A DNA stretch of 64,000 bases from an uncultured Microthrixaceae bacterium (GTDB lineage: Bacteria; Actinomycetota; Acidimicrobiia; Acidimicrobiales; VFJN01). Location of the stretch: assembly GCA_963806205.1 (NCBI GenBank), contig CAWDXF010000004.1, forward strand, positions 202,109 to 266,108, in the 5' to 3' direction. The position numbers were made by a program, and so were the translations under genes. Below the pieces are notes generated by a model. The model worked only from the letters and a program-made list of their open reading frames with translations. It had not been told where the DNA came from and made no database searches. Positions 1 through 64,000 of this stretch are shown here, piece after piece (the stretch's first letter is position 1; each line of letters starts with the position of its first letter).

Positions 1-28
1 CGATGCGGGTGATCACGCGGTCGGACAT
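1..28 (-). CDS. 5' end of an ORF running off the window (MSDRVITRI...)
   Basis: ATG at 28 on the minus strand, 17 bp after the stop of the upstream minus-strand gene; too short to assign. Confidence 0.35.
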
Positions 29-45
29 GGCGCTCAGTGTCGCAC

Positions 46-681
46 CTAGATGCCGAGCTTGGCGGACTCGAGGACGGCGATCGCCTCGGGATCGCCCGCG
101 AGGTCGACGACCGCGGCACTCTTGCGGCCCATCAGGTAGAGGACCAGCTCCAGTGGCTCACCCGTGACGGTCACCTCCGGCCCGTTGCCCACGGACACGG
201 CGTCGCCGGCCGGCGACACGAGTCGCACGGTCGCCTGCCGCCGGACCCGTCGGAGCTGGAGCGAGGCGCCGCGGCGCAGCAGCCCCCACAGCGCTGCCTG
301 GAGGTCGGGTCGGTCCGTCCGCGGGGCCATCCCGTTGGCCCGCCGCACGTCCTCGTGGTGCACCGCGTACTCGTTGAGGTTCAGGACCGTCCGGAGGCCC
401 GGCAGGGCGAAGGGGCCGAGGGGCGGGCCGTTGCGGACCCGCTCGACCAGCTCGTCGTACCCCGTGGCCAGCGCCCGCTCCGTGGCCCGCTGCATCAGCC
501 GGTCGAAGGGCCCCCCGAGCACGATCGCCGGCGCGGCCTGCGGGCTGCGCTCCCGCACCACGAGGTGCGCGGCGAGGTCGAGCGTGGCCCACCCCTCGCA
601 GAGCGTCGGCGCCTCGGGCCCGAGGTCACCGAACAGGTCGCACAGCTCCCGCCGCTCCCGGGCGTCGAGGGGTTCCGGCAC
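46..681 (-). CDS. TIGR03085-family metal-binding protein (maleylpyruvate isomerase/DinB-like N-domain)
   Basis: ERRELCD..GPEAPTLCEGW...DLAAHLVVRE and NLNEYAVHHEDVRRANG motifs. Confidence 0.85.
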   Translation of the reverse strand: MPEPLDARERRELCDLFGDLGPEAPTLCEGWATLDLAAHLVVRERSPQAAPAIVLGGPFDRLMQRATERALATGYDELVERVRNGPPLGPFALPGLRTVLNLNEYAVHHEDVRRANGMAPRTDRPDLQAALWGLLRRGASLQLRRVRRQATVRLVSPAGDAVSVGNGPEVTVTGEPLELVLYLMGRKSAAVVDLAGDPEAIAVLESAKLGI

Positions 682-701
682 GGCCGGTAGCGTAGGTCCC
701 C

Positions 702-1166
702 ATGCCCTCCGCCCCCGCCTTCGAGATCGAGCCCGACGCCACCTTCGAGGTCACGATCGCCACTGACAGGGGTGACATCGTGCTCGCGCTGGACGCCGCG
801 CTGGCCCCCGTCACCGTCAACAACTTCGTCGTGAACGCCCGCAAGGGGTTCTACGACGGGCTCACGTTCCACCGCGTCGTGCCCGACTTCGTGATCCAGG
901 GCGGCGATCCCGAGGGCACCGGGCGCGGCGGGCCGGGCTACAAGTTCGCCGACGAGCCCGTCCGGGGCGAGTACACCCTCGGGGCGGTGGCGATGGCGAA
1001 CGCCGGTCCCGACACCAACGGCAGCCAGTTCTTCATCTGCATCGACGACTGCACGCACAAGCTGCAGCCCCTGTACAACCTCTTCGGCCACGTGACCTCG
1101 GGCATCGAGGTCGCGCAGGCGATCGGGGTCGGCGACGTCATGCGGAGCGTGACTGTCGCGGGTTAG
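702..1166 (+). CDS. Cyclophilin-type peptidyl-prolyl cis-trans isomerase
   Basis: FYDGLTFHRVVPDFVIQGGDP, GGPGYKF, AMANAGPDTNGSQFFI. Confidence 0.95.
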   Translation: MPSAPAFEIEPDATFEVTIATDRGDIVLALDAALAPVTVNNFVVNARKGFYDGLTFHRVVPDFVIQGGDPEGTGRGGPGYKFADEPVRGEYTLGAVAMANAGPDTNGSQFFICIDDCTHKLQPLYNLFGHVTSGIEVAQAIGVGDVMRSVTVAG

Positions 1167-1966
1167 CCGTGGGTGAAGTCGGGCGGGCGCTTCTCCAGGA
1201 AGGCCGCGATCGCCTCGCGATGGTCGGCCGTGAACGAGGACACGATCTGGGTGCGGTTCTCGAGGTCGATGCCGGCCTGGAGGCTCCCGATCTCCAGCTG
1301 TGACCAAGCCACCTCCTTGGTCATCCGCACCCCCCACGGGCTGTTGGCCGCGATGAGCGCAGCCGTCTCGAGCGCCGCGTCGACGACCGTCCCCTCCGGC
1401 ACCACGCGGGTCACCAGCCCGATCTGGTCGGCCTCGGCGCTGTCGATGACCCGGCCGGTGAGCATGAGCTCCCAGGCCCGGGACGCGCCGATGAGGCGGG
1501 GCAGCAGCCAGCTCACGCCGATGTCGCACCCGGAGAGCCCGATGCGGACGAACGCCACGTTGAAGCGCGCCGACTCGCTCGCGAGTCGCACGTCGCTGGC
1601 CAGGGCGAGCGCCAGCCCACCACCGGCGGCCGGGCCGTTGACCGCGGCGATCACGGGCTGGTGGAGGCTGCGCAGCCGGGGCACCAGCGTGGCGATGTGC
1701 TGCTGGACCGCGAAGCCCGTGCCCACCACGCCCCGACCGTCGCCGTCAGGAGGGGTCCCGTAGCCGCCCAGGTCGAGCCCCGCGCAGAAGCCGCGCCCGG
1801 CCCCCGTGAGGACCACCACCCGGCAGTCGCGGTCGCGGGCCACCGCGTCGAGAGCACCGTGGAGCTCCTCGATCAGGGTCACATCCATCGCGTTGAGCTT
1901 CTCGGGCCGGTTCAGGGTCAGCAGGGTGACGCCCTCGGCGGGCTGGCTGGCGAGCACGGTCGACAT
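1163..1966 (-). CDS. Enoyl-CoA hydratase/isomerase family protein
   Basis: LNRPEKLNAM, FCAGLDL, PVIAAVNGPAAGGG, AFLEKRPPDF. Confidence 0.95.
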   Translation of the reverse strand: MSTVLASQPAEGVTLLTLNRPEKLNAMDVTLIEELHGALDAVARDRDCRVVVLTGAGRGFCAGLDLGGYGTPPDGDGRGVVGTGFAVQQHIATLVPRLRSLHQPVIAAVNGPAAGGGLALALASDVRLASESARFNVAFVRIGLSGCDIGVSWLLPRLIGASRAWELMLTGRVIDSAEADQIGLVTRVVPEGTVVDAALETAALIAANSPWGVRMTKEVAWSQLEIGSLQAGIDLENRTQIVSSFTADHREAIAAFLEKRPPDFTHG

Positions 1967-2008
1967 GGCGGTGAGCCTCGCGCGAACGCGGCACTAGGTT
2001 CCCCGGGG

Positions 2009-3646
2009 ATGCCCGTCACCGAGGTCGCGGAAGAGCTCAACCTGGCGCTGGTGCACGAGGCGATCGCGGCCGCGGTGCCGGACCGGGAGTGCATCGTCTG
2101 GCGCGACCGCCGCCTCACGTGGGCCGCGGTCACCGACCGCACCCGGCGCCTCGCCGCGGTGCTGGCCGACCACGACCTCGGCATCCACCGGGCCCGCGGC
2201 CCGCGCCGGGGATGGAGCTCCCCGCACGACCACGTGGCCCTGTACCTGCACAACGGCAACGAGTACCTCGAGGGCATGCTGGGCGCCGCCAAGGCCCGGT
2301 GCGCCGCCGTGAACGTGAACTACCGGTACGTCGCCGACGAGCTGCGCCACGTGCTGGCCGACAGCAAGGCCCGGGCGGTCGTGTACCACGCTGCCTTCGC
2401 CTCCACCCTGGCCGAGGTGGTGGACGACCTGCCCGACCTGCGGCTCCTCCTGCAGGTCGAGGACTCGTCCGGCGCCCCACTGCTGGACGGCGCCCTCCCG
2501 TACGAGACGGCCCTCGCGGCAGCCGTGCCCCAGGCGCCTGCTGGCCTGTCCCCGGACGACCTCTACATCCTCTACACGGGCGGCACCACCGGCCTGCCCA
2601 AGGGCGTGCTCTGGCGCCAGGCCGACTTCCTGGCCACCTGCCTCGGCATCGCCGACTCCACCGAGTCGCTGGTCGCCACGGCGAAGCGCTCCTCGCTGCG
2701 GGTCCTGGCGGCCCCGCCCTTCATGCACGGCGCCGCCCACTGGAACGTCGTGAGCGCGTGGTGTGCCGGCGGGACCGTCGTGATCCAGGACGTGCCCAGC
2801 CGCCTCGACCCGGACGACATCCTGCGCACAGTCGCGCGGGAGGCGGCCACCTCCGTCCTCATCGTCGGAGACGCCTTCGCCCGGCCCCTGGCCGATGCGC
2901 TCCGGGCCGGGCGGCACGACGTGGCCGGCCTCCGCTTCCTGCTCACCGGCGGGGCGGTGCTGTCGGCCGCGGTGAAGGAGGAGCTGCTCGCGCTCGTTCC
3001 CGGACTGCGGATCGTCGACGTGCTCGGCTCGTCCGAGACGGGCCGGCAGGGCGTGCACAGCTCGACCGCCGACACCGGCGCGAGCACCGGGACGTTCCGG
3101 CCCGAGCCCACCAGCGTCGTCCTGTCCGAGGACCGCACGCGCGTGCTCGAGCCCGGCGATCCCGAGCTCGGGTGGCTGGCCCAGGCCGGGCGCGTGCCGC
3201 TGGGCTACCTCGACGACCCCGACAAGTCCGAACGCACCTTCCCGACCGTCGCCGGGGTCCGGTACGCGGTGGCCGGTGACCGCGCTCGCGTGCTGGCCGA
3301 CGGCACGGTGGAGCTGCACGGCCGGGACTCCGTCACGATCAACACCGGCGGCGAGAAGGTCTTCGCGGAGGAGGTGGAGCAGGCGCTCAAGCGCCATCCC
3401 GGCGTGTTCGACGCGGTGGTGGTCGGGCGGGCCAGCGAGCGCTGGGGGCAGGAGGTCGTGGCGGTGGTGCAGCTGCGCCCAGAGGCCGCCGATGCCTCCG
3501 ACGACGAGCTCCGGGACGCAGCGGCGCCCCACCTGGCTCGCTACAAGCTCCCGAAGGGCTTCGTCCGGGTGCCGCGGATCGAGCGGAGCCCGAGCGGCAA
3601 GCCCGACTACCGCTGGGCTGCCACCGTGGCGGGCGGGCCGGGCTGA
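2009..3646 (+). CDS. Acyl-CoA synthetase (FadD19-like)
   Basis: AMP-binding YTGGTTGLPKG, GSSETG, INTGGEKVFAEEVE, RSPSGKPDY; start placed at ATG 2009. Confidence 0.92.
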   Translation: MPVTEVAEELNLALVHEAIAAAVPDRECIVWRDRRLTWAAVTDRTRRLAAVLADHDLGIHRARGPRRGWSSPHDHVALYLHNGNEYLEGMLGAAKARCAAVNVNYRYVADELRHVLADSKARAVVYHAAFASTLAEVVDDLPDLRLLLQVEDSSGAPLLDGALPYETALAAAVPQAPAGLSPDDLYILYTGGTTGLPKGVLWRQADFLATCLGIADSTESLVATAKRSSLRVLAAPPFMHGAAHWNVVSAWCAGGTVVIQDVPSRLDPDDILRTVAREAATSVLIVGDAFARPLADALRAGRHDVAGLRFLLTGGAVLSAAVKEELLALVPGLRIVDVLGSSETGRQGVHSSTADTGASTGTFRPEPTSVVLSEDRTRVLEPGDPELGWLAQAGRVPLGYLDDPDKSERTFPTVAGVRYAVAGDRARVLADGTVELHGRDSVTINTGGEKVFAEEVEQALKRHPGVFDAVVVGRASERWGQEVVAVVQLRPEAADASDDELRDAAAPHLARYKLPKGFVRVPRIERSPSGKPDYRWAATVAGGPG

Positions 3647-3689
3647 GGATGCCGGTCGCCGGGTGACCCGGGGCTAGCGTTCGCACGCC

Positions 3690-4583
3690 ATGCGGCGTGC
3701 CATCCGGGTCCCCTTCCCGATCGACATCGGGCGATCGCTCGGGCCGCTCCGCGTCGGTCGGCACGACCCGACGATCCGGCTCGGTGCGGACGCGGCCCTG
3801 CGCGCGACGCGCACGCCCGCCGGTCCCGCGACGCTGCGCGCGGACCACCGCGGCGACGTGCTCGAGGTGGAGGCGTGGGGACCGGGCGCCGAGTGGGCGC
3901 TGCACCAGGCTCCCGGCCTGCTCGGGTGCTGCGACGACCGCGCCGGGTTCGACCCGACCGAGGGGATCGTCGCGCAGCTGCACCGCGACGCAGACGGGCT
4001 GCGCCTGCCCCGCACCGGCCGAGTGATGGAGGCGTTGGTGCCCGCCGTGCTCGGCCAGCGCGTCACCGGCTTCGAAGCGCGCCGCTCCTACCACCAGCTC
4101 ATCGAGCGGTGGGGTGCACCCGCGCCCGGTCCGGGCGGCCTGCTGCTGCACCCCCTCCCCGAGCAGCTCGCGGAGATCCCGTACTACGAGCTGCACCTGG
4201 TCGGCATGGAGCGCCGCCGAGCGGACGCGCTCGAGCGCGTCGCCGCCCACGCGAGCCGCCTCGAGGAGGCCGGCAGCGGCTCGAGCGCCGAGCTGCGCGC
4301 CCGCCTCGAGTCGATCGCCGGCGTCGGCGTGTGGACCTCCGCCGAGGTGGCCCGGATCGCCCTCGGCGACCCCGACGCCGTGAGCGTCGGCGACTACCAC
4401 CTCAAGCACCTCGTCAGCTGGGCCCTCGCCGGGGAGCCCCGGGGCACCGACGCCCGGATGCTGGAGCTCCTGGAGCCGTACACCGGCCACCGGGGCCGAG
4501 TCTGCCGCCTCCTCGAGGCAGCCGGGCTGCGGGCCCCTCGCCGGGGCCCCCGCCGGCGGATCGAACCCCTCGCCCGCCGCTAG
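3690..4583 (+). CDS. DNA-3-methyladenine glycosylase II (AlkA/HhH-GPD) family protein
   Basis: EALVPAVLGQRVTG; HhH LESIAGVGVWT; DAVSVGDYHL. Confidence 0.88.
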   Translation: MRRAIRVPFPIDIGRSLGPLRVGRHDPTIRLGADAALRATRTPAGPATLRADHRGDVLEVEAWGPGAEWALHQAPGLLGCCDDRAGFDPTEGIVAQLHRDADGLRLPRTGRVMEALVPAVLGQRVTGFEARRSYHQLIERWGAPAPGPGGLLLHPLPEQLAEIPYYELHLVGMERRRADALERVAAHASRLEEAGSGSSAELRARLESIAGVGVWTSAEVARIALGDPDAVSVGDYHLKHLVSWALAGEPRGTDARMLELLEPYTGHRGRVCRLLEAAGLRAPRRGPRRRIEPLARR

Positions 4584-4584
4584 G

Positions 4585-4773
4585 TCAGTCGTCTTTGAGG
4601 GCGACGGCGTTGGGGGTCACGTGCAGGGCCGGCTCGTAGGCCGTGTCCCCGACGTCACGGGCCTCGCCCCGCAGCTGCGCCCGCAGGTCGTCCCGGCACG
4701 TGTCGCACGGGCCGTAGAACCTGACGTCAGCGGTGCCACCGCAGCGGGGGCAGATGATGGGCATCCGGGCCAT
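4585..4773 (-). CDS. Small Cys4 zinc-finger-like protein (~62 aa)
   Basis: MARMPIICPRCGG...FYGPCDTCRDDLR: two CxxC pairs; fills the gap between flanking genes. Confidence 0.7.
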   Translation of the reverse strand: MARMPIICPRCGGTADVRFYGPCDTCRDDLRAQLRGEARDVGDTAYEPALHVTPNAVALKDD

Positions 4774-4802
4774 CGTCGCGCGTTCCCTACAATCGACCCG
4801 CC

Positions 4803-6002
4803 ATGGTCCCCGCCGGTGCGCCCGCCAACGGACCGAGGTCGGCGGGCGGTCCGCTGCGCCACCTCGGCCACTTCCCCGAGCTCGACAGCCTCCGGGGCAT
4901 CGCACTCGTCTTCGTGCTGCTCGCGCACCTCTGGATCATCTGGCCCACCTGGACGTTCCACACCGTGTTCGCCGAAGGCGGCTTCGTGGGCGTCGACATG
5001 TTCTTCGTGCTGAGCGGCTTCCTCATCACGGCGCTCCTGCTCGAGGAGCAGGGCCACACCGGAACCGTCGACCTCCTGCGCTTCACGTACCGGCGCACGC
5101 TCCGCCTCTTCCCCGCGCTCTGGTTGCTGCTGCTCGCGCAGCTGACCTACGCCATCGCGTTCGACTACCCGCCCTTCGGTCGGAGCGACTGGGAGTGGAG
5201 CTCGCTGCGCGCGTCGTTCCTCTACTACATGAACTGGCACGCGCTCTGGCACCCGCTCGCGGCCGCCGACCTGACACCGATCTGGTCACTCTCGATCGAG
5301 GCCCAGTTCTACTTGGTGTGGCCGTTCGTCGTGCTCGGCGTGATCGGGCTGCAGCGCTCCCGCCGCGCCACCACCGGTCTGCTCGTCGCGACGCTCGTCG
5401 CCGTGTCGGTGTGGCGGCTCGTGCTGTTCGAGACGCACGGCTGGGAGGCCGCGTACCTCCGCTCGGACTCGCACATCGACGGGTTGCTGGTCGGCGCCCT
5501 CGTGGCCTGCGCATGGGTGCGCCGCTGGACGCCCGATCGCCTGCCGCGCTGGCTGCTCGTGCCCGCCGGCGCGCTCGTGGTCGCCCTCTTCACGCAGCTG
5601 AAGGCCGACGGCCGCTTCGCCTACGCAGGCGGCACCACCCTCGTCATCCTCGCCACGGGCTTGGCCGTGCTCGTGATGGCGACGACGCCCCGCACGCAGC
5701 TCGGCATCGTGGGCCGCACCACCGCGCTGCTGGGACGGGTGTCCTACGGCATCTACCTCTGGCACTTCCCGGTGCTCTGGGCGGTCACCCGCGAAGGGAC
5801 CGGGTGGAGCAACGAGCAGCGCCTGGCCGTGGTCGTCGGCATCACCACCGTGGGCGTGGTCGTGTCGCGCTTCCTCGTGGAGCTGCCCGCCCTGAGCGCC
5901 AAGCCGCCCCGCCCGGGGGAACCGGCGTCGCGCGTGCCGGGGGTCAGCCGCGGCCGCGGCGGCCGAGGGGACCCAGCACCCGCCACACCAGCGAGTCGTT
6001 GA
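4803..6002 (+). CDS. OafA/Acyl_transf_3 family membrane acyltransferase
   Basis: LDSLRGIA, GVDMFFVLSGFLIT, RRTLRLFP, WSLSIEAQFY, SYGIYLWHFP. Confidence 0.93.
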   Translation: MVPAGAPANGPRSAGGPLRHLGHFPELDSLRGIALVFVLLAHLWIIWPTWTFHTVFAEGGFVGVDMFFVLSGFLITALLLEEQGHTGTVDLLRFTYRRTLRLFPALWLLLLAQLTYAIAFDYPPFGRSDWEWSSLRASFLYYMNWHALWHPLAAADLTPIWSLSIEAQFYLVWPFVVLGVIGLQRSRRATTGLLVATLVAVSVWRLVLFETHGWEAAYLRSDSHIDGLLVGALVACAWVRRWTPDRLPRWLLVPAGALVVALFTQLKADGRFAYAGGTTLVILATGLAVLVMATTPRTQLGIVGRTTALLGRVSYGIYLWHFPVLWAVTREGTGWSNEQRLAVVVGITTVGVVVSRFLVELPALSAKPPRPGEPASRVPGVSRGRGGRGDPAPATPASR

Positions 6003-6786
6003 GCCGCAACCGCCGCTTCACGCGGTCGTAGGTGTGGAGCGCATGGGAGTCGAGGAAGATGCCGACGCGACGCAGCCCGTCCCCGGGACGGGCCCGATAG
6101 GTGGTGGAGCGGACGGGCACGCCGGTGTCGACGGTGAAGTAGTAGAGAGCGAGGGAGCGCCGGGCGACGTCCGGCGGGCAACGCAGTGGTTCGGGGTGAC
6201 CGTGGTACGCAGAGTCCGTGGTGTTGAAGATCACGAGTCGGTTGCCCCGGGGCTCGATCGACGTGACGCAGCGGGACATGTCGCCGGCCCAGAGCTCCAA
6301 GGCGCCGCCCCAGGCGGGGTCCCACCCGGGGTTGAGGTAGAGGAGCAGGTTGATGCGACGGTGCAGTGACGGGTCCTTGTGGTGCACGGTGAAGTCCGTG
6401 TGCACGTTCAGGAACCCGCCGCGCAGGCTGCGGTGCAGCCCGCTGCCGTCGAGGCTGGGGTCCGGGCGCAGGCCCTCGATCCCCGTCAGGCGCTCGAGGA
6501 AGCCGATGAACCGCTCACCGTTGAGCACCTCGGCCACCCCGCGCAGCGTCGGGCCCCAGTGGTCCTGGTCCCCGTTGGCGAACTTCCGCTCGTTGAGGTG
6601 CACGTAGGCGTGCCACGCATAGTCGGGCACCGCCTCGTGCTCCTTCGCCGCCAGCTCGGCAACCTCCGTGGTCAGCACGTCGTCGAGCACGACGTGCTCG
6701 AACGGCGCCGCCGCGAGGTACGCGCTCGCCAGCGCAGGCAGCTCGCGCTCGAGCCGGTCGAGGTCCAGCAACGTGGTGGTGGTCAC
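5944..6786 (-). CDS. 2OG-Fe(II) oxygenase (prolyl-hydroxylase-like, 2OG-FeII_Oxy_3)
   Basis: PFEHVVLDD, HxD (NVHTDF), distal His (AYHGHP), RRSLALYY. Confidence 0.9.
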   Translation of the reverse strand: MTTTTLLDLDRLERELPALASAYLAAAPFEHVVLDDVLTTEVAELAAKEHEAVPDYAWHAYVHLNERKFANGDQDHWGPTLRGVAEVLNGERFIGFLERLTGIEGLRPDPSLDGSGLHRSLRGGFLNVHTDFTVHHKDPSLHRRINLLLYLNPGWDPAWGGALELWAGDMSRCVTSIEPRGNRLVIFNTTDSAYHGHPEPLRCPPDVARRSLALYYFTVDTGVPVRSTTYRARPGDGLRRVGIFLDSHALHTYDRVKRRLRLNDSLVWRVLGPLGRRGRG

Positions 6787-6843
6787 CGTGCGGGGGCGAG
6801 GCGTGAGACCGGGGGCAAGAGGGCGAAGGCTATCGCCCCGTCA

Positions 6844-8928
6844 GTGGGGTCGACGAGCCGGCGGGTCTGGTTCCCGCGCGACGACATCCACCTCCTGAGG
6901 TTCGTCCGCACCGTCGTGGCCGCCGGGGTGGCCTCGTCGTTCGTGTACCTGCTGGTGCTCTGGGACTTCCGGCTGCACCCCCTCCGCTCCGCGCTCGGGC
7001 GCCGGGACTTCGCCGACTTCTACGACCTCCAGGGCCGGGCCCTGCTCAAGGGCCACCTGCACGTGCCCCGCGGGTCCCTCGGGATCGAGGGGTTCATCGA
7101 GCACGGACGGGAGTACATGTACTTCCCGCCGGGCCCGGCGCTGGCCCGCCTGCCCATCCTCCTCGTGACCCACTCCTTGGACGGGCGCCTCACGCGATCT
7201 CGATGCTCCTCGCGTGGGTGGCCACCGTCGTCCTGCTGTCCCTCACCGCGTGGCGGATCCGCCGGATCCTCCGCGGCAGGGCACCCCTCCCCCAGTGGGA
7301 GGCGGCCGCGTGGGGCTGCTTCGTCGCGGCGTTCTGCGTCGGCTCGGTGTGGCTCTACCTCGCCGCGATGCCGTGGGTGTACCACGAGGCGTACGCGTGG
7401 GCGATCGCCACCGGCCTCGCGTGCACCTTCACGCTCCTCGGCGTGATCGAACGGCCGACGGCCCGGCGGGCCGTCGCCTGCGGGGTCGCCCTTCTCTGCC
7501 GCGGTCCTCACCCGAGCGACCACCGGGTGGGCCTTCGGCCTCGCGATGCTCGCCACTGCGGCGTGGTTCCTCCTGGGCGGCCACGGGTTCCGGGCGCACC
7601 GCTTCGGGCGCCTGCTCCTGACCTGCGCCGCGCTCCCGCTGATGCTGGGGATCACCATCAACTGGGTGAAGTTCTCCCACCCGTACGAGTTCCGCCTGGA
7701 GGACCAGGTCTGGAGCAGCGTCAACCAGCACCGCCGCGACGCGCTCGAGGCCAACGGTGGCGACCTGGTGTCACTGAAGCTCCTGCCGTCCACCCTCGTG
7801 AACTACTTCCGGCCCGATGGCATCCGGCTCATCTCCATCCCGCCGTTCATCACCTTCCCGGCCAAGCCCGCGCACGAGTTCGGCCCGGGCTTCCTCGACC
7901 AGACCTACCGGACCGGGAGCGCCGTCCCGTTCATGCCCGGGCTCGTGGGCCTCAGCACCTGGGGGCTGGTCACCACGTTCCGACGCCGCGGGCCGGACCA
8001 GGCCCGGCTGCTGCGCATCCCGGTGCTCGGCGCCGGCGCGGTCTGCGGCGCCATCCTCATCTACGGCTACATCTCGTACCGCTACCTGGCCGAGCTCCTG
8101 CCGCTGTTCGCCATCGCGGGCGCGGTCGGCCTCGTCGACCTCGGGCACCTCTTCCTGCTCCGGCCCCCACGGCACCGCCAGGTCTTCCTCGCGGTGCTCG
8201 GGGCGCTCACCCTCTTCGCCGTGTGGGCCAACACCGCCGTAGCCGTGACCACGGAGAAGCTCGCCAACCCCGGGCCGTCGCTGGACCGGTACCTCGGCTT
8301 CCAGGAGCGCGTCAGCGACCTGCTCCCCGGCGACCCGCTGGTGGGCGTCACCACCCAGAGCGAGGACCTCCCCGACCGAGCGGAAGGCGAGCACCTCCAC
8401 ATCGTCGGGGACTGCGCGGCGCTGTTCGTCGGCCAGGGCGACGACAACTGGCCCTGGATCCCGGCCGAGGTGCGGACGCTCGCGTTCACGATCGTGCGGC
8501 CCGCCGCTCAGGGGCCGGGCACGGACCAGCCGGCGCCGCCGCGGCCCGGGCGCATCGAGCTCGCGCACCGCCTCGGCCGGCTCGGCGGCCTCAGCTTCGA
8601 GACCCGTGCCGATGGCGCCTTCCGCCTCGTCTACGAGAGCCCGGAGGACCTGGTGGTGAGCGACTGGTCGGGCATGTCCGCCACCGGAGTGCAGATCGTC
8701 GTGCTGGCGGACGTCGGCGAGGATCAGTACATCGTCACCGCCGACGGCTCTCCGATCCTGTTCCTGGAGCTCTCCTCCTTCGACGCCAGCTGGTTCCGCG
8801 TGCAGAACCTGCTCCTCCCCAGCCCGCAACGCACCGCGGGCGACGGCCGTCAGGACCTCACCGTCCGCATCGACGAGCTCCCCCCGCCCCCGCGCTGCCA
8901 GCGCCTCCTCGACAAGCTCCTCGACTGA
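6844..8928 (+). CDS. Large polytopic membrane protein, possibly a GT-C-type glycosyltransferase; split by two frameshifts (~7200, ~7500)
   Basis: Three consecutive hydrophobic segments in different frames (FADFYDLQGRALL..YMYFPPGPAL; MPWVYHEAYAW; YRYLAELLP); located beside ppm1. Confidence 0.65.
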
Positions 8929-8931
8929 CGG

Positions 8932-9687
8932 CTAGCGGGGTCGGCGACGCAGGAGGCGGTCCCGCAGGGCCCACCAGGTCACCGAGGTCATCGCCTCGGC
9001 GATGATCCGCCCGGACATCTTCGACGTGCCGCGCTCCCGATCGGCGAAGCGGATCGGCACCTCCACGATCGCCGCGCCGAGGCGCTGGGACGCGTACGCC
9101 ATCTCGACCTGGAACGCATAGCCGTTCGCCCGCGTCGACGCGAAGCCGAGGTCCCGGAGCAGCTCCGCCCGGTAGGCGCGGAACCCGGCGGTCACGTCGC
9201 GCACGCGCAATCCCAGCACCGTCCCCGCGTAGCGGTTCCCCCACCGTGACAGCAGGCGCCGGTGCAGGGGCCAGTCGGGGGTGGATCCGCCGGGCACGTA
9301 GCGAGAGCCGATCGCGAGGTCCGCGCCGTCGACCACCACCGCGAGGAGCCGGCCGAGGTCGTCGGGATCGTGCGACAGATCGGCGTCCATCTCCACGAGC
9401 ACGCCGTGGCCCGCCGCGAGGCCGAGGGCGAAGCCGTCGCGGTACGCGCCGCCGAGTCCGCCCTTGCCGGGCCGCCGCAGCACCTCGATGTCGCCGAGCT
9501 CCGCGGCGCACCGCTCGGCGAGGTCCGCGGTGCCGTCCGGGCTGGCGTCGTCCACCACGAGGACGGCGGCCTCCGGCACGGCGGCGCGGATCCGCCGCAG
9601 GACCACCTCGATGTTCTCCGCCTCTTGGTAGGTGGGGAGGACCACCAGGGGCCGGAGCGCGGCAGCGCCCGCGCCGGCTCCCGTCAC
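8932..9687 (-). CDS. ppm1: Polyprenol monophosphomannose synthase (GT2)
   Basis: LPTYQEAENI, VVDDASPDGT, EMDADLSH, GSRYVPGG, GYAFQVEM, DRERGTSKMS. Confidence 0.9.
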   Translation of the reverse strand: MTGAGAGAAALRPLVVLPTYQEAENIEVVLRRIRAAVPEAAVLVVDDASPDGTADLAERCAAELGDIEVLRRPGKGGLGGAYRDGFALGLAAGHGVLVEMDADLSHDPDDLGRLLAVVVDGADLAIGSRYVPGGSTPDWPLHRRLLSRWGNRYAGTVLGLRVRDVTAGFRAYRAELLRDLGFASTRANGYAFQVEMAYASQRLGAAIVEVPIRFADRERGTSKMSGRIIAEAMTSVTWWALRDRLLRRRPR

Positions 9688-9688
9688 C

Positions 9689-11122
9689 TCACGCGGGCTC
9701 GAGCTCGTAGACCAGCTGGTACCCGAAGAGCTGGGGCCGCAGCTTCACGAGCGTGCGATCGAGCCAGCCGGCTGCCCGGCGGGCCCGCCCACCGCCGCCC
9801 GCCGACCGTCCGCGGTCGAGCACCTCGAGGGGCAGGCCCACGGCCTCCGTGCGGCGGATGTGCCAGCCGCTGCGAACGAGCAACGACTCCATGCTGCGCC
9901 GCGTGAAGAACCGGATGTGGCCGCGGTCGAGGATCCCGCGGGCGTCGTAGTCGAAGCGGCCCAGGAGCACCCGGGCCCGCGGGTACCAGTGCCCGATGTT
10001 CGGCACGCTCACCATCGCCCGGCCGCCCGGGGCCAGGCAGTCCCGGGCCTCGGCCAGGAGGCGCTCCGGGTCGCGGACGTGCTCGAGGACGTCCGCCATC
10101 AACACGAGGTCGTAGGCGCCGCCCACCTCGGGCGGGACGCCGTGGTCGAGGTCCGCCTGGTGGAACTCGGCCAGTCGGTCACGGACCTGCTTGTGCTCCT
10201 CCGTGTCGACGCCCACCACGAAGTGGCCCATGCCGGTGAGGCACTCGGCCAGCTGGCCGTCGGCGCACCCGAGGTCGAGCACCCGGCTGGGCCCGCGGTT
10301 CTGCATCCAGTCGCGCAGCCGGCCGTGCGAGGTGGCGCGACCCTTCTTGAGGTCGTACTCGGCGGGCCCCGCGAACGCGAGCTCGCCTGATCCGAGACCC
10401 ATCTTGTGGGCGCGGTAGCGGAGCACGTGGCGCGTGACGTCGCGTGCGTACTTGATGCCGTCGACGTAGCAGATCTCGTCGCCGTAGTAGGTCGGGATCG
10501 GCACCTCGATCGTGCGGAACCCGGCCTCGTGCAGCTGCACGATGATCTGGGTGTCGAAGTCGAACCCGTCGGAGTTGCCGCGGAACGGCAGCTTCGCGAG
10601 GGCGGCCACGTCGTAGGCCCGGTAGCCCGAGTGCCACTCGGACAGCTCCGTGCCGACCACCGCGTTCTGCACGGTGGTGAGGATCCGGTTCCCGACGTAC
10701 TTGTAGAGCGGCATGCCACCGCGGCGCGCGGCGCCCGGCTGCAGGATGCGAGAGCCCAGCACGGCTTCGGCGTCGCCGTCGAGGATCGGCTGGATCAGCG
10801 TGCGGAGCTCCTCCGGCGCGTACTGGCCGTCGCCGTGCAGGAGGACCACGACGTCCCAGCCGTGCGCGATCGCGTACTCGTAGCCCCACTTCTGGTTGCC
10901 GCCGTAGCCGAGGTTGCTGTCGTGGCGCACCACGACGAGGGGCAGCTCCGTGGTCTCCTGGTAGCCGAGGCCCACCTGGTAGGTGCCGTCCTGGCTGTGG
11001 TCGTCGCCGACGAGGACCTCGTGGATCTGCTCCCCGACGTCGGCCGGGATGCGGTCGAGGACCTGCGCGAGGGTGCCCGCCGCGTTGTACGCGACGACCA
11101 GGATGCCGACCTTGGACTTCAC
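9689..11122 (-). CDS. Bifunctional GT2 glycosyltransferase / class I SAM methyltransferase
   Basis: N-terminal VVAYNAA, DDHSQDGT, LHGDGQY; C-terminal VLDLGCADG, DVLEHV, GILDRGHIRFFT; GTG start at 11122. Confidence 0.88.
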   Translation of the reverse strand: MKSKVGILVVAYNAAGTLAQVLDRIPADVGEQIHEVLVGDDHSQDGTYQVGLGYQETTELPLVVVRHDSNLGYGGNQKWGYEYAIAHGWDVVVLLHGDGQYAPEELRTLIQPILDGDAEAVLGSRILQPGAARRGGMPLYKYVGNRILTTVQNAVVGTELSEWHSGYRAYDVAALAKLPFRGNSDGFDFDTQIIVQLHEAGFRTIEVPIPTYYGDEICYVDGIKYARDVTRHVLRYRAHKMGLGSGELAFAGPAEYDLKKGRATSHGRLRDWMQNRGPSRVLDLGCADGQLAECLTGMGHFVVGVDTEEHKQVRDRLAEFHQADLDHGVPPEVGGAYDLVLMADVLEHVRDPERLLAEARDCLAPGGRAMVSVPNIGHWYPRARVLLGRFDYDARGILDRGHIRFFTRRSMESLLVRSGWHIRRTEAVGLPLEVLDRGRSAGGGGRARRAAGWLDRTLVKLRPQLFGYQLVYELEPA

Positions 11123-11179
11123 CGCGCCCTCGACCTCATCGGGACGAGAACCTACCGCACCGTCGCTAGCGTTCTCGAC

Positions 11180-11853
11180 ATGAGCGGTACGGTTGCCCTG
11201 GTCCACGGCTTCGCCACCTCGAGTGCCCGCACCTGGGGGGAGAACGGCTGGCTGGACCTCCTGGGGGACGTCGGCCGCCGCCCCCTGCCCATCGATCTGC
11301 TCGGGCACGGGACCGCCGAGAAGCCCCACGACCCTGCCGCGTACGCCGCGATGGAGGACCTCGTCCTCGGGCAGCTCCCCCGGAGCCCGTGGACGCCATC
11401 GGCTTCTCACTGGGGGCACGGGTCCTCCTCACGCTGGCCTGCGACCACCCCGAGCGGTTCGAGCGCCTGGTCCTCACGGGTGTGGGGGCCAACCTCCTCC
11501 GCCAGGAGACCAGCGACGTGATCCTCAAGGCCGTCGAGGGCGAGGGCGACCCCACCAACCCGGTGGTCCAGTACTTCGCGGGCCTGGCCGCCCACCCCGA
11601 CACGGACCGGACGGCCCTCGCGGCGTGCCTGCGCAGCCCTCGGCCGGTGCTCACGCCCGAGCGCCTGGCCGCGGTGGACCTGCCCGTCCTGGTCGTGATC
11701 GGGGACAAGGACTTCGCCGGCCCCGGCGAGCCGCTGGCGGAGGCCCTCCCCCGGTCGATCCTGGTGACCCTGCGCAACGTCGACCACTTCGCGACGCCGA
11801 AGGACTTCGGGTGCATCGACGCGGCGCTGGACTTCCTGGGCGCCGGCTCGTGA
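11180..11853 (+). CDS. Alpha/beta hydrolase, frameshifted near 11380
   Basis: LVHGF..IDLLGHG in one frame; GFSLG nucleophile, GDKD and DH in the next. Confidence 0.8.
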
Positions 11854-12511
11854 GCGCCCCGTCGACCTTCATCCTCGGCGTGGACCTCGACGGTGTCTGC
11901 GGTGACTACACGGCCGCGTTCCGGGCGGTCGTGGCTGCCGACCGCGACGTCGACCCGGCGTCGCTCGCGGACGACCGCTCCTGGGACTTCTCGGAGTGGG
12001 GGGTCGACTCCGCGGAGGAGTTCGACCGGCTGCACCGCCTGGCCGTGCTCGAGCACCGGATGTTCCGCCACATGCCCGCGATGCCCGGGGTGTCGGAGAG
12101 CCTGTGGCGCCTGTCGGACGCGGGCGTCTGGATCCGGATCATCACGCACCGCCTGTGCGTGAACTGGGGCCACGCGGTGGCCGTCGCCGACACCGTGGCC
12201 TGGCTCGACGACACCGGCATCCCGTACCGCGACATCTGCTTCCTCGGCGCCAAGCCCGAGGTCGACGCCGACGCGTACGTCGACGACGCGGTGCACAACG
12301 TGGCCGCGCTCCGCGACGCGGGCAGCCACGTGATCGTGTACGACGCGCCCTACAACCAGGGCATCGAGGGGCCGCGGGCCCGATCGTGGGCGGAGGTCGA
12401 GGCGCTCGTCCTCGCGCGCGTCGCGGAGCTCGACGTGCGCCTGGCGCCGCAGATCCGCGCGACGACCCCGGCGCCGACCGCCTCACCGGACGCCTCCGCC
12501 CCGACCTCTGA
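11850..12511 (+). CDS. HAD-superfamily 5'(3')-deoxyribonucleotidase-like protein; C-terminus probably frameshifted
   Basis: GVDLDGV motif I, IITHR, K...YVDD, APYN; GTGA overlap with the hydrolase. Confidence 0.8.
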
Positions 12512-12630
12512 CGGCGGGCGATCGCTGCTACGCCGGGCGGCAGCGAACAGGGCCCCCGGAGAGCCGCCGCTGCTCGTCGGACGCGGCGTTGTTCAACCCG
12601 ATTCCATACGAGCTGCTGCTCATCTGAGGA

Positions 12631-12667
12631 CCCCCCGATCCCGATCCCGCTCCCGCTCCCGCTCCCC
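12631..12667. repeat. Hexamer tandem repeat (CCCGAT)2(CCCGCT)3
   Basis: Read directly; intergenic between convergent genes. Confidence 0.8.
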
Positions 12668-12704
12668 TCACCTACTGCCCCGAACACGTTCGGTCGTCGT
12701 TGGC

Positions 12705-13485
12705 TCAGGTGTTCTGGACCGTCAACCCCCCGTCCACGGGGATGATCGCGCCGGTCAGGAACGACGCGGCGGGGAGCACCACCGACAGCGTGATGTGCGC
12801 GACCTCCTCGGGCTCGCCGTAGCGGCGCATCGGCACCCGCCGCCGCGCGAACTTCACCTTGTCCTCCTCCGGGATCGGCTCCGTCATGCCGGTGCGGATG
12901 GGCCCGGGACAGATGCAGTTCACGGTCACGCCGGTCGGGCCGAGCTCGACCGCGAGGGAGCGGGTCAGGCCCACGACCGCGTGCTTCGCCGCGGTGTACG
13001 GCGACATGAACCTGGTCGCGCCGAGCCCCTCGGTCGAGGCCACGTTCACGATGCGACCGGCGCCGTCGCGCCGGAGGTCGTCGAGCGACCGCGCGGATGG
13101 TCCGCGTGTAGGCGGTGATGTTGACGGCCAGCGTGGCTGCCCACGCGTCCTCGAAGTCCGGGTGGTCGATGGGCGCGGGGAGGCTGATGCCCGCGTTGTT
13201 GACCAGGATGTCGATCGGGCCCAGCGCCGCGCGCGCCTCGGCGACCGCCCGGGCCGGCGCGGCCGCATCGGCGAGGTCGGCACCGATGGCGACGACCACT
13301 GCCCCGGCCGCCACGAGCTCGTCGGCCACCGGCTGCGCATCCTCGACCCGGCGGTCCACCACCGCCACCTTCGCCCCCTCCGCGGCGAAGAGCTGCGCCG
13401 TCGCGCGACCCATCCCGCTGGCCGCCCCGGTGACGATCGCGACGCGACCGGCGATGGAGCGGAGGGAGGGCGGGTCGGCGGGCAT
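12705..13485 (-). CDS. SDR family oxidoreductase, frameshifted near 13090
   Basis: VTGAASGMG and LVNNAG, then NVAS, YTAAK, VDGG in the next frame. Confidence 0.88.
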
Positions 13486-13521
13486 GGGGGGACCGTAGCC
13501 AAGGGGGGTAGACCCTTGTCC

Positions 13522-13785
13522 GTGGACCTGTGGGCGATCGCCGGTGCCCTCGCGCTCACCGTGGTGTTCTCGATCCCGCTCGCCGTGACGATGTGGGCCC
13601 TGCTCGACGTCGCCCATCGACCGCAGTGGGCGTGGGCGCTGGCTGGCCGGCGGCAGGTCGTCTGGATGGCCGGGATCATCCTCGCCGCGCTGACCGTGGT
13701 GGGCGGCCTCTTCGTGTCCCTGTGGTACCTGCTCAAGGTCCGCCCGATCATCGCCGCCGCGGAGCGCGGCGACCTGCCGCCTTAG
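13522..13785 (+). CDS. Small membrane protein (DUF2516-like)
   Basis: WALLDVAHRPQWAWALAGRRQVVW...YLLKVRP; two to three TM segments. Confidence 0.6.
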   Translation: MDLWAIAGALALTVVFSIPLAVTMWALLDVAHRPQWAWALAGRRQVVWMAGIILAALTVVGGLFVSLWYLLKVRPIIAAAERGDLPP

Positions 13786-14684
13786 CGGTCCGAGTCGCGG
13801 TCCAGGAAGCGCCGCGGGGGCGGGCCGTAGCGGCCGCGGGCATGATCGACCAGGGCACGGGCGCGGGCGCGGGCCACGAAGTAGGGCCCGCGGGTGGAGG
13901 GGCGCAGGAGCCCCCCGACGAGCTGCAGCACCCCCAGCAGCCAGCGGATCGTGGCCTTGTAGCGCCCGAAGTGCTCGCGGACGAGCAGGAGGGTGTTGCG
14001 CAGCTGGAGGTAGTCGATGGCCGCAACCCGCGTGCCGGTGTCCGGGTTCCGGACGATCGCCCCGCGCACCAGGCCCGTCTCCCAGCCCTGGGCCGCCGCG
14101 CGCAGCGCGAGGTCGGCCTCCTCGCAGTACGCGAAGTACCGCTCGTCGAAGAGCCCGATCTGCTCGAGCAGCTCCCGTCGGGCCAGCATCAGGGTCCCGT
14201 GGGGGTGGCCGGCCGCCTCCCATCCTTCGGCCACGGCCGCCGGCGCGAGGATCCCGCCGAAGTAGGGGTCGACCACCGGTGTCGCACCGTCGCCGAAGTC
14301 GGCGCTGGCCAGCCCGGCCCGGGGGCGGGTCGCCACCGCGTCGAGCATCCGCTCCAGACACCCTGGTTCGGGCTCGGCGTCCTGGGGCGCGAGCGCCACC
14401 CACGGCAGGTCCCCGGGGTCCGGCTGGGCGAGCACGTGGCGGAACCCCGCGTTGGCCCCGGGCCCGAACCCGCGGTTGCGGGGCAGCGCCACCAGCGGCA
14501 CCCCGTCCGGGAGCCCCGCCTTCAGCACGCCCACCTGCTCCGGCGTCGACCCGTTGTCGACCACGACGACGCGCACGCCGCCCCGCACGTCGTGCGCGAG
14601 GAAGCGGGCCACGGTGGCGACGCAGCGCTCCGCCCGGTTCCAGTGCACGATCACGACCGGCAGCACGCCCTCATCCTGGCCCAC
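13782..14684 (-). CDS. GT2 family glycosyltransferase
   Basis: VIVHWN, VVDNGS, NRGFGPGAN, FDERYFAYCEEADL; start approximate. Confidence 0.88.
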   Translation of the reverse strand: MGQDEGVLPVVIVHWNRAERCVATVARFLAHDVRGGVRVVVVDNGSTPEQVGVLKAGLPDGVPLVALPRNRGFGPGANAGFRHVLAQPDPGDLPWVALAPQDAEPEPGCLERMLDAVATRPRAGLASADFGDGATPVVDPYFGGILAPAAVAEGWEAAGHPHGTLMLARRELLEQIGLFDERYFAYCEEADLALRAAAQGWETGLVRGAIVRNPDTGTRVAAIDYLQLRNTLLLVREHFGRYKATIRWLLGVLQLVGGLLRPSTRGPYFVARARARALVDHARGRYGPPPRRFLDRDSDR

Positions 14685-14712
14685 CCCACGACCGGTGGGG
14701 CACGCTGGGGAG

Positions 14713-16011
14713 ATGGACACGCCGCGCGGGCCCGACGCCGCCCGCGACCTGCTCGCCTTCATCGACGCGTCGCCCTCGCCCTTCCACGCCTGCCAGAGCG
14801 CCGCGCAGCGCCTGCAGGCGGCGGGCTTCGAGGAGCTGGACGAGACGGCCGCGTGGGCGCCGGGACCCGGCCGCCGCTTCCTCCGACGCGGGGGGAGCCT
14901 CGTCGCCTGGGCAGCGGGCGCGCACCACGGGCCGACCAGCCCCCTGCGCGTCGTCGGGGCGCACACGGACAGCCCCAACCTCCGCGTGAAGCCGAACGCG
15001 GACGCCGGTCGGGCCGGCTACCGGCAGCTCGCCGTGGAGGTCTACGGCGGCGCGCTCCTCAACTCGTGGCTCGACCGCGACCTGGGCCTGTCGGGGCGCG
15101 TGATCGTGCGGGAGGGCAACGGCGCCGCGGCACGCCTGTTGCTGGTCGACCGCCCGGTCCTTCGCGTGCCGCAGCTCGCCATCCACCTCGACGGCGACAT
15201 CCGCGAGCGAGGGCTCCTGCTGAACGCCCAGCAGCACCTGAGCCCGGTGTGGGGACTCGGCGATCCGTCCCCGGGCGGGTTCACGGCGTTCGTGGCCGCT
15301 GAGCTCGGCGTGGCTGCCGACGACGTCCTGGCCTGGGACCTCATGGCCCACGACCTCACGCCGGGCACGCTCGCCGGCGTCGACCAGGAGCTCCTCAGCG
15401 CGCCCCGGCTCGACAACCTGTGCTCGGCGTGGGCGGGGCTGGTGGCGCTGCTCGCCGCGGCCTCGACCGACCGCTCCCCGCTCCCCGTGCTGGTCCTCTT
15501 CGACCACGAGGAGATCGGCTCCACCTCCGAGCGCGGCGCGGCGTCCTCGCTGCTCCCGACCGTGGTCGAGCGCATCGGGGCCGGCCTGGGCGGCGGGCGC
15601 GACGACCTGCACCGCGCCATCGCCGGGTCCCTGTGCGCCTCCGCCGACATGGCGCACGCGACCCACCCGAACTACGCCGACCGGCACGAGCCGGGACACC
15701 AGATCCGGCTGAACGCGGGACCGGTGCTGAAGGTCAACAGCAACCTCCGGTACGCCACCGACGGCGCGAGCGGCGCGGCGTTCGTGCTCGCGTGCGAGCA
15801 GGCCGGCGTCCCGTACCAGCGCTACGCGCACCGCAGCGATCTCCCCTGCGGCTCGACCATCGGCCCGCTGACCGCGGCCGGGCTCGGCATGTCGACCTTC
15901 GACGTCGGCGCGCCGCAGCTCGCGATGCACTCGGCGCGCGAGCTCGCCGGGGCCGAGGACGCGGGGCTCTACGCCGCCGCGCTGGCCGCGTTCCTCGCGC
16001 CCGGAGGCTGA
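14713..16011 (+). CDS. apeB: M18 family aspartyl aminopeptidase
   Basis: SPSPFHA, GAHTDSP, RLDNL, FDHEEIGS, SADMAHATHPN, CGSTIGP, MHSARE. Confidence 0.93.
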   Translation: MDTPRGPDAARDLLAFIDASPSPFHACQSAAQRLQAAGFEELDETAAWAPGPGRRFLRRGGSLVAWAAGAHHGPTSPLRVVGAHTDSPNLRVKPNADAGRAGYRQLAVEVYGGALLNSWLDRDLGLSGRVIVREGNGAAARLLLVDRPVLRVPQLAIHLDGDIRERGLLLNAQQHLSPVWGLGDPSPGGFTAFVAAELGVAADDVLAWDLMAHDLTPGTLAGVDQELLSAPRLDNLCSAWAGLVALLAAASTDRSPLPVLVLFDHEEIGSTSERGAASSLLPTVVERIGAGLGGGRDDLHRAIAGSLCASADMAHATHPNYADRHEPGHQIRLNAGPVLKVNSNLRYATDGASGAAFVLACEQAGVPYQRYAHRSDLPCGSTIGPLTAAGLGMSTFDVGAPQLAMHSARELAGAEDAGLYAAALAAFLAPGG

Positions 16012-16036
16012 GATCGACCAGGGCGACGCGCGACGG

Positions 16037-16537
16037 GTGCTCGGCGTGGCGCCTGACGCGTCGTGGGCGGCGGTCCGCAGCGCGTACCGACGGGCGATCC
16101 GCGCGGCCCACCCCGACGTCGCCGGGGGCTCGTCGAGCCGGGCGGCCACGCTGAACGTGGCCTACGCCACCCTGGTGCGCGCCCGGCGGGCGGCACCATC
16201 GGAGCCGGTGCGGTCACGCCCGCGGCCGCCGCGGGTGGGCCCGATCGAGGTGCTCGACGGGGACACGCTGCGGGTGGCCGCCCCACCGGACGAGGCGTTC
16301 CTCGCGGTGCTCGAGGCCTGCCACCGGATCGGTGACGTGACCTACGTCGACCGCTCGTGCGCCATCCTCGAGACCCTGGTGCGCATCCCCGGTGAAGGCG
16401 CCTGCAGCCTGGTCGTCAGCTTCCAGGGCCGGGCCCTCGGCACCGACGCCTTCTGCACGCTCGAGGCCATCGAGCACGTCGGCTCACCGCCGGTCGGGCC
16501 CGTCATCGCCGCGCTGCGGGCCGCCCTCGAGGCGTAG
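16037..16537 (+). CDS. J-domain (DnaJ-like) protein with an unknown C-terminal domain
   Basis: VLGV...VRSAYRRAIRAAHPD...LNVAYATL. Confidence 0.8.
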   Translation: MLGVAPDASWAAVRSAYRRAIRAAHPDVAGGSSSRAATLNVAYATLVRARRAAPSEPVRSRPRPPRVGPIEVLDGDTLRVAAPPDEAFLAVLEACHRIGDVTYVDRSCAILETLVRIPGEGACSLVVSFQGRALGTDAFCTLEAIEHVGSPPVGPVIAALRAALEA

Positions 16538-16546
16538 CCTCCTCCC

Positions 16547-16954
16547 ATGGCCGAGGAGCTGCCCCCGATCCCCACCGACGACGAGCTGCGCGAGCGCCTC
16601 TCGCCCCTCCAGTACGAGGTCACCCAGAAGGCGGGCACCGAGCGGGCCTTCACCGGGGCCTACTGGGACACCAAGGAGCCCGGCACCTACCGCTGCATCG
16701 TCTGCGACCAGGTCCTGTTCATGTCGGACACGAAGTACGACTCGGGCAGCGGCTGGCCCAGCTTCACCGACCCCGCCACCGCCGATGCCGTGCGCTTCGT
16801 CGAGGACACCGCCCACGGCATGGTCCGCACCGAGGTGCGCTGCGGGCGCTGCGGCGCCCACCTCGGCCACGTCTTCCCCGACGGCCCCGGGCCGACGGGC
16901 GAGCGCTTCTGCATGAACTCCGCCTCCCTGCGGCTCGACCCCCAGGCGGGCTGA
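16547..16954 (+). CDS. msrB: Peptide-methionine (R)-S-oxide reductase
   Basis: [38 protein letters not shown], two CxxC. Confidence 0.97.
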
Positions 16955-16981
16955 CCCGACCCGGGTGGTAGCGTCGAACAC

Positions 16982-19019
16982 ATGTTCGACGCCGTGGAGC
17001 TCACCGACGAGCAGGCCGCGGCCGCCCACCACCCCGACCGGCACCTCCTGATCGTCGCCGGCGCGGGCACGGGCAAGACCACCACCCTCGGGGCCCGGCT
17101 GGCCCACCTCGTGGACACCGGGGTGCCGCCGGAGCGCATCGTCCTGCTCACCTTCACCCGGCGAGCCGCGGCGGAGCTCGTCCACCGCGCCGAGGTGGCC
17201 ACGGGGCAGCGGGTCGCCGTCGGCGTGCTGGGCGGGCACCTTCCACTCGGTGGCCAACCGCTTCTTGCGCCGCTACGGCCGCGCCATCGGGCTCGACCCG
17301 TCCTTCACGGTGCTCGACCCGGCCGACGCCGGCGACCTCCTGGCCCTCCTGCGGGACGAGCTCCGGCCCCCGGGCGCCGCCCGCCCGCCGCCACACGCGG
17401 AAGGACGCCCTGGCGTCGGTGTGGAGCCGCTGCGTGAACACGCGCCGACCGCTCGACGAGGTGCTGGAGCGGTGGTACCCGTGGTGCCGCGACGACGCGG
17501 ACGAGCTCCGAGAGGTCTACGGCGCCTACGTCGAGCGCAAGCGGCGGACCCAGGTGCTCGACTACGACGACCTGCTGCTGCAGTGGTGGGCCGCTGCTCC
17601 GCACGCCGTCGGTCGGTCCGCTCATCGGCGAGCAGGTGGGCCACGTGCTGGTCGACGAGGTGCAGGACACCAACCCCCTGCAGGTCGACCTGCTGGCCGA
17701 GCTCGCGCGGGCTCGGTGCCACCGTCACCGCCGTCGGCGACGACGCGCAGGCCATCTACGGCTTCCGGGCGGCATCGGTGCGCGGCATCCTCGACTTCCC
17801 GGCCCGATTCGACGCGGACGTCGTGCTGCTCACGCGCAACCACCGCTCCACGCCGGAGGTGCTCGCCACCGCCAACGCGGTGATGGCCGAGGCCGTCGAG
17901 CGCCACCCGAAGGACCTGCGAGCCGAACGGCCCGCGGCGCCGCGCGCCCGCCTCGTCACGGCGCACGACGAGCACGCCCAGGCCGTCGCGGTCGCCGACG
18001 CCGTGCTCGAGCGGTTCGACGCCGGCGTGGCGCTGCAGCGCCAGGCGGTGCTGTTCCGGACGACCCACCACAGCGAGGCCCTGCAGGTGGAGCTCACGGT
18101 GCGCAACATCCCCTTCGTCCTCTACGGCGGCCTCCGCTTCCTCGAGACGGCGCACGTGAAGGACCTCGTCTCCACGCTGCGGCTGGTCGAGAACCCGACC
18201 GACGAGCTGGCGTGGTTCCGCGTGCTCCAGCTGATCGACGGGATCGGCCCCGCGCTCGCCCGACGCATCACGGCCGCCCTCGTGGCCGGCGACGCGCTCG
18301 AGGCGGCCGGTGAGCGGGCCGGGTGCCGGGCCGCGCCGCTGGCGGGTCTGCACGAGCTGGCCGCGAGCCTCGGGACGGCCGCCGATCCCGTGCGGCACGG
18401 CCGGCCGGGCGAGCAGGTGGAGGTGGTGCGCGGCTGGCTCGACGACCGCATCACCGCCCGCCACCGCAAGCCCATCGCGCGGCTCGCCGACCTCGACCGC
18501 CTCGCCGAGGCGGCCGCGCGCCGCGCCCAGCCTCGAGCGGTTCCTCACGGATCTGGTGCTCGACCCGCCCGCCTCGACCGGTGACCTCGCCGGGCCCCCG
18601 CACCTCGACGACGACTGCGCTCACCCTGTCGACCATCCACTCGGCCAAGGGCGCGGAGTGGGATGTGGTCCACGTGATCCACCTCGCCGACGGCTGCCTC
18701 CCGTCGGACCTCGCCACCGGGCGCCCCGAGGAGATCGAGGAGGAGCGGCGCCTCCTCCACGTGGCGATGACCCGCGCCCGCGACGACCTGTGGCTGCACG
18801 TCCCGCTGCGGCTGCCACTTCCACCGCCAGAACAGCCGCGGGCGCGACGACCACGGCTACGTGCAGCGCTCCCGCTTCCTGTCGCCCCGGGTGGTGGCCA
18901 CGGTCGACGAGCAGGCGGCGGCGGTCCCCACGGCGCGGCTCGAGGTGCTCGACGCGCTGCACGCCGGTCCCACGGAGGTCGACGTCTTCCTCAGCGGGCT
19001 GCTGGCCGACGGCGCCTGA
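16982..19019 (+). CDS. UvrD/REP family ATP-dependent helicase, broken by several frameshifts
   Basis: AGAGTGKT, LTFTRRAA, VDEVQDTN, VGDDAQAIYGFRAA, NHRS, STIHSAKGAEW, EERRLLHVAMTRA spread over all three frames. Confidence 0.88.
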
Positions 19020-19070
19020 GCTGCTGGTGCCGCCGCATCCGGAGGCGGTCGCCGTAGCCTCTCCGACGCA

Positions 19071-20264
19071 GTGAGCGACCGCCGACCCCCCAGCGATCCG
19101 CGCAAGATCCACGTCGCCGCCCCCGACGGGAGCGCCAGCAGCGGGCCACCCCCGCGAGCCGAGCCGCGCCCCGCCGCCCGGGGCGGCACCGCCGTCGCGC
19201 CGCCGCCCCGCATCCCGAAGGCCAAGGCGAAGGCCAGGACTCGGCCCGAGCCGGCCGCGCCGCCCGCCACCGCGCCGCCCGAGCCCGGGCGCCGCGGCCG
19301 GCGCCGCCGGTTCCTCCCCCACCGGCCCAAGCTGCGGCGCCTGCTCCTGCTCAGCGGCCTGCTGCTCCCGCTCCTGCTCCTCGCCCTGGTCGTCGGCGGC
19401 TGGCTCTACGCCCGTTCGGTCTTCAACCGGATCGAGAAGGTCCCCGTCAGCGAGGTCCTGTCCTCCGGGGGCGAGGGCACCAACTACCTGGTCGTGGGCT
19501 CCGACTCACGCGATCCCGCGGACCTCGTCGACGCGGGCCTCGACCCCGCTGCGTTCCAGGAGGGCGGGGGCCAGCGCTCGGACACGATCCTCCTCCTGCG
19601 CTTCGCCGACGGCGGGGCGAAGATGCTGTCGATCCCGCGCGACCTGTACGTCCCCATCGCCGAGACGGACGGATCCGCCAAGATCAACGCGGCGTACAAC
19701 GGCGGCCCGAAGCGCCTCATCCTCACGGTGCAGGAGGCGCTGGGCATCCCGATCCACCACTACCTCGAGGTGGACTTCGTGAGCTTCGCCTCGCTGGTCG
19801 ACTCGCTCGGCGGCATCACGATCGAGTTCCCGCACCCCGCGTTCGACCACAACTCCGGCCTCGACGTGCAGCAGGCCGGGCCGGTGGAGCTCGACGGCCC
19901 GCAAGCACTCGCCTACGTGCGCTCACGGCACTACGTCGAGGTGGTCGACGGCAAGCAGCGACCTGACGGGACGGGCGACCTCGGCCGCGTCACACGGCAG
20001 CAGACCTTCCTGACCGCCGTCCTGGGGAAGCTGGGCGAGTCGCGCAACCCGCTCACGCTGGCGCGCGCGGCGGGCAGCGCGAGCGGCGGCCTGCGCATCG
20101 ACGACCGCCTCGACCTCATGGACGCGGCGCGCCTGGCTTGGCGGCTGCGCGGTGTGGACCCCGCGCCGGTCGTGCTCCCGACGCGCATGGGTCGCAACGG
20201 CGCTGGCCTGGTGCTCTTCCTCGTCCACCCCGACGCCGACGAGGTCCTCGCCGGCTTCAAGTGA
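19071..20264 (+). CDS. LCP (LytR-CpsA-Psr) family protein
   Basis: TM helix followed by LVVGSDSR, RSDT, SIPRDLYV, KINAAY, YVRSR, DLGRVTRQQ. Confidence 0.93.
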   Translation: MSDRRPPSDPRKIHVAAPDGSASSGPPPRAEPRPAARGGTAVAPPPRIPKAKAKARTRPEPAAPPATAPPEPGRRGRRRRFLPHRPKLRRLLLLSGLLLPLLLLALVVGGWLYARSVFNRIEKVPVSEVLSSGGEGTNYLVVGSDSRDPADLVDAGLDPAAFQEGGGQRSDTILLLRFADGGAKMLSIPRDLYVPIAETDGSAKINAAYNGGPKRLILTVQEALGIPIHHYLEVDFVSFASLVDSLGGITIEFPHPAFDHNSGLDVQQAGPVELDGPQALAYVRSRHYVEVVDGKQRPDGTGDLGRVTRQQTFLTAVLGKLGESRNPLTLARAAGSASGGLRIDDRLDLMDAARLAWRLRGVDPAPVVLPTRMGRNGAGLVLFLVHPDADEVLAGFK

Positions 20265-20271
20265 GCGCCCG

Positions 20272-21333
20272 TCAGCGGGGGTAGGCGCGCACCTCGGTGG
20301 CCTTGACGGCGGCCCACACCGGCACCCCCGTCTCGAGCCCCAGCTCGTGCAGGGCATCCACCGTCACCTCCGCCACCACGGGCACCGGGCCGCTCAGCTG
20401 GACCCGCACCCTGCTCCCGACCTGCTCCACACCGGCCACCGCGGCCGGCCAGCGGTTCCGCGGGCTGCCGCCCGGGCGGCGTCCGTGCAGGGCGACCGCG
20501 GCAGGCGGGACCGCGACGAGCACCGGCCCGTCGCCTGGCGGGTCGGCCGCGACCAGCTCCCCGCCGGCCGCCAGCGCGAGGTGTGTGCCTGCGGCGGTTG
20601 CCTCGAGGAGGTTGGTGCCTGCCAGCTCCGCGGCCCACGTCGTCCGTGGCCGGGCCACGAGCTCCTCGACCGTGCCCGAGGCGGTCACGGCGCCGTCCTC
20701 GAGCACCACCACGTGATCGGCCAGGACGGCCGCGTCCACGAGGTCATGGGTCACGAGCAGGCACGGTCCCGGCTGGCCCTGCAGGTGCGCGCGCAGCTCC
20801 TGGCGCACGGCGCTGCGCACCTCCGCATCGAGGGCCGCGAGGGGCTCGTCGAGGAGCAGGGCGCGCGGGCCGGGTGCCAGCGCGCGGGCGAGCGCGACCC
20901 GCTGGGCCTCGCCACCCGACAGCTCGCTCGGCCGCGCCGACCCGCGGTGCGCGACGCCAAGGCGCTCCAGCCACCCCCGTGCCTCCTCCCGAGCTGCCCC
21001 GCGGCGGGTGCCCCGCGCCTGGAGCCCGAAGGCCACGTTGTCCGTGACGTCGAGGTGCGGGAAGAGCGAGAGGTCCTGGAACACGACGCCGACGTCCCGC
21101 TCCTCCGGGGGCAGGTGCACCCCACCGGCGGGATCGGACAGGACGCGCTCGCCGAGGCGGACCACTCCCTCGTCGAGGGCGCGCAGCCCGCACGCGAGGC
21201 GCACGACGCTCGTCTTCCCGGCGCCGTTCGGCCCGACCAGCGCGACCGTCGAACCCTCGGGGACCTCCAGGGCCAGGTCCAGGTCGAGGGCACCGACGCG
21301 CGCTCGTCCCGCTATCTCGAGCGCGCCGCTCAC
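20272..21333 (-). CDS. modC: Molybdate ABC transporter ATP-binding protein with TOBE domain
   Basis: GPNGAGKT, LSGGEAQR, LLLDEP, SPRN, AAVKATEV; GTGA overlap with modB. Confidence 0.85.
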   Translation of the reverse strand: MSGALEIAGRARVGALDLDLALEVPEGSTVALVGPNGAGKTSVVRLACGLRALDEGVVRLGERVLSDPAGGVHLPPEERDVGVVFQDLSLFPHLDVTDNVAFGLQARGTRRGAAREEARGWLERLGVAHRGSARPSELSGGEAQRVALARALAPGPRALLLDEPLAALDAEVRSAVRQELRAHLQGQPGPCLLVTHDLVDAAVLADHVVVLEDGAVTASGTVEELVARPRTTWAAELAGTNLLEATAAGTHLALAAGGELVAADPPGDGPVLVAVPPAAVALHGRRPGGSPRNRWPAAVAGVEQVGSRVRVQLSGPVPVVAEVTVDALHELGLETGVPVWAAVKATEVRAYPR

Positions 21334-22124
21334 GACGTCCACCACCGCGACCGCAGCGCCGCCAGCACCGCGACCGAGACGGCCAGCAGCACGAGGCTGA
21401 GCACGATGGCGCTCCCCACGTCCTGCTCGAGCGTGCGGGAGATCGCGAGCGGCATGGTCTGGGTGCGGCCTTCGAAGCTGCCGGCGAAGGTGATGGTGGC
21501 GCCGAACTCGCCGAGGGCGCGAGCCCAGGCCAGCGCCGACCCAGCGCCCAGCGCGCCGCGGATGGACGGCAGCGTCACGCGGCGCAGCACGGTCGCCGGC
21601 CGCGCCCCGAGCGTGCGGGCCACCTCCTCGTGCCGGCGGTCGACGCCGGCCAGCGCCGCCTCGACCGTCACCACGAAGAACGGCAGGCTGACGAACGTGG
21701 CGGCGAGCACCGCCGCCGTGGTCGTGTAGGCGAGGCGCACCCCGAACCAGTCGTCGAGCCACTGGCCCAGCAGGCCGCGCCGGCCGAACGCGACCAGGAG
21801 GGCGACCCCGCCGACCACGGGCGGGAGGACCATCGGCAGCGTGACCAGCGCCCGCAGAAGGCGGCGGCCCGGCACCTCCAACCGGGCCAGCACCCACGCG
21901 ATCGGGAACCCCACCAGCACCGAGAGCACCAGCGCGCTCGCGGACACGACCAGCGAGAGGCGCAGGGCCGTGCGGTTGGCGGGCTCCCCCAGGAGGCCGG
22001 CGGCATCCGACCACGGCGCCCGCACCGCGAGCGCGACCACCGGGGCCACCACGAGCACCGCCAGCCCGAGCGCACCGACGACGCCCAGGGCGACCGCGAG
22101 CGCCCGACCGCGGAGGAACCTCAT
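21330..22124 (-). CDS. modB: Molybdate ABC transporter permease
   Basis: TLPMVLPPVVGGVALL, WARALGEFGATITFAG, TQTMPLAI. Confidence 0.9.
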   Translation of the reverse strand: MRFLRGRALAVALGVVGALGLAVLVVAPVVALAVRAPWSDAAGLLGEPANRTALRLSLVVSASALVLSVLVGFPIAWVLARLEVPGRRLLRALVTLPMVLPPVVGGVALLVAFGRRGLLGQWLDDWFGVRLAYTTTAAVLAATFVSLPFFVVTVEAALAGVDRRHEEVARTLGARPATVLRRVTLPSIRGALGAGSALAWARALGEFGATITFAGSFEGRTQTMPLAISRTLEQDVGSAIVLSLVLLAVSVAVLAALRSRWWTS

Positions 22125-23527
22125 GCCGGCTCGGGCTCGGGCTCGGGCAGGAGCACGCCGGGGTTGCAGATGCCGTCCGGGTCCAGCGCGGCCTTGATCG
22201 CGCGCATCGCGGCGACAGCCGCGCTTCCGCGCTGTCGTACCAGCCACTCCCGCTTGTGCACCCCGACGCCGTGCTCCGCGCTGACGCTCCCGCCGAGCTC
22301 GAGCGCGAGGTCCAGCACCGCATCGATCGCCCCGCCGTCGTCGGTCCCCGGGGTGGAGACGTTGACGTGGAGGTTGCCGTCACCGAGGTGCCCGTACACG
22401 AGCAGCGGCGCGCCCGGCGCACGCGCCGCCACCACCTCGTCCACGCGCGCGACGAACCCCGCCATCTCGGCCAGCGGGATCGACACATCCGCCTTGTGCA
22501 CCACACCGAGCGCCACCGCCGCCTCCGGATGGTCCTCCCGCCAACGCCACAGACGCCGGCGGCCCGCGTCGTCGGTGGCGACCGCGCTGGCCCGCACCAG
22601 GTCACCCAGCCCGTCGAGCAGGCCACCCAGCTCGTCGAGCAGCTCTCCGTCCCCGGCCAGCTCCACGAGGAGGGCGCAGGGAGGCAGCGGATCGAACGGC
22701 GGCGCCGTCCCGAGATGGGCGGCCACGACCTCCAGCCCGGCACCGAGCACGAGCTCCACCGCATGCAGGCTGGGCGCGGCCCGCAGCGCGCCGAGCGCGG
22801 CCACGGCCGTCGCCACGTCCGGCAGCGCCAGGAGCGCGGTGGCGTGCGCGGTGGGCAGCGGCACGAGGCGCAGCCGAGCCGCGGTCACCACGCCGAGGGT
22901 GCCCTCGCTGCCGCAGAGGAGCCCGGGCAGGTCGTAGCCCGTGTTGTCCTTCACCAGCCCGGCGAGGTTGGCCGCCACCACCTCGCCGGTGCCCAGCACG
23001 GCCTCGACCCCGAGGAGCTGGGCCCGCATCGACCCGTGGCGCACCACCTGGAGCCCACCGGCGTTGGTCGCCACCATCCCGCCCACCGTCGCCGAGTCGC
23101 GAGCGCCGAGGTCCACCGGGAACGCGAGCCCGGCGTGGGCCGCGTGCGCGTGGAGCACCGCGAGCGGCACCCCCGCGCCGACGGTCACCTGGGCGGCGGC
23201 GCGGTCCACGGGGTCGAGCCGATCCAGGTGACGCAGGTCGAGCACCAGCTCCCCCCGGTGCGGCACGCTGCCGCCCACCAACCCGGTGTTGCCCCCCTGG
23301 GGCACGAGCGCCACGCGGTGGGTCCGGGCGAGGCGCACGATCGCCGCGACCTCTGCCGTGTCTGCCGGGCGCAGCACCGCCGGCGAGGTGCCCCGCCACA
23401 TGCCGGTCCAGTCCGCGGTGTGCGCCGCCACGACGTCGGGGTCGGTCACGACCGCCCGCTCGCCCAGCGCCGCGCGGCACTCGGCGAGCATCGCCTCGAC
23501 GGCGGGGCCGAGCGTCGGGTCGGGCAC
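22121..23527 (-). CDS. FAD-binding oxidoreductase (D-2-hydroxyacid dehydrogenase/GlcD-like)
   Basis: PQGGNTGLVGGS, KDNTGYDL, GSEGTLG, GHLGDGNLH, SAEHGVG, LDPDGICNPG. Confidence 0.92.
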   Translation of the reverse strand: MPDPTLGPAVEAMLAECRAALGERAVVTDPDVVAAHTADWTGMWRGTSPAVLRPADTAEVAAIVRLARTHRVALVPQGGNTGLVGGSVPHRGELVLDLRHLDRLDPVDRAAAQVTVGAGVPLAVLHAHAAHAGLAFPVDLGARDSATVGGMVATNAGGLQVVRHGSMRAQLLGVEAVLGTGEVVAANLAGLVKDNTGYDLPGLLCGSEGTLGVVTAARLRLVPLPTAHATALLALPDVATAVAALGALRAAPSLHAVELVLGAGLEVVAAHLGTAPPFDPLPPCALLVELAGDGELLDELGGLLDGLGDLVRASAVATDDAGRRRLWRWREDHPEAAVALGVVHKADVSIPLAEMAGFVARVDEVVAARAPGAPLLVYGHLGDGNLHVNVSTPGTDDGGAIDAVLDLALELGGSVSAEHGVGVHKREWLVRQRGSAAVAAMRAIKAALDPDGICNPGVLLPEPEPEPA

Positions 23528-23581
23528 ACGGGGACGGTACCGGGGTGCTGCATCGGCCGCGCCGACCCGTACGCTGCCGCC

Positions 23582-24001
23582 ATGGTCGCCCTCCCTGCGA
23601 GCGTCCGTGCCCTGATCGAGGGGCCCCACCTCGCCCACGTCGTGACGCTCGACCCCGACGGCGGGCCCCAGGTGAGCTGCGTGTGGGTGGGCCTCGACGG
23701 CGACGAGGTGGTCTTCGGTTCGCTCGGCCCGTGGCGCAAGCTGCGCAACCTCGAGCGTGATCCGCGCATCAGCCTCTCGATCGAGTCCCCCGAGCGCAAC
23801 GAGATCGGGATGCGCGAGCACCTCGTCCTGCACGGCACGGCGCGCGTCGAGCCGGGGGGCGCGCCGGAGCTGCTGCAGGAGCTGGCCCGCGTCTACGTCG
23901 GGCCCGACGTCCGCTTCCCCCCGATGGACGACCCGCCGCCCGGTTCCATCGTGCGGATCACGGTGGAGCGGATCGGCGGCCTCGGCCCCTGGTCCGGTTG
24001 A
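23582..24001 (+). CDS. PPOX-class F420-dependent oxidoreductase
   Basis: HVVTLDPDGGPQVSCVW, KLRNLERDPRISL. Confidence 0.88.
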   Translation: MVALPASVRALIEGPHLAHVVTLDPDGGPQVSCVWVGLDGDEVVFGSLGPWRKLRNLERDPRISLSIESPERNEIGMREHLVLHGTARVEPGGAPELLQELARVYVGPDVRFPPMDDPPPGSIVRITVERIGGLGPWSG

Positions 24002-24004
24002 CGG

Positions 24005-24431
24005 TCAGGCCGTCGCGGTGACCTCGAGGATGCGCTCGACCAGGTCGGCGACACCCTCGTCCAGGCGGTCGCGGCGGATCGTCACCCCACCGAGCACCTC
24101 GGCACCGCGGGCGACCACCGCGTCCGACAGCTTCTGCAGCGCCTTGCCGGGGTCGAGCGCGTAGGTCAGGAAGACCACCGCCCGCTTGCCCACCATGCTC
24201 GGCATCTTGGCGAAGCGCCCCGCCCGGCCCGGGCGCTGGCCCACCACGAAGAGGCCGTCGACCCACCCGCCCACGATCACCAGGTCCGCCTCGGACAGTG
24301 CCTGGTAGTCGATGTGGACGATCGGGCACGCCGTCGTCGGCAGCCCGTTGGCGGTCAGCCCCCGGGCCAGGAGGTCCGACGCGCCGGCGCGTGTTCCCGG
24401 TGAGGCTCTCGTAGATGACGATCGCGGACAC
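24005..24431 (-). CDS. Flavodoxin-like protein, frameshifted near 24385
   Basis: IYESLTGNT, then [12 protein letters not shown] and AVVFLTYA in the next frame. Confidence 0.75.
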
Positions 24432-24447
24432 GGTGCAGTTCTAGTCG

Positions 24448-25407
24448 CTACCGGAACGTCTTCCCGAGCGTGCCCATGACCTCGTCGGTGAGGAGCGGGA
24501 CGACGTCCAGCGCCCGCATGTTCTCCTGCACCTGCTCGACGCTGCTCGCGCCGGTGATGACCGTGGAGACGTTCGGGTTCTTGGTGCACCAGGCGAGGGC
24601 GAGCTGCGCGGGCGTGCAGCCGAGCTCCTCGGCGATCCCCAGCAGCGCCCGGACCTTGTCGTGGTTGGCCGGGTTGACGAGGAGGTCCCGCAGCCACTCG
24701 TAGCCCGGGAGGGCGGCCCGGCTGTCCTCCGGCACGCCGTCGAGGTACTTGCCCGTCAGGATCCCCGACGCCAGTGGGCTCCAGATGGTGAGCCCGAGGC
24801 CGATGTCCTCGTAGAGCCGGGCGTATTCGCGCTCCACCCGCCGGCGGGCGAGGAGGTTGTACTGCGGCTGCTCCATGACCGGCTTGCGGAGGTGGTGTCG
24901 GTCCGCGATCTCCCAGGCCGCCCGGATCTCGTCCGCCGACCACTCGGACGTGCCCCAGTACAGGGCCTTGCCGCGGTCGATGATGTCCGACATCGCCCAC
25001 ACCGTCTCCTCGATCGGTGTGTTCGGATCGGGCCGGTGGCAGAAGAGCAGGTCGACGAAGTCGAGCCCGAACCGCTGCAGCGATCCGTCGATGGCGTGCA
25101 GCAGGTACTTGCGGTTGAGGGTGGCCCGCATGTTCACGGCGTCGGTGAGCCCCATGAACACCTTCGTGGAGACGACGTAGGTCTCCCGCGGCCACCCGAG
25201 CTCGGCGATCGCCTTGCCCATGATCACCTCCGACTGGCCCTCCGCGTACCCCTCGGCGTTGTCGAAGAAGTTCACGCCCGCCTCACGGGCGGCGGCGAGG
25301 CAATCCCGGGCCCGACCCACGTCCAGCTGCGGGCCGAACGACACCCAGGACCCGAAGGACAGCACGCTCACCTGGAGGCCGGAGCGGCCCAGTCGTCGAT
25401 GCTCCAT
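24448..25407 (-). CDS. Aldo/keto reductase (Kv-beta-like)
   Basis: [39 protein letters not shown]. Confidence 0.93.
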
Positions 25408-25429
25408 GGCGCTTGTCTACCGTGTCGCG

Positions 25430-26325
25430 ATGGTCTCCGAGCTGTTCGACCCCGCCGCCTGGCGTCCCGTGGAGGGCTTCGACCTCGAGGACATCACCTA
25501 CCACCGGTCCGTGGAGCACGGGACGGTGCGCGTCGCGTTCGACCGACCCGAGGTGCGCAACGCGTTCCGCCCGGGCACGGTCGACGAGCTGTACCGCGTC
25601 CTCGACCACGCCCGGCAGTCGTCCGACGTGGGCTGCGTGCTCCTGACCGGCAACGGCCCCGCGCCGAAGGACGGCGTGTGGGCCTTCTGCTCGGGGGGCG
25701 ACCAACGCATCCGGGGCAAGGACGGCTACCGCTACGCCGAGGGCGAGACCGCCGACACGATCGATCCCGGCCGCACCGGGCGCCTGCACATCCTCGAGGT
25801 CCAGCGCCTCGTCCGCACGATGCCCAAGGTCGTGATCGCGGTGGTGAACGGATGGGCCGCGGGCGGGGGGCACAGCCTGTACGTCGTGTGCGACCTCGCG
25901 CTCGCCAGCCGCGAGCACGCTCGGTTCAAGCAGACCGACTCGGCCGTCGGCAGCTTCGACGGCGGCTACGGGTCCGCGTACCTCGCCCGCCAGGTCGGCC
26001 AGAAGTTCGCGCGCGAGATCTTCCTCCTCGGTGACGAGTACTCGGCCGAGGACGCGCACCGCATGGGCGCGGTCAACGCGGTCGTCCCGCACGCCGACCT
26101 CGAGCGGGTCGCCCTCGAATGGGGAGCCAAGGTCAACTCGAGGAGCCCCACCGCGCAGCGCATGCTCAAGTTCGCGTTGAACCTCGTCGACGACGGCCTC
26201 ATGGGCCAGCAGGTCTTCGCCGGCGAGGCCACGCGCCTCGCCTACATGACCGACGAGGCCCAGGAGGGACGCGATGCGTTCCTGGAGAAGCGCGACCCCG
26301 ACTGGTCCGGGTACCCCTGGTACTA

Positions 26326-26329
<4 letters not shown>
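25430..26329 (+). CDS. menB: 1,4-dihydroxy-2-naphthoyl-CoA synthase
   Basis: [53 protein letters not shown]. Confidence 0.96.
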
Positions 26330-28174
<1,845 letters not shown>

Positions 28175-28212
28175 GGGGATTTCCTTCGGTGGGGGGCGGA
28201 CCATCCTAGGGG

Positions 28213-28818
28213 TCAGGAGTGCTGGGCGACCCATCCGGCGCGGAGACGGACCAGGCCCTCGGTGGCGCGCTCGATCAGCTCGGCGTCACGCGCGGGGTCC
28301 CCGACCTCGAGCCACGTGAGGACGGCCTCGACCAGCCACCCGATCGTGACCTCCGCCAGCCACGCGTCGAGCACGGGGTCGCTGGCCTGCAGGTGCAGGA
28401 GCTCGCGCGTCGCCTGCACCGCGATGGAGCGCTGGCCCCGGGCGTACTCGGCGAACTGCGGCTCGCGCGCGGCGTGGCGCCACAGCAGCACGAAGGCGGC
28501 CGGGTCCTCCCGGGCCACGGTGAGGAGGGTGCGGGCCCCCACGCCGGGCCCCCCGTGGGTCAGCCCCCGGAAGAGCTCTTCGGCCTGGCGGTCGAAGACC
28601 CGCTGGAGGATGGCCCGGTAGAGCTCCTCCTTGGAGTCGAAGTGCCGGTACACGATGAGCTTGGTGACGCCGCAGGCCTCGGCCACGTCCTCCATCGAGG
28701 TCGCGGCGAAGCCGCTGCGGGCGAAGGCGGCGGCGGCCCCCCGCAGGATGGACGCATGGCGCTCCTCGCGGCGCAGGAGACGCCGTCCAGGGGGGCTCTC
28801 GGGGCGGGGAGGCGTCAT
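28213..28818 (-). CDS. TetR/AcrR family transcriptional regulator
   Basis: [37 protein letters not shown]. Confidence 0.92.
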
Positions 28819-28853
28819 GGGGCGAGGGTCCCACACGGGATCCTTGCCCCGTG

Positions 28854-28873
28854 TGTATACGCAGGAGTATACA
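28854..28873. promoter_or_regulatory. Candidate TetR operator TGTATAC-N6-GTATACA
   Basis: Perfect AT-rich inverted repeat between the divergent tetR and ferritin-like genes. Confidence 0.75.
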
Positions 28874-28905
28874 GATGGGGTCCGGCCGGACCAGGGGGAG
28901 AGACG

Positions 28906-29961
28906 ATGACGACGGACCAGGTCACCTTCACGGAGGCCGAGCTGCTGCTCGACCACCCGATCGAGGCGCCGCTCATCGAGGGCGGGGTGCGCTGTCACGG
29001 TGGCTTCGACGCGACCGGGGCGTACGTCTCGCCTCGCACGCGCCACCGCGTCCCGGCGATCGAGGCGTGGCAGGCCAAGCACCGGGCCGACTTCGACACC
29101 GACATCCTCCATGTCCCCCTGGAGACCTGGCCGGAGAACTACCCGAACGTCGCGCAGGCGCGGCACCTGATCACCGCCGGGGTGCCCGAGCCGCTCATCG
29201 CCACCCTGACCCGCATCGGCACCGTCGAGGGCTTCGGCGCGAACATCCGCTTCCTCCAGCCCGGCAACATGCAGAAGCACTTCGAGGAGGACATCCGGGG
29301 CACGGCCACGGACCACCTCGGCAAGGGGCTGTTCGAGGCGCACGGGCGCGACGAGGCCGGCTGGGAGGAGGAGGCGGGCCACCGCGACATGTGGTTCGCC
29401 GCGCGTGACATCGCGTTCGAGTCCCCCACCGCGAAGGTCGACATCGAGGCCATGCTCGGGCGGATGGGCTTCGGTCAACCCGGCACACCCGGCGGCATCG
29501 ACCTGAGCCGCCAGCTGCCCGACGACATCGACGTCAACCTCGAGATCATCGCCGGCCTGATGATCCGCGTGCTGCTCATCGAGGTGCAGGCGTTCCACAC
29601 CTTCGCGTGGGCGGAGGACTGGCTGGCCGACACCGACCTGGTGGCGGGCGAGGGTCGCGCCGCCGAGCTCGTCGCGTTCATCCGGTCCGACGAGACCCCA
29701 CACGTGGGCTACCTGAAGACGGCGCTCACCGAGATGCGCGACCGCACCTGGGTCGGTACGAGCGGCAAGCGGTACGACGGCGCCGACCTGATCCGGCAGC
29801 TCTGGGACAAGCGCCTCGACGACTCCCTCGGTGCCGGCAAGGAGCTCGCCCGCCGGGCCATCCTCGGCGAGGTCGAGCACTGGTGCCTCCAACGGCCCAA
29901 CGGGAAGGACGTCCTCGCCGAGTTCCACGCGCTCGCCACGCACGACGAGGCCGCCGCGTGA
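28906..29961 (+). CDS. Uncharacterised ferritin-like (di-iron carboxylate) protein
   Basis: Ligand pattern VEGFG ... DE(x8)H ... IEVQA ... DETPH; purine-rich RBS upstream. Confidence 0.65.
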   Translation: MTTDQVTFTEAELLLDHPIEAPLIEGGVRCHGGFDATGAYVSPRTRHRVPAIEAWQAKHRADFDTDILHVPLETWPENYPNVAQARHLITAGVPEPLIATLTRIGTVEGFGANIRFLQPGNMQKHFEEDIRGTATDHLGKGLFEAHGRDEAGWEEEAGHRDMWFAARDIAFESPTAKVDIEAMLGRMGFGQPGTPGGIDLSRQLPDDIDVNLEIIAGLMIRVLLIEVQAFHTFAWAEDWLADTDLVAGEGRAAELVAFIRSDETPHVGYLKTALTEMRDRTWVGTSGKRYDGADLIRQLWDKRLDDSLGAGKELARRAILGEVEHWCLQRPNGKDVLAEFHALATHDEAAA

Positions 29962-31313
29962 AGTTCGGCATCTTCTACGAGCACCAGCTGCCCCGCCCCT
30001 GGGACGAGGGGAGCGAGCTGCAGCTGATCCAGGACGCGCTCGAGCAGGTCGAGCTGGCCGACAAGCTCGGCTTCGACGTGGTGTGGGAGGTCGAGCACCA
30101 CTTCCTCGAGGAGTACTCGCACTCCAGCGCGCCCGAGGTGTTCCTCGCGGCGTGCAGCCAGCGCACGCGCAACATCCGCCTGGGCCACGGGATCATCCAG
30201 ACCGCACCCGGCTACAACCACCCCGCCCGCACCGCCGAGCGCGTCGCGATGCTCGACCTCGTGTCGGGCGGCCGCGTGGAGTTCGGCTCGGGCGAGTCGT
30301 CCTCCGAGGCGGAGCTCGGCGGCTTCCGCATCGACCCCGTCACCAAGCGGGAGGCCTGGCTCGAGGGCCTCGAGGTGGCCATCCGCTGCATGACCGAGAA
30401 CCCGTTCACCGGGGTCGACGGCCAGTTCGTGCAGATGCCACCCCGCAACGTCGTGCCCAAGCCGGTCCAGCGACCCCACCCGCCGCTGTGGGTGGCCTGC
30501 TCGCGGCGGGACACGATCCTGCTCGCCGCCGAGAAGGGCATCGGCGCGCTCGCGTTCGCGTTCATCGACCCCGAGGAGGCCCTCCACTGGGTCACCGACT
30601 ACGAGGCGGCCCTCGCGGAGCGCTGCGTGCCGGTCGGCGAGGCGGTGAACGCCAACATCGCGTGCGTGACCCCGATGATGTGCGCGCCGACCGAGGAGCT
30701 GGCGGTGGCCCGCGGGCTGGAGGGCGGGAACTTCTTCGGCTACTCCCTCGGGCACTTCTACGTGTTCGGCGACCACCGGCCCGGTGTCACCGACGTGTGG
30801 TCCGAGTTCCTCGAGCGGCGTGGCGAGCGGGGCTTCTCTCCAGACGTCGAGGCCGCGCTGGCCGAGGAGCGCCTCGGCGCGAAGGTGGCGTCGGGCGACA
30901 GCACCGGCCTGCGGGGCGCCACCGGTACCCCTGAGCAGATCCGCGAGTACCTCCTGCGCTACGAGGAGGCCGGCGTCGACCAGGTGATCTTCGTGCTCCA
31001 GGCGGGCAGGAACCAGCACGAGCACATCTGCGAGGCGATCGAGCTGTTCGGACGTGAGGTCCTCCCCGAGTTCCAGGAGCGCGACGAAGCGGTCGTGCGG
31101 GCCAAGGCCAAGCGGCTCGCACCCGTGATCGAGGCGGCCATGGCCCGCAAGGAGCGCAACGCTCCCCCGCTGCCGGACGGCTACTCGTTCCCCGCCATGC
31201 CTCGTCGGATGGTCGACGCCTCGGGCAACGAGCAGGGCAAGGAGTGGCTCGAGCGGTTCGCGGACGAGACGGCGACCGGTGACGCCGGATCCACCTTCAA
31301 CCTCCTGGGCTGA
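29958..31313 (+). CDS. Luciferase-like (LLM class) flavin-dependent monooxygenase
   Basis: KFGIFYE, WEVEHHFLEEYSHSSAPE, LDLVSGGRVEFGSG, PKPVQRPHPPLW; GTGA overlap. Confidence 0.93.
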   Translation: MKFGIFYEHQLPRPWDEGSELQLIQDALEQVELADKLGFDVVWEVEHHFLEEYSHSSAPEVFLAACSQRTRNIRLGHGIIQTAPGYNHPARTAERVAMLDLVSGGRVEFGSGESSSEAELGGFRIDPVTKREAWLEGLEVAIRCMTENPFTGVDGQFVQMPPRNVVPKPVQRPHPPLWVACSRRDTILLAAEKGIGALAFAFIDPEEALHWVTDYEAALAERCVPVGEAVNANIACVTPMMCAPTEELAVARGLEGGNFFGYSLGHFYVFGDHRPGVTDVWSEFLERRGERGFSPDVEAALAEERLGAKVASGDSTGLRGATGTPEQIREYLLRYEEAGVDQVIFVLQAGRNQHEHICEAIELFGREVLPEFQERDEAVVRAKAKRLAPVIEAAMARKERNAPPLPDGYSFPAMPRRMVDASGNEQGKEWLERFADETATGDAGSTFNLLG

Positions 31314-31362
31314 CCGCCCGGACTGAGCTTCGGCACCCGGCCGCGGCACTACGCTCCCGCTC

Positions 31363-32538
31363 ATGCTGCGGCGAGGACCCGACGACGGACGCCCCCGGCG
31401 GCGCTTCGGCACCGAGGGGTCGGACCTCGACCCGTTCCCCCGCGACGTCCCGGGTGTGTCGGTGCCCGGTCCCGCTGCCCTCGGCGGCTGGGCCGCGCCG
31501 GCGTCCTACCTCGAGCTCGATCCCCAGCTCGTGGCCGAGCTGACCCGCGCCTCCCTCTCCGCCCGCGGGGTAGCCGCCCTGCGATCCGGCGAGGTGGCCG
31601 TCGGGGCCATGCTCGCCAGCCTCGCCATCCGGGGGGAGGACATCCTCATCGAGGAGCTGCTGCCGCTCACCTCGGCCGAGCTGCGCCTCCACCGCTACGC
31701 CGTCGGCCAGCTGACCCCCACCGCGGTGCACCCGATCGACTCGGTCGCCGGGCTCCTGCGGTCCCTCACCTTCTGCGCGGCCAGCCCGCCGGGCGAGACG
31801 TGGGAGGTCGTGGCCCACGACGGCCGCACCCCTCCGGTCGCCATCGCGGCCGCGCGCCACCACGAGCTGCGCTGGTTGCAGCCCCCCGCCCCCGACGCGC
31901 CCCACAGCGCGCCGTGGGCGAACCCGACCACCCAGGAGGAGCCGCCGGGCTACAACGCGGCGTGGTGGCAGGCCGAGCTGGCCCGCCCCCGCGGCGCGAC
32001 GCCCGCGGCGCTCCATCCCGATCGCGTCTCTGCGCCCATCGGCCCCGCCATCCAAACCGCACAGCCCGCCGCCCCCGCGGCACCGCTGGTCGTGCCGGTC
32101 ATCCCCGACCGCCTCCCGGAGCACCTGCTCACCGCGGTGGGCGACACCGTGGACCGGGCGCTCTCGAACGCGCTGATCGAGCTCGAGCTCGATCCCGCCA
32201 CCCTCGACGAGCTGCGCGACAACAGCGTGCTCGAGCGCCTCATCGAGTCGGTCGCCCGCCTCGAGTCCCAGATGTCGCAGATCGACTTCGTGACCCGGCA
32301 GGTCCAGGCCCTCACGACCGCGGTGGACGAGCTGACCGACTCGGCCCGCTCCCTCATGCGGCACCAGTGGGACAACATGCCGCCCCAGAACTACTGGGTG
32401 CGCATGCAGCGGGCCGACGAGGACGTGCGCCGGGCGGTCGACGAGCTCGCCGCCGAGGTGCGGGGCCGGCTGCCCCGGGTGGCCGGTCGCGCCGCCCCCA
32501 GCCGCCGCTTCGCCGACGACGACGAGGACGAGGAGTAG
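31363..32538 (+). CDS. Hypothetical protein with a C-terminal coiled coil
   Basis: 391-aa ORF with GC3-rich codons; heptad-like LIESVARLESQMSQIDFVTRQVQALTTAVDEL. Confidence 0.7.
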   Translation: MLRRGPDDGRPRRRFGTEGSDLDPFPRDVPGVSVPGPAALGGWAAPASYLELDPQLVAELTRASLSARGVAALRSGEVAVGAMLASLAIRGEDILIEELLPLTSAELRLHRYAVGQLTPTAVHPIDSVAGLLRSLTFCAASPPGETWEVVAHDGRTPPVAIAAARHHELRWLQPPAPDAPHSAPWANPTTQEEPPGYNAAWWQAELARPRGATPAALHPDRVSAPIGPAIQTAQPAAPAAPLVVPVIPDRLPEHLLTAVGDTVDRALSNALIELELDPATLDELRDNSVLERLIESVARLESQMSQIDFVTRQVQALTTAVDELTDSARSLMRHQWDNMPPQNYWVRMQRADEDVRRAVDELAAEVRGRLPRVAGRAAPSRRFADDDEDEE

Positions 32539-32542
32539 CCCA

Positions 32543-32606
32543 ACCCCGCGAACCCGTCGACCTTTGTCAGCGTTCCCGTTGACAATGGTCGACGAGTTCG
32601 CGGGGT
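32543..32606. terminator. Long imperfect palindrome (30-bp arms) between convergent genes; bidirectional terminator or REP-like element
   Basis: ACCCCGCGAACCCGTCGACCTTTGTCAGCG-ttcc-CGTTGACAATGGTCGACGAGTTCGCGGGGT; 27/30 Watson-Crick pairs. Confidence 0.75.
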
Positions 32607-33631
32607 CAGGGGATCGGTGCGGGCGGGGGCTCGGCGACCTGAGCGGTCGTCGACGTGGTGTCCGGCACGGTGGTGTCCGGGACGGTCGTATCGGTCGTAG
32701 GCGGGCCCGGGACCGTGCGGATCGGAGCCACGGTGACCGGGGTCGTGGGCGGTGACGTCGCCGGCGTGGTGGCCTTCGTCGTGGCCGTCGACGCCTTGCG
32801 GGTCGTCCGCGTCGTCGCTGGCGTGGTGTCCGGCGTGGTGACCTCGCTGGACGGCGTCACGGTCTCGTCGGGCGTGAGGATCTGCGTGCTCGACCGGGTC
32901 GTCGTGGTGATCTCCACGGCCGGCAGCTGCCCGTCGTCGGCGTCGTCCTTCGAGCGATCGGGCACGAACCACAGCGCGGCGCCTGCGACGAGCACGACGG
33001 CGCCGGCCCAGCTCAGGACGCGGGCGTTGCGCCGGCGCTTGCCGATGCCGTCGTCGACCTGCTCGACCGGAGCCGTGGCCGGGTCCACCGTGCGCGCTGC
33101 CCACAGCACCGAGCCGTCGGCGGGTGCGATCGTGGGCGGCGCGGCGTGGAACTCGGCCAGCAGCGGCGCCGCGGCGGGCACGTCGACGCGATCAGCGGCG
33201 CTGGGAGCACCCTGGCGCACGGTCTCGCGCCCGACCGGGATGGTCAGCAGGTCGAGCACGTGGTCGGCCTTGTCGGCGGCGTCGCGCTCGGACTCCGGCT
33301 TTGCGAAGGGCTCGTCGTCCCGCGTGGGCAGGAACGCCTCGGACGACAGCCCGACGTAGCCCTCGGGCAGCACGGGGATGACCGGACCGCCGTCGGGCCG
33401 ACCGGCGAGGAGCTGCTCCCACTTCGCGACCTCGGACAGCGACTTCTCGAGCTCGCCGAGCGCGTCGACCACCTCGGGCCGGATCGTGCCGGTGCCGCCG
33501 CGCGCTCGGGCTCGGATGCGGGGGCCGCTGCCGGAGTCCTGCGGGGGCTTGCTCACTGGCGTGGAGAACCTCGTGCTCGGGGGCGCGTGCGGCGGACGGC
33601 TGCGTCGGACGACGGTCGTCTGCCGGCTCAA
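32606..33631 (-). CDS. Single-pass membrane protein with a Thr/Pro-rich C-terminal tail
   Basis: KRRR followed by TM VLSWAGAVVLVAGAALWFV and TTPDTT/TTVPDTT repeats; true start may be downstream. Confidence 0.7.
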   Translation of the reverse strand: MSRQTTVVRRSRPPHAPPSTRFSTPVSKPPQDSGSGPRIRARARGGTGTIRPEVVDALGELEKSLSEVAKWEQLLAGRPDGGPVIPVLPEGYVGLSSEAFLPTRDDEPFAKPESERDAADKADHVLDLLTIPVGRETVRQGAPSAADRVDVPAAAPLLAEFHAAPPTIAPADGSVLWAARTVDPATAPVEQVDDGIGKRRRNARVLSWAGAVVLVAGAALWFVPDRSKDDADDGQLPAVEITTTTRSSTQILTPDETVTPSSEVTTPDTTPATTRTTRKASTATTKATTPATSPPTTPVTVAPIRTVPGPPTTDTTVPDTTVPDTTSTTAQVAEPPPAPIP

Positions 33632-33752
33632 GACAGTATTGCGCCCCCGGCCGCGCGGGCGGCATCGTGGCTCGTTCCCATGTGAAGGGGGCTAGCCTGC
33701 TGGCTCCACGCCGTCGCCGGGCGACGGCGCCGTCACCCACCGAGGACCACCG

Positions 33753-34997
33753 ATGCGGTTCGAAGATCAACCGGCGAGCGGCGAGAAGCCGGCGTCCGCC
33801 GAGACCGAGCCGGCGGGTCGGCCCCGCCGTCGCACCCCTCGTTCCTGGTCCACCCCGGCCACCGGCGAGCGGTTCGACCGTCCCATCAGCGACGAGGACT
33901 GGGCCAAGGAGGCCGCCGCGGATCCGCAGGCCCGTCCGTCCACACCCCGCGCGCGGCGCGCCGCGGAGCCGCCCCCGCCCCCTCCGCCCGGTCCCGACCT
34001 CGGGACGCTCAGCCCGCTGCTGGCCGACCTGCGGGCCGAGCTGGGCCAGCTCCGCGCGGCCCTCGAGGCAGGCGTGGGCGATCGCGACACGTCGCTGGTC
34101 ACGGGCGCCGAGCTGGCCGCGAGCATCGAGGCGCTCGGCGCGTCCCTCGGCAGCGGCATCGCCAACCTGCTGACCGAGCACCGCAACCTGCTGGCGCGCG
34201 ACATCGAGGGCGCGGCCGTGCGCATCCTCGAGGAGATCACGCAGCGGGTGCGGGCCACCGGCACGCAGATCGTGGACGGCGTCGAGGAGCGCGTCCGCCA
34301 CGTGAACGTGAAGGGCCTCGGCGACGTGGTCGACCAGATCGACCTGCGCCTCGACCAGCTGCAGACCGACATGACGGGCCTGCGCGCGGTCATGCTCGAG
34401 ATCCCCGATCAGACCTCGGTCGTGGAGCGCCTCGACCACCTGACCGAGTCGGTCGGCTCCGGGGGCGGCGGCCGCGGCCGCGACGCGAACCGCCTCACGC
34501 CGGCGATGAGCGCGGCCATCGAGCGCAGCGTGTCCGGCCCGCTCGAGCGGGTGGAGGCGAACCTGGACTCGCTGAGCGAGACGGTCCGCGAGCTGCTCGA
34601 CGAGCGGCTGCCCGAGGATCTCGCCGAGGCGGTGGCGGGCGCGGGGGGTGGCGACGGGTCGTTCCCGAGCGCGGCCGTCCTCGAGTCCCTCACCAACGAG
34701 ATGACCGCGCTGCGGCGCCGGATCTCGATCCGCACCGACGCCCGCGGCGAGGCGGTGGAGCTGTCCGATCGGCAGCTCGACGACCTGGCCGACCGCATCG
34801 TCGCCCGCATGGGCGACGCCGAGGCGCCCCGCCCCGCGAAGGCCGCGAAGGCCGCCAAGGCTGCGATCCGGATCGAGGAGGACGTCGAGGACGCCGAAGA
34901 CGCGGAGGAGGCGGACGCCGACGTGAAGGTGCCCCGTCGGGTGGCCCGCAAGGCGAGCAAGGCCACCGCGGCCAAGCGCGCGTCCAAGCGGCGCTGA
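33753..34997 (+). CDS. Coiled-coil hypothetical protein with a Lys/Ala-rich C-terminus
   Basis: Long helical heptads; AKAAKAAKA, an acidic patch, and ARKASKATAAKRASKRR. Confidence 0.75.
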   Translation: MRFEDQPASGEKPASAETEPAGRPRRRTPRSWSTPATGERFDRPISDEDWAKEAAADPQARPSTPRARRAAEPPPPPPPGPDLGTLSPLLADLRAELGQLRAALEAGVGDRDTSLVTGAELAASIEALGASLGSGIANLLTEHRNLLARDIEGAAVRILEEITQRVRATGTQIVDGVEERVRHVNVKGLGDVVDQIDLRLDQLQTDMTGLRAVMLEIPDQTSVVERLDHLTESVGSGGGGRGRDANRLTPAMSAAIERSVSGPLERVEANLDSLSETVRELLDERLPEDLAEAVAGAGGGDGSFPSAAVLESLTNEMTALRRRISIRTDARGEAVELSDRQLDDLADRIVARMGDAEAPRPAKAAKAAKAAIRIEEDVEDAEDAEEADADVKVPRRVARKASKATAAKRASKRR

Positions 34998-35056
34998 TCA
35001 TCCTTTCTGGGCTGCCGGGGAGGAGTCGAGGGGCTCGGGGTGGAAGCAGTCACCTC

Positions 35057-35446
35057 ATGACCCAGACCGCGACCCAGACCCTGCCCGTGCCCCCCGGTCC
35101 TCTCGCCCGGTTCGACGCCGCCGCCACGATCGAGGACGGGGACCTCGACCAGCTCCGCACGATCGCCGTCGTCGGCATCGTGATCCTGAACCTGCTCGAC
35201 CTGCTGATCACCCGGCACGTGCTCGCGCTGGGCCTGGGCCAGGAGGCGAACCCGCTCATGGCGCCGTTGGTCGAGAGCAGCTGGGGGGTCCTGGTCAAGG
35301 CGGCGCTGCCGATCCTCATCGGTCTCCGCCACCTCCGGGCCCCGATCCGCCGGCCGCTCGTGCTCGCGCTGTGCTGGGTGTGCGTCGTCTACCTGGGCGT
35401 CGTGACCTGGAACTACCACCTGGTCACCCAGGCCGGGTTGCTCTAG
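35057..35446 (+). CDS. DUF5658-like small membrane protein
   Basis: LNLLDLLIT...GQEANPLM...LVK, ending WN. Confidence 0.75.
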   Translation: MTQTATQTLPVPPGPLARFDAAATIEDGDLDQLRTIAVVGIVILNLLDLLITRHVLALGLGQEANPLMAPLVESSWGVLVKAALPILIGLRHLRAPIRRPLVLALCWVCVVYLGVVTWNYHLVTQAGLL

Positions 35447-35483
35447 ACGCGCCCGCATCGTCCGCCTCGGGCAGGATGACCCG

Positions 35484-35975
35484 GTGCCGGGCCGGACCGA
35501 GACCGACGACGTCATGGCCCTGGGCCGGCTCCAGGCCCGCTACGCCGACGTGGTGACCCGGCGGGCCTGGGCCGAGCTGACCGAGCTGTTCCTCCCGGAC
35601 ACCGCCGTCCACCTGGACACGGTCACCCGGCCGCCCCGAACGCTCGTCGGGCCGGACGCCTTCGGGGCCTTCGTGGCCGAGGCCATGGGCCGCTTCGACC
35701 ACTTCACCTTCGTGATCCTCAACTCCGTGGTGGAGCTCGACCCCGCCCCCGCCGGGGATCCGCCCACCGGGGCCCGGGGCCGCATCTTCATGGTGGAGGT
35801 GCGCCACGACCGCCCCAGCGAGACCTGGCAGCACGCCCACGGCGTCTACCAGGACCGCTACACCCACCAGGACGGGCGCTGGTGGTTCGCGGAGCGGCAC
35901 TACCGGTCCATGGCCCGGACCGGGCCCGCCGAGGAGATCCTGGGGCTGCCGCCGGATCTGCCGCCCCTCGGCTGA
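35484..35975 (+). CDS. SnoaL-like/NTF2 family protein
   Basis: LQARYAD...W..LFLPD; GVYQDRY...GRWWFAER. Confidence 0.85.
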   Translation: MPGRTETDDVMALGRLQARYADVVTRRAWAELTELFLPDTAVHLDTVTRPPRTLVGPDAFGAFVAEAMGRFDHFTFVILNSVVELDPAPAGDPPTGARGRIFMVEVRHDRPSETWQHAHGVYQDRYTHQDGRWWFAERHYRSMARTGPAEEILGLPPDLPPLG

Positions 35976-36027
35976 GCCGATCCGTCTCCCGAGCGGGCCC
36001 CTGGGGGGCTGGGTAGCCTCCGCGGCC

Positions 36028-36195
36028 ATGACGGTGGCCGAGTGCCCCTTCACCACCTGTCACGGGCACATCGTGCTGGAGGCGCACGACCCCGAGACCG
36101 GCGAGCCGCTGGGCGTCTGCGACGTGTGCGGCACCACCCTGCGGTACCGCAAGGGCCACTGGATGAGCCGGGACGAGCCCTACCTCGACCCGTGA
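36028..36195 (+). CDS. 55-aa zinc-ribbon-like protein (absent from the ORF track)
   Basis: Hand translation: MTVAECPFTTCHGHIVLEAHDPETGEPLGVCDVCGTTLRYRKGHWMSRDEPYLDP*; nearly all codons end in G/C. Confidence 0.7.
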   Translation: MTVAECPFTTCHGHIVLEAHDPETGEPLGVCDVCGTTLRYRKGHWMSRDEPYLDP

Positions 36196-36199
36196 CGGC

Positions 36200-36952
36200 C
36201 TAGAGGCGGGCGACCACCTTCTGCAGCGCGTCGAGCGCGACCGCCCGGTCGCTCCCATCCCCTGACACGGAGGCGATCGTCGCCACCCGGGCCCCGACCC
36301 GCGCCACCAGGAAGCGGCCGTCGATCGCCCCGGCCTCCGTCGTCGCGCTCAGGTCCGCCGCCAGCGACTCCTCGCCCACGCCCGGTGAGCCGGATCGCGC
36401 GAGGCGGTAGGTGCGCCCGTCACGCTTGTAGGTGCCGCAGGCCTCGATCGCGTCAGCGATCGCGTCGACGTAGGCGGCGGCCTCGCCCGCGTCGGAGAAC
36501 TCGGCGACCGCGTTGCTGATCGCCCCGCCCGGGCCCTCGGCCTGGAACGCGACCTGTGCGAGGTCCTGGGGGACCACCTCGTCGGAGGGATCGTGACCAG
36601 GGCACACCTCGCTGGAGCCCTTCTCGCCGGACGTGATCTGGTTCCACCCGGCGGGGAGATCCCCAGCGGCGAGCACCAAGCGGGCCAACCCGGCGGGCGG
36701 CGCGGTGGTCCCCCTGTCCCCGTCGTCGCCGCCGCCGTCGTCCTCGCCGCCGTCGTCGGCATCCGGCGCGGCCGTGGTGCTCGTGGAGCTCGCCTGCTGG
36801 CGGAGGACGCGGTCCTGCAGCTCCGTCGCGAGCTTGGTGCCCACGTCGTCCTTGTCCTCACGGACGGCGACGACGAGCAGCGCGGCGATCGCCGCGACGA
36901 TCAGGGGGAGGAAGCGGCGCCAGATCGTCCTGGGCGCGAGGGGTTCTCTCAT
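36200..36952 (-). CDS. Membrane-anchored protein with a PknH-like extracellular sensor domain
   Basis: N-terminal TM, low-complexity linker, L..GDLPAGW, two Cys, GVGEESLA, RVGARVATI. Confidence 0.6.
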   Translation of the reverse strand: MREPLAPRTIWRRFLPLIVAAIAALLVVAVREDKDDVGTKLATELQDRVLRQQASSTSTTAAPDADDGGEDDGGGDDGDRGTTAPPAGLARLVLAAGDLPAGWNQITSGEKGSSEVCPGHDPSDEVVPQDLAQVAFQAEGPGGAISNAVAEFSDAGEAAAYVDAIADAIEACGTYKRDGRTYRLARSGSPGVGEESLAADLSATTEAGAIDGRFLVARVGARVATIASVSGDGSDRAVALDALQKVVARL

Positions 36953-37013
36953 CGGCTCGGAGGTGGAGTGCGCCGCCCGCCCGAGATCGGACGGGCGGCG
37001 CCTTCCTCAGTGC

Positions 37014-38468
37014 TCAGTCTCCGAAGAGCCGGCGCCGGCGTCGGTCGAGGCCCTCGGCTTCGACCTGCAGGCCGCGACCCGTGGCGACCATGCCGAGGCC
37101 GAGGAGGCCGGCGGCGATCGCTGCGGTGGTGCGGCTGTCGGTGCCCGTCTTCGCGAGCGGCGCCTTCTGGATGAGCGGCGCCGCCGACGTGGTCGTGATG
37201 GCCGGGGCCGTCGACGTCGTGCTCGCCGGTGCCGTGGTCGACGTGGTCGTCGCCGCGATCGTCGACGTGGTCGTCGCCGGTGCCGTGGTCGACGTCGTCG
37301 TCGGAGCCGCCGTCGACGTGGTCGTCGCCGCGATGGTCGACGTCGTCGTCGCCGGAGCGGTGGTCGACGTGGTCGTCGCCGGAGCGGTGGTCGACGTGGT
37401 CGTCGCCGGTGCCGTGGTCGACGTGGTCGTCGCCGGTGCCGTGGACGTCGTGGTCGGTGCCGCCGTCGTCGTCGGTGCCGCCGTGGTCGACGTCGTCGGA
37501 GCGGTCGTGCTCGTCGTGGTCGTGTCCGCGATCACCCGGGAGGTGTTCGGGCCACAGCTGACCTGGCCGGCCTTGACATCGGCGAGACCGCCGGGCGCCG
37601 CCGTGCCGAGGACGGTCAGGTGGAGGGCGGTGATGTCGAGCCGGCCAGCGGTGGTCGACTGCTCGTTGGCCCGGATGTCGAGGATGCCCGCGAGCAGCCC
37701 GCCCAGCACGTCCGAGTTGGGTGCCGAGCCGATGGGGATGCTCAGGACCTGGATGAACACGGGCGGGAGGAACGGCAGGATCGGCGGGACCGCCGTCTCC
37801 ACCACGATGTGCGCGACGTTGCTCGAACCCGTGGTGCTCGGCGGGACCGGCGGCACGGCGAGCGGATCGCCGGCACTCGCGGTGCACTGCGCGATCACGC
37901 CGTCGATGCGGATGCGGAACAGGCTCAGCAGGCCCGTGAGGTTGATCACGATGCCGCCGGGCCCCTGCGGGTCGGCGACGAGGCAGGGCTGCGGCGACGC
38001 GTCGACCGACACCTGCCCGCCCGGACCGACCAGTGCGGCGCAGGCGCGCGAGAAGCCGGTGTCGTTGACGGCCGCATCCTGTGCGATCACGCCCGCGGAC
38101 AACCCGACCGAGATCGTGTTGGTCGAACCGAGGATCGGGATGTCGATCAGGTCACCGACCTCGGGGCCGGTGCGGCACTGCGTCGGTGACGTCAGCGCGA
38201 TGCAGTCCGGGAAGCCGTCACCGTTCGGGATCGTCGGGTAGACGGCGGTGCCAGGCGTGCGGTCGGTGTCCGCCAGGCGTTGCGCGGTCTGCTCGCCCAG
38301 GATCTCGGAGCCGCCGAGTCGAACCTCGAGTCCCCGGCCTCGAGCTTGCGCGGTGTACTCCGCTGTCGCACCGGACGCTTGTCCTGGTGTGAGGCCCAAC
38401 ACGAGCGAGAGCGCCACGAGGGTCGCTCCGGTGATCGTGAACAGCCTCGACCATTGGGGCTTGGTCAA
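37014..38468 (-). CDS. Sortase-anchored surface protein (LAKTG) with a Cys-containing beta-rich domain and a Thr-rich stalk
   Basis: Signal peptide, stalk repeats, PLAKTG + TM + RRRRR tail; TTG start with AAGGAG RBS. Confidence 0.85.
   Translation of the reverse strand: MTKPQWSRLFTITGATLVALSLVLGLTPGQASGATAEYTAQARGRGLEVRLGGSEILGEQTAQRLADTDRTPGTAVYPTIPNGDGFPDCIALTSPTQCRTGPEVGDLIDIPILGSTNTISVGLSAGVIAQDAAVNDTGFSRACAALVGPGGQVSVDASPQPCLVADPQGPGGIVINLTGLLSLFRIRIDGVIAQCTASAGDPLAVPPVPPSTTGSSNVAHIVVETAVPPILPFLPPVFIQVLSIPIGSAPNSDVLGGLLAGILDIRANEQSTTAGRLDITALHLTVLGTAAPGGLADVKAGQVSCGPNTSRVIADTTTTSTTAPTTSTTAAPTTTAAPTTTSTAPATTTSTTAPATTTSTTAPATTTSTTAPATTTSTIAATTTSTAAPTTTSTTAPATTTSTIAATTTSTTAPASTTSTAPAITTTSAAPLIQKAPLAKTGTDSRTTAAIAAGLLGLGMVATGRGLQVEAEGLDRRRRRLFGD
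37186..37524 (-). repeat. Coding tandem repeat, mostly 27-nt units (APATTTSTT)
   Basis: About a dozen imperfect copies of gtggtcgacgtggtcgtcgccggtgcc. Confidence 0.9.
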
Positions 38469-38749
38469 CGTGGCTCCTTACGTGCTGCCGGGGGTTGCCG
38501 GGCGGGTGGATGCCACGGATGACACACCCTCTCCCGGTGTCGATTCGCCAGGAACCGTAGCATTTCACCCCCCCTCGGCAATGCACCAGGTCAACAAATG
38601 TTTCCTCGACCCGCGAGCGAACTCAAGGGCCTGTGGACAACCGAAAAATCGGTCGATCGGGAAGTTCGGACTGAGTCCGTCGGCTCATTCCCGTCTGACC
38701 CGCCTCTGAAGCCTCAAGAAGCACCTGACGACGGTCGAAACCCGGGGCC

Positions 38750-39484
38750 ATGGCCGCCCGTCCACCCATCTCGGTCCTCTGCAGCTGGATCGCCACCGTC
38801 GGGATCCTCGCCACCGCCGCCCTGGTCGCTCGTACCCCACGAACCGAACCTCGCACCATCGTGCACTCGGTCCTCCCCACCAGCGCCTCCCTGGTCACGA
38901 CCACCACCACCGCCCCCAGCACGACCACCACCACGACCGCTCCCCCGCCACCGCCGACGACGGTCGCGCCGCCGCCCACCACCGCGCCGCGTCCCACCAC
39001 GACGACCGCGGCGCCGCCCGTCACTGCCGCGCCCGTGTCGGTGGCCCACGACCCGACGCCCGCCGCCACCCCCGAGTACGCGATGTCGGTCCTCGGCGGT
39101 GTGATCCCCACACGATGGCTCGCCGCCGTGCCCGTGCACGTCCTCGTCATCGCGGGATCGACGTCCTACTCGAGCTGGGGCGGGCTCATCGAGATCGGCG
39201 AGTGGCACCTCACGTCCACGCTGGCGCGGGCCCGCAACGTGCTCACCCACGAGTGGGGGCACCACGTCGCCTGGTTGTACGGCACCGACGCCTACAACGG
39301 CGCCCCGCCTGCCGGGTTCCCCTACACCGGTCGCGCGCCGCAGGAGCAGTGGGCCGACTGCGTGGCCGAGACCTTCACTGGCACGTCGTACCCGACCGAT
39401 GGCCTCGGTCCGTGCCCCGGCGACGCGCTCGCCTTCACCGCGTCGTTCTTCGCGTGGGCGCCCGGGCCGCGGCTGCGCGGCTGA
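38750..39484 (+). CDS. Secreted/anchored HEXXH zinc-metallopeptidase-like protein with a Thr/Pro linker
   Basis: N-terminal hydrophobic segment; VLTHEWGHH ... EQWADCVAE. Confidence 0.8.
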   Translation: MAARPPISVLCSWIATVGILATAALVARTPRTEPRTIVHSVLPTSASLVTTTTTAPSTTTTTTAPPPPPTTVAPPPTTAPRPTTTTAAPPVTAAPVSVAHDPTPAATPEYAMSVLGGVIPTRWLAAVPVHVLVIAGSTSYSSWGGLIEIGEWHLTSTLARARNVLTHEWGHHVAWLYGTDAYNGAPPAGFPYTGRAPQEQWADCVAETFTGTSYPTDGLGPCPGDALAFTASFFAWAPGPRLRG

Positions 39485-39588
39485 CCCACGACCTGCCGAA
39501 CCGAGGGTCCCCCACCCGCGCGTCTGCGCGTGGCACCGTTCGGGGAGCGTGGCGGAGTACGAGTACCCGTCAGATGGAGGCGCACCCC

Positions 39589-39810
39589 GTGCACGTCAGG
39601 ATCCCTGCAGCCGCGTTCGCTGCCCTGTTGCTGGTGGCGGGTGCCGTCGGTCTCCTCGGGGCCTGGGCCCTGGCCCTCGGGGTGGTGCTGCTCGTCGGCA
39701 CGAGCGTCGTGACCGTGATCGTGTGGGAGGAGCGCGAGGTCGAGGCGGCCCCGGCGTTCCCTCCCGACCGCGTCGACGAGCTCGTCGCCGCCCACATCGC
39801 CGGCCGCTGA
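39589..39810 (+). CDS. Small two-TM membrane protein
   Basis: GGAGG 8 nt before GTG; hydrophobic hairpin and acidic tail. Confidence 0.65.
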   Translation: MHVRIPAAAFAALLLVAGAVGLLGAWALALGVVLLVGTSVVTVIVWEEREVEAAPAFPPDRVDELVAAHIAGR

Positions 39811-39817
39811 CCGCTCC

Positions 39818-40645
39818 TCAGGTGCCGCGGGGGCGGTAGATCGCCGTGTGCTCGGTGCGGGCCACGGGCCGGTCGCCCGACGGGCCGGCCAGGTGCAGCA
39901 CGTCGAGGGTCACGAACCGGTGGCCCCGGCGCTCGAACTCGTCGGTCACGACCGCCCGGGCCGACACCAGGTCGCCGTCCCGGACCAGGTCGAAGTACCG
40001 GACGTTCGACTCGACGTGGATCCACGGCCCGAGCCGGACGTTGGCCGACAGCACGTAGTTGGCGTCCCGGAGCAGCCAGCCGGGGTGGGCGATGCCGTCC
40101 TCGGCGTACAGCGGGAGGTCCTCCCGCACGTCGGCCAGGTAGGCGGTCGCGTTCTCCGCGTGGAACCCGTGGGGTTCGAGGCCCATCGGCGTGCCCGGTA
40201 CAAGGTGCGCCGGCCTGGCGGCGGGTGGGTCGTCGAGCTGCGCGACCTCCGGCCAGTCGGCCGCCTTGGGCACGTCGACCCGGTCCGGCAGCGCCGCGTC
40301 CGCCTTCGCGCAGATCGTGCCGGACGGGTCGTGCACCTCCAGCGCGCCGGGGCCGCCACCGCGGCTCGGCACCGGCACCACCTCGGTGCGGTCGCCGTCG
40401 TAGACCGGCTCGAGGAACCGCGCCCGCAGCGTGCCGTGCTCGAGCCAGTCGCGTCCCCACGCCGCGACCGGTGGGTGCGTGAGGTACGCGTACACGTCGA
40501 CGCCCGGCACCAGGCCGCCGCGGAAGCCGAGCTGCTGCGCGACCGCGTCGTCGTGGATCCGGTTGGCGGACGCGGTCGCGGTGTTGAACGCCACCAGCGA
40601 GTGCGCCCGCAGGGCCGGCAGGTCGCCGCGCTCCCCCAGGTCCAC
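39818..40645 (-). CDS. Double hot-dog fold (MaoC-like) protein
   Basis: NRIHDDAVAQQLGFRGGLVPGV, ARFLEPVYDGD, LGPWIHVES. Confidence 0.75.
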   Translation of the reverse strand: MDLGERGDLPALRAHSLVAFNTATASANRIHDDAVAQQLGFRGGLVPGVDVYAYLTHPPVAAWGRDWLEHGTLRARFLEPVYDGDRTEVVPVPSRGGGPGALEVHDPSGTICAKADAALPDRVDVPKAADWPEVAQLDDPPAARPAHLVPGTPMGLEPHGFHAENATAYLADVREDLPLYAEDGIAHPGWLLRDANYVLSANVRLGPWIHVESNVRYFDLVRDGDLVSARAVVTDEFERRGHRFVTLDVLHLAGPSGDRPVARTEHTAIYRPRGT

Positions 40646-40701
40646 GCGCGCGACCCTACGCGTCAGCAGCAACCGTGGGAGCAGAGGTGCAGGATGGAGG
40701 G

Positions 40702-41397
40702 ATGCCCGACGATTCGCTCCTCGAGGGACTCGACCCCCACGACGCATGGGACCGGGAGGCCGCCCGCATCGAGGCCCACCTGGCCGGCCAGGCCGACGAC
40801 GACCCGGCGTGGGCGCGGCCGTCGCGGTGCGCGGGCTGGTCGGTACGGGACGTCCTCGCGCACCTGCTCGCCGGGGAGGACTACCACGCCGCGTGCCTGG
40901 CCGGTGGGGTCGAGGAGTTCCTCGGTTCCCTCTCGGCGCGCGGCGCCACCGATCTGGCCGGCTTCAACGACCTCGGGATCCGGGCCCTGGCCGATCGGAG
41001 CCCGTCGCAGCTGCTCGAGGTCTGGCGCACCCGCGATGCCCAGAGCCGCGAGGGCTTCCGGTCCCGTGGCGACGGCACGGTCGACACGAGCGTGGGCGAC
41101 TACCCGGCTCGCTGGCAGGCCTTCCACGTCGCCACCGAGCTGGCCGTGCACGCGGACGACATCGCGGTGCCCGACGACGCTTCCGACCGCGCCGTACGGC
41201 GGGCTTGGCGCCTGCCCTTCGCGCGCTTCGCGCTGAACGAGGTGCACACCGAGCTGTCGGCCGAGGTCACGAGCCCCGGTCGTGTACGCGTCCAGGGTGA
41301 CGGCCTCGACGTCGAGCTGGATGACGACACCTTCCTCCTGGCGGTCGACGGCCGCAGCGACGACCCCGCGCTGGCCCGCCTGTCGACCTCCGGCTAG
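40702..41397 (+). CDS. Maleylpyruvate isomerase family mycothiol-dependent enzyme
   Basis: W.RPSRCAGWSVRDVLAHL; ELAVHADD. Confidence 0.88.
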   Translation: MPDDSLLEGLDPHDAWDREAARIEAHLAGQADDDPAWARPSRCAGWSVRDVLAHLLAGEDYHAACLAGGVEEFLGSLSARGATDLAGFNDLGIRALADRSPSQLLEVWRTRDAQSREGFRSRGDGTVDTSVGDYPARWQAFHVATELAVHADDIAVPDDASDRAVRRAWRLPFARFALNEVHTELSAEVTSPGRVRVQGDGLDVELDDDTFLLAVDGRSDDPALARLSTSG

Positions 41398-41411
41398 GTC
41401 GGGCTCCCGGC

Positions 41412-43476
41412 TCAGAGCTCCCAGTCCGCGGGGATGCGCGGGTCCGGCTGGTAGCAGCAGTACGTGCCCGTGTGGATGGTCCGGCCGAGGTGGTCGGCCA
41501 GCTCCCGGTGCTGCTCCCCGATGCGCGTCATCGCCTGCCGGATCGCGCGGGTCACGGCCACCCGCGCCCGCTCCGAGGCCGAGCCCGCCCGCCGGGCCCG
41601 CCCGCCGAGCCCGACGGCCCGTGACAGCTCGCGGACGAGGAAGTCCCGCTCGAGATCGGCCTGCGCCTCCCGCACCTCGTCGCCCGTCGCCCGCGCGTCG
41701 TCGCGATCCTCCTCGAGCTCGGCCAGCCGCCGGCGGTAGGCCTCCTTCGCCTGGGGGTCGAGCATCTCGCCGGCGTCCCCGAGTGGGGCGCGACCGATCC
41801 GCGCCTCGCGCTCGTCCCGAGCGCCACCCGTGGCCTCGGCCGCGACCAGGTCGAGCACGTGGAGCTCGCGCTCGGGGTCGGCGAGGAGCCGAGCGAGGTA
41901 CCGCATCCCCTTGCGGTCGCGGAGCCGCACCGTCCGCCCGTCGAACACCACCAGCCAGTGGTCGCCCTCGTGCCGGAACACGTTGCCCGCCCGGGTCGGA
42001 CCGGCATCGGGCCGATCGTCGGCGATGCGCCGCGGCGTGGGTGCGATCGACGGTTCGTCCACGATCAGATCGAGCGCGGCGCGGGCGGCGTCCCGCTCCA
42101 GGCCGGCCCGGTGGTCGCGGCCGAGTGCCTGGCAGGCGTCGGCCAGGCCCAGTCGGGCGATCGCCGCCTCGTACGGGGCACCCACGGCGCCCCACGCCTG
42201 CGCGGCGTCCGAGAACAGCCGTTCCGCCTGAGCGGCGTCGCCGTCGACGAGGGACACCCTCGCCCGGGCATCCAGCGAGCACGCGCCGAGCGCCTTGCTC
42301 TCGAACCGGGCGGCCACGACCGCGAGCTCGTCGGACGCCGACCGGGCCCGAGCGAGGTCCCCAGCCGCGATCGCGATCTCGACCTGCGCCTGCAGGAGCG
42401 GTGCCCGGCGCAGGTCGTTGCTCGGAGGGAGCTCCTTCGAGGGCACCAGCGAGGGGCTGTCGAGCGCCTCGCGGATCGACGTCGCGGCCGTGGCGACATC
42501 GCCCTGGGCCAGGTGCACCAGCGCGAGGCCGGGCTGCGGATCCCATCCCGCGTGGTGCGCCGCCGTGAAGGCCTCCTCCGCCCCGTCGATGTTGCCTCGG
42601 CGCATCCGGATCCGGCCGAGCTCGGTCAGCGGCCATCCCATCTCCCGGCGCAGGAACGGCCGCAGCTCGTCGCAGGCCAGGAGGGCCTGGTCCTCGGCGT
42701 CTTGGCACAACCCGCGCAATCGGAGGATCTCGGCACGGTGGACCCGGCAGCGCCCGCGCAGGCTGCCGATGGCGTTGGTCCGCGACCACCGCTCCATCGC
42801 TTCGGTCCACTCCTCCGCGAGGTCGTACTGCGCGAGGCCCTGCAGTGCGCACACGAGCTCGCAGTAGACGACACCGGTCGACAGCGGGTCCAGGCCGCCG
42901 GAGGTCGCGGCGACCCCCGCCTCGTCGAGCAGGGCGAGTCCGGCCACGACGTCACCCTCGAGGATGAGTATGCGCGCTTCGGCGACGCGCCCGATGGCCG
43001 CCGCCGCCGGGTCGCACGTCGAACCGATCTCGCTCGCTTGCCGGGCACAGGACAGCGCCGTCTTCCGGTCGCCGATGAGGAGCCGCTCGTAGCTGCGGAC
43101 CACCGCGAGCCAGGCATGGGCCGGCGTCGCCCCCTCCGGGTCGAGCAGCCGCTCCGCCCGGCCGAGCCAGCCACGGACCGGCGCCATGAGCGCCGTGTCG
43201 AACAGCAGGTGCATCGCGGACGCGGACGGCCGCACCCGCGGCCGGGACGGACTGACCCGCGGCATCGAGCTCCGCGTAGGCCCGCTCCCACAGGTCGATG
43301 GTGGCATCGAGGTGACCCGCGCTGTAGGCGACCTCGCCGAACATCGGGAGATCGGCCGTCCCGACCAGGCCGTCCGCGTCGGCCTCGGAGAACAGGGCGA
43401 ACGCGTCCTGCCACGCCCCTCGGGCGGCGGCCTCGCGGGCCCGCTCGACGACGTCGCCGGCGCTGCCATCGCTCAT
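41412..43476 (-). CDS. Large TPR-like helical transcriptional regulator with a C-terminal DNA-binding domain; frameshift near 43230
   Basis: Helical repeats (GRCRVHRAEILRLRG), then KGMRYLARLLADPERELHVLDL and ERARVAVTRAIR...TGTYCCY. Confidence 0.75.
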
Positions 43477-43542
43477 CGCGCACCCCCGGATCCCGCTGGC
43501 ACGGGTCCAGCCCGCCAGACACCGTGGCACATCCCGGCGCGA

Positions 43543-43571
43543 GTTACCCGGGTAACACCCCTCGTCACGCC
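43543..43571. promoter_or_regulatory. Candidate operator: palindrome GTTACCCGGGTAAC plus GTAACACC/GTCACGCC direct repeat
   Basis: Perfect 14-bp palindrome in a divergent promoter region. Confidence 0.6.
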
Positions 43572-43624
43572 TCCAGGGCAGGGCCACGAGTCCCGTGGCA
43601 GATGCGTCGTCTCGAGGAGGAGCC

Positions 43625-44447
43625 ATGCAGATCGCAACCATCAACGGGATCGAGCTGGAGTACGAGGTGACAGGGTCGGGCGAGCCGGTGCTGCTCATCA
43701 GCCCGGTGCTGGCCGACGGGTTCCTCCCGCTCGTGTCGCAGCCGTCGCTCGCCGACCGCTACCAGCTGATCCGCTACCACAAGCGGGGCTGGGTCGGGAG
43801 CACCCACACCGAGGGGGCCGTCACGGTGGGCGACCACACCGCCGACGCCGCGGCCCTGCTCGAGCACCTCGGGGTGCGACGGGCCCACGTCGTCGGCCAC
43901 TCCAGCGGTGCCGCCGTCGCCGCGCAGCTGGCGCTCGACGAACCGGAGCGCGTGGCCAGCCTGGTCCTGCTCGAGCTCTCGGTCTTCTCCGTGCCCAGCG
44001 GCGAGGCCTTCCTCGAGGGCGCCGGGCCGGTGTTCGAGGCGTACGCCCAGGGCGAGCACGAGGCGGCCCTCACGATGTTCCTCGAGCGCGGTGAGCGGGC
44101 TCGACCCGGCCGCCTGCCGCAGCCTCCTCGACCGCCGCGTGCCCGGCGCCCTCGAGCAGGCGGTCAAGGACGTCGACACCTTCTTCGGGGTCGAGCTCCC
44201 CGCCCTCACCCAGTGGACCTTCGGGCCCGAGCAGGCCGCGGCCGTCGGCCAGCCGACGCTGTCGGTGCTGGGCAGCCGCACGCAGCAGCTGTGGGTCGAG
44301 GTCGCCGCGTTCCTGCGCACCTCGCTCCCGGAGGTCGAGGATTGCACGATCCCCGACGTCGGCCACCTGCTCCACATCGAGCAGCCCGAACCCGTCGCCC
44401 AGGCGATCGCCGAGTTCCTCGGGCGCCACGCCATCGCACGGCGATGA
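43625..44447 (+). CDS. Alpha/beta hydrolase, frameshifted near 44085
   Basis: GSGEPVLLI and GHSSG; C-terminal DVGHLLHIEQPE in the next frame; GAGGAG RBS. Confidence 0.85.
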
Positions 44448-44484
44448 CGTCACGTCCGCCGATCCAACCAACCAAGGAGACCCA

Positions 44485-44706
44485 ATGCCCCTGATCCAGG
44501 TGAAGCTCATCGAAGGCGTGTTCGACGCAACCGAGAAGGCATCGATCATCGAGAAGCTGACCGACGCGATGGTCAGCGTCGAAGGCGAGGCCATGCGGCC
44601 CGTGACGTGGGTGACCATCGAAGAGGTCGCCAGCGGCGAGTGGGGCATCGCCGGCAAGGCGCTGCACACCGGCGACGTCGTCGGCATGCGGGTTGCCGCG
44701 CAGTAG
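44485..44706 (+). CDS. 4-oxalocrotonate tautomerase family protein
   Basis: Catalytic Pro-1 (MPLIQVK), EEVASGEWGIAG; AAGGAG RBS. Confidence 0.9.
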   Translation: MPLIQVKLIEGVFDATEKASIIEKLTDAMVSVEGEAMRPVTWVTIEEVASGEWGIAGKALHTGDVVGMRVAAQ

Positions 44707-44857
44707 GGCGCGCGCTCCCCGTGGGGCTGGAGGTACCGGCGCGGCAGCGGCGGGCACGTGGCGAGTGTGCGCCGGTTGCTCCGAGGGGTGCAGCGCCGCG
44801 CCGAGCAAGGCGCTCGGGGCCAGGTCCACGCCAGGCCCGCTGACCGCGCCCGCGGGC

Positions 44858-46534
44858 TCAGCGGCTGGTGACGGACAGCTCCGAGAGGCCGCGGAGGACC
44901 ATGCGGCGCTCCCAGTGCGGCGTGTCGTCCACCGGGGCGAGCCGGGGGAAGCGCCGGATGAGCGCTGGGAGCGCGATGCGGGCCTCGAGGCGGGCGAGGG
45001 CGTTGCCGAGGCAGAAGTGCGGTCCCCCGCCGAAGCTGGTGTGCTCGTTCGCACCGGGCCGGGCGACGTCGAGCAGGTCGGCGGTCGGCCCCCACTTCCG
45101 CGGGTCGTGGTTGGCGGAGGTCAGGTAGAGCGTCACGTGGCTCCGCGCCGGGATGGTCACCCCGGCGACCTCGATGTCGGCGAAGGCGAGCCGGCGGGTG
45201 AGCTGGGCGGGGCTCTCGAAGCGGAGCACCTCCTCGATGGCGTTGGCGTCGAGCGCCGGGTCGGCCCGCAGGCGGTCGAGCTGGTCGGGGAACCGGAACA
45301 GGTGGACGAGCCCGTTGCCGATCAGGTTCCGGGTGGTCTCGTGACCGGCGATGTACAGCAGCAGGATCTGGGCGATGACCTCCTCGTCGTCGAGGACCTC
45401 TCCCGCGTCCTCGGCCTGGAGCAGGGCGGTCAGGATGTCGTCGCCGGGCTTGTCGCGCCGGTCGGCGACCACCTGCTCCACGTACTTCGTCATGGCGCGG
45501 CCGGCCTCTTCGGCGGCGGCCTCCTCGGCCTCCGTGATGAACGGGTCGAGGCCCGGGGTCAACGTGTGCGACCACTCCCGCAGCTGGTCCATGTCCTCGG
45601 TCGGCATCGCGAGCATCTCGCTGATGATCTGCGCCGGCACGATGAGCGCGTACTCGTCCATGACGTCGAAGACGTCGCGGTCCGCGAGTCCGTCGAGGAG
45701 CCCGGCGACGATCTCCTCGGCTCGCTCACCCCACCGGCTGATCGCCTTGGGGGTGAACACCCGGGAGACGAGCCGCCGCAGGCGCAGGTGATCGGCACCG
45801 TCGCGTCGGATCATCATCTTGGCCCCGCGACGGCGGGGCTCGACATCGGGCGGGTCGAGCGTCGTGACCGACCCCAGCAGGGTCCGGTCGCGCATGAGCC
45901 GGTGCACGTCGTCGTACTGGAGCACGACCCAGGAGTGCATCGCATCGGACCAGTGGCAGGGTGCGTCCTCGCGTAGCGCGGCGAGCTGGATCGACGGATC
46001 GTCGAGGAAGCCGGGCGCCATCGGATCGAGCTGCCGCACGCCGGACGGGTCGACCGACGGGGCCGCGGCGGCGGTGGCGGGCACCGCGGCCGGGAGCACC
46101 ACCGGCCGGGCCGGGCGCTCGTTGGAGCGCCGCAGCCGCTGGGCCAGCTCGGTGAGCAGGGCCACCGCGACCCGTGGGCTGGCCAGCAGCGCGGAGCGGA
46201 ACGCGTCGCCGTCGACCTCGTGCAGCACGAGGTCGGTGACCGCGGTGACGGTTGCGCCGCGCGGCTCCCCGTCGAGCAGGGCCAGCTCGCCGATGGACTC
46301 ACCCGGACCGATCGTGGCGGCGTACAGCCCCGCCACGGTCACGTCGGCGTAGCCGTCGGCGACGATCCACCAGCTCTCGGCCTTCTCCCCCTCGCGGCAC
46401 ACCACCTCGCCGTCGGGGACCCGGCGCGTCCCGGTGACGGCAGCGGCCACACCCGAGAGGTCGTCGGGCGCGCACGCCTCGAACAGCTGCAGCGCCGCCA
46501 GCTCGTCGACCGACACCATGAGGGTGGGAGCCAT
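44858..46534 (-). CDS. Cyclic-nucleotide-binding domain-cytochrome P450 fusion protein
   Basis: cNMP cassette GELALLDGEPRGATV; P450 AGHETT, EEVLR, FGGGPHFCLG; one continuous 558-aa ORF with AAGGAA RBS. Confidence 0.9.
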   Translation of the reverse strand: MAPTLMVSVDELAALQLFEACAPDDLSGVAAAVTGTRRVPDGEVVCREGEKAESWWIVADGYADVTVAGLYAATIGPGESIGELALLDGEPRGATVTAVTDLVLHEVDGDAFRSALLASPRVAVALLTELAQRLRRSNERPARPVVLPAAVPATAAAAPSVDPSGVRQLDPMAPGFLDDPSIQLAALREDAPCHWSDAMHSWVVLQYDDVHRLMRDRTLLGSVTTLDPPDVEPRRRGAKMMIRRDGADHLRLRRLVSRVFTPKAISRWGERAEEIVAGLLDGLADRDVFDVMDEYALIVPAQIISEMLAMPTEDMDQLREWSHTLTPGLDPFITEAEEAAAEEAGRAMTKYVEQVVADRRDKPGDDILTALLQAEDAGEVLDDEEVIAQILLLYIAGHETTRNLIGNGLVHLFRFPDQLDRLRADPALDANAIEEVLRFESPAQLTRRLAFADIEVAGVTIPARSHVTLYLTSANHDPRKWGPTADLLDVARPGANEHTSFGGGPHFCLGNALARLEARIALPALIRRFPRLAPVDDTPHWERRMVLRGLSELSVTSR

Positions 46535-46650
46535 GGGCCCGTTCCTTCCTTCCGTCCGTCAGGGACCGAAGTCTGGCGGATCCTCGCCCGCTCCGCTCGC
46601 CCGGCTCGGACCTGGCTGCACGGTCCGTGGCTCGACGACGTCGACGCCGT

Positions 46651-47196
46651 TCACCGCCTCGTCCCGCGGTCAGCTGCCAGCTCGTCCTCGACCTCGGCGA
46701 TCCATTCGCGGATCGCCTCGACCAGGCGTCGCCCGAGGCGGTGGTTGAGCAGCAGGTAGCGCGTTCGCTCCGGGATGCCGAGAGCGATCGCCTCGTCACG
46801 ATCGAGGTCGGCGTCCAGCCGATCGAGAACCGGGCGCATCGCGACGAGGCTGCGAACGATCGTCTCGTCGTCGACGAGGTCTCCCGCCAGGAGGCGGACC
46901 GACGCTTCGCTCTGGATGCGTGGGAACGCCGCTGGTTGTGCCAACCACTCCCGCAGTGCTCGCCTGCCCTTGGCTGTCAGCTTGTAGTGGGTGCGGTCCG
47001 TGGTCTTCCCCGGCAGGCGCTGTGCGCTCAGGTAGCCGCTGCCGGCCAGCCGCTTCGGTTCGGCGTACCACTGGCTCTGGGCGGCCGCCCAGTACATGGT
47101 CCGCCGCATCATGTCGGCGATGTCGTGGGCGCCCGCGCCTCGATCGCCCACCAGCGCGAGCACGGGGTACGAGAACGGTCGCAGGTCGCTTGCCAT
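46651..47196 (-). CDS. PadR family transcriptional regulator
   Basis: YWAAAQSQWYAEPKRL...YKLTAKGRRALREWL; helical C-terminal domain. Confidence 0.85.
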   Translation of the reverse strand: MASDLRPFSYPVLALVGDRGAGAHDIADMMRRTMYWAAAQSQWYAEPKRLAGSGYLSAQRLPGKTTDRTHYKLTAKGRRALREWLAQPAAFPRIQSEASVRLLAGDLVDDETIVRSLVAMRPVLDRLDADLDRDEAIALGIPERTRYLLLNHRLGRRLVEAIREWIAEVEDELAADRGTRR

Positions 47197-47197
47197 G

Positions 47198-47234
47198 ACT
47201 CCGATTCAGAGTTACAAAGACTCTGGATCGGAGT
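47198..47234. promoter_or_regulatory. Candidate double PadR operator (two ACTC-N7-GAGT boxes forming an inverted repeat)
   Basis: ACTCCGATTCAGAGT-tacaaag-ACTCTGGATCGGAGT; 14/15 complementary. Confidence 0.7.
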
Positions 47235-47263
47235 TTAGACGGCTAGGTCGAAGAGGAGGCCAC

Positions 47264-47737
47264 ATGGCGGCGACGACACTTGCCCCCGGTGACGGGGAAG
47301 CACTCTGGATGTTCGATTCGCTCGACACCATCAAGGCGGACTCCGAGCAGACCGACGGAGCGTTCGCGGCCGTCGAGTTCCTCGGGTTCGAGGGGTCGGG
47401 TCCACCTGCCCATGTCCATGCCCGCACCGTCGGCATCTACGTGCTCGAAGGTGAGGTCACGTTCTCGTTGGGCGGCGAACGCTCCGACGCAACGGCCGGC
47501 ACCTGGGTCTGCGCCCCGCCGGGGACCGAGCTCGCCTGGATCTGTCGGTCGGCCGCGTGTCGGATGCTCGCCATCACTGCGCCCGGCGGATTCGAGGCCT
47601 TCTACCGCGAGGTCGGTGTGCCCGTCCCCGATCGAACACACCTCCCGGGGACGACCGAGCCCGACATCGGTGAGCTGATCGCAGTTGCAGCGCGGTACGA
47701 CGCCACCATCGTCGGCCCGCCACTGGCGAGCGGATGA
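47264..47737 (+). CDS. Cupin domain protein (quercetinase-like)
   Basis: GPPAHVH...YVLEGEV...APGGFEAFY; GAGGAGG RBS. Confidence 0.85.
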   Translation: MAATTLAPGDGEALWMFDSLDTIKADSEQTDGAFAAVEFLGFEGSGPPAHVHARTVGIYVLEGEVTFSLGGERSDATAGTWVCAPPGTELAWICRSAACRMLAITAPGGFEAFYREVGVPVPDRTHLPGTTEPDIGELIAVAARYDATIVGPPLASG

Positions 47738-47738
47738 C

Positions 47739-48212
47739 CTAGCCGACGAGGTCGGACAGGTGCTGCAGCGAGCGGTCGAGGTGGTCCAGCCCGAACGGCG
47801 GGAACTGGATGTACTCCCGGATGTGGGGCGGCACTTCCGACCAGTCGTAGGTCAGCGTCACCTTCGTCTGCGACGGGCCGGTCGTCTCGAGGTCGTAGCG
47901 CCAGGTCCAGCCGCCGAAGCTGAGCTCCCCGGTCTCGGGCGCCTCCGTCCCGGGCCGCCACGCGATCGCCTTCGGCTCGTCGAACACCTCGACCAGGTTG
48001 GCCATCTCGTAGTCCCCGTCCGGATGGTTCTCGTGGTACATCGCCACCCGGAACACCTGGCCGGCGGCGGTGATGCGCTCGCCGTCCAGGGACCCGCGCA
48101 CCCAGCCGGTGCCGTCGATGGCGGCGTGCGAGGACGGGTCGGCCAGCACCGCGAACACCGCCTCCGGGGCAGCATCGATCGTCGTGGACACGGCTACGTA
48201 TTCGGGTTCCAT
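47739..48212 (-). CDS. SRPBCC/polyketide cyclase family protein
   Basis: IDAAPEAVFAVLADP.HAAIDGTG, WRYDL, VTLTYDWS. Confidence 0.85.
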   Translation of the reverse strand: MEPEYVAVSTTIDAAPEAVFAVLADPSSHAAIDGTGWVRGSLDGERITAAGQVFRVAMYHENHPDGDYEMANLVEVFDEPKAIAWRPGTEAPETGELSFGGWTWRYDLETTGPSQTKVTLTYDWSEVPPHIREYIQFPPFGLDHLDRSLQHLSDLVG

Positions 48213-48282
48213 GTCAGCGGGACGCTTCGCCGAACCCGAACTCATCGCCTCTGCGCCTGTCCGACGGCGATCTGCGGCGGGA

Positions 48283-48762
48283 TCACCCGATCCGGCGGAC
48301 GGTGATCGAGGCCGAGCGGCCGGTGGAGAGCTCGATGGTCTCGGTCCCGGAGTTCACGACCCGCAGCGTGGATCCGGCCGTCGCCACGATCGACCCGGTC
48401 GCCACCACGGGGGAGCCGTCCGCCTGCGTCTGCGCATCGACGGTCGTCAGCACATCGTTGAGCTCGAGCGCGAACGCACTCGGTTGCGTCGTCGGTTCGG
48501 TGTCGCCCTTGAACGTCACCTTGTAGGTCCCCGCGGTGGGGAGGGCGAACGTGGAGGGGCTCGGCCGTGTGATGCCCACGCATGGCCCCGGCTCGTCGAA
48601 GGACACCCCTTGGCCCGGGCTGAGCGTGACCGAGTCCGGGCCGGCGAGGTTCGTCGCCGAGCAGAACACGGGCGCGACGACCGGTCCGAGGTGACACGCA
48701 GTCACGGCACCGGTCCCGACCCCTACCGCGAGGAGGAGGCCCGCCAGTCGTCTGCGCATCAC
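48283..48762 (-). CDS. Putative lipoprotein with a BclA-C/C1q-like beta-sandwich
   Basis: RRR + hydrophobic stretch + VTAC lipobox; STFALPTAGTYKVTF, AGSTLRVVN, ASITVRRIG. Confidence 0.6.
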   Translation of the reverse strand: MMRRRLAGLLLAVGVGTGAVTACHLGPVVAPVFCSATNLAGPDSVTLSPGQGVSFDEPGPCVGITRPSPSTFALPTAGTYKVTFKGDTEPTTQPSAFALELNDVLTTVDAQTQADGSPVVATGSIVATAGSTLRVVNSGTETIELSTGRSASITVRRIG

Positions 48763-48820
48763 GCACGCGACGATAGAGGTCCCGCGTGGTCAGGCCGGAT
48801 GAAGCTGCGAACCCAGGGAC

Positions 48821-49288
48821 CTACTCGCCGTCGAACAGAGCGAGCTCGGCGGCGTCGGGGGCTTCGAACTGGAGTGCCCACCTCTCGAGATCTTCACGCG
48901 GGATGGGCACCACACCAGGCAGGGCGCGTGAGTTGCGAACCTCGAGGCGTCGCCAGAGCTCCTCGACCGGCGCCTCCAGGTAGTGCAGCTCGACCGCCAC
49001 GCCGAGCGCCCGCGCGGCCAGCCGGAGCTCGTTCCGTTCCTCGCGCGCCCAGAACCCGTTCTCCATGACGACGCTCTGGCCCAGCGTGAGCAGCTCCTGG
49101 CCGAGCTCCCAGAGCCGCTGCTCCAGCCGGACCCGCCCTTGTTCGTCGTAGTAGTCGATGCCGAGATCGTGCTTCCACTCATCGGGGCAGAGGCGCACGG
49201 CCGACGCGTCCGAAGCAAGTCGCTTGGCGAGCGTCGTCTTGCCCGAACCCGGCAAGCCACAGATGAGGATCAGTCGAGCGTCAGTCAT
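48821..49288 (-). CDS. AAA_33-type P-loop kinase/ATPase
   Basis: CGLPGSGKTT, LCPDEW, ENGFWAREER, QFEAP. Confidence 0.88.
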   Translation of the reverse strand: MTDARLILICGLPGSGKTTLAKRLASDASAVRLCPDEWKHDLGIDYYDEQGRVRLEQRLWELGQELLTLGQSVVMENGFWAREERNELRLAARALGVAVELHYLEAPVEELWRRLEVRNSRALPGVVPIPREDLERWALQFEAPDAAELALFDGE

Positions 49289-49325
49289 GCGAGCCGTTCC
49301 GGCTGCGTCCTGTCCACGCCCCCGA

Positions 49326-49372
49326 TTCTTGCGGCAGATGTCAGCGGTCTTGGCAGAAATCTGCCGCACGAA
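49326..49372. repeat. Imperfect intergenic palindrome (20-bp arms)
   Basis: TTCTTGCGGCAGATGTCAGC-ggtcttg-GCAGAAATCTGCCGCACGAA; 17/20 paired. Confidence 0.7.
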
Positions 49373-49411
49373 CGCAGCAGCGGCGCCAACCTCGTCGTGA
49401 GTGGGTTGTCG

Positions 49412-49858
49412 TCAGCAGGTGTCGTGTCGCCACTCGCCATCTTCGACGATCCAGTCCGCGGAGGTCTCGCTGTTCTGGGTCTCGCCCTCCTTGGGCGACT
49501 CGATGATGCTCACCTCCGCCTCGAGAGCGTCGCTCCCTGGCCTGTCTACGACCACGCTCAGGATGGTGGGCGGCCCGCCGATGGCCTTGGTCCAGTCCTC
49601 GGAGAACCGGTCGAACACCGATCGGGTCGTCTGCGCTCTGCATCGCTCGGACAGGAGGTCGTCGGCGCGTGCACCGTCGCCGCCGTTGAAGGCCGACTCG
49701 AACTGGCGGGCCGAGCGCTCGAGGGCCGCTGTCGAGGGAGGCTCGCGCAACGGCTCGTCGTCGCCGCTGTCGCCCGCACAGCCCGCGACCAGGAACGCGC
49801 CGACCATCAGGGCTCCTGCCGTACGGCTGACCCGAGCGTGTCGGAGGGCCGACGTCAC
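49412..49858 (-). CDS. Putative lipoprotein (NTF2-like domain)
   Basis: LVAGC lipobox; LLSERCR...WIVEDGEWRHDTC; alternative start ATG 49807 with AGGAG RBS. Confidence 0.7.
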   Translation of the reverse strand: MTSALRHARVSRTAGALMVGAFLVAGCAGDSGDDEPLREPPSTAALERSARQFESAFNGGDGARADDLLSERCRAQTTRSVFDRFSEDWTKAIGGPPTILSVVVDRPGSDALEAEVSIIESPKEGETQNSETSADWIVEDGEWRHDTC

Positions 49859-49859
49859 C
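49836..49859 (-). repeat. Degenerate copy of the tRNA-Leu 3' end (att-like site 1)
   Basis: GCGTGTCGGAGGGCCGACGTCACC vs 51940-51963: first 13 nt identical, 19/24 overall. Confidence 0.65.
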
Positions 49860-49895
49860 AGTCCCCGAGTGGCGGCTCGCGGTCACGTCCGAGAC

Positions 49896-50288
49896 TCAGC
49901 GAAGCTTCGTGGCGATCTCCCCACTGTCCAGATAGTCCCGCCAGCTGACGATCTTGCTTGCGGCATCGAACTCAATGACTCCCACGACGTGGAGGCCGAT
50001 GCGCTTGCCCCGCAGGGTCACCCAGTCGATGCGCTGAATGAACACGGTGTCGCCAACAGAAGCCGTGTGAAGGAAGTCGAAGCCGCAGTCCTCCATGCGG
50101 GGGGCCTGTCGACTCAGTTCGGCTCGAATCGCGTCGTGGCCGATATGCGGCTCCTCCCAGGCGAACACGTGGTAGGCGCCATCTGGCGCGAAGCGGTCCA
50201 CGATCCGATCGATCTGCGCGGCATCCAGTCTCGGACCCTCGAACTCCCGCAGAAGCTCCCGGGCCGCCGTCTCGTGCGCCGTGGTCAT
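49896..50288 (-). CDS. Limonene-1,2-epoxide hydrolase family protein
   Basis: GHDAIRA, VFIQRID, VVGVIEF...KIVSWRDYLD. Confidence 0.85.
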   Translation of the reverse strand: MTTAHETAARELLREFEGPRLDAAQIDRIVDRFAPDGAYHVFAWEEPHIGHDAIRAELSRQAPRMEDCGFDFLHTASVGDTVFIQRIDWVTLRGKRIGLHVVGVIEFDAASKIVSWRDYLDSGEIATKLR

Positions 50289-50301
50289 TCGCCGGTTCCT
50301 C

Positions 50302-50718
50302 CTACCCGAGCAGCCCGAGCTGCTGCATCTGGGTGAGCGTGTCTCCGATACCCCATCGTTCTACGACCTGGCCGTGGTCGAAGCGCAGGATGCCGATCGA
50401 GCGGATGTCGATCTTGCGGCCCGTCGGCGGAATCCCCATCAGGTCACCGTCGTGCGTCCCGGTGATCCGCGCGTAGCCAACCGCCCGCTCGCCATCGGCG
50501 ACGACGAACTCCGCCTGCTCGTGATAGTCGGAGAAGGCGTCGTGCATCAGGTGGAGAGACCCCACGTACCGCTCGAATCCGGACCCTTCGAGGGGCAGCT
50601 GATCGATGTGGTCGACCAGGTCGGCGGAGATCAGCTCGTCGACGAGTTTGTAGCGCCGTCGGCACCACAGCTCCTCCGTCACCATTCGGTAGAGACTCGC
50701 CGGATCGCTGTCCGCCAC
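50302..50718 (-). CDS. SnoaL-like ester cyclase
   Basis: DAFSD, TGTHDGDLMGIPPTGRKI, GQVVERW...QQLG. Confidence 0.9.
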   Translation of the reverse strand: MADSDPASLYRMVTEELWCRRRYKLVDELISADLVDHIDQLPLEGSGFERYVGSLHLMHDAFSDYHEQAEFVVADGERAVGYARITGTHDGDLMGIPPTGRKIDIRSIGILRFDHGQVVERWGIGDTLTQMQQLGLLG

Positions 50719-50763
50719 GACCCGAGTGTCTCACGGTCGCCGGGGGCCGGCCGAAGCGGCGAT

Positions 50764-50785
50764 GTGCCGGAGGACCGACTTCAAC
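50764..50785 (-). repeat. Degenerate copy of the tRNA-Leu 3' end (att-like site 2)
   Basis: GTGCCGGAGGACCGACTTCAAC: 17/22 to the tRNA end (51942-51963), 18/22 to site 1; intergenic. Confidence 0.6.
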
Positions 50786-50888
50786 AATCGACACTCCGGC
50801 CGGGCAGCTCATGACCTGGTCTTGTGAGCGCTGACCGTGTTGATCGGTCAACATGCGGCTGTCGTCGTCATCGCGTCGGAGGAAGCCA

Positions 50889-51353
50889 GTGGACGAACCA
50901 GGTAGCGGAGCGGGGCCAGCGGCGGGAATCCCCGCCTACATCGTCGTTGACACTCAGGACCCGGGGAAGATCACACCGTTTTGGTGCGCGCTGCTCGGTG
51001 TCGGAGTGTTCCAAGACCGCGACAACGGCAAGTACGTCACGTTGGAGCCGTCGCCGAAGCTGCCTGGGTCCATGATGTTGACGTTTCAGCATGTGCCCGA
51101 ACCCAAAGCAGCGAAGAACCGGGTCCACGTCGACGTGTTCGTCTTTGACCTCGACGAGGCAACCGCTCAGGTCGAGGCGCTCGGCGGGCAGTGGGCCGAG
51201 CCGAAGGTGACGCTGCAGGACGGCAGCTGGATCTCGCGAATCGCGGTTGACCCTGAGGGCAACGAGTTCTGCATCTGCTTGGCACCATCGAGGATGAAGG
51301 CTTGGCGAGCAAGTACCGACGAGACGGTGGTACACAACCCAGGCAAGTACTGA
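50889..51353 (+). CDS. VOC/glyoxalase family protein
   Basis: FWCALLG, FQHVPEPK.AKNRVHVD, DPEGNEFC; GGAGGA RBS before GTG 50889. Confidence 0.9.
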   Translation: MDEPGSGAGPAAGIPAYIVVDTQDPGKITPFWCALLGVGVFQDRDNGKYVTLEPSPKLPGSMMLTFQHVPEPKAAKNRVHVDVFVFDLDEATAQVEALGGQWAEPKVTLQDGSWISRIAVDPEGNEFCICLAPSRMKAWRASTDETVVHNPGKY

Positions 51354-51450
51354 CGCAGCTGGGCGTGAGCTCTCCGGTCACTTCGCGTCGCTAGGCGAGA
51401 GAACGTGAGCCATGAACGAGAAAGGTGGCTCCATTGGAGTCACCTTCCGA

Positions 51451-51463
51451 GTGTCGGAGGACC
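51451..51463 (-). repeat. Short copy of the tRNA-Leu 3' end (att-like site 3)
   Basis: GTGTCGGAGGACC: 10 nt identical to the tRNA end, 12/13 to site 2; lies before the likely ATG of the next gene. Confidence 0.45.
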
Positions 51464-51508
51464 AAACCGCAGGTTCTCGTACCGGCCACTGGCGGCTCGG
51501 ACCGTGAC

Positions 51509-51835
51509 ATGCTTGCCCGCGTGGCGGCGTCCTACGACGAGTTCGCAGCTGAGCACCGGGCCGAGCATGGCTCCGCCTTCATTCGATGGGCGACCGTCGC
51601 CGGCAACTACTCGAACATCCCCACCGCAATCGCTCTGCTCGTGGGTCGACCGCGGGCCGCTGCTGCGATCTTCGGGATCGGGACGGCAGCCCTTGTGGTG
51701 GGCCACGCCGTGGAGGGCAACCTCCCCCGGGCGGGCCGCGACCTTGCACGCCATCCGATCTGGAGTGTGCGAGCCGATGTTGCGGTGGCCAACGAGACAC
51801 TGAGGGCAGCCCTGGCTCCTTCTCGGGCGATCTAG
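51509..51835 (+). CDS. DUF962/Mpo1-like small membrane protein
   Basis: SYDEF...EH...RW; VGHAVEGNLP...HPIWSVRAD. Confidence 0.7.
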   Translation: MLARVAASYDEFAAEHRAEHGSAFIRWATVAGNYSNIPTAIALLVGRPRAAAAIFGIGTAALVVGHAVEGNLPRAGRDLARHPIWSVRADVAVANETLRAALAPSRAI

Positions 51836-51874
51836 CGGCGCAGGAGGCCCACAGATCGCCCCAGAACGCAGAAC

Positions 51875-51893
51875 GCCCGGCACTGGGCCGGGC
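51875..51893 (-). terminator. Hairpin 3' of tRNA-Leu (possible terminator)
   Basis: GCCCGGC-actgg-GCCGGGC followed by GTTCTGCGTTCT on the minus strand. Confidence 0.5.
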
Positions 51894-51942
51894 TTCGAAC
51901 GGTTCATCTCCGCCGCTTTCGACTGAACCGGGCCTGACTGCG

Positions 51943-52026
<84 letters not shown>

Positions 52027-52056
52027 GTGGCCGCGGACCCGGAAGGGACGAGCAAC

Positions 52057-53708
52057 CTACCACGCTCGAGGCCGTACGTCGACGCCAGACGTACGGCGGC
52101 CAGTCCACGGTGCCGTCGACGGCGTGGGCGAGGCGCGGCACGCGGGCGGCCACGACCACCTGGGTGCGGAACTGCGCGATCGGGACGACGACGGCGTCGT
52201 CGAGCACGACGCGCTCGGCCGCGGCCCACCGCTCGGCCCGCGGCCGCCGGGTCGGCGGAGGCGCGGGCCTCGGCCAGCGAGGCGTCGACCTCGGCGAGCG
52301 CAGGCCGACGAGGTTGTCGGGCGAGGCCGACCGGAACAGCGGGGCGAGGTAGGCGTCCGGCGATGCGGTAGCCACCGATCCACCCGAAGCGTGAACAGCT
52401 GCTGGCCGCCCGAGACGACGAAGCGCTGGTGGTCCTCGAGCGGCAGCGGGCCGGGCCACCGTCGGGATGCCGACCGACCCGAGGCTGCTCGGCCACGATG
52501 GCGGCCATCGGCCTCCTGGGCCGGCGAGGCTCGTAGTCGATGGCGACCTGCGGCACGGCCGTCCGGGAAGGCTTCCGCCAGGAGCCGGCGGGCCCGGCCG
52601 GGTCGTGGCCGCACGCGGTGCAAGGCTCGGTGCGGCGGTCCGGCGACCCCGGCGGGCACCACCGCGTCCAGCGGGTCGGCGAGGTCCGGGTACACCGCCC
52701 GCACGATCGCCCCGCGGATCGATGGCCGCCGCGATGGCCTCGCCGAAGCTCCGGTTCGGCGAGGGCGGGTCCGTCGCTGCGCAGCCCGAGGAACAGCTCG
52801 GCCTGGAAGGGCGCGAAGGCGTCGGCGCCGTAGCTCGTCCACCGCGGCCGCCGAACCGGTCGGCGGGCACGGGGGCCCAGTCGACGTCGCCGTCCTCGAA
52901 CGCGTCGTAGGCCGCCGCCCGGTCCGCGTACGGCGCGGAGCTCGACGCCGTCGAGGTGCGCGAGCGCTGCCCGTCCGGCGGACCAGCGACAGGCGGCCCG
53001 TCCGCGTCGGCGCCGTCGACGGGCCAGCCCCGGTGAGGTCGAGGCTCGGCGGGTCGCCACCGTCGGGCGCCGGTGCGGCCGCGCACGTCGATCACGCCGT
53101 AGGCCGGTGCGGCGAGGAGCTCGGGGAGCGACGCCAGCGGCGACGTCGAGCGCGACCTCGACCGTGGTGGCGTCGACGCGCCCGCAGCCCGGCGACGTCC
53201 GGCGCGGTGCCGTCGAGGTAGGCGCGGAAGCCGACGACCGACCTCCAGCCGGAGGGCCGCGAGCGAGGCGTCGCCCGCCGGCGATCCGTGCTCGAGCGAG
53301 GCCACGACGTCGGCGGCGGTGACCGGGCGGCCGCTCGAGAAGGTGGCCTCCGGGTCGAGGGCGAAGCGCCACGTCTGGAGCTGCGCGTCCGGGGTCCACG
53401 AGGCCGCCAGCCGCCGGCTGCGCCCGACCGTCCGCGTCGAGCTCGGTGAGCCCGTCGTGCAGGAGGTCGAGGACCATCAGGTCGCTCGGCGTGGCCGGCG
53501 AGGCGAGCGCTGGGTCGACGCACGATCGGGCCGCCGCAGCGCCAGGCGGACCGTGCCGCCCTCCGACGGCGGCGGTCCTCGCTCCGGTGCCCGGCCGCCC
53601 GCTGTCGTCGTCGTCGCTGCACGGCGGCCAGGCGGCCCGGCCGCCAGCGACCAGGGCCAGCGACGGCCGGCAGCGCCGCGGGAGCCGGCGCTCCCGCCGG
53701 CGGGTCAA
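52057..53708 (-). CDS. Family-5 ABC transporter substrate-binding lipoprotein, heavily frameshifted
   Basis: CSDDDD lipoprotein start, VDPALA...LHDGLTELD, SPDAYLAPLFRS.SPDN, AERVVLDDAVVVPI across frames; ends approximate. Confidence 0.7.
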
Positions 53709-53936
53709 TCCAGGAGGAAGGCCAGGCCGGTGGTGGTGAAGACGAAGATCAGCGCCACGACGACCGTGATGCGGTCGAGGTTGCGCTCGGCCGCCGCCGA
53801 GCCGAGGGCCGTGGCGCCCACGCTGCCGCCGAACATGTCCGACAGGCCGCCGCCCTTGCCGCTGTGGAGCAGCACGAGGCCGATCAGCAGCGCCGACGAC
53901 GACGAGGTGGATGCCGAGGACGATGTTGGTGAGCAC
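53705..53936 (-). CDS. secG: Preprotein translocase subunit SecG, one frameshift near 53895
   Basis: [21 protein letters not shown]...[11 protein letters not shown]. Confidence 0.9.
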
Positions 53937-53969
53937 GGCGTACGAGGCTACAGCGGGCCCCAGCCGCGG

Positions 53970-55003
53970 TCAGATGACCTCGCGGACCGCGGCGAAGTGG
54001 CAGGCCACCGGGTGCCCGACCGCCGCGGGCTCGAGCGGGGGCTCCACCTCGGAGCACGCCGACGTGTCGCTGCCGGCCGCCTCCAGCTCCTGCTTGCTGC
54101 CAGCAGCGGGTGCGGAACCGGCAGCCCGACGGCGGGTCGGCCGGGCTAGGGCACGTCGCCCTGCAGGAGGATCCGCTCCCGGGCCTGCTCGCAGCTGCGG
54201 GTCGGGCAGCGGGCACGGCCGACAGCAGGGCCTGGGTGTAGGGGTGGCCCGGCCTGATCGTAGATCTCGTCGCGGGTGCCCTCCTCGACGATCTTGCCGA
54301 GGTACATCACCGCCACCCGGTCGGAGATGTGGCGCACCACCGACAGGTCGTGGGCGATGAACACGTAGGCCAGGCCGAGCGTGTCCTGGAGCAGCTCGAG
54401 CAGGTTGACGACGCCGGCCTGGATCGACACGTCGAGGGCCGACACCGGCTCGTCGAGCACGATCAGCTCCGGCTCGAGCGCGAGGGCCCGGGCGATGCCG
54501 ACGCGCTGGCGCTGGCCGCCGGAGAACTCGTGCGGGAAGCGGTTGGCGTGCTCGGGGGACAGGCCCACCGATGGTGAGCAGCTCGCTGGACCCGCGCGTC
54601 GGTCGGCCGCGCCGCTTCCACCCGAAGTGGACCTTGAGCGGCTCGGCCAGGGTGGCGCCGACGGTCATCCGCGGGTTGAGCGACGCGTACGGGTCCTGGA
54701 AGACGATCTGGAAGCGCCGCCGCATCCTGGCGCGAGCGCCTTGCCCCGCAGCTCGTCGAGGCGACTGCCCGTCGAAGTGCACCTCGCCCGGCGGTCGGGC
54801 GTGATCAGGTCGAGCAGCAGGCGGCCGGTGGTGGACTTGCCGCAGCCCGACTCCCCCACCAGGCCCAGGGTCTCGCCCCGGCTGCACCTCGAGGGACACG
54901 CCGGCGACGGCGGACACCGAGCCGACCGGTGCGTCCGAGCACGCCGCCGCGGATGGGGAAGTCCTTGACCAGGTCGCTGGCCACGAGCAGCGGCGTCGGT
55001 CAC
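53970..55003 (-). CDS. Oligopeptide/dipeptide ABC ATP-binding protein (OppF/DppF-like), frameshifted
   Basis: [46 protein letters not shown]. Confidence 0.85.
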
Positions 55004-56110
55004 GTCGTGACCGTCACGGCTCGATCACCGCCTCACCGCGGCCACGGCAGCTCGACCGGTCGTCGACGTCGACGGCCCGCAGCGACTCGACGCGACACCT
55101 CGGCCAGGTCCTCGGCGTAGTGGCAGGCGGCGCGGTGGGCGTCGCCGGTCACGAGCCGCAGCGGCGGGACCTCCGCGTCGCACAGGCCCGGGCACGCGGG
55201 CGAAGCGGCAGCGCGGGTGGAACGCGCAGCCGGACGGCAGGTGGATCAGCGACGGCGGCGAGCCCTGGATCGGGCACGAGCGGCTCGTCGCCGGTGTCGT
55301 CGAGGCGGGGCAGGCTGGCCAGCAGGCCGAGCGTGTAGGGGTGCCGGGTCTCGTAGAAGATCTCCTCGGTGGTGCCGATCTCCACCTGGCGGCCGGCGTA
55401 CATCACCATCACCTGGTCGGCGAGGCCGGCCACCACGCCGAGGTCGTGGGTGATGAGGATGATCGCCGAGTCGATCTCGTCCTTGATGCCGATGCAGCAC
55501 CTCGAGCACCTGCGCCTGCACGGTGACGTCGAGGGCGGTGGTGGGCTCGTCGGCGATGAGCAGGTCGGGCTTGCAGGCGATCGCCATGGCGATCATCGCC
55601 CGCTGGCGCATGCCGCCGGAGAACTCGTGGGGGTACATCTTCGCCCGCTTGCGCGGCTCGGGATGCCGACCAGCTCGAGCATCTCGACGGCCCGCTCGAA
55701 GGCCGGCCTGCGCTTGAGCCCCTCGTGGATGCGGGCCATCTCGCCGATCTGGCGGCCCACCGTGTGGACGGGGTTCAGCGCGGTCAGCGGGTCCTGGAAG
55801 ATCATCGCGATCTCGCCGCCCCGCACCTGGCGCCGCTCCTCCTCGCTGATGCGTCAGGAGGTCGCGGCCCTTCCAGAGGATCTCGCCCTCGCCCGACCCC
55901 GAGCGTCGGGCATGCAGGCCGAGGATCGCCATCGCGGTGACCGACTTGCCCGAGCCCGACTCGCCCACGATCGCGAACACCTCGCCGCGGTGGACGTCGA
56001 ACGACACGCCGTCGACGGCGTGCACGACGCCGTCGTCGGTGTTGAACCCGGCCTCGAGGCCGCGCACCGACAGGAGGACCTCGCGACCGGCGGACGGCGA
56101 GCGGGCTCAC
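55000..56110 (-). CDS. Oligopeptide/dipeptide ABC ATP-binding protein (OppD/DppD-like), frameshifted
   Basis: [49 protein letters not shown]; end approximate. Confidence 0.85.
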
Positions 56111-57038
56111 TTGAGCTTCGGGTCCAGGGCGTCGCGGAGGCCGTCGCCCGATGAACACGAGCGCGAGGACGGTGAGGAAGATGGCGCCGCCGGGGAAGAA
56201 CAGCAGGTGCGGCGCCGGTGGCCAGCGGCGCCTTGCCGTCGCGCGACCATCAGGCCCCACGCCGGGGTCGGGTCCTGCGGGCCGACGCCGAGGAAGGACA
56301 GCGCGGCCTCGGCGAGGATCACCGAGCCGACCGCGATCGTGCCGTAGACGATGATCGGCTGCAGCGCGTTGGGGAGCATGTGGCGGAACATGATCCGCCG
56401 GCGCGAGTAGCCGAGCGCGCGGGCCGCCTCCACGTACTCGAGCTGCTTGAGCGCCGAGGAAGCTCGCCCGCACGATGCGGCAGATGCCCAGCCAGCCGGT
56501 GAGGCCGAGCACGAGGATCACGGTGTTCTCGCTCCGCCCGAGCAGCGGCGGCGATGGCGACCGCCAGGACGATGTACGGGATGGCCAGGAACACGTCGGT
56601 GAGGCGCATGATGAGCGTGTCGAGGATCCCGCCGAAGAACCCGGCGACCGCGCCGAGGAGCAGGCCGATCGACGAGCGGAGATCAACGTGGCCGTCAGGC
56701 CGATCTTGAGCGACACGCGGGCGCCGTAGATCACGCGGCTGAAGACGTCGCGCCCGATCGTGTCGGTGCCGAACCAGTGGTCGCGCCGACGGGCCCTCGC
56801 GGAACTGCCCGGTGGCGCGGTCGGTGATGCTGTACGGCGCGATGAGCGGGGCGAGGATGGCGGCCAGCCGCGAGCAGGACGATGAACGCCAGCCCGACCA
56901 TCGCCGCGCTGGTTCCGGCGGAAGCGGCGCCAGACGTCGCTCCGCAGCGGGCGAGCGGGCACGCCGAGGCTGTCCAGCGCCGCCGGGCTCGACGACCTCG
57001 AGCGCGGTCGACGGCCCGACGCTCTCGGTCGACGTCAT
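56107..57038 (-). CDS. Oligopeptide ABC permease (OppC/DppC-like), frameshifted
   Basis: [46 protein letters not shown]. Confidence 0.85.
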
Positions 57039-58047
57039 CGACGCACCCCGCTTCCCGAGCCGGATCCGTGGGTCGAACCAGGCGTAGGACAGGTCGACGA
57101 GCAGGTTGATCACGGAGTAGGCGATCACGACAGCGAGCGTGAGGCCGAGGGTCACGGGCAGGTCGCGGTCGATGATGGAGTCCGGCGATCGCCGACCCGA
57201 GCCCCGGCCAGGAGAACGGTGTTCTCGGTGAGGATGGCGGCGCCGATGACCGTGCCGAAGTCGATGCCGATGAGGGTGACGACCGGGAGCATGGCGTTGC
57301 GCAGCCCGTGCCGGGCCACCACGTCCCGCTCGCGCAGGCCCTTGGCCCGCGCCGTCCGCATGTAGTCGGCCCGCAGGACCTCGAGCATCGAGCCGCGGGT
57401 CATGCGGGCGGCAAGCGCCGTGGACACGGACGCCAGCGTCACCGCCGGGAGGACAGGTAGCGCCACTGCTCGCCGGTCGGGATGAAGAAGAACGTCCACG
57501 TGTCCGGGCCGAGCTGCGACGTCCGCAGCCGGGCCCACTCCGGCCAGTCGTGCTGGTTCGGGAGCGACCGCGAACCCGTACTGGAGGAGGAACCCGAGCA
57601 CGAAGACCGGGATGGCGGACGCCCCCGCCGTGACGACCGTGGTCAACCGATCGGTGAGCGAGTACCGCCGGATGGCGGCCACCAACCCGACCGCGATGCC
57701 CGACGATGATCTCGATGATGATCGCCCAGATCCCGAGCCGCAGGCTGTTGACCGCCCGCTCGCCCAGGATCTCGTTCACGCTGCGGCGGTTCAGGTACGA
57801 GTCGCCGAGGTCCCAGGTGATCGTGCGCTTCCAGTAGTTGCCGAACTGCACCGGCAGCGGGTCGTCGAGGCCGTAGCGCTCCTCGATGCGCTCGAGCACC
57901 CCCGGGTCGATGGTCCGGTCGCCCCCGCCCGCGATGAGGTTGACGGGGTCCCCCGGCAGCGTGAAGAAGAGGAGGAAGAGGAACGACAGCGCGAGGAAGA
58001 CCGTCGGGAACGATGAGGAGGAGGCGACGGATCGCGTAGCTCGTCAT
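57035..58047 (-). CDS. Oligopeptide ABC permease (OppB/DppB-like), frameshifted
   Basis: YAIRRLL, YGLDDPLPVQF, DYMRTARAKGL, HGLRNA, DLSYAWFDPRIR; end approximate. Confidence 0.85.
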
Positions 58048-58090
58048 CCTGCGACTCCGGGTCGCCGTGCGTCCCTCCGGCTCGTCCGGG

Positions 58091-59780
58091 CTAGGCCTTC
58101 AGCTTGACCTGCTCCCACAGGATGAGGCCGAGCGGGGTCACGGGGAACTCCGCGACGGTGTCCTCGCTGTAGACGTAGTCGAGCGCGTAGTAGAGGTACG
58201 GGATCACCCCGATGTCCTGGTTGAGCAGGATGTCCTCGGCGTCGTGGTACAGCCTCGCTGCCTCGGCCTCGTCGATGCGTCGCCTTGGCCTGGTCGATCA
58301 GGGAGTCGAACTCCGGGTTCGAGTAGGGGCCGTGGTTGTTGCCACCGATCGCCTCGGTGTGGAACAGGTCGAAGGTGAAGTTGTCCGCCGTCGGGTAGTC
58401 GGCGAACCAGCCGGACCGGCAGATGACGCAGGCCCCGTCGGCCAGCTGGGTGAAGTAGGTCTCGTCGGGCAGCGGATCGGCCACCGCGTCGATGCCGACC
58501 GCCTTCAGGTTGTCGACGATGATCTGCACCACCGGCTCGTGGCCCGCGTCGGCGTTGAGCTGGATCTTGATGGGCTCGTCGAGCGAGTGGCCTGCGGCCT
58601 TCCACTCCTCGAAGGCGGCCGTGGCGGCCTCCGGGTCGTACTTGCAGAACTCGCAGATGCCCGCGCGTGGAGCCCGGGATGCCCGGCGGGATGACCGAGG
58701 TCGCCACCTCGTTCGTGCCGTCGTAGATGGCCTGGCCGATCTCCTCGCGGTTGATGGCGAGCATGATCGCCTCGCGGAGCTTCACGTTCTCCGGCCCGCC
58801 GACCACCGGGTCGGTCCCGTTCACCTCGAAGTAGCGGGTGCCGAGCGTCTGGCAGATCGTGTTGGGGTGGTCCTCCTTGGCCGCGCCCCAGCGCCCGGGC
58901 GGGACGGTGGCGTTGTCCGCCTCGCCCGCCTCGAACGCGTTGTAGGACGGTGTCGGGGTCGGCTCTGGGTGACGAACGTGATCTTGTCGAGCCGGTCGTC
59001 CCAGGTATCGCCGTTCTGGTCACCTGCCCACTCGTCGTTCTTGACCAGCACGATCTGCTCGGTGGTGCGGGCTGACTCCATCTTGAAGGGCCCGTTGCCC
59101 ACCATCACCCCGTTCTCCCAGTCGTTCTGGTTCGCGAGGTCGCTGACGGCCGTGGGCATCGGGTAGAAGAGCTGGAAGCCCGCCACGGTCGGCCAGTTGG
59201 CGTACGGGGCGGAGAGCTTCGTGGTGAGCGTCATGGCGGCGTCGTCCGCCGTCACGCCGCTGATCGTGTCGGCGTCGCCGGCCACCTTCTCCTTGCCGCC
59301 TTCGAGGAAGTTGAAGAGGTAGCTGTAGTCGCCGGCGAAGTCCGGATCCGAACCCCGCTCCCAGGCGAGCTGGAACGAGCTCGGGAGCAACGGGGTGCCG
59401 TCGGAGAACTTGAGGCCGTCCTTGATCTTGAAGACCCACTCGGTGGCGTCGGCGTTCGACTCCCAGGACTCGGCGACAAGGGGCTTGAGCGCCGGGTTCT
59501 CCGGATCGGCGAAGTCCAGCTCGGTCAGGCCGTCGTAGATCGCGTTGGTGATCTGGAAGCCGTCCAGCGTCGTGTTGAGCGCGGGATCGATGTGCTCGAG
59601 GGGACTTCCCACGACGGTCCCGTAGTCGACGAACTCCCCGCCCGCCCTCGTCTCGGATGACTCTTCGCTCGAGTCGGTTCCCTCGGACCCGCTGTCGTCG
59701 TCGTCACCGCACGCGGCGGCGAGCAGCGACATGCTCAGGACGAGGGCGAGGAGCTGCAGGCTCCGGCGCTTCAGTCTCAC
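58091..59780 (-). CDS. Oligopeptide ABC substrate-binding lipoprotein (OppA/DppA-like), frameshifted
   Basis: LAAAC lipobox, IYDGL, KFSDG, GNGPF, GWFADYP, YSNPEFD. Confidence 0.88.
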
Positions 59781-59885
59781 CGTGGTGGACCCCCTATGTG
59801 TCGGACAGGCGACCCGCCTGAGGCCAACGACGGCCCCCCGACCTGGCGGTCGCGGACCGTACCAGGGTTGTTCACCGTCCGTTCG

Positions 59886-60665
59886 CTAGAGGCGGTACTG
59901 CACGATGCGGGCGAAGTCCTCCGCTTCGAGGCTCGCGCCGCCGACCAGCGCGCCGTCGATGTCGGGCTGCGCCATCAGCTCTGCCGCGTTGCCCGGCTTC
60001 ACCGACCCTCCGTACTGCACGCGCACGCTCTCCGCCGCCCCTGCACCGAAGCGCTCCCCCACCACCGTGCGCACCAGCGCGCACACGGCCTGCGCGTCCT
60101 CGGCGCTCGCGGTGCGCCCGGTGCCGATCGCCCAGATGGGCTCGTAGGCGATCACGAGGTCCGCCACATGGTCGGCCTTCAGCCCGGCCAGCCCGGCCTC
60201 CACCTGGCCGCGGACCTTCGCCTCGGTCTGGTCGGCCTCGCGCTCCTCGAGCGTCTCGCCGCAGCACATGATCGGGGTCATCCCCGCTGCGAAGACGGCC
60301 GCCACCTTCCGCTGCACGTCCTCGTCGGTCTCGCCGAACAGCTCCCGCCGCTCGGAGTGGCCCGCGATCACGTACCGCACCTCGAGCTTGGCCAGCATCG
60401 CGGGGGCGACCTCGCCGGTGAAGGCGCCCTTCTCCTCCCAGTGGCAGTGCTGGGCGCCGAGGAGCATCGGGATCGGCTCCTTCTCGCTGATGAAGTAGGT
60501 CTGCACCGTGCGCAGGTCGGTGAAGGGCGGGTGCACCGACACGTCGACCGCCTCGTAGTCCTCTGCGGTCAGCAGGTAGCTGAGCTTCTGCACCAGCTGG
60601 AGGGCCTCGAAGTGGTTGTGGTGCATCTTCCAGTTGCCGCTGATCAGCGGCTTGCGATCGCTCAT
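59886..60665 (-). CDS. tpiA: Triosephosphate isomerase
   Basis: GNWKM, GHSERR, AYEPIWAIGTG, YGGSV, LVGGASL. Confidence 0.98.
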   Translation of the reverse strand: MSDRKPLISGNWKMHHNHFEALQLVQKLSYLLTAEDYEAVDVSVHPPFTDLRTVQTYFISEKEPIPMLLGAQHCHWEEKGAFTGEVAPAMLAKLEVRYVIAGHSERRELFGETDEDVQRKVAAVFAAGMTPIMCCGETLEEREADQTEAKVRGQVEAGLAGLKADHVADLVIAYEPIWAIGTGRTASAEDAQAVCALVRTVVGERFGAGAAESVRVQYGGSVKPGNAAELMAQPDIDGALVGGASLEAEDFARIVQYRL

Positions 60666-61786
60666 GGCGCCCAGTCTCCTCGTAGTGCCGCCAGGCCGGG
60701 GAGGTCGCCCTGCTCGAGGAGCTCGAGGGAGGCGCCGCCGCCGGTGCTGATGTGGTCGATGCGCTCGGCCAGGCCGAACTGGGCGACCGCAGCCGCCGAG
60801 TCCCCGCCGCCCACCACGGTGAACGCGTGCGACTCCGCCACGGCCTCCGCCACGGTGCGCGTGCCGGCCTCGAAGCGCGGGTCCTCGAACACGCCCATCG
60901 GGCCGTTCCAGAACACCGTCCGGGCGTCGAGCACCCGGTCGCCGAAGTCGGCCGCGGAGCCGGGCCCGATGTCGAGGCCCATCCAGCCCTCGGGGACGTC
61001 GACGCCGAGCTGGCGCACGTCGCCACCGGCACCAGGGTCACCGATCTTGCCGCCCGGGCCCAGCGCCGTGAGGTCGCTGGGCAGGCGGATCGCCGCCCCG
61101 GACTCGAGGAGCACCTTGCAGGTGGCCACCTGGTCCTCCTCGCACAGCGACGCGCCGACGTGGTGGCCCTGGGCGGCGAGGAACGTGAAGCACATGCCCC
61201 CGCCGATGAGCAGCTCGTCGGCCACCTGGAGGAGGGCCTCGATGACCTGCAGCTTGTCGCTCACCTTGGAACCGCCGAGCACGGCGACGAAGGGGCGGGT
61301 GGGGTGGTCGCGCAGGCCGAGCAGCACCTCGACCTCGCGGGCGAGCAGCCTCCCTGCCGCGCTGGGCAGGTGCTGGGGCGGGCCGACGATCGACGCGTGG
61401 GCCCGGTGCGACGCGCCGAACGCGTCGTTCACGTATGCGTCGAACCCCTCGACCAGCCGCGCCACGAACGCGGGGTCGTTGCCGGTCTCACCCGGGTCGA
61501 ACCGCAGGTTCTCCAGCAGCTCGACGCCGGGCACCAGCTCGGCCAGGCGGGCGCGGATCGGCGCCACGGAGTAGGCGGGATCGGGCGCGCCCTCGGGCCG
61601 GCCGAAGTGCGTGCACGCGACCACCGTGGCCCCCCGCTCCCGGAGCCAGGAGATCGTCGGCAGGGCTGAGCGGATCCGCAGGTCGTCGGTGATGCGCCCG
61701 TCCTGCACGGGCACGTTGAAGTCGGCTCGGAGGAGGACCCGCCGGCCCTCGAGGGGCGGGAGGTCTTCGAGGACGGGGAGATTCAC
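60662..61786 (-). CDS. pgk: Phosphoglycerate kinase
   Basis: RADFNVP, LENLRF, NDAFG, WNGPMGVFE, GGGDS, ISTGGGASLE. Confidence 0.98.
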   Translation of the reverse strand: MNLPVLEDLPPLEGRRVLLRADFNVPVQDGRITDDLRIRSALPTISWLRERGATVVACTHFGRPEGAPDPAYSVAPIRARLAELVPGVELLENLRFDPGETGNDPAFVARLVEGFDAYVNDAFGASHRAHASIVGPPQHLPSAAGRLLAREVEVLLGLRDHPTRPFVAVLGGSKVSDKLQVIEALLQVADELLIGGGMCFTFLAAQGHHVGASLCEEDQVATCKVLLESGAAIRLPSDLTALGPGGKIGDPGAGGDVRQLGVDVPEGWMGLDIGPGSAADFGDRVLDARTVFWNGPMGVFEDPRFEAGTRTVAEAVAESHAFTVVGGGDSAAAVAQFGLAERIDHISTGGGASLELLEQGDLPGLAALRGDWAP

Positions 61787-62796
61787 CCCTGGTTGGCGGC
61801 GCCGACGATGAGGGCGAGGTCGACCAGGCGGTTCGAGTAGCCCCACTCGTTGTCGTACCAGCCGAGCACCTTGACCATCGAGCCCATCGCCATGGTGAGC
61901 GGCGAGTCGAAGGTGCAGCTCGCGGGCGAGCCCACGATGTCCGAGCTCACGATCGGGTCCTCGTTGTAGACGAGCACCTTGGACAGCGGGCCCGACGCGG
62001 CCGCGGCCCGGAAGGCCTCGTTGACCTCCTCGACCGTGACCTCCTTGCCCAGCACGCCGGTGAAGTCGGTGATCGAGCCGTCCTGCACGGGGACCCGCAG
62101 GGCGGTGCCGTCGAGCCGGCCCTTCATGGACTCCATCACCAGGCTGGTGGCGCGGGCCGCGCCGGTGGACGCGGGCACGATGTTGGTGGCCGCACTGCGG
62201 GCCCGGCGCAGGTCGCTGTGCACGAGGTCGAGCAGGTTCTGGTCGTTCGTGTAGGCGTGGACCGTGGTCATCAGCCCCTTCTCCACACCGAAGGCGTCGT
62301 CCAGCACCTTGATCATCGGCACGAAGCAGTTGGTCGTGCAGCTGGCGTTGGACACGACCGTGTGCTGCGCGGCGTCGAACTGGTCGTCGTTCACGCCGAT
62401 CACGAACGTGGCGTCGGCCCCGGTGGCGGGGGCGGAGATGATGACCCGCGGGGCGCCCGCATCGATGTGGGCCGCCGCCTTGTCGCGGTCCGTGAAGATG
62501 CCGGTCGACTCGATGACCACGTCGACGCCGAGCTCACCCCACGGGAGCGCCTTCGGGTCGCGCTCGGCGAACACGCGGAAGCTGTCGCCGCCCACCGCGA
62601 TCCCGTCGTCGGTGACCTTGACCTCGTCACCCAGGACGCCGTGGGTGCTGTCGTACTTCAGCAGGTGGGCATTGGTCTCGGGCGCCGTGAGGTCGTTGAC
62701 CGCCACCAGGTCGATGTCGGCGCCGGCTCGCTTGGCCGCACGGTAGAAGTTCCGGCCGATGCGGCCGAAGCCGTTGATGCCGACGCGGATGGTCAT
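61783..62796 (-). CDS. gap: Type I glyceraldehyde-3-phosphate dehydrogenase
   Basis: GINGFGRIGR, SNASCTTNC, WYDNEWGYS. Confidence 0.98.
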   Translation of the reverse strand: MTIRVGINGFGRIGRNFYRAAKRAGADIDLVAVNDLTAPETNAHLLKYDSTHGVLGDEVKVTDDGIAVGGDSFRVFAERDPKALPWGELGVDVVIESTGIFTDRDKAAAHIDAGAPRVIISAPATGADATFVIGVNDDQFDAAQHTVVSNASCTTNCFVPMIKVLDDAFGVEKGLMTTVHAYTNDQNLLDLVHSDLRRARSAATNIVPASTGAARATSLVMESMKGRLDGTALRVPVQDGSITDFTGVLGKEVTVEEVNEAFRAAAASGPLSKVLVYNEDPIVSSDIVGSPASCTFDSPLTMAMGSMVKVLGWYDNEWGYSNRLVDLALIVGAANQG

Positions 62797-62837
62797 CGGG
62801 AGGTGCTCCTCAGGGTGGGGGATTCGCTACAGACAGG

Positions 62838-63710
62838 CTAGAGGGCAGCCAGCGCCGGTCCCAGACGGTCGGGGTCGTGGACCAGCCCGTCGGCCCGGGC
62901 CAGGTCGCCGGTGACCACGGGGACACCGGGATCTCCCTGGGAGAGGTCGGGTTCGTGGGCCACGACGACGTGGGGGTGGATCCCGTGGCGCCCGAGTGCC
63001 CCGACGTGCGCGGCGAGGTCGTAGCCGCGGGTCTCGGCGCCGTCGGCCCGGAGGTTTGCGACGTAGGCGACGCGCGCGGGCGTGTCGAGCAAGGTCTTGC
63101 GGAGGTCCCCCACCACGGCCGCTGCGAGGACGCTGGTGTAGAGCGAGCCGGGCCCCAGCACGACCAGGTCGGCCCGGGCGATGGCGGTGAGGGCCACCTG
63201 GGAGGCGGCCGTGAACGAGGGGTCGACCCACACCTCGTCGAGCCCGTCGGTCCCCGCCACGGCCACCTGACCCACGACCACCGTGCCGTCGCGCGTGCGG
63301 GCGTGGAGGACGACCGCGTCGTCGGTGACCGGGACCACCCGGGCGCGGGTGAGGTCGACGCCGGCGGTCCGGGCCACCTCGTCGCACGCGGACTGGAGGT
63401 CACCTAGCTCCTCGGTGAGCGCCAGCAGCAGGAGGTTCCCCACGGCGTGGCCGCTGAGCTCCCCGGCGTCGAAGCGACGCTCCAGGACGCTGGCCCACAC
63501 GTGGTCCGGGCCGGCCAGCGCGGCCAGGCACCGGCGCACGTCGCCGAGGGCGGGCACCTCCCAGGACTCCCGCAGGCGCCCGGTCGACCCCCCGTCGTCG
63601 GCGGTGGACACCACCGCCGTGACCACCCCGGCCCAGGGGAGGACGGCCCGCAGCGTCACCGCGAGGCCGTGGCCACCGCCGATCGCGACCACGCGCCGAC
63701 CGGCCGTCAC
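62838..63710 (-). CDS. yvcK: YvcK/CuvA (UDP-GlcNAc-binding gluconeogenesis/morphogenesis factor)
   Basis: IGGGHGL, ADDGGSTGRLR, GHAVGNL, LGPGSLYTS. Confidence 0.92.
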   Translation of the reverse strand: MTAGRRVVAIGGGHGLAVTLRAVLPWAGVVTAVVSTADDGGSTGRLRESWEVPALGDVRRCLAALAGPDHVWASVLERRFDAGELSGHAVGNLLLLALTEELGDLQSACDEVARTAGVDLTRARVVPVTDDAVVLHARTRDGTVVVGQVAVAGTDGLDEVWVDPSFTAASQVALTAIARADLVVLGPGSLYTSVLAAAVVGDLRKTLLDTPARVAYVANLRADGAETRGYDLAAHVGALGRHGIHPHVVVAHEPDLSQGDPGVPVVTGDLARADGLVHDPDRLGPALAAL

Positions 63711-64000
63711 TTCGCCACGTCCCGGTGGAGCACGGTGGGGGTGAAGCCACGGGCCCGCAGCAGGTCGGCCACGGCCTCCGCGATGGTCACCGAGCGGTGC
63801 CGGCCGCCGGTGCACCCGAACGCCATCGACAGGTACGACTTGCCCTCCGCCACGTACGCGGGCAGGAGCAGGCCGAGGAGCCCGTCCAGGCGCTCGAGGA
63901 ACTCGTGAGCCGCGTCCTGGCCCAGCACGTAGCTGCGCACCTGCTCGTGCAGCCCGGTCTGCGGGCGCAGCTCCTCGACCCAGTGCGGGTTCGGGAGGAA
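63707..64000 (-). CDS. rapZ: RNase adapter RapZ (3' part; gene continues beyond the window)
   Basis: FLPNPHW, EGKSYL..AFGCTGGRHRSV, HRDV. Confidence 0.93.
   Translation of the reverse strand, partial: FLPNPHWVEELRPQTGLHEQVRSYVLGQDAAHEFLERLDGLLGLLLPAYVAEGKSYLSMAFGCTGGRHRSVTIAEAVADLLRARGFTPTVLHRDVAK

Follow-up and report, generated by a model that had tools for sequence, protein, structure and literature searches.

A cytochrome P450 fused to an N-terminal cyclic-nucleotide-binding domain in actinobacteria: a candidate second-messenger-gated monooxygenase family

We describe a family of proteins in which an N-terminal cyclic-nucleotide-binding (CNB) domain and a full cytochrome P450 share one chain, exemplified by a 558-aa protein encoded on the minus strand at 44858..46534 (stop included) of the window, the whole 64,000-nucleotide stretch of DNA analysed here. 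Enzymes gated by CNB domains are known, and so are P450 fusions; the combination of the two is uncharacterised. We found no description of it in a full-text search of the open literature; subscription papers and the supplements of P450 surveys might list it. To our knowledge, bacterial P450s are controlled by transcription, by substrate and by redox-partner supply, and we know of no built-in second-messenger sensor among these controls.

Based on conservation patterns and structure models, we propose with a probability of about one half that the P450 depends on ferredoxin and is gated allosterically by a cyclic nucleotide, likely cAMP, probably at its redox-partner face. More than 150 proteins keeping an intact cyclic-nucleotide cassette on a working P450 would be cAMP effectors of a new class among cyclase-rich soil actinobacteria, and biocatalysis with P450s would gain a natural on/off handle.

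The fusion gene and its family

The uninterrupted 558-aa ORF described in the first-pass annotation of this DNA is borne out, with the addition that it runs on the minus strand, from 46534 to 44858; its ATG start is preceded by a AGGAAGGA-type ribosome-binding stretch. Pfam finds PF00027 and PF00067 in the protein and nothing else, with cNMP_binding at residues 37-116 (E 1.5e-16; 60.6 bits against a cut-off of 27.5) and p450 at residues 203-538 (E 2.7e-28), and all 558 residues are accounted for. On the evidence of PF00027, of PDB matches to PKA, PKG, MlotiK1, CRP and Pat and of the secondary structure of the model, the CNB domain comprises residues 10-136 (46127..46507; this and all further features of the gene lie on the minus strand), with N-terminal helices, a beta barrel and the B and C helices. 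It is followed by a flexible linker (residues 137-166; 46037..46126) and by the P450 domain (residues 168-556; 44867..46033). The motifs that the annotation had named are all present: the cassette GELALLDGEPRGAT at 82-95, the C-helix ELAQRLR at 129-135, and, in the P450, AGHETT at 396-401, the ExxR motif as EEVLR at 434-438 and FGGGPHFCLG at 501-510. The linker is rich in Ala and Pro, as had been noted, and is poorly constrained in sequence (24% median identity; pLDDT 53-55).

The host assembly (3.58 Mb, 73% GC, 86% complete, 4 contigs) contains frameshifts in genes neighbouring the fusion, so the joining of the two domains had to be verified. Both are found in 118 of the 120 best hits listed (query included), at lengths of 546-576 aa, with one partial protein of 506 aa. 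A read check across the linker had been set beforehand as a test, and it revealed neither a stop nor an indel: an independently assembled short-read contig spans 45911-46128, and hence the whole linker, with zero differences or gaps, in a run that may be the source sample itself. A motif scan of metagenomes returned 21 loci, of which 16 have both domains in one frame, 4 are truncated by a contig end and 1 stops just short of a contig end. Together, the best hits, the metagenome loci and the gap-free contig rule out an assembly artefact. Split genes are ruled out as well; among 16 short CNB-only proteins examined, the 14 of the family type are contig-end fragments or out-of-frame tails past the linker. 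One candidate for a split pair (in genome G399), a P450 gene and a stand-alone CNB gene 1.9 kb apart with an enolase gene between them, was rejected, as its P450 belongs to the outgroup.

Two homologue searches and four representatives gave a set of 181 proteins of up to 977 aa. The annotation had held that homologues found always as separate genes would count against the fusion; instead, 159 of the 181 carry both domains on one chain, the remainder being 21 without the CNB domain and 1 whose P450 is partial. Identity to the query drops to 56% among the hits of the first list, and members 45-50% apart remain fused. Source labels, where present, read Acidimicrobiales, Acidimicrobiia, Acidimicrobiaceae, Mycobacteriales, Sporichthyaceae and Actinomycetota; all labelled fusion members come from metagenome assemblies, and the majority carry no label. 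Occurrence is patchy. Of 25 genomes of the genus, 3 have the fusion; 400 genomes of the class yielded at least one more, and 400 of the order at least one genome that has it twice (in both of these larger surveys the best 10 candidates per genome were scored). In a scan of named genomes, none of the at least 80 P450 loci listed had a CNB match, all being unfused. Databases name the fusion proteins “cytochrome P450”, apart from one JGI name, “cytochrome P450/CRP-like cAMP-binding protein”. Two automatically named clusters of the ESM Atlas (615 aa and 716 aa) resemble the present family in combining the same two Pfam families on one chain; they are known from automatic annotation alone, which does not display the order of the domains.

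Trees were built from 119 P450 domains with FastTree and from 41 with IQ-TREE, five N-terminally cut fragments having been excluded from the domain-less set. All fused proteins and the close domain-less ones form a single clade (support 100/99 in the IQ-TREE analysis), inside which well-supported branches force three separate domain-less lineages, one of them a single cluster of 3 sequences. Provided that the root falls within the unfused outgroup, the history is one gain of the fusion and three losses of the CNB domain. Because three lineages have lost the domain, the P450 core can do without it, and such dispensability is as expected for a regulatory module. The nearest unfused kin of the fused CNB domain are stand-alone CNB proteins of 135-147 aa, which are its likely source. 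Single-domain proteins of this kind, about 145 aa long and with intact cassettes, were also seen in related genomes (L112:7794-9000; L131:1682-2116), one of them directly behind a CRP gene, and apparently form a common, undescribed class. One family member (P0126) is extended at the N-terminus by 170 further residues ahead of the CNB domain, which include a WYADP-like motif and cysteines in a zinc-ribbon-like pattern.

A canonical cassette in a distinctive sensor domain

Conservation was assessed in an alignment of 117 full-length fusions, from which the partial proteins P0019, P0021 and P0093 were excluded. Median identity to the query is 64% in the CNB domain and 62% in the P450, as against 24% in the linker, and the spacing from R133 to D170 across the family is 27-42 residues. 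The ratio of dN to dS follows the same division when the query is compared with the closest genome (CNB 0.13, P450 0.14, linker 0.33); against a more distant genome the values are 0.48, 0.30 and 0.77, with the CNB domain above the P450.

The phosphate-binding cassette (residues 81-96; 46247..46294) was placed by conservation and by alignment to 4MX3, in which G82, E83 and R92 correspond to G199, E200 and R209 of PKA RI-alpha. G82, E83, L87, R92, A94 and R133 are invariant in all 117 aligned fusions, and in 40 more divergent fusions G82, E83 and R133 are kept in 40/40 and R92 in 39/40. The canonical pattern GE[LIV]AL[LIMV]xxx[PV]R is thus present across the family, with G82 and E83 in 157/157 and R92 in 156/157. 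Kannan et al., in the part of their study available to us, give GEMALLDGEPRSATVVA as the canonical “Other_bacterial” consensus for mixed bacterial CNB fusions (PMC2246266), and the fusion cassette agrees with it; the same part of that source makes no mention of P450. Core residues of the barrel, hinge and C-helix (F18, G42, G61, V96 and F112) are conserved, and the strands and helices are present in the model. The domain therefore resembles those of PKA RI-alpha, PKG, MlotiK1 and actinobacterial CRP in having the G199/E200/R209 equivalents, the hydrophobic core and the hinge Phe.

The domain departs from canonical modules in two respects. Where PKA has Gly169, the beta2-beta3 loop of all 117/117 aligned fusions has Ala52, so that this marker is absent; the residue at this place in the 40 divergent members is Ala in 25, Ser in 9, Pro in 5 and Gly in 1, making 39/40 Ala, Ser or Pro. 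We take E. coli CRP to have Ala at this position too. An invariant Cys and a Trp-Trp pair in beta2-beta3 also set the family apart, being found in 12%, 3% and 5% of 132 other CNB domains. More broadly, C46, W55, W56, D64 and T66 stand at 97-99% in the family against 3-27% in those 132 domains, and Y/F71 is likewise family-specific within that range. Several of these residues fall in the beta4-beta5 hairpin (residues 61-80; 46295..46354, with D64, T66, G69 and Y/F71), a family-specific conserved surface that is a candidate docking face.

These departures bear on which ligand is bound. In the portion of Kannan et al. seen, Gly169 is tied to cAMP-coupled allostery and co-conserved with Arg209, CNB folds with different ligands exist, and families that keep the Arg without Gly169 are also described (PMC2246266). 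The Ala at this position, the unusual W55-W56, D64, T66 and Y/F71 and the lack of a conserved cyclase neighbour would fit a domain that gates the P450 in response to something other than cAMP or cGMP, such as a different cyclic nucleotide or a metabolite with a phosphate or carboxylate group, for example the substrate or product. We consider this improbable, since families that bind non-cAMP ligands have non-canonical cassettes, as far as the same excerpt goes (PMC2246266), whereas here the G, E, R, A and T are kept, and class III cyclase domains are numerous in the host. Because the residue after R92 varies (of 117: T in 48, G in 37, A in 20, N in 11), the sequence does not tell whether cAMP or cGMP is preferred; analogy to actinobacterial CRP and to Pat would make cAMP the default ligand.

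Among the closest parallels is the mycobacterial lysine acetyltransferase Pat (Rv0998, MSMEG_5458; PDB 4AVA-C and 4OLL), which is also actinobacterial and has one N-terminal CNB domain before its catalytic domain. In the accessible part of one account, cAMP on that domain relieves autoinhibition (PMC8556138). Residues 8-134 of the fusion match 4AVA 11-139 (E 1.9e-11), and among NCBIfam models the CNB part scores best with that of Pat, at 56.7 against a cut-off of 460. The two differ in that Pat has a GNAT catalytic domain, while the fusion has a P450 for which regulation is only proposed.

The P450 core and its proposed coupling to the sensor

The P450 domain has the features of a working monooxygenase. 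H506, C508, L509 and G510 of the haem-ligand motif FxxGxHxCxG (F501-G510) are invariant in 117/117, as are E435 and R438 of the ExxR motif and A396, G397 and E399 of the I-helix motif, with T400 in 116/117. The haem-binding and catalytic residues H249, R253, A396-T401, E435, R438, R447 (in the pair R447-R448), H506 and C508 are intact. Foldseek ranks BioI, PksS and CYP107P2 best (target TM 0.90-0.91) for the model (pLDDT 88.7). The soluble ferredoxin-dependent P450s Vdh (CYP107BR1), BioI, CYP109B1/E1, PksS and EryF share the fold (target TM-scores 0.84-0.93), the motifs and the lack of a fused reductase; they differ in sequence, at 27-38% identity, and none has a CNB domain. A CYP family is delimited by at least 40% identity. 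No characterised family is reached, as identity to the 40 PDB chains listed is 27-38% and every NCBIfam P450 model scores far below its cut-off; because the closest solved enzymes are only this similar, a substrate cannot be transferred.

In CYP102A1, CYP116B and CYP51-ferredoxin, as in the present family, nature has joined a P450 and an accessory domain on one chain. In those proteins the partner carries electrons, whereas the CNB partner is N-terminal, of the ligand-sensor type and free of cofactor motifs. No flavin or iron-sulfur domain is fused here, Pfam giving PF00027 and PF00067 only, and, in agreement with the earlier remark that no ferredoxin or reductase gene adjoins, none of these families occurs among 120 proteins from the window and 18 scanned loci. 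Elsewhere the genome has 5 matches to PF13370 ferredoxins and 1 to Reductase_C. The whole genome, of 3.6 Mb, has about 29 P450 loci, and its domain matches number 31 for adenylate/guanylate cyclases and 13 for CNB.

The lack of a fused or adjoining redox partner at any scanned locus would also suit signalling in the reverse direction, with the haem domain sensing a gas or a lipid-like ligand and altering the binding or release of a cyclic nucleotide by the CNB domain. Allostery across the P450 haem runs both ways in CYP121A1, going by the part of the source consulted (PMC10416055). We give this little credence, the least of the alternatives weighed here: the acid-alcohol pair E399-T400 and the basic residues of the C-helix show the conservation of working monooxygenases, the core is the same in domain-less relatives, and there is no output domain.

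Structure prediction, which the first-pass annotation had proposed, suggests a docked interface between the CNB domain and the P450 that is encoded at the level of the family. With 117 paired rows, AlphaFold2 gives a model of pLDDT 88.7 and pTM 0.90. A control prediction used 44 mostly unpaired rows, which cover one domain or the other apart from three paired near-copies of the query. Each domain folds in it as well, and the pTM is 0.76; the comparison is confounded by alignment depth (44 vs 117). By our own arithmetic, about 0.70-0.75 is expected for two uncoupled domains of these sizes. Confidence at residues 61-80, the beta4-beta5 hairpin, changes from 93/90 in the paired prediction to 77/81 in this mostly unpaired, shallower control.

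The three CNB losses point to a particular place on the P450. In 72 fused rows, 150 P450 columns reach a conservation of at least 80%, and just two of these are altered in all three loss lineages: G494, which becomes D each time, and N496, which becomes K, A and A. Both residues lie in the meander R492-P-G494-A-N496-E-H498 (45041..45061), which precedes the haem-cysteine loop. Fused proteins have G494 in 147/159 and N496 in 152/159, with R or K at 494 in the other 12; Asn at 496 is common in unfused P450s too, for example CYP109B1. In a leave-three-out control on 2300 triples of fused lineages, 92/2300 lost two or more such columns and 87/2300 lost one column conserved at 95%, and since about 4% of control triples thus do as much, the meander signal is modest. 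Mutual information, in which phylogeny dominates, gave no inter-domain signal at the meander and named no interface. The meander belongs to the proximal, redox-partner face of P450s (PMC10416055, PMC9519919), and the accessory domain of CYP51-fx acts at that face (PMC9519919), in the parts of these papers available.

In the mechanism that we propose, E83 and R92 would bind the ribose and the cyclic phosphate, and the C-helix with its invariant R133 would close over the base. The CNB domain would rest on the proximal face of the P450, the one used by ferredoxin, near the meander (G494, N496) and probably by way of the beta4-beta5 hairpin. Ligand binding would then shift this contact and alter access for a ferredoxin encoded at another place in the genome, in the simplest form by lifting a block, in the way that cAMP acts on mycobacterial Pat. 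The narrower version, in which cAMP gates ferredoxin access because the sensor covers the proximal face and lifts off on binding, is tentative, and we hold it to be less likely than not. If true, the family would be a natural ligand-switchable monooxygenase with its electron supply under direct cAMP control. The system is tractable, being a single soluble 60-kDa protein with a colour read-out, point mutants at E83, R92, G494 and N496 and domain-less relatives as controls.

Second-messenger gating, which the first-pass annotation had put forward, we also infer from sequence and models, and it gains indirect support because the two domains are equally conserved, docking is predicted, and repeated loss of the sensor is matched by changes on the proximal face. 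Counter to it are the Ala in place of the PKA Gly169 allosteric marker and the presence of cyclase genes beside just 2/16 fusion loci.

The CNB domain could instead bind a cyclic nucleotide and work through assembly or choice of partner (dimerisation, recruitment of ferredoxin or another protein, localisation), or C46 could act as a thiol sensor, in neither case pressing on its own P450. The long C-helix with conserved R133-L134-R135 is like that of dimerising CRP-type domains, the linker is long and variable, and two cysteines are strongly kept (C46, beside R92, in 157/157, and C21 in 116/117). On the other hand, the single-chain model places the domains confidently only when homologues are paired, C46 predates the fusion, because 4 of the 6 nearest stand-alone CNB proteins have it, and C21 is lost in divergent members; we regard this alternative as unlikely, though the strongest of those weighed here. 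That the fusion is a passive tether, with two independent and uncoupled functions co-expressed on one chain, would agree with the three losses of the domain, the patchy presence of the fusion (3/25 genomes of the genus) and the stand-alone CNB proteins of related genomes. It seems very improbable to us given that members down to about 45-50% identity are still fused, with neither the order of the domains nor the length of the linker changing, that the predicted docking depends on paired rows, and that G494D arose convergently in all three losses.

Genomic surroundings

Across the 16 fusion loci and the window there is no conserved operon or pathway, and even an orthologue 89% identical has different neighbours. 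Class III cyclase or cyclase-AAA genes directly flank the fusion gene at L105:1074-3800 and, on both sides, at L111:600-7078; since the genome has 31 cyclase matches, two cyclase-flanked loci out of 16 is near chance. TetR regulators lie near five of these loci. At one locus only (L090:5917-10366), the fusion gene is followed by genes for an MftR-type TetR, a radical SAM protein, a creatininase, an SDR and a glycosyltransferase, a set that we take to resemble a mycofactocin cluster. A conserved link to the PadR and cupin genes of the window was considered and rejected, as the pair near a fusion gene in another genome (G019) matches the window pair poorly, at 33% and 36% identity. The fusion gene, which has a GC3 of 0.95, behaves as a unit on its own, and in the window a PadR gene lies upstream of it; searches for a sigma-70 promoter and a terminator gave no match at the gene.

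Convergent with the fusion gene is a gene for a 73-aa tautomerase (PF01361; 44485-44703, plus strand). Beyond it, a TPR/MalT-like regulator (41415-43698, minus strand) and an alpha/beta hydrolase (43622-44447, plus strand) each appear to be divided between two frames, and the ABC-transporter genes at about 52000-57000 are interrupted as well; indel errors of the assembly are the likely cause.

On the other side, the stretch 46650-52026 has a GC content of 0.62-0.70 against 0.73 and holds small genes for PadR, cupin, SRPBCC, AAA_33 kinase-like, two SnoaL, glyoxalase and Mpo1-like proteins. A secreted-looking protein of 159 aa is encoded at 48286-48762 on the minus strand, with a BclA C-terminal-like match below cut-off. 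The low-GC stretch terminates at the 3' end of a tRNA-Leu(GAG) gene (51942-52026), and a weak 13-base match to that tRNA end is found at 49836-49848 (E 5.6); the stretch is possibly a small island.
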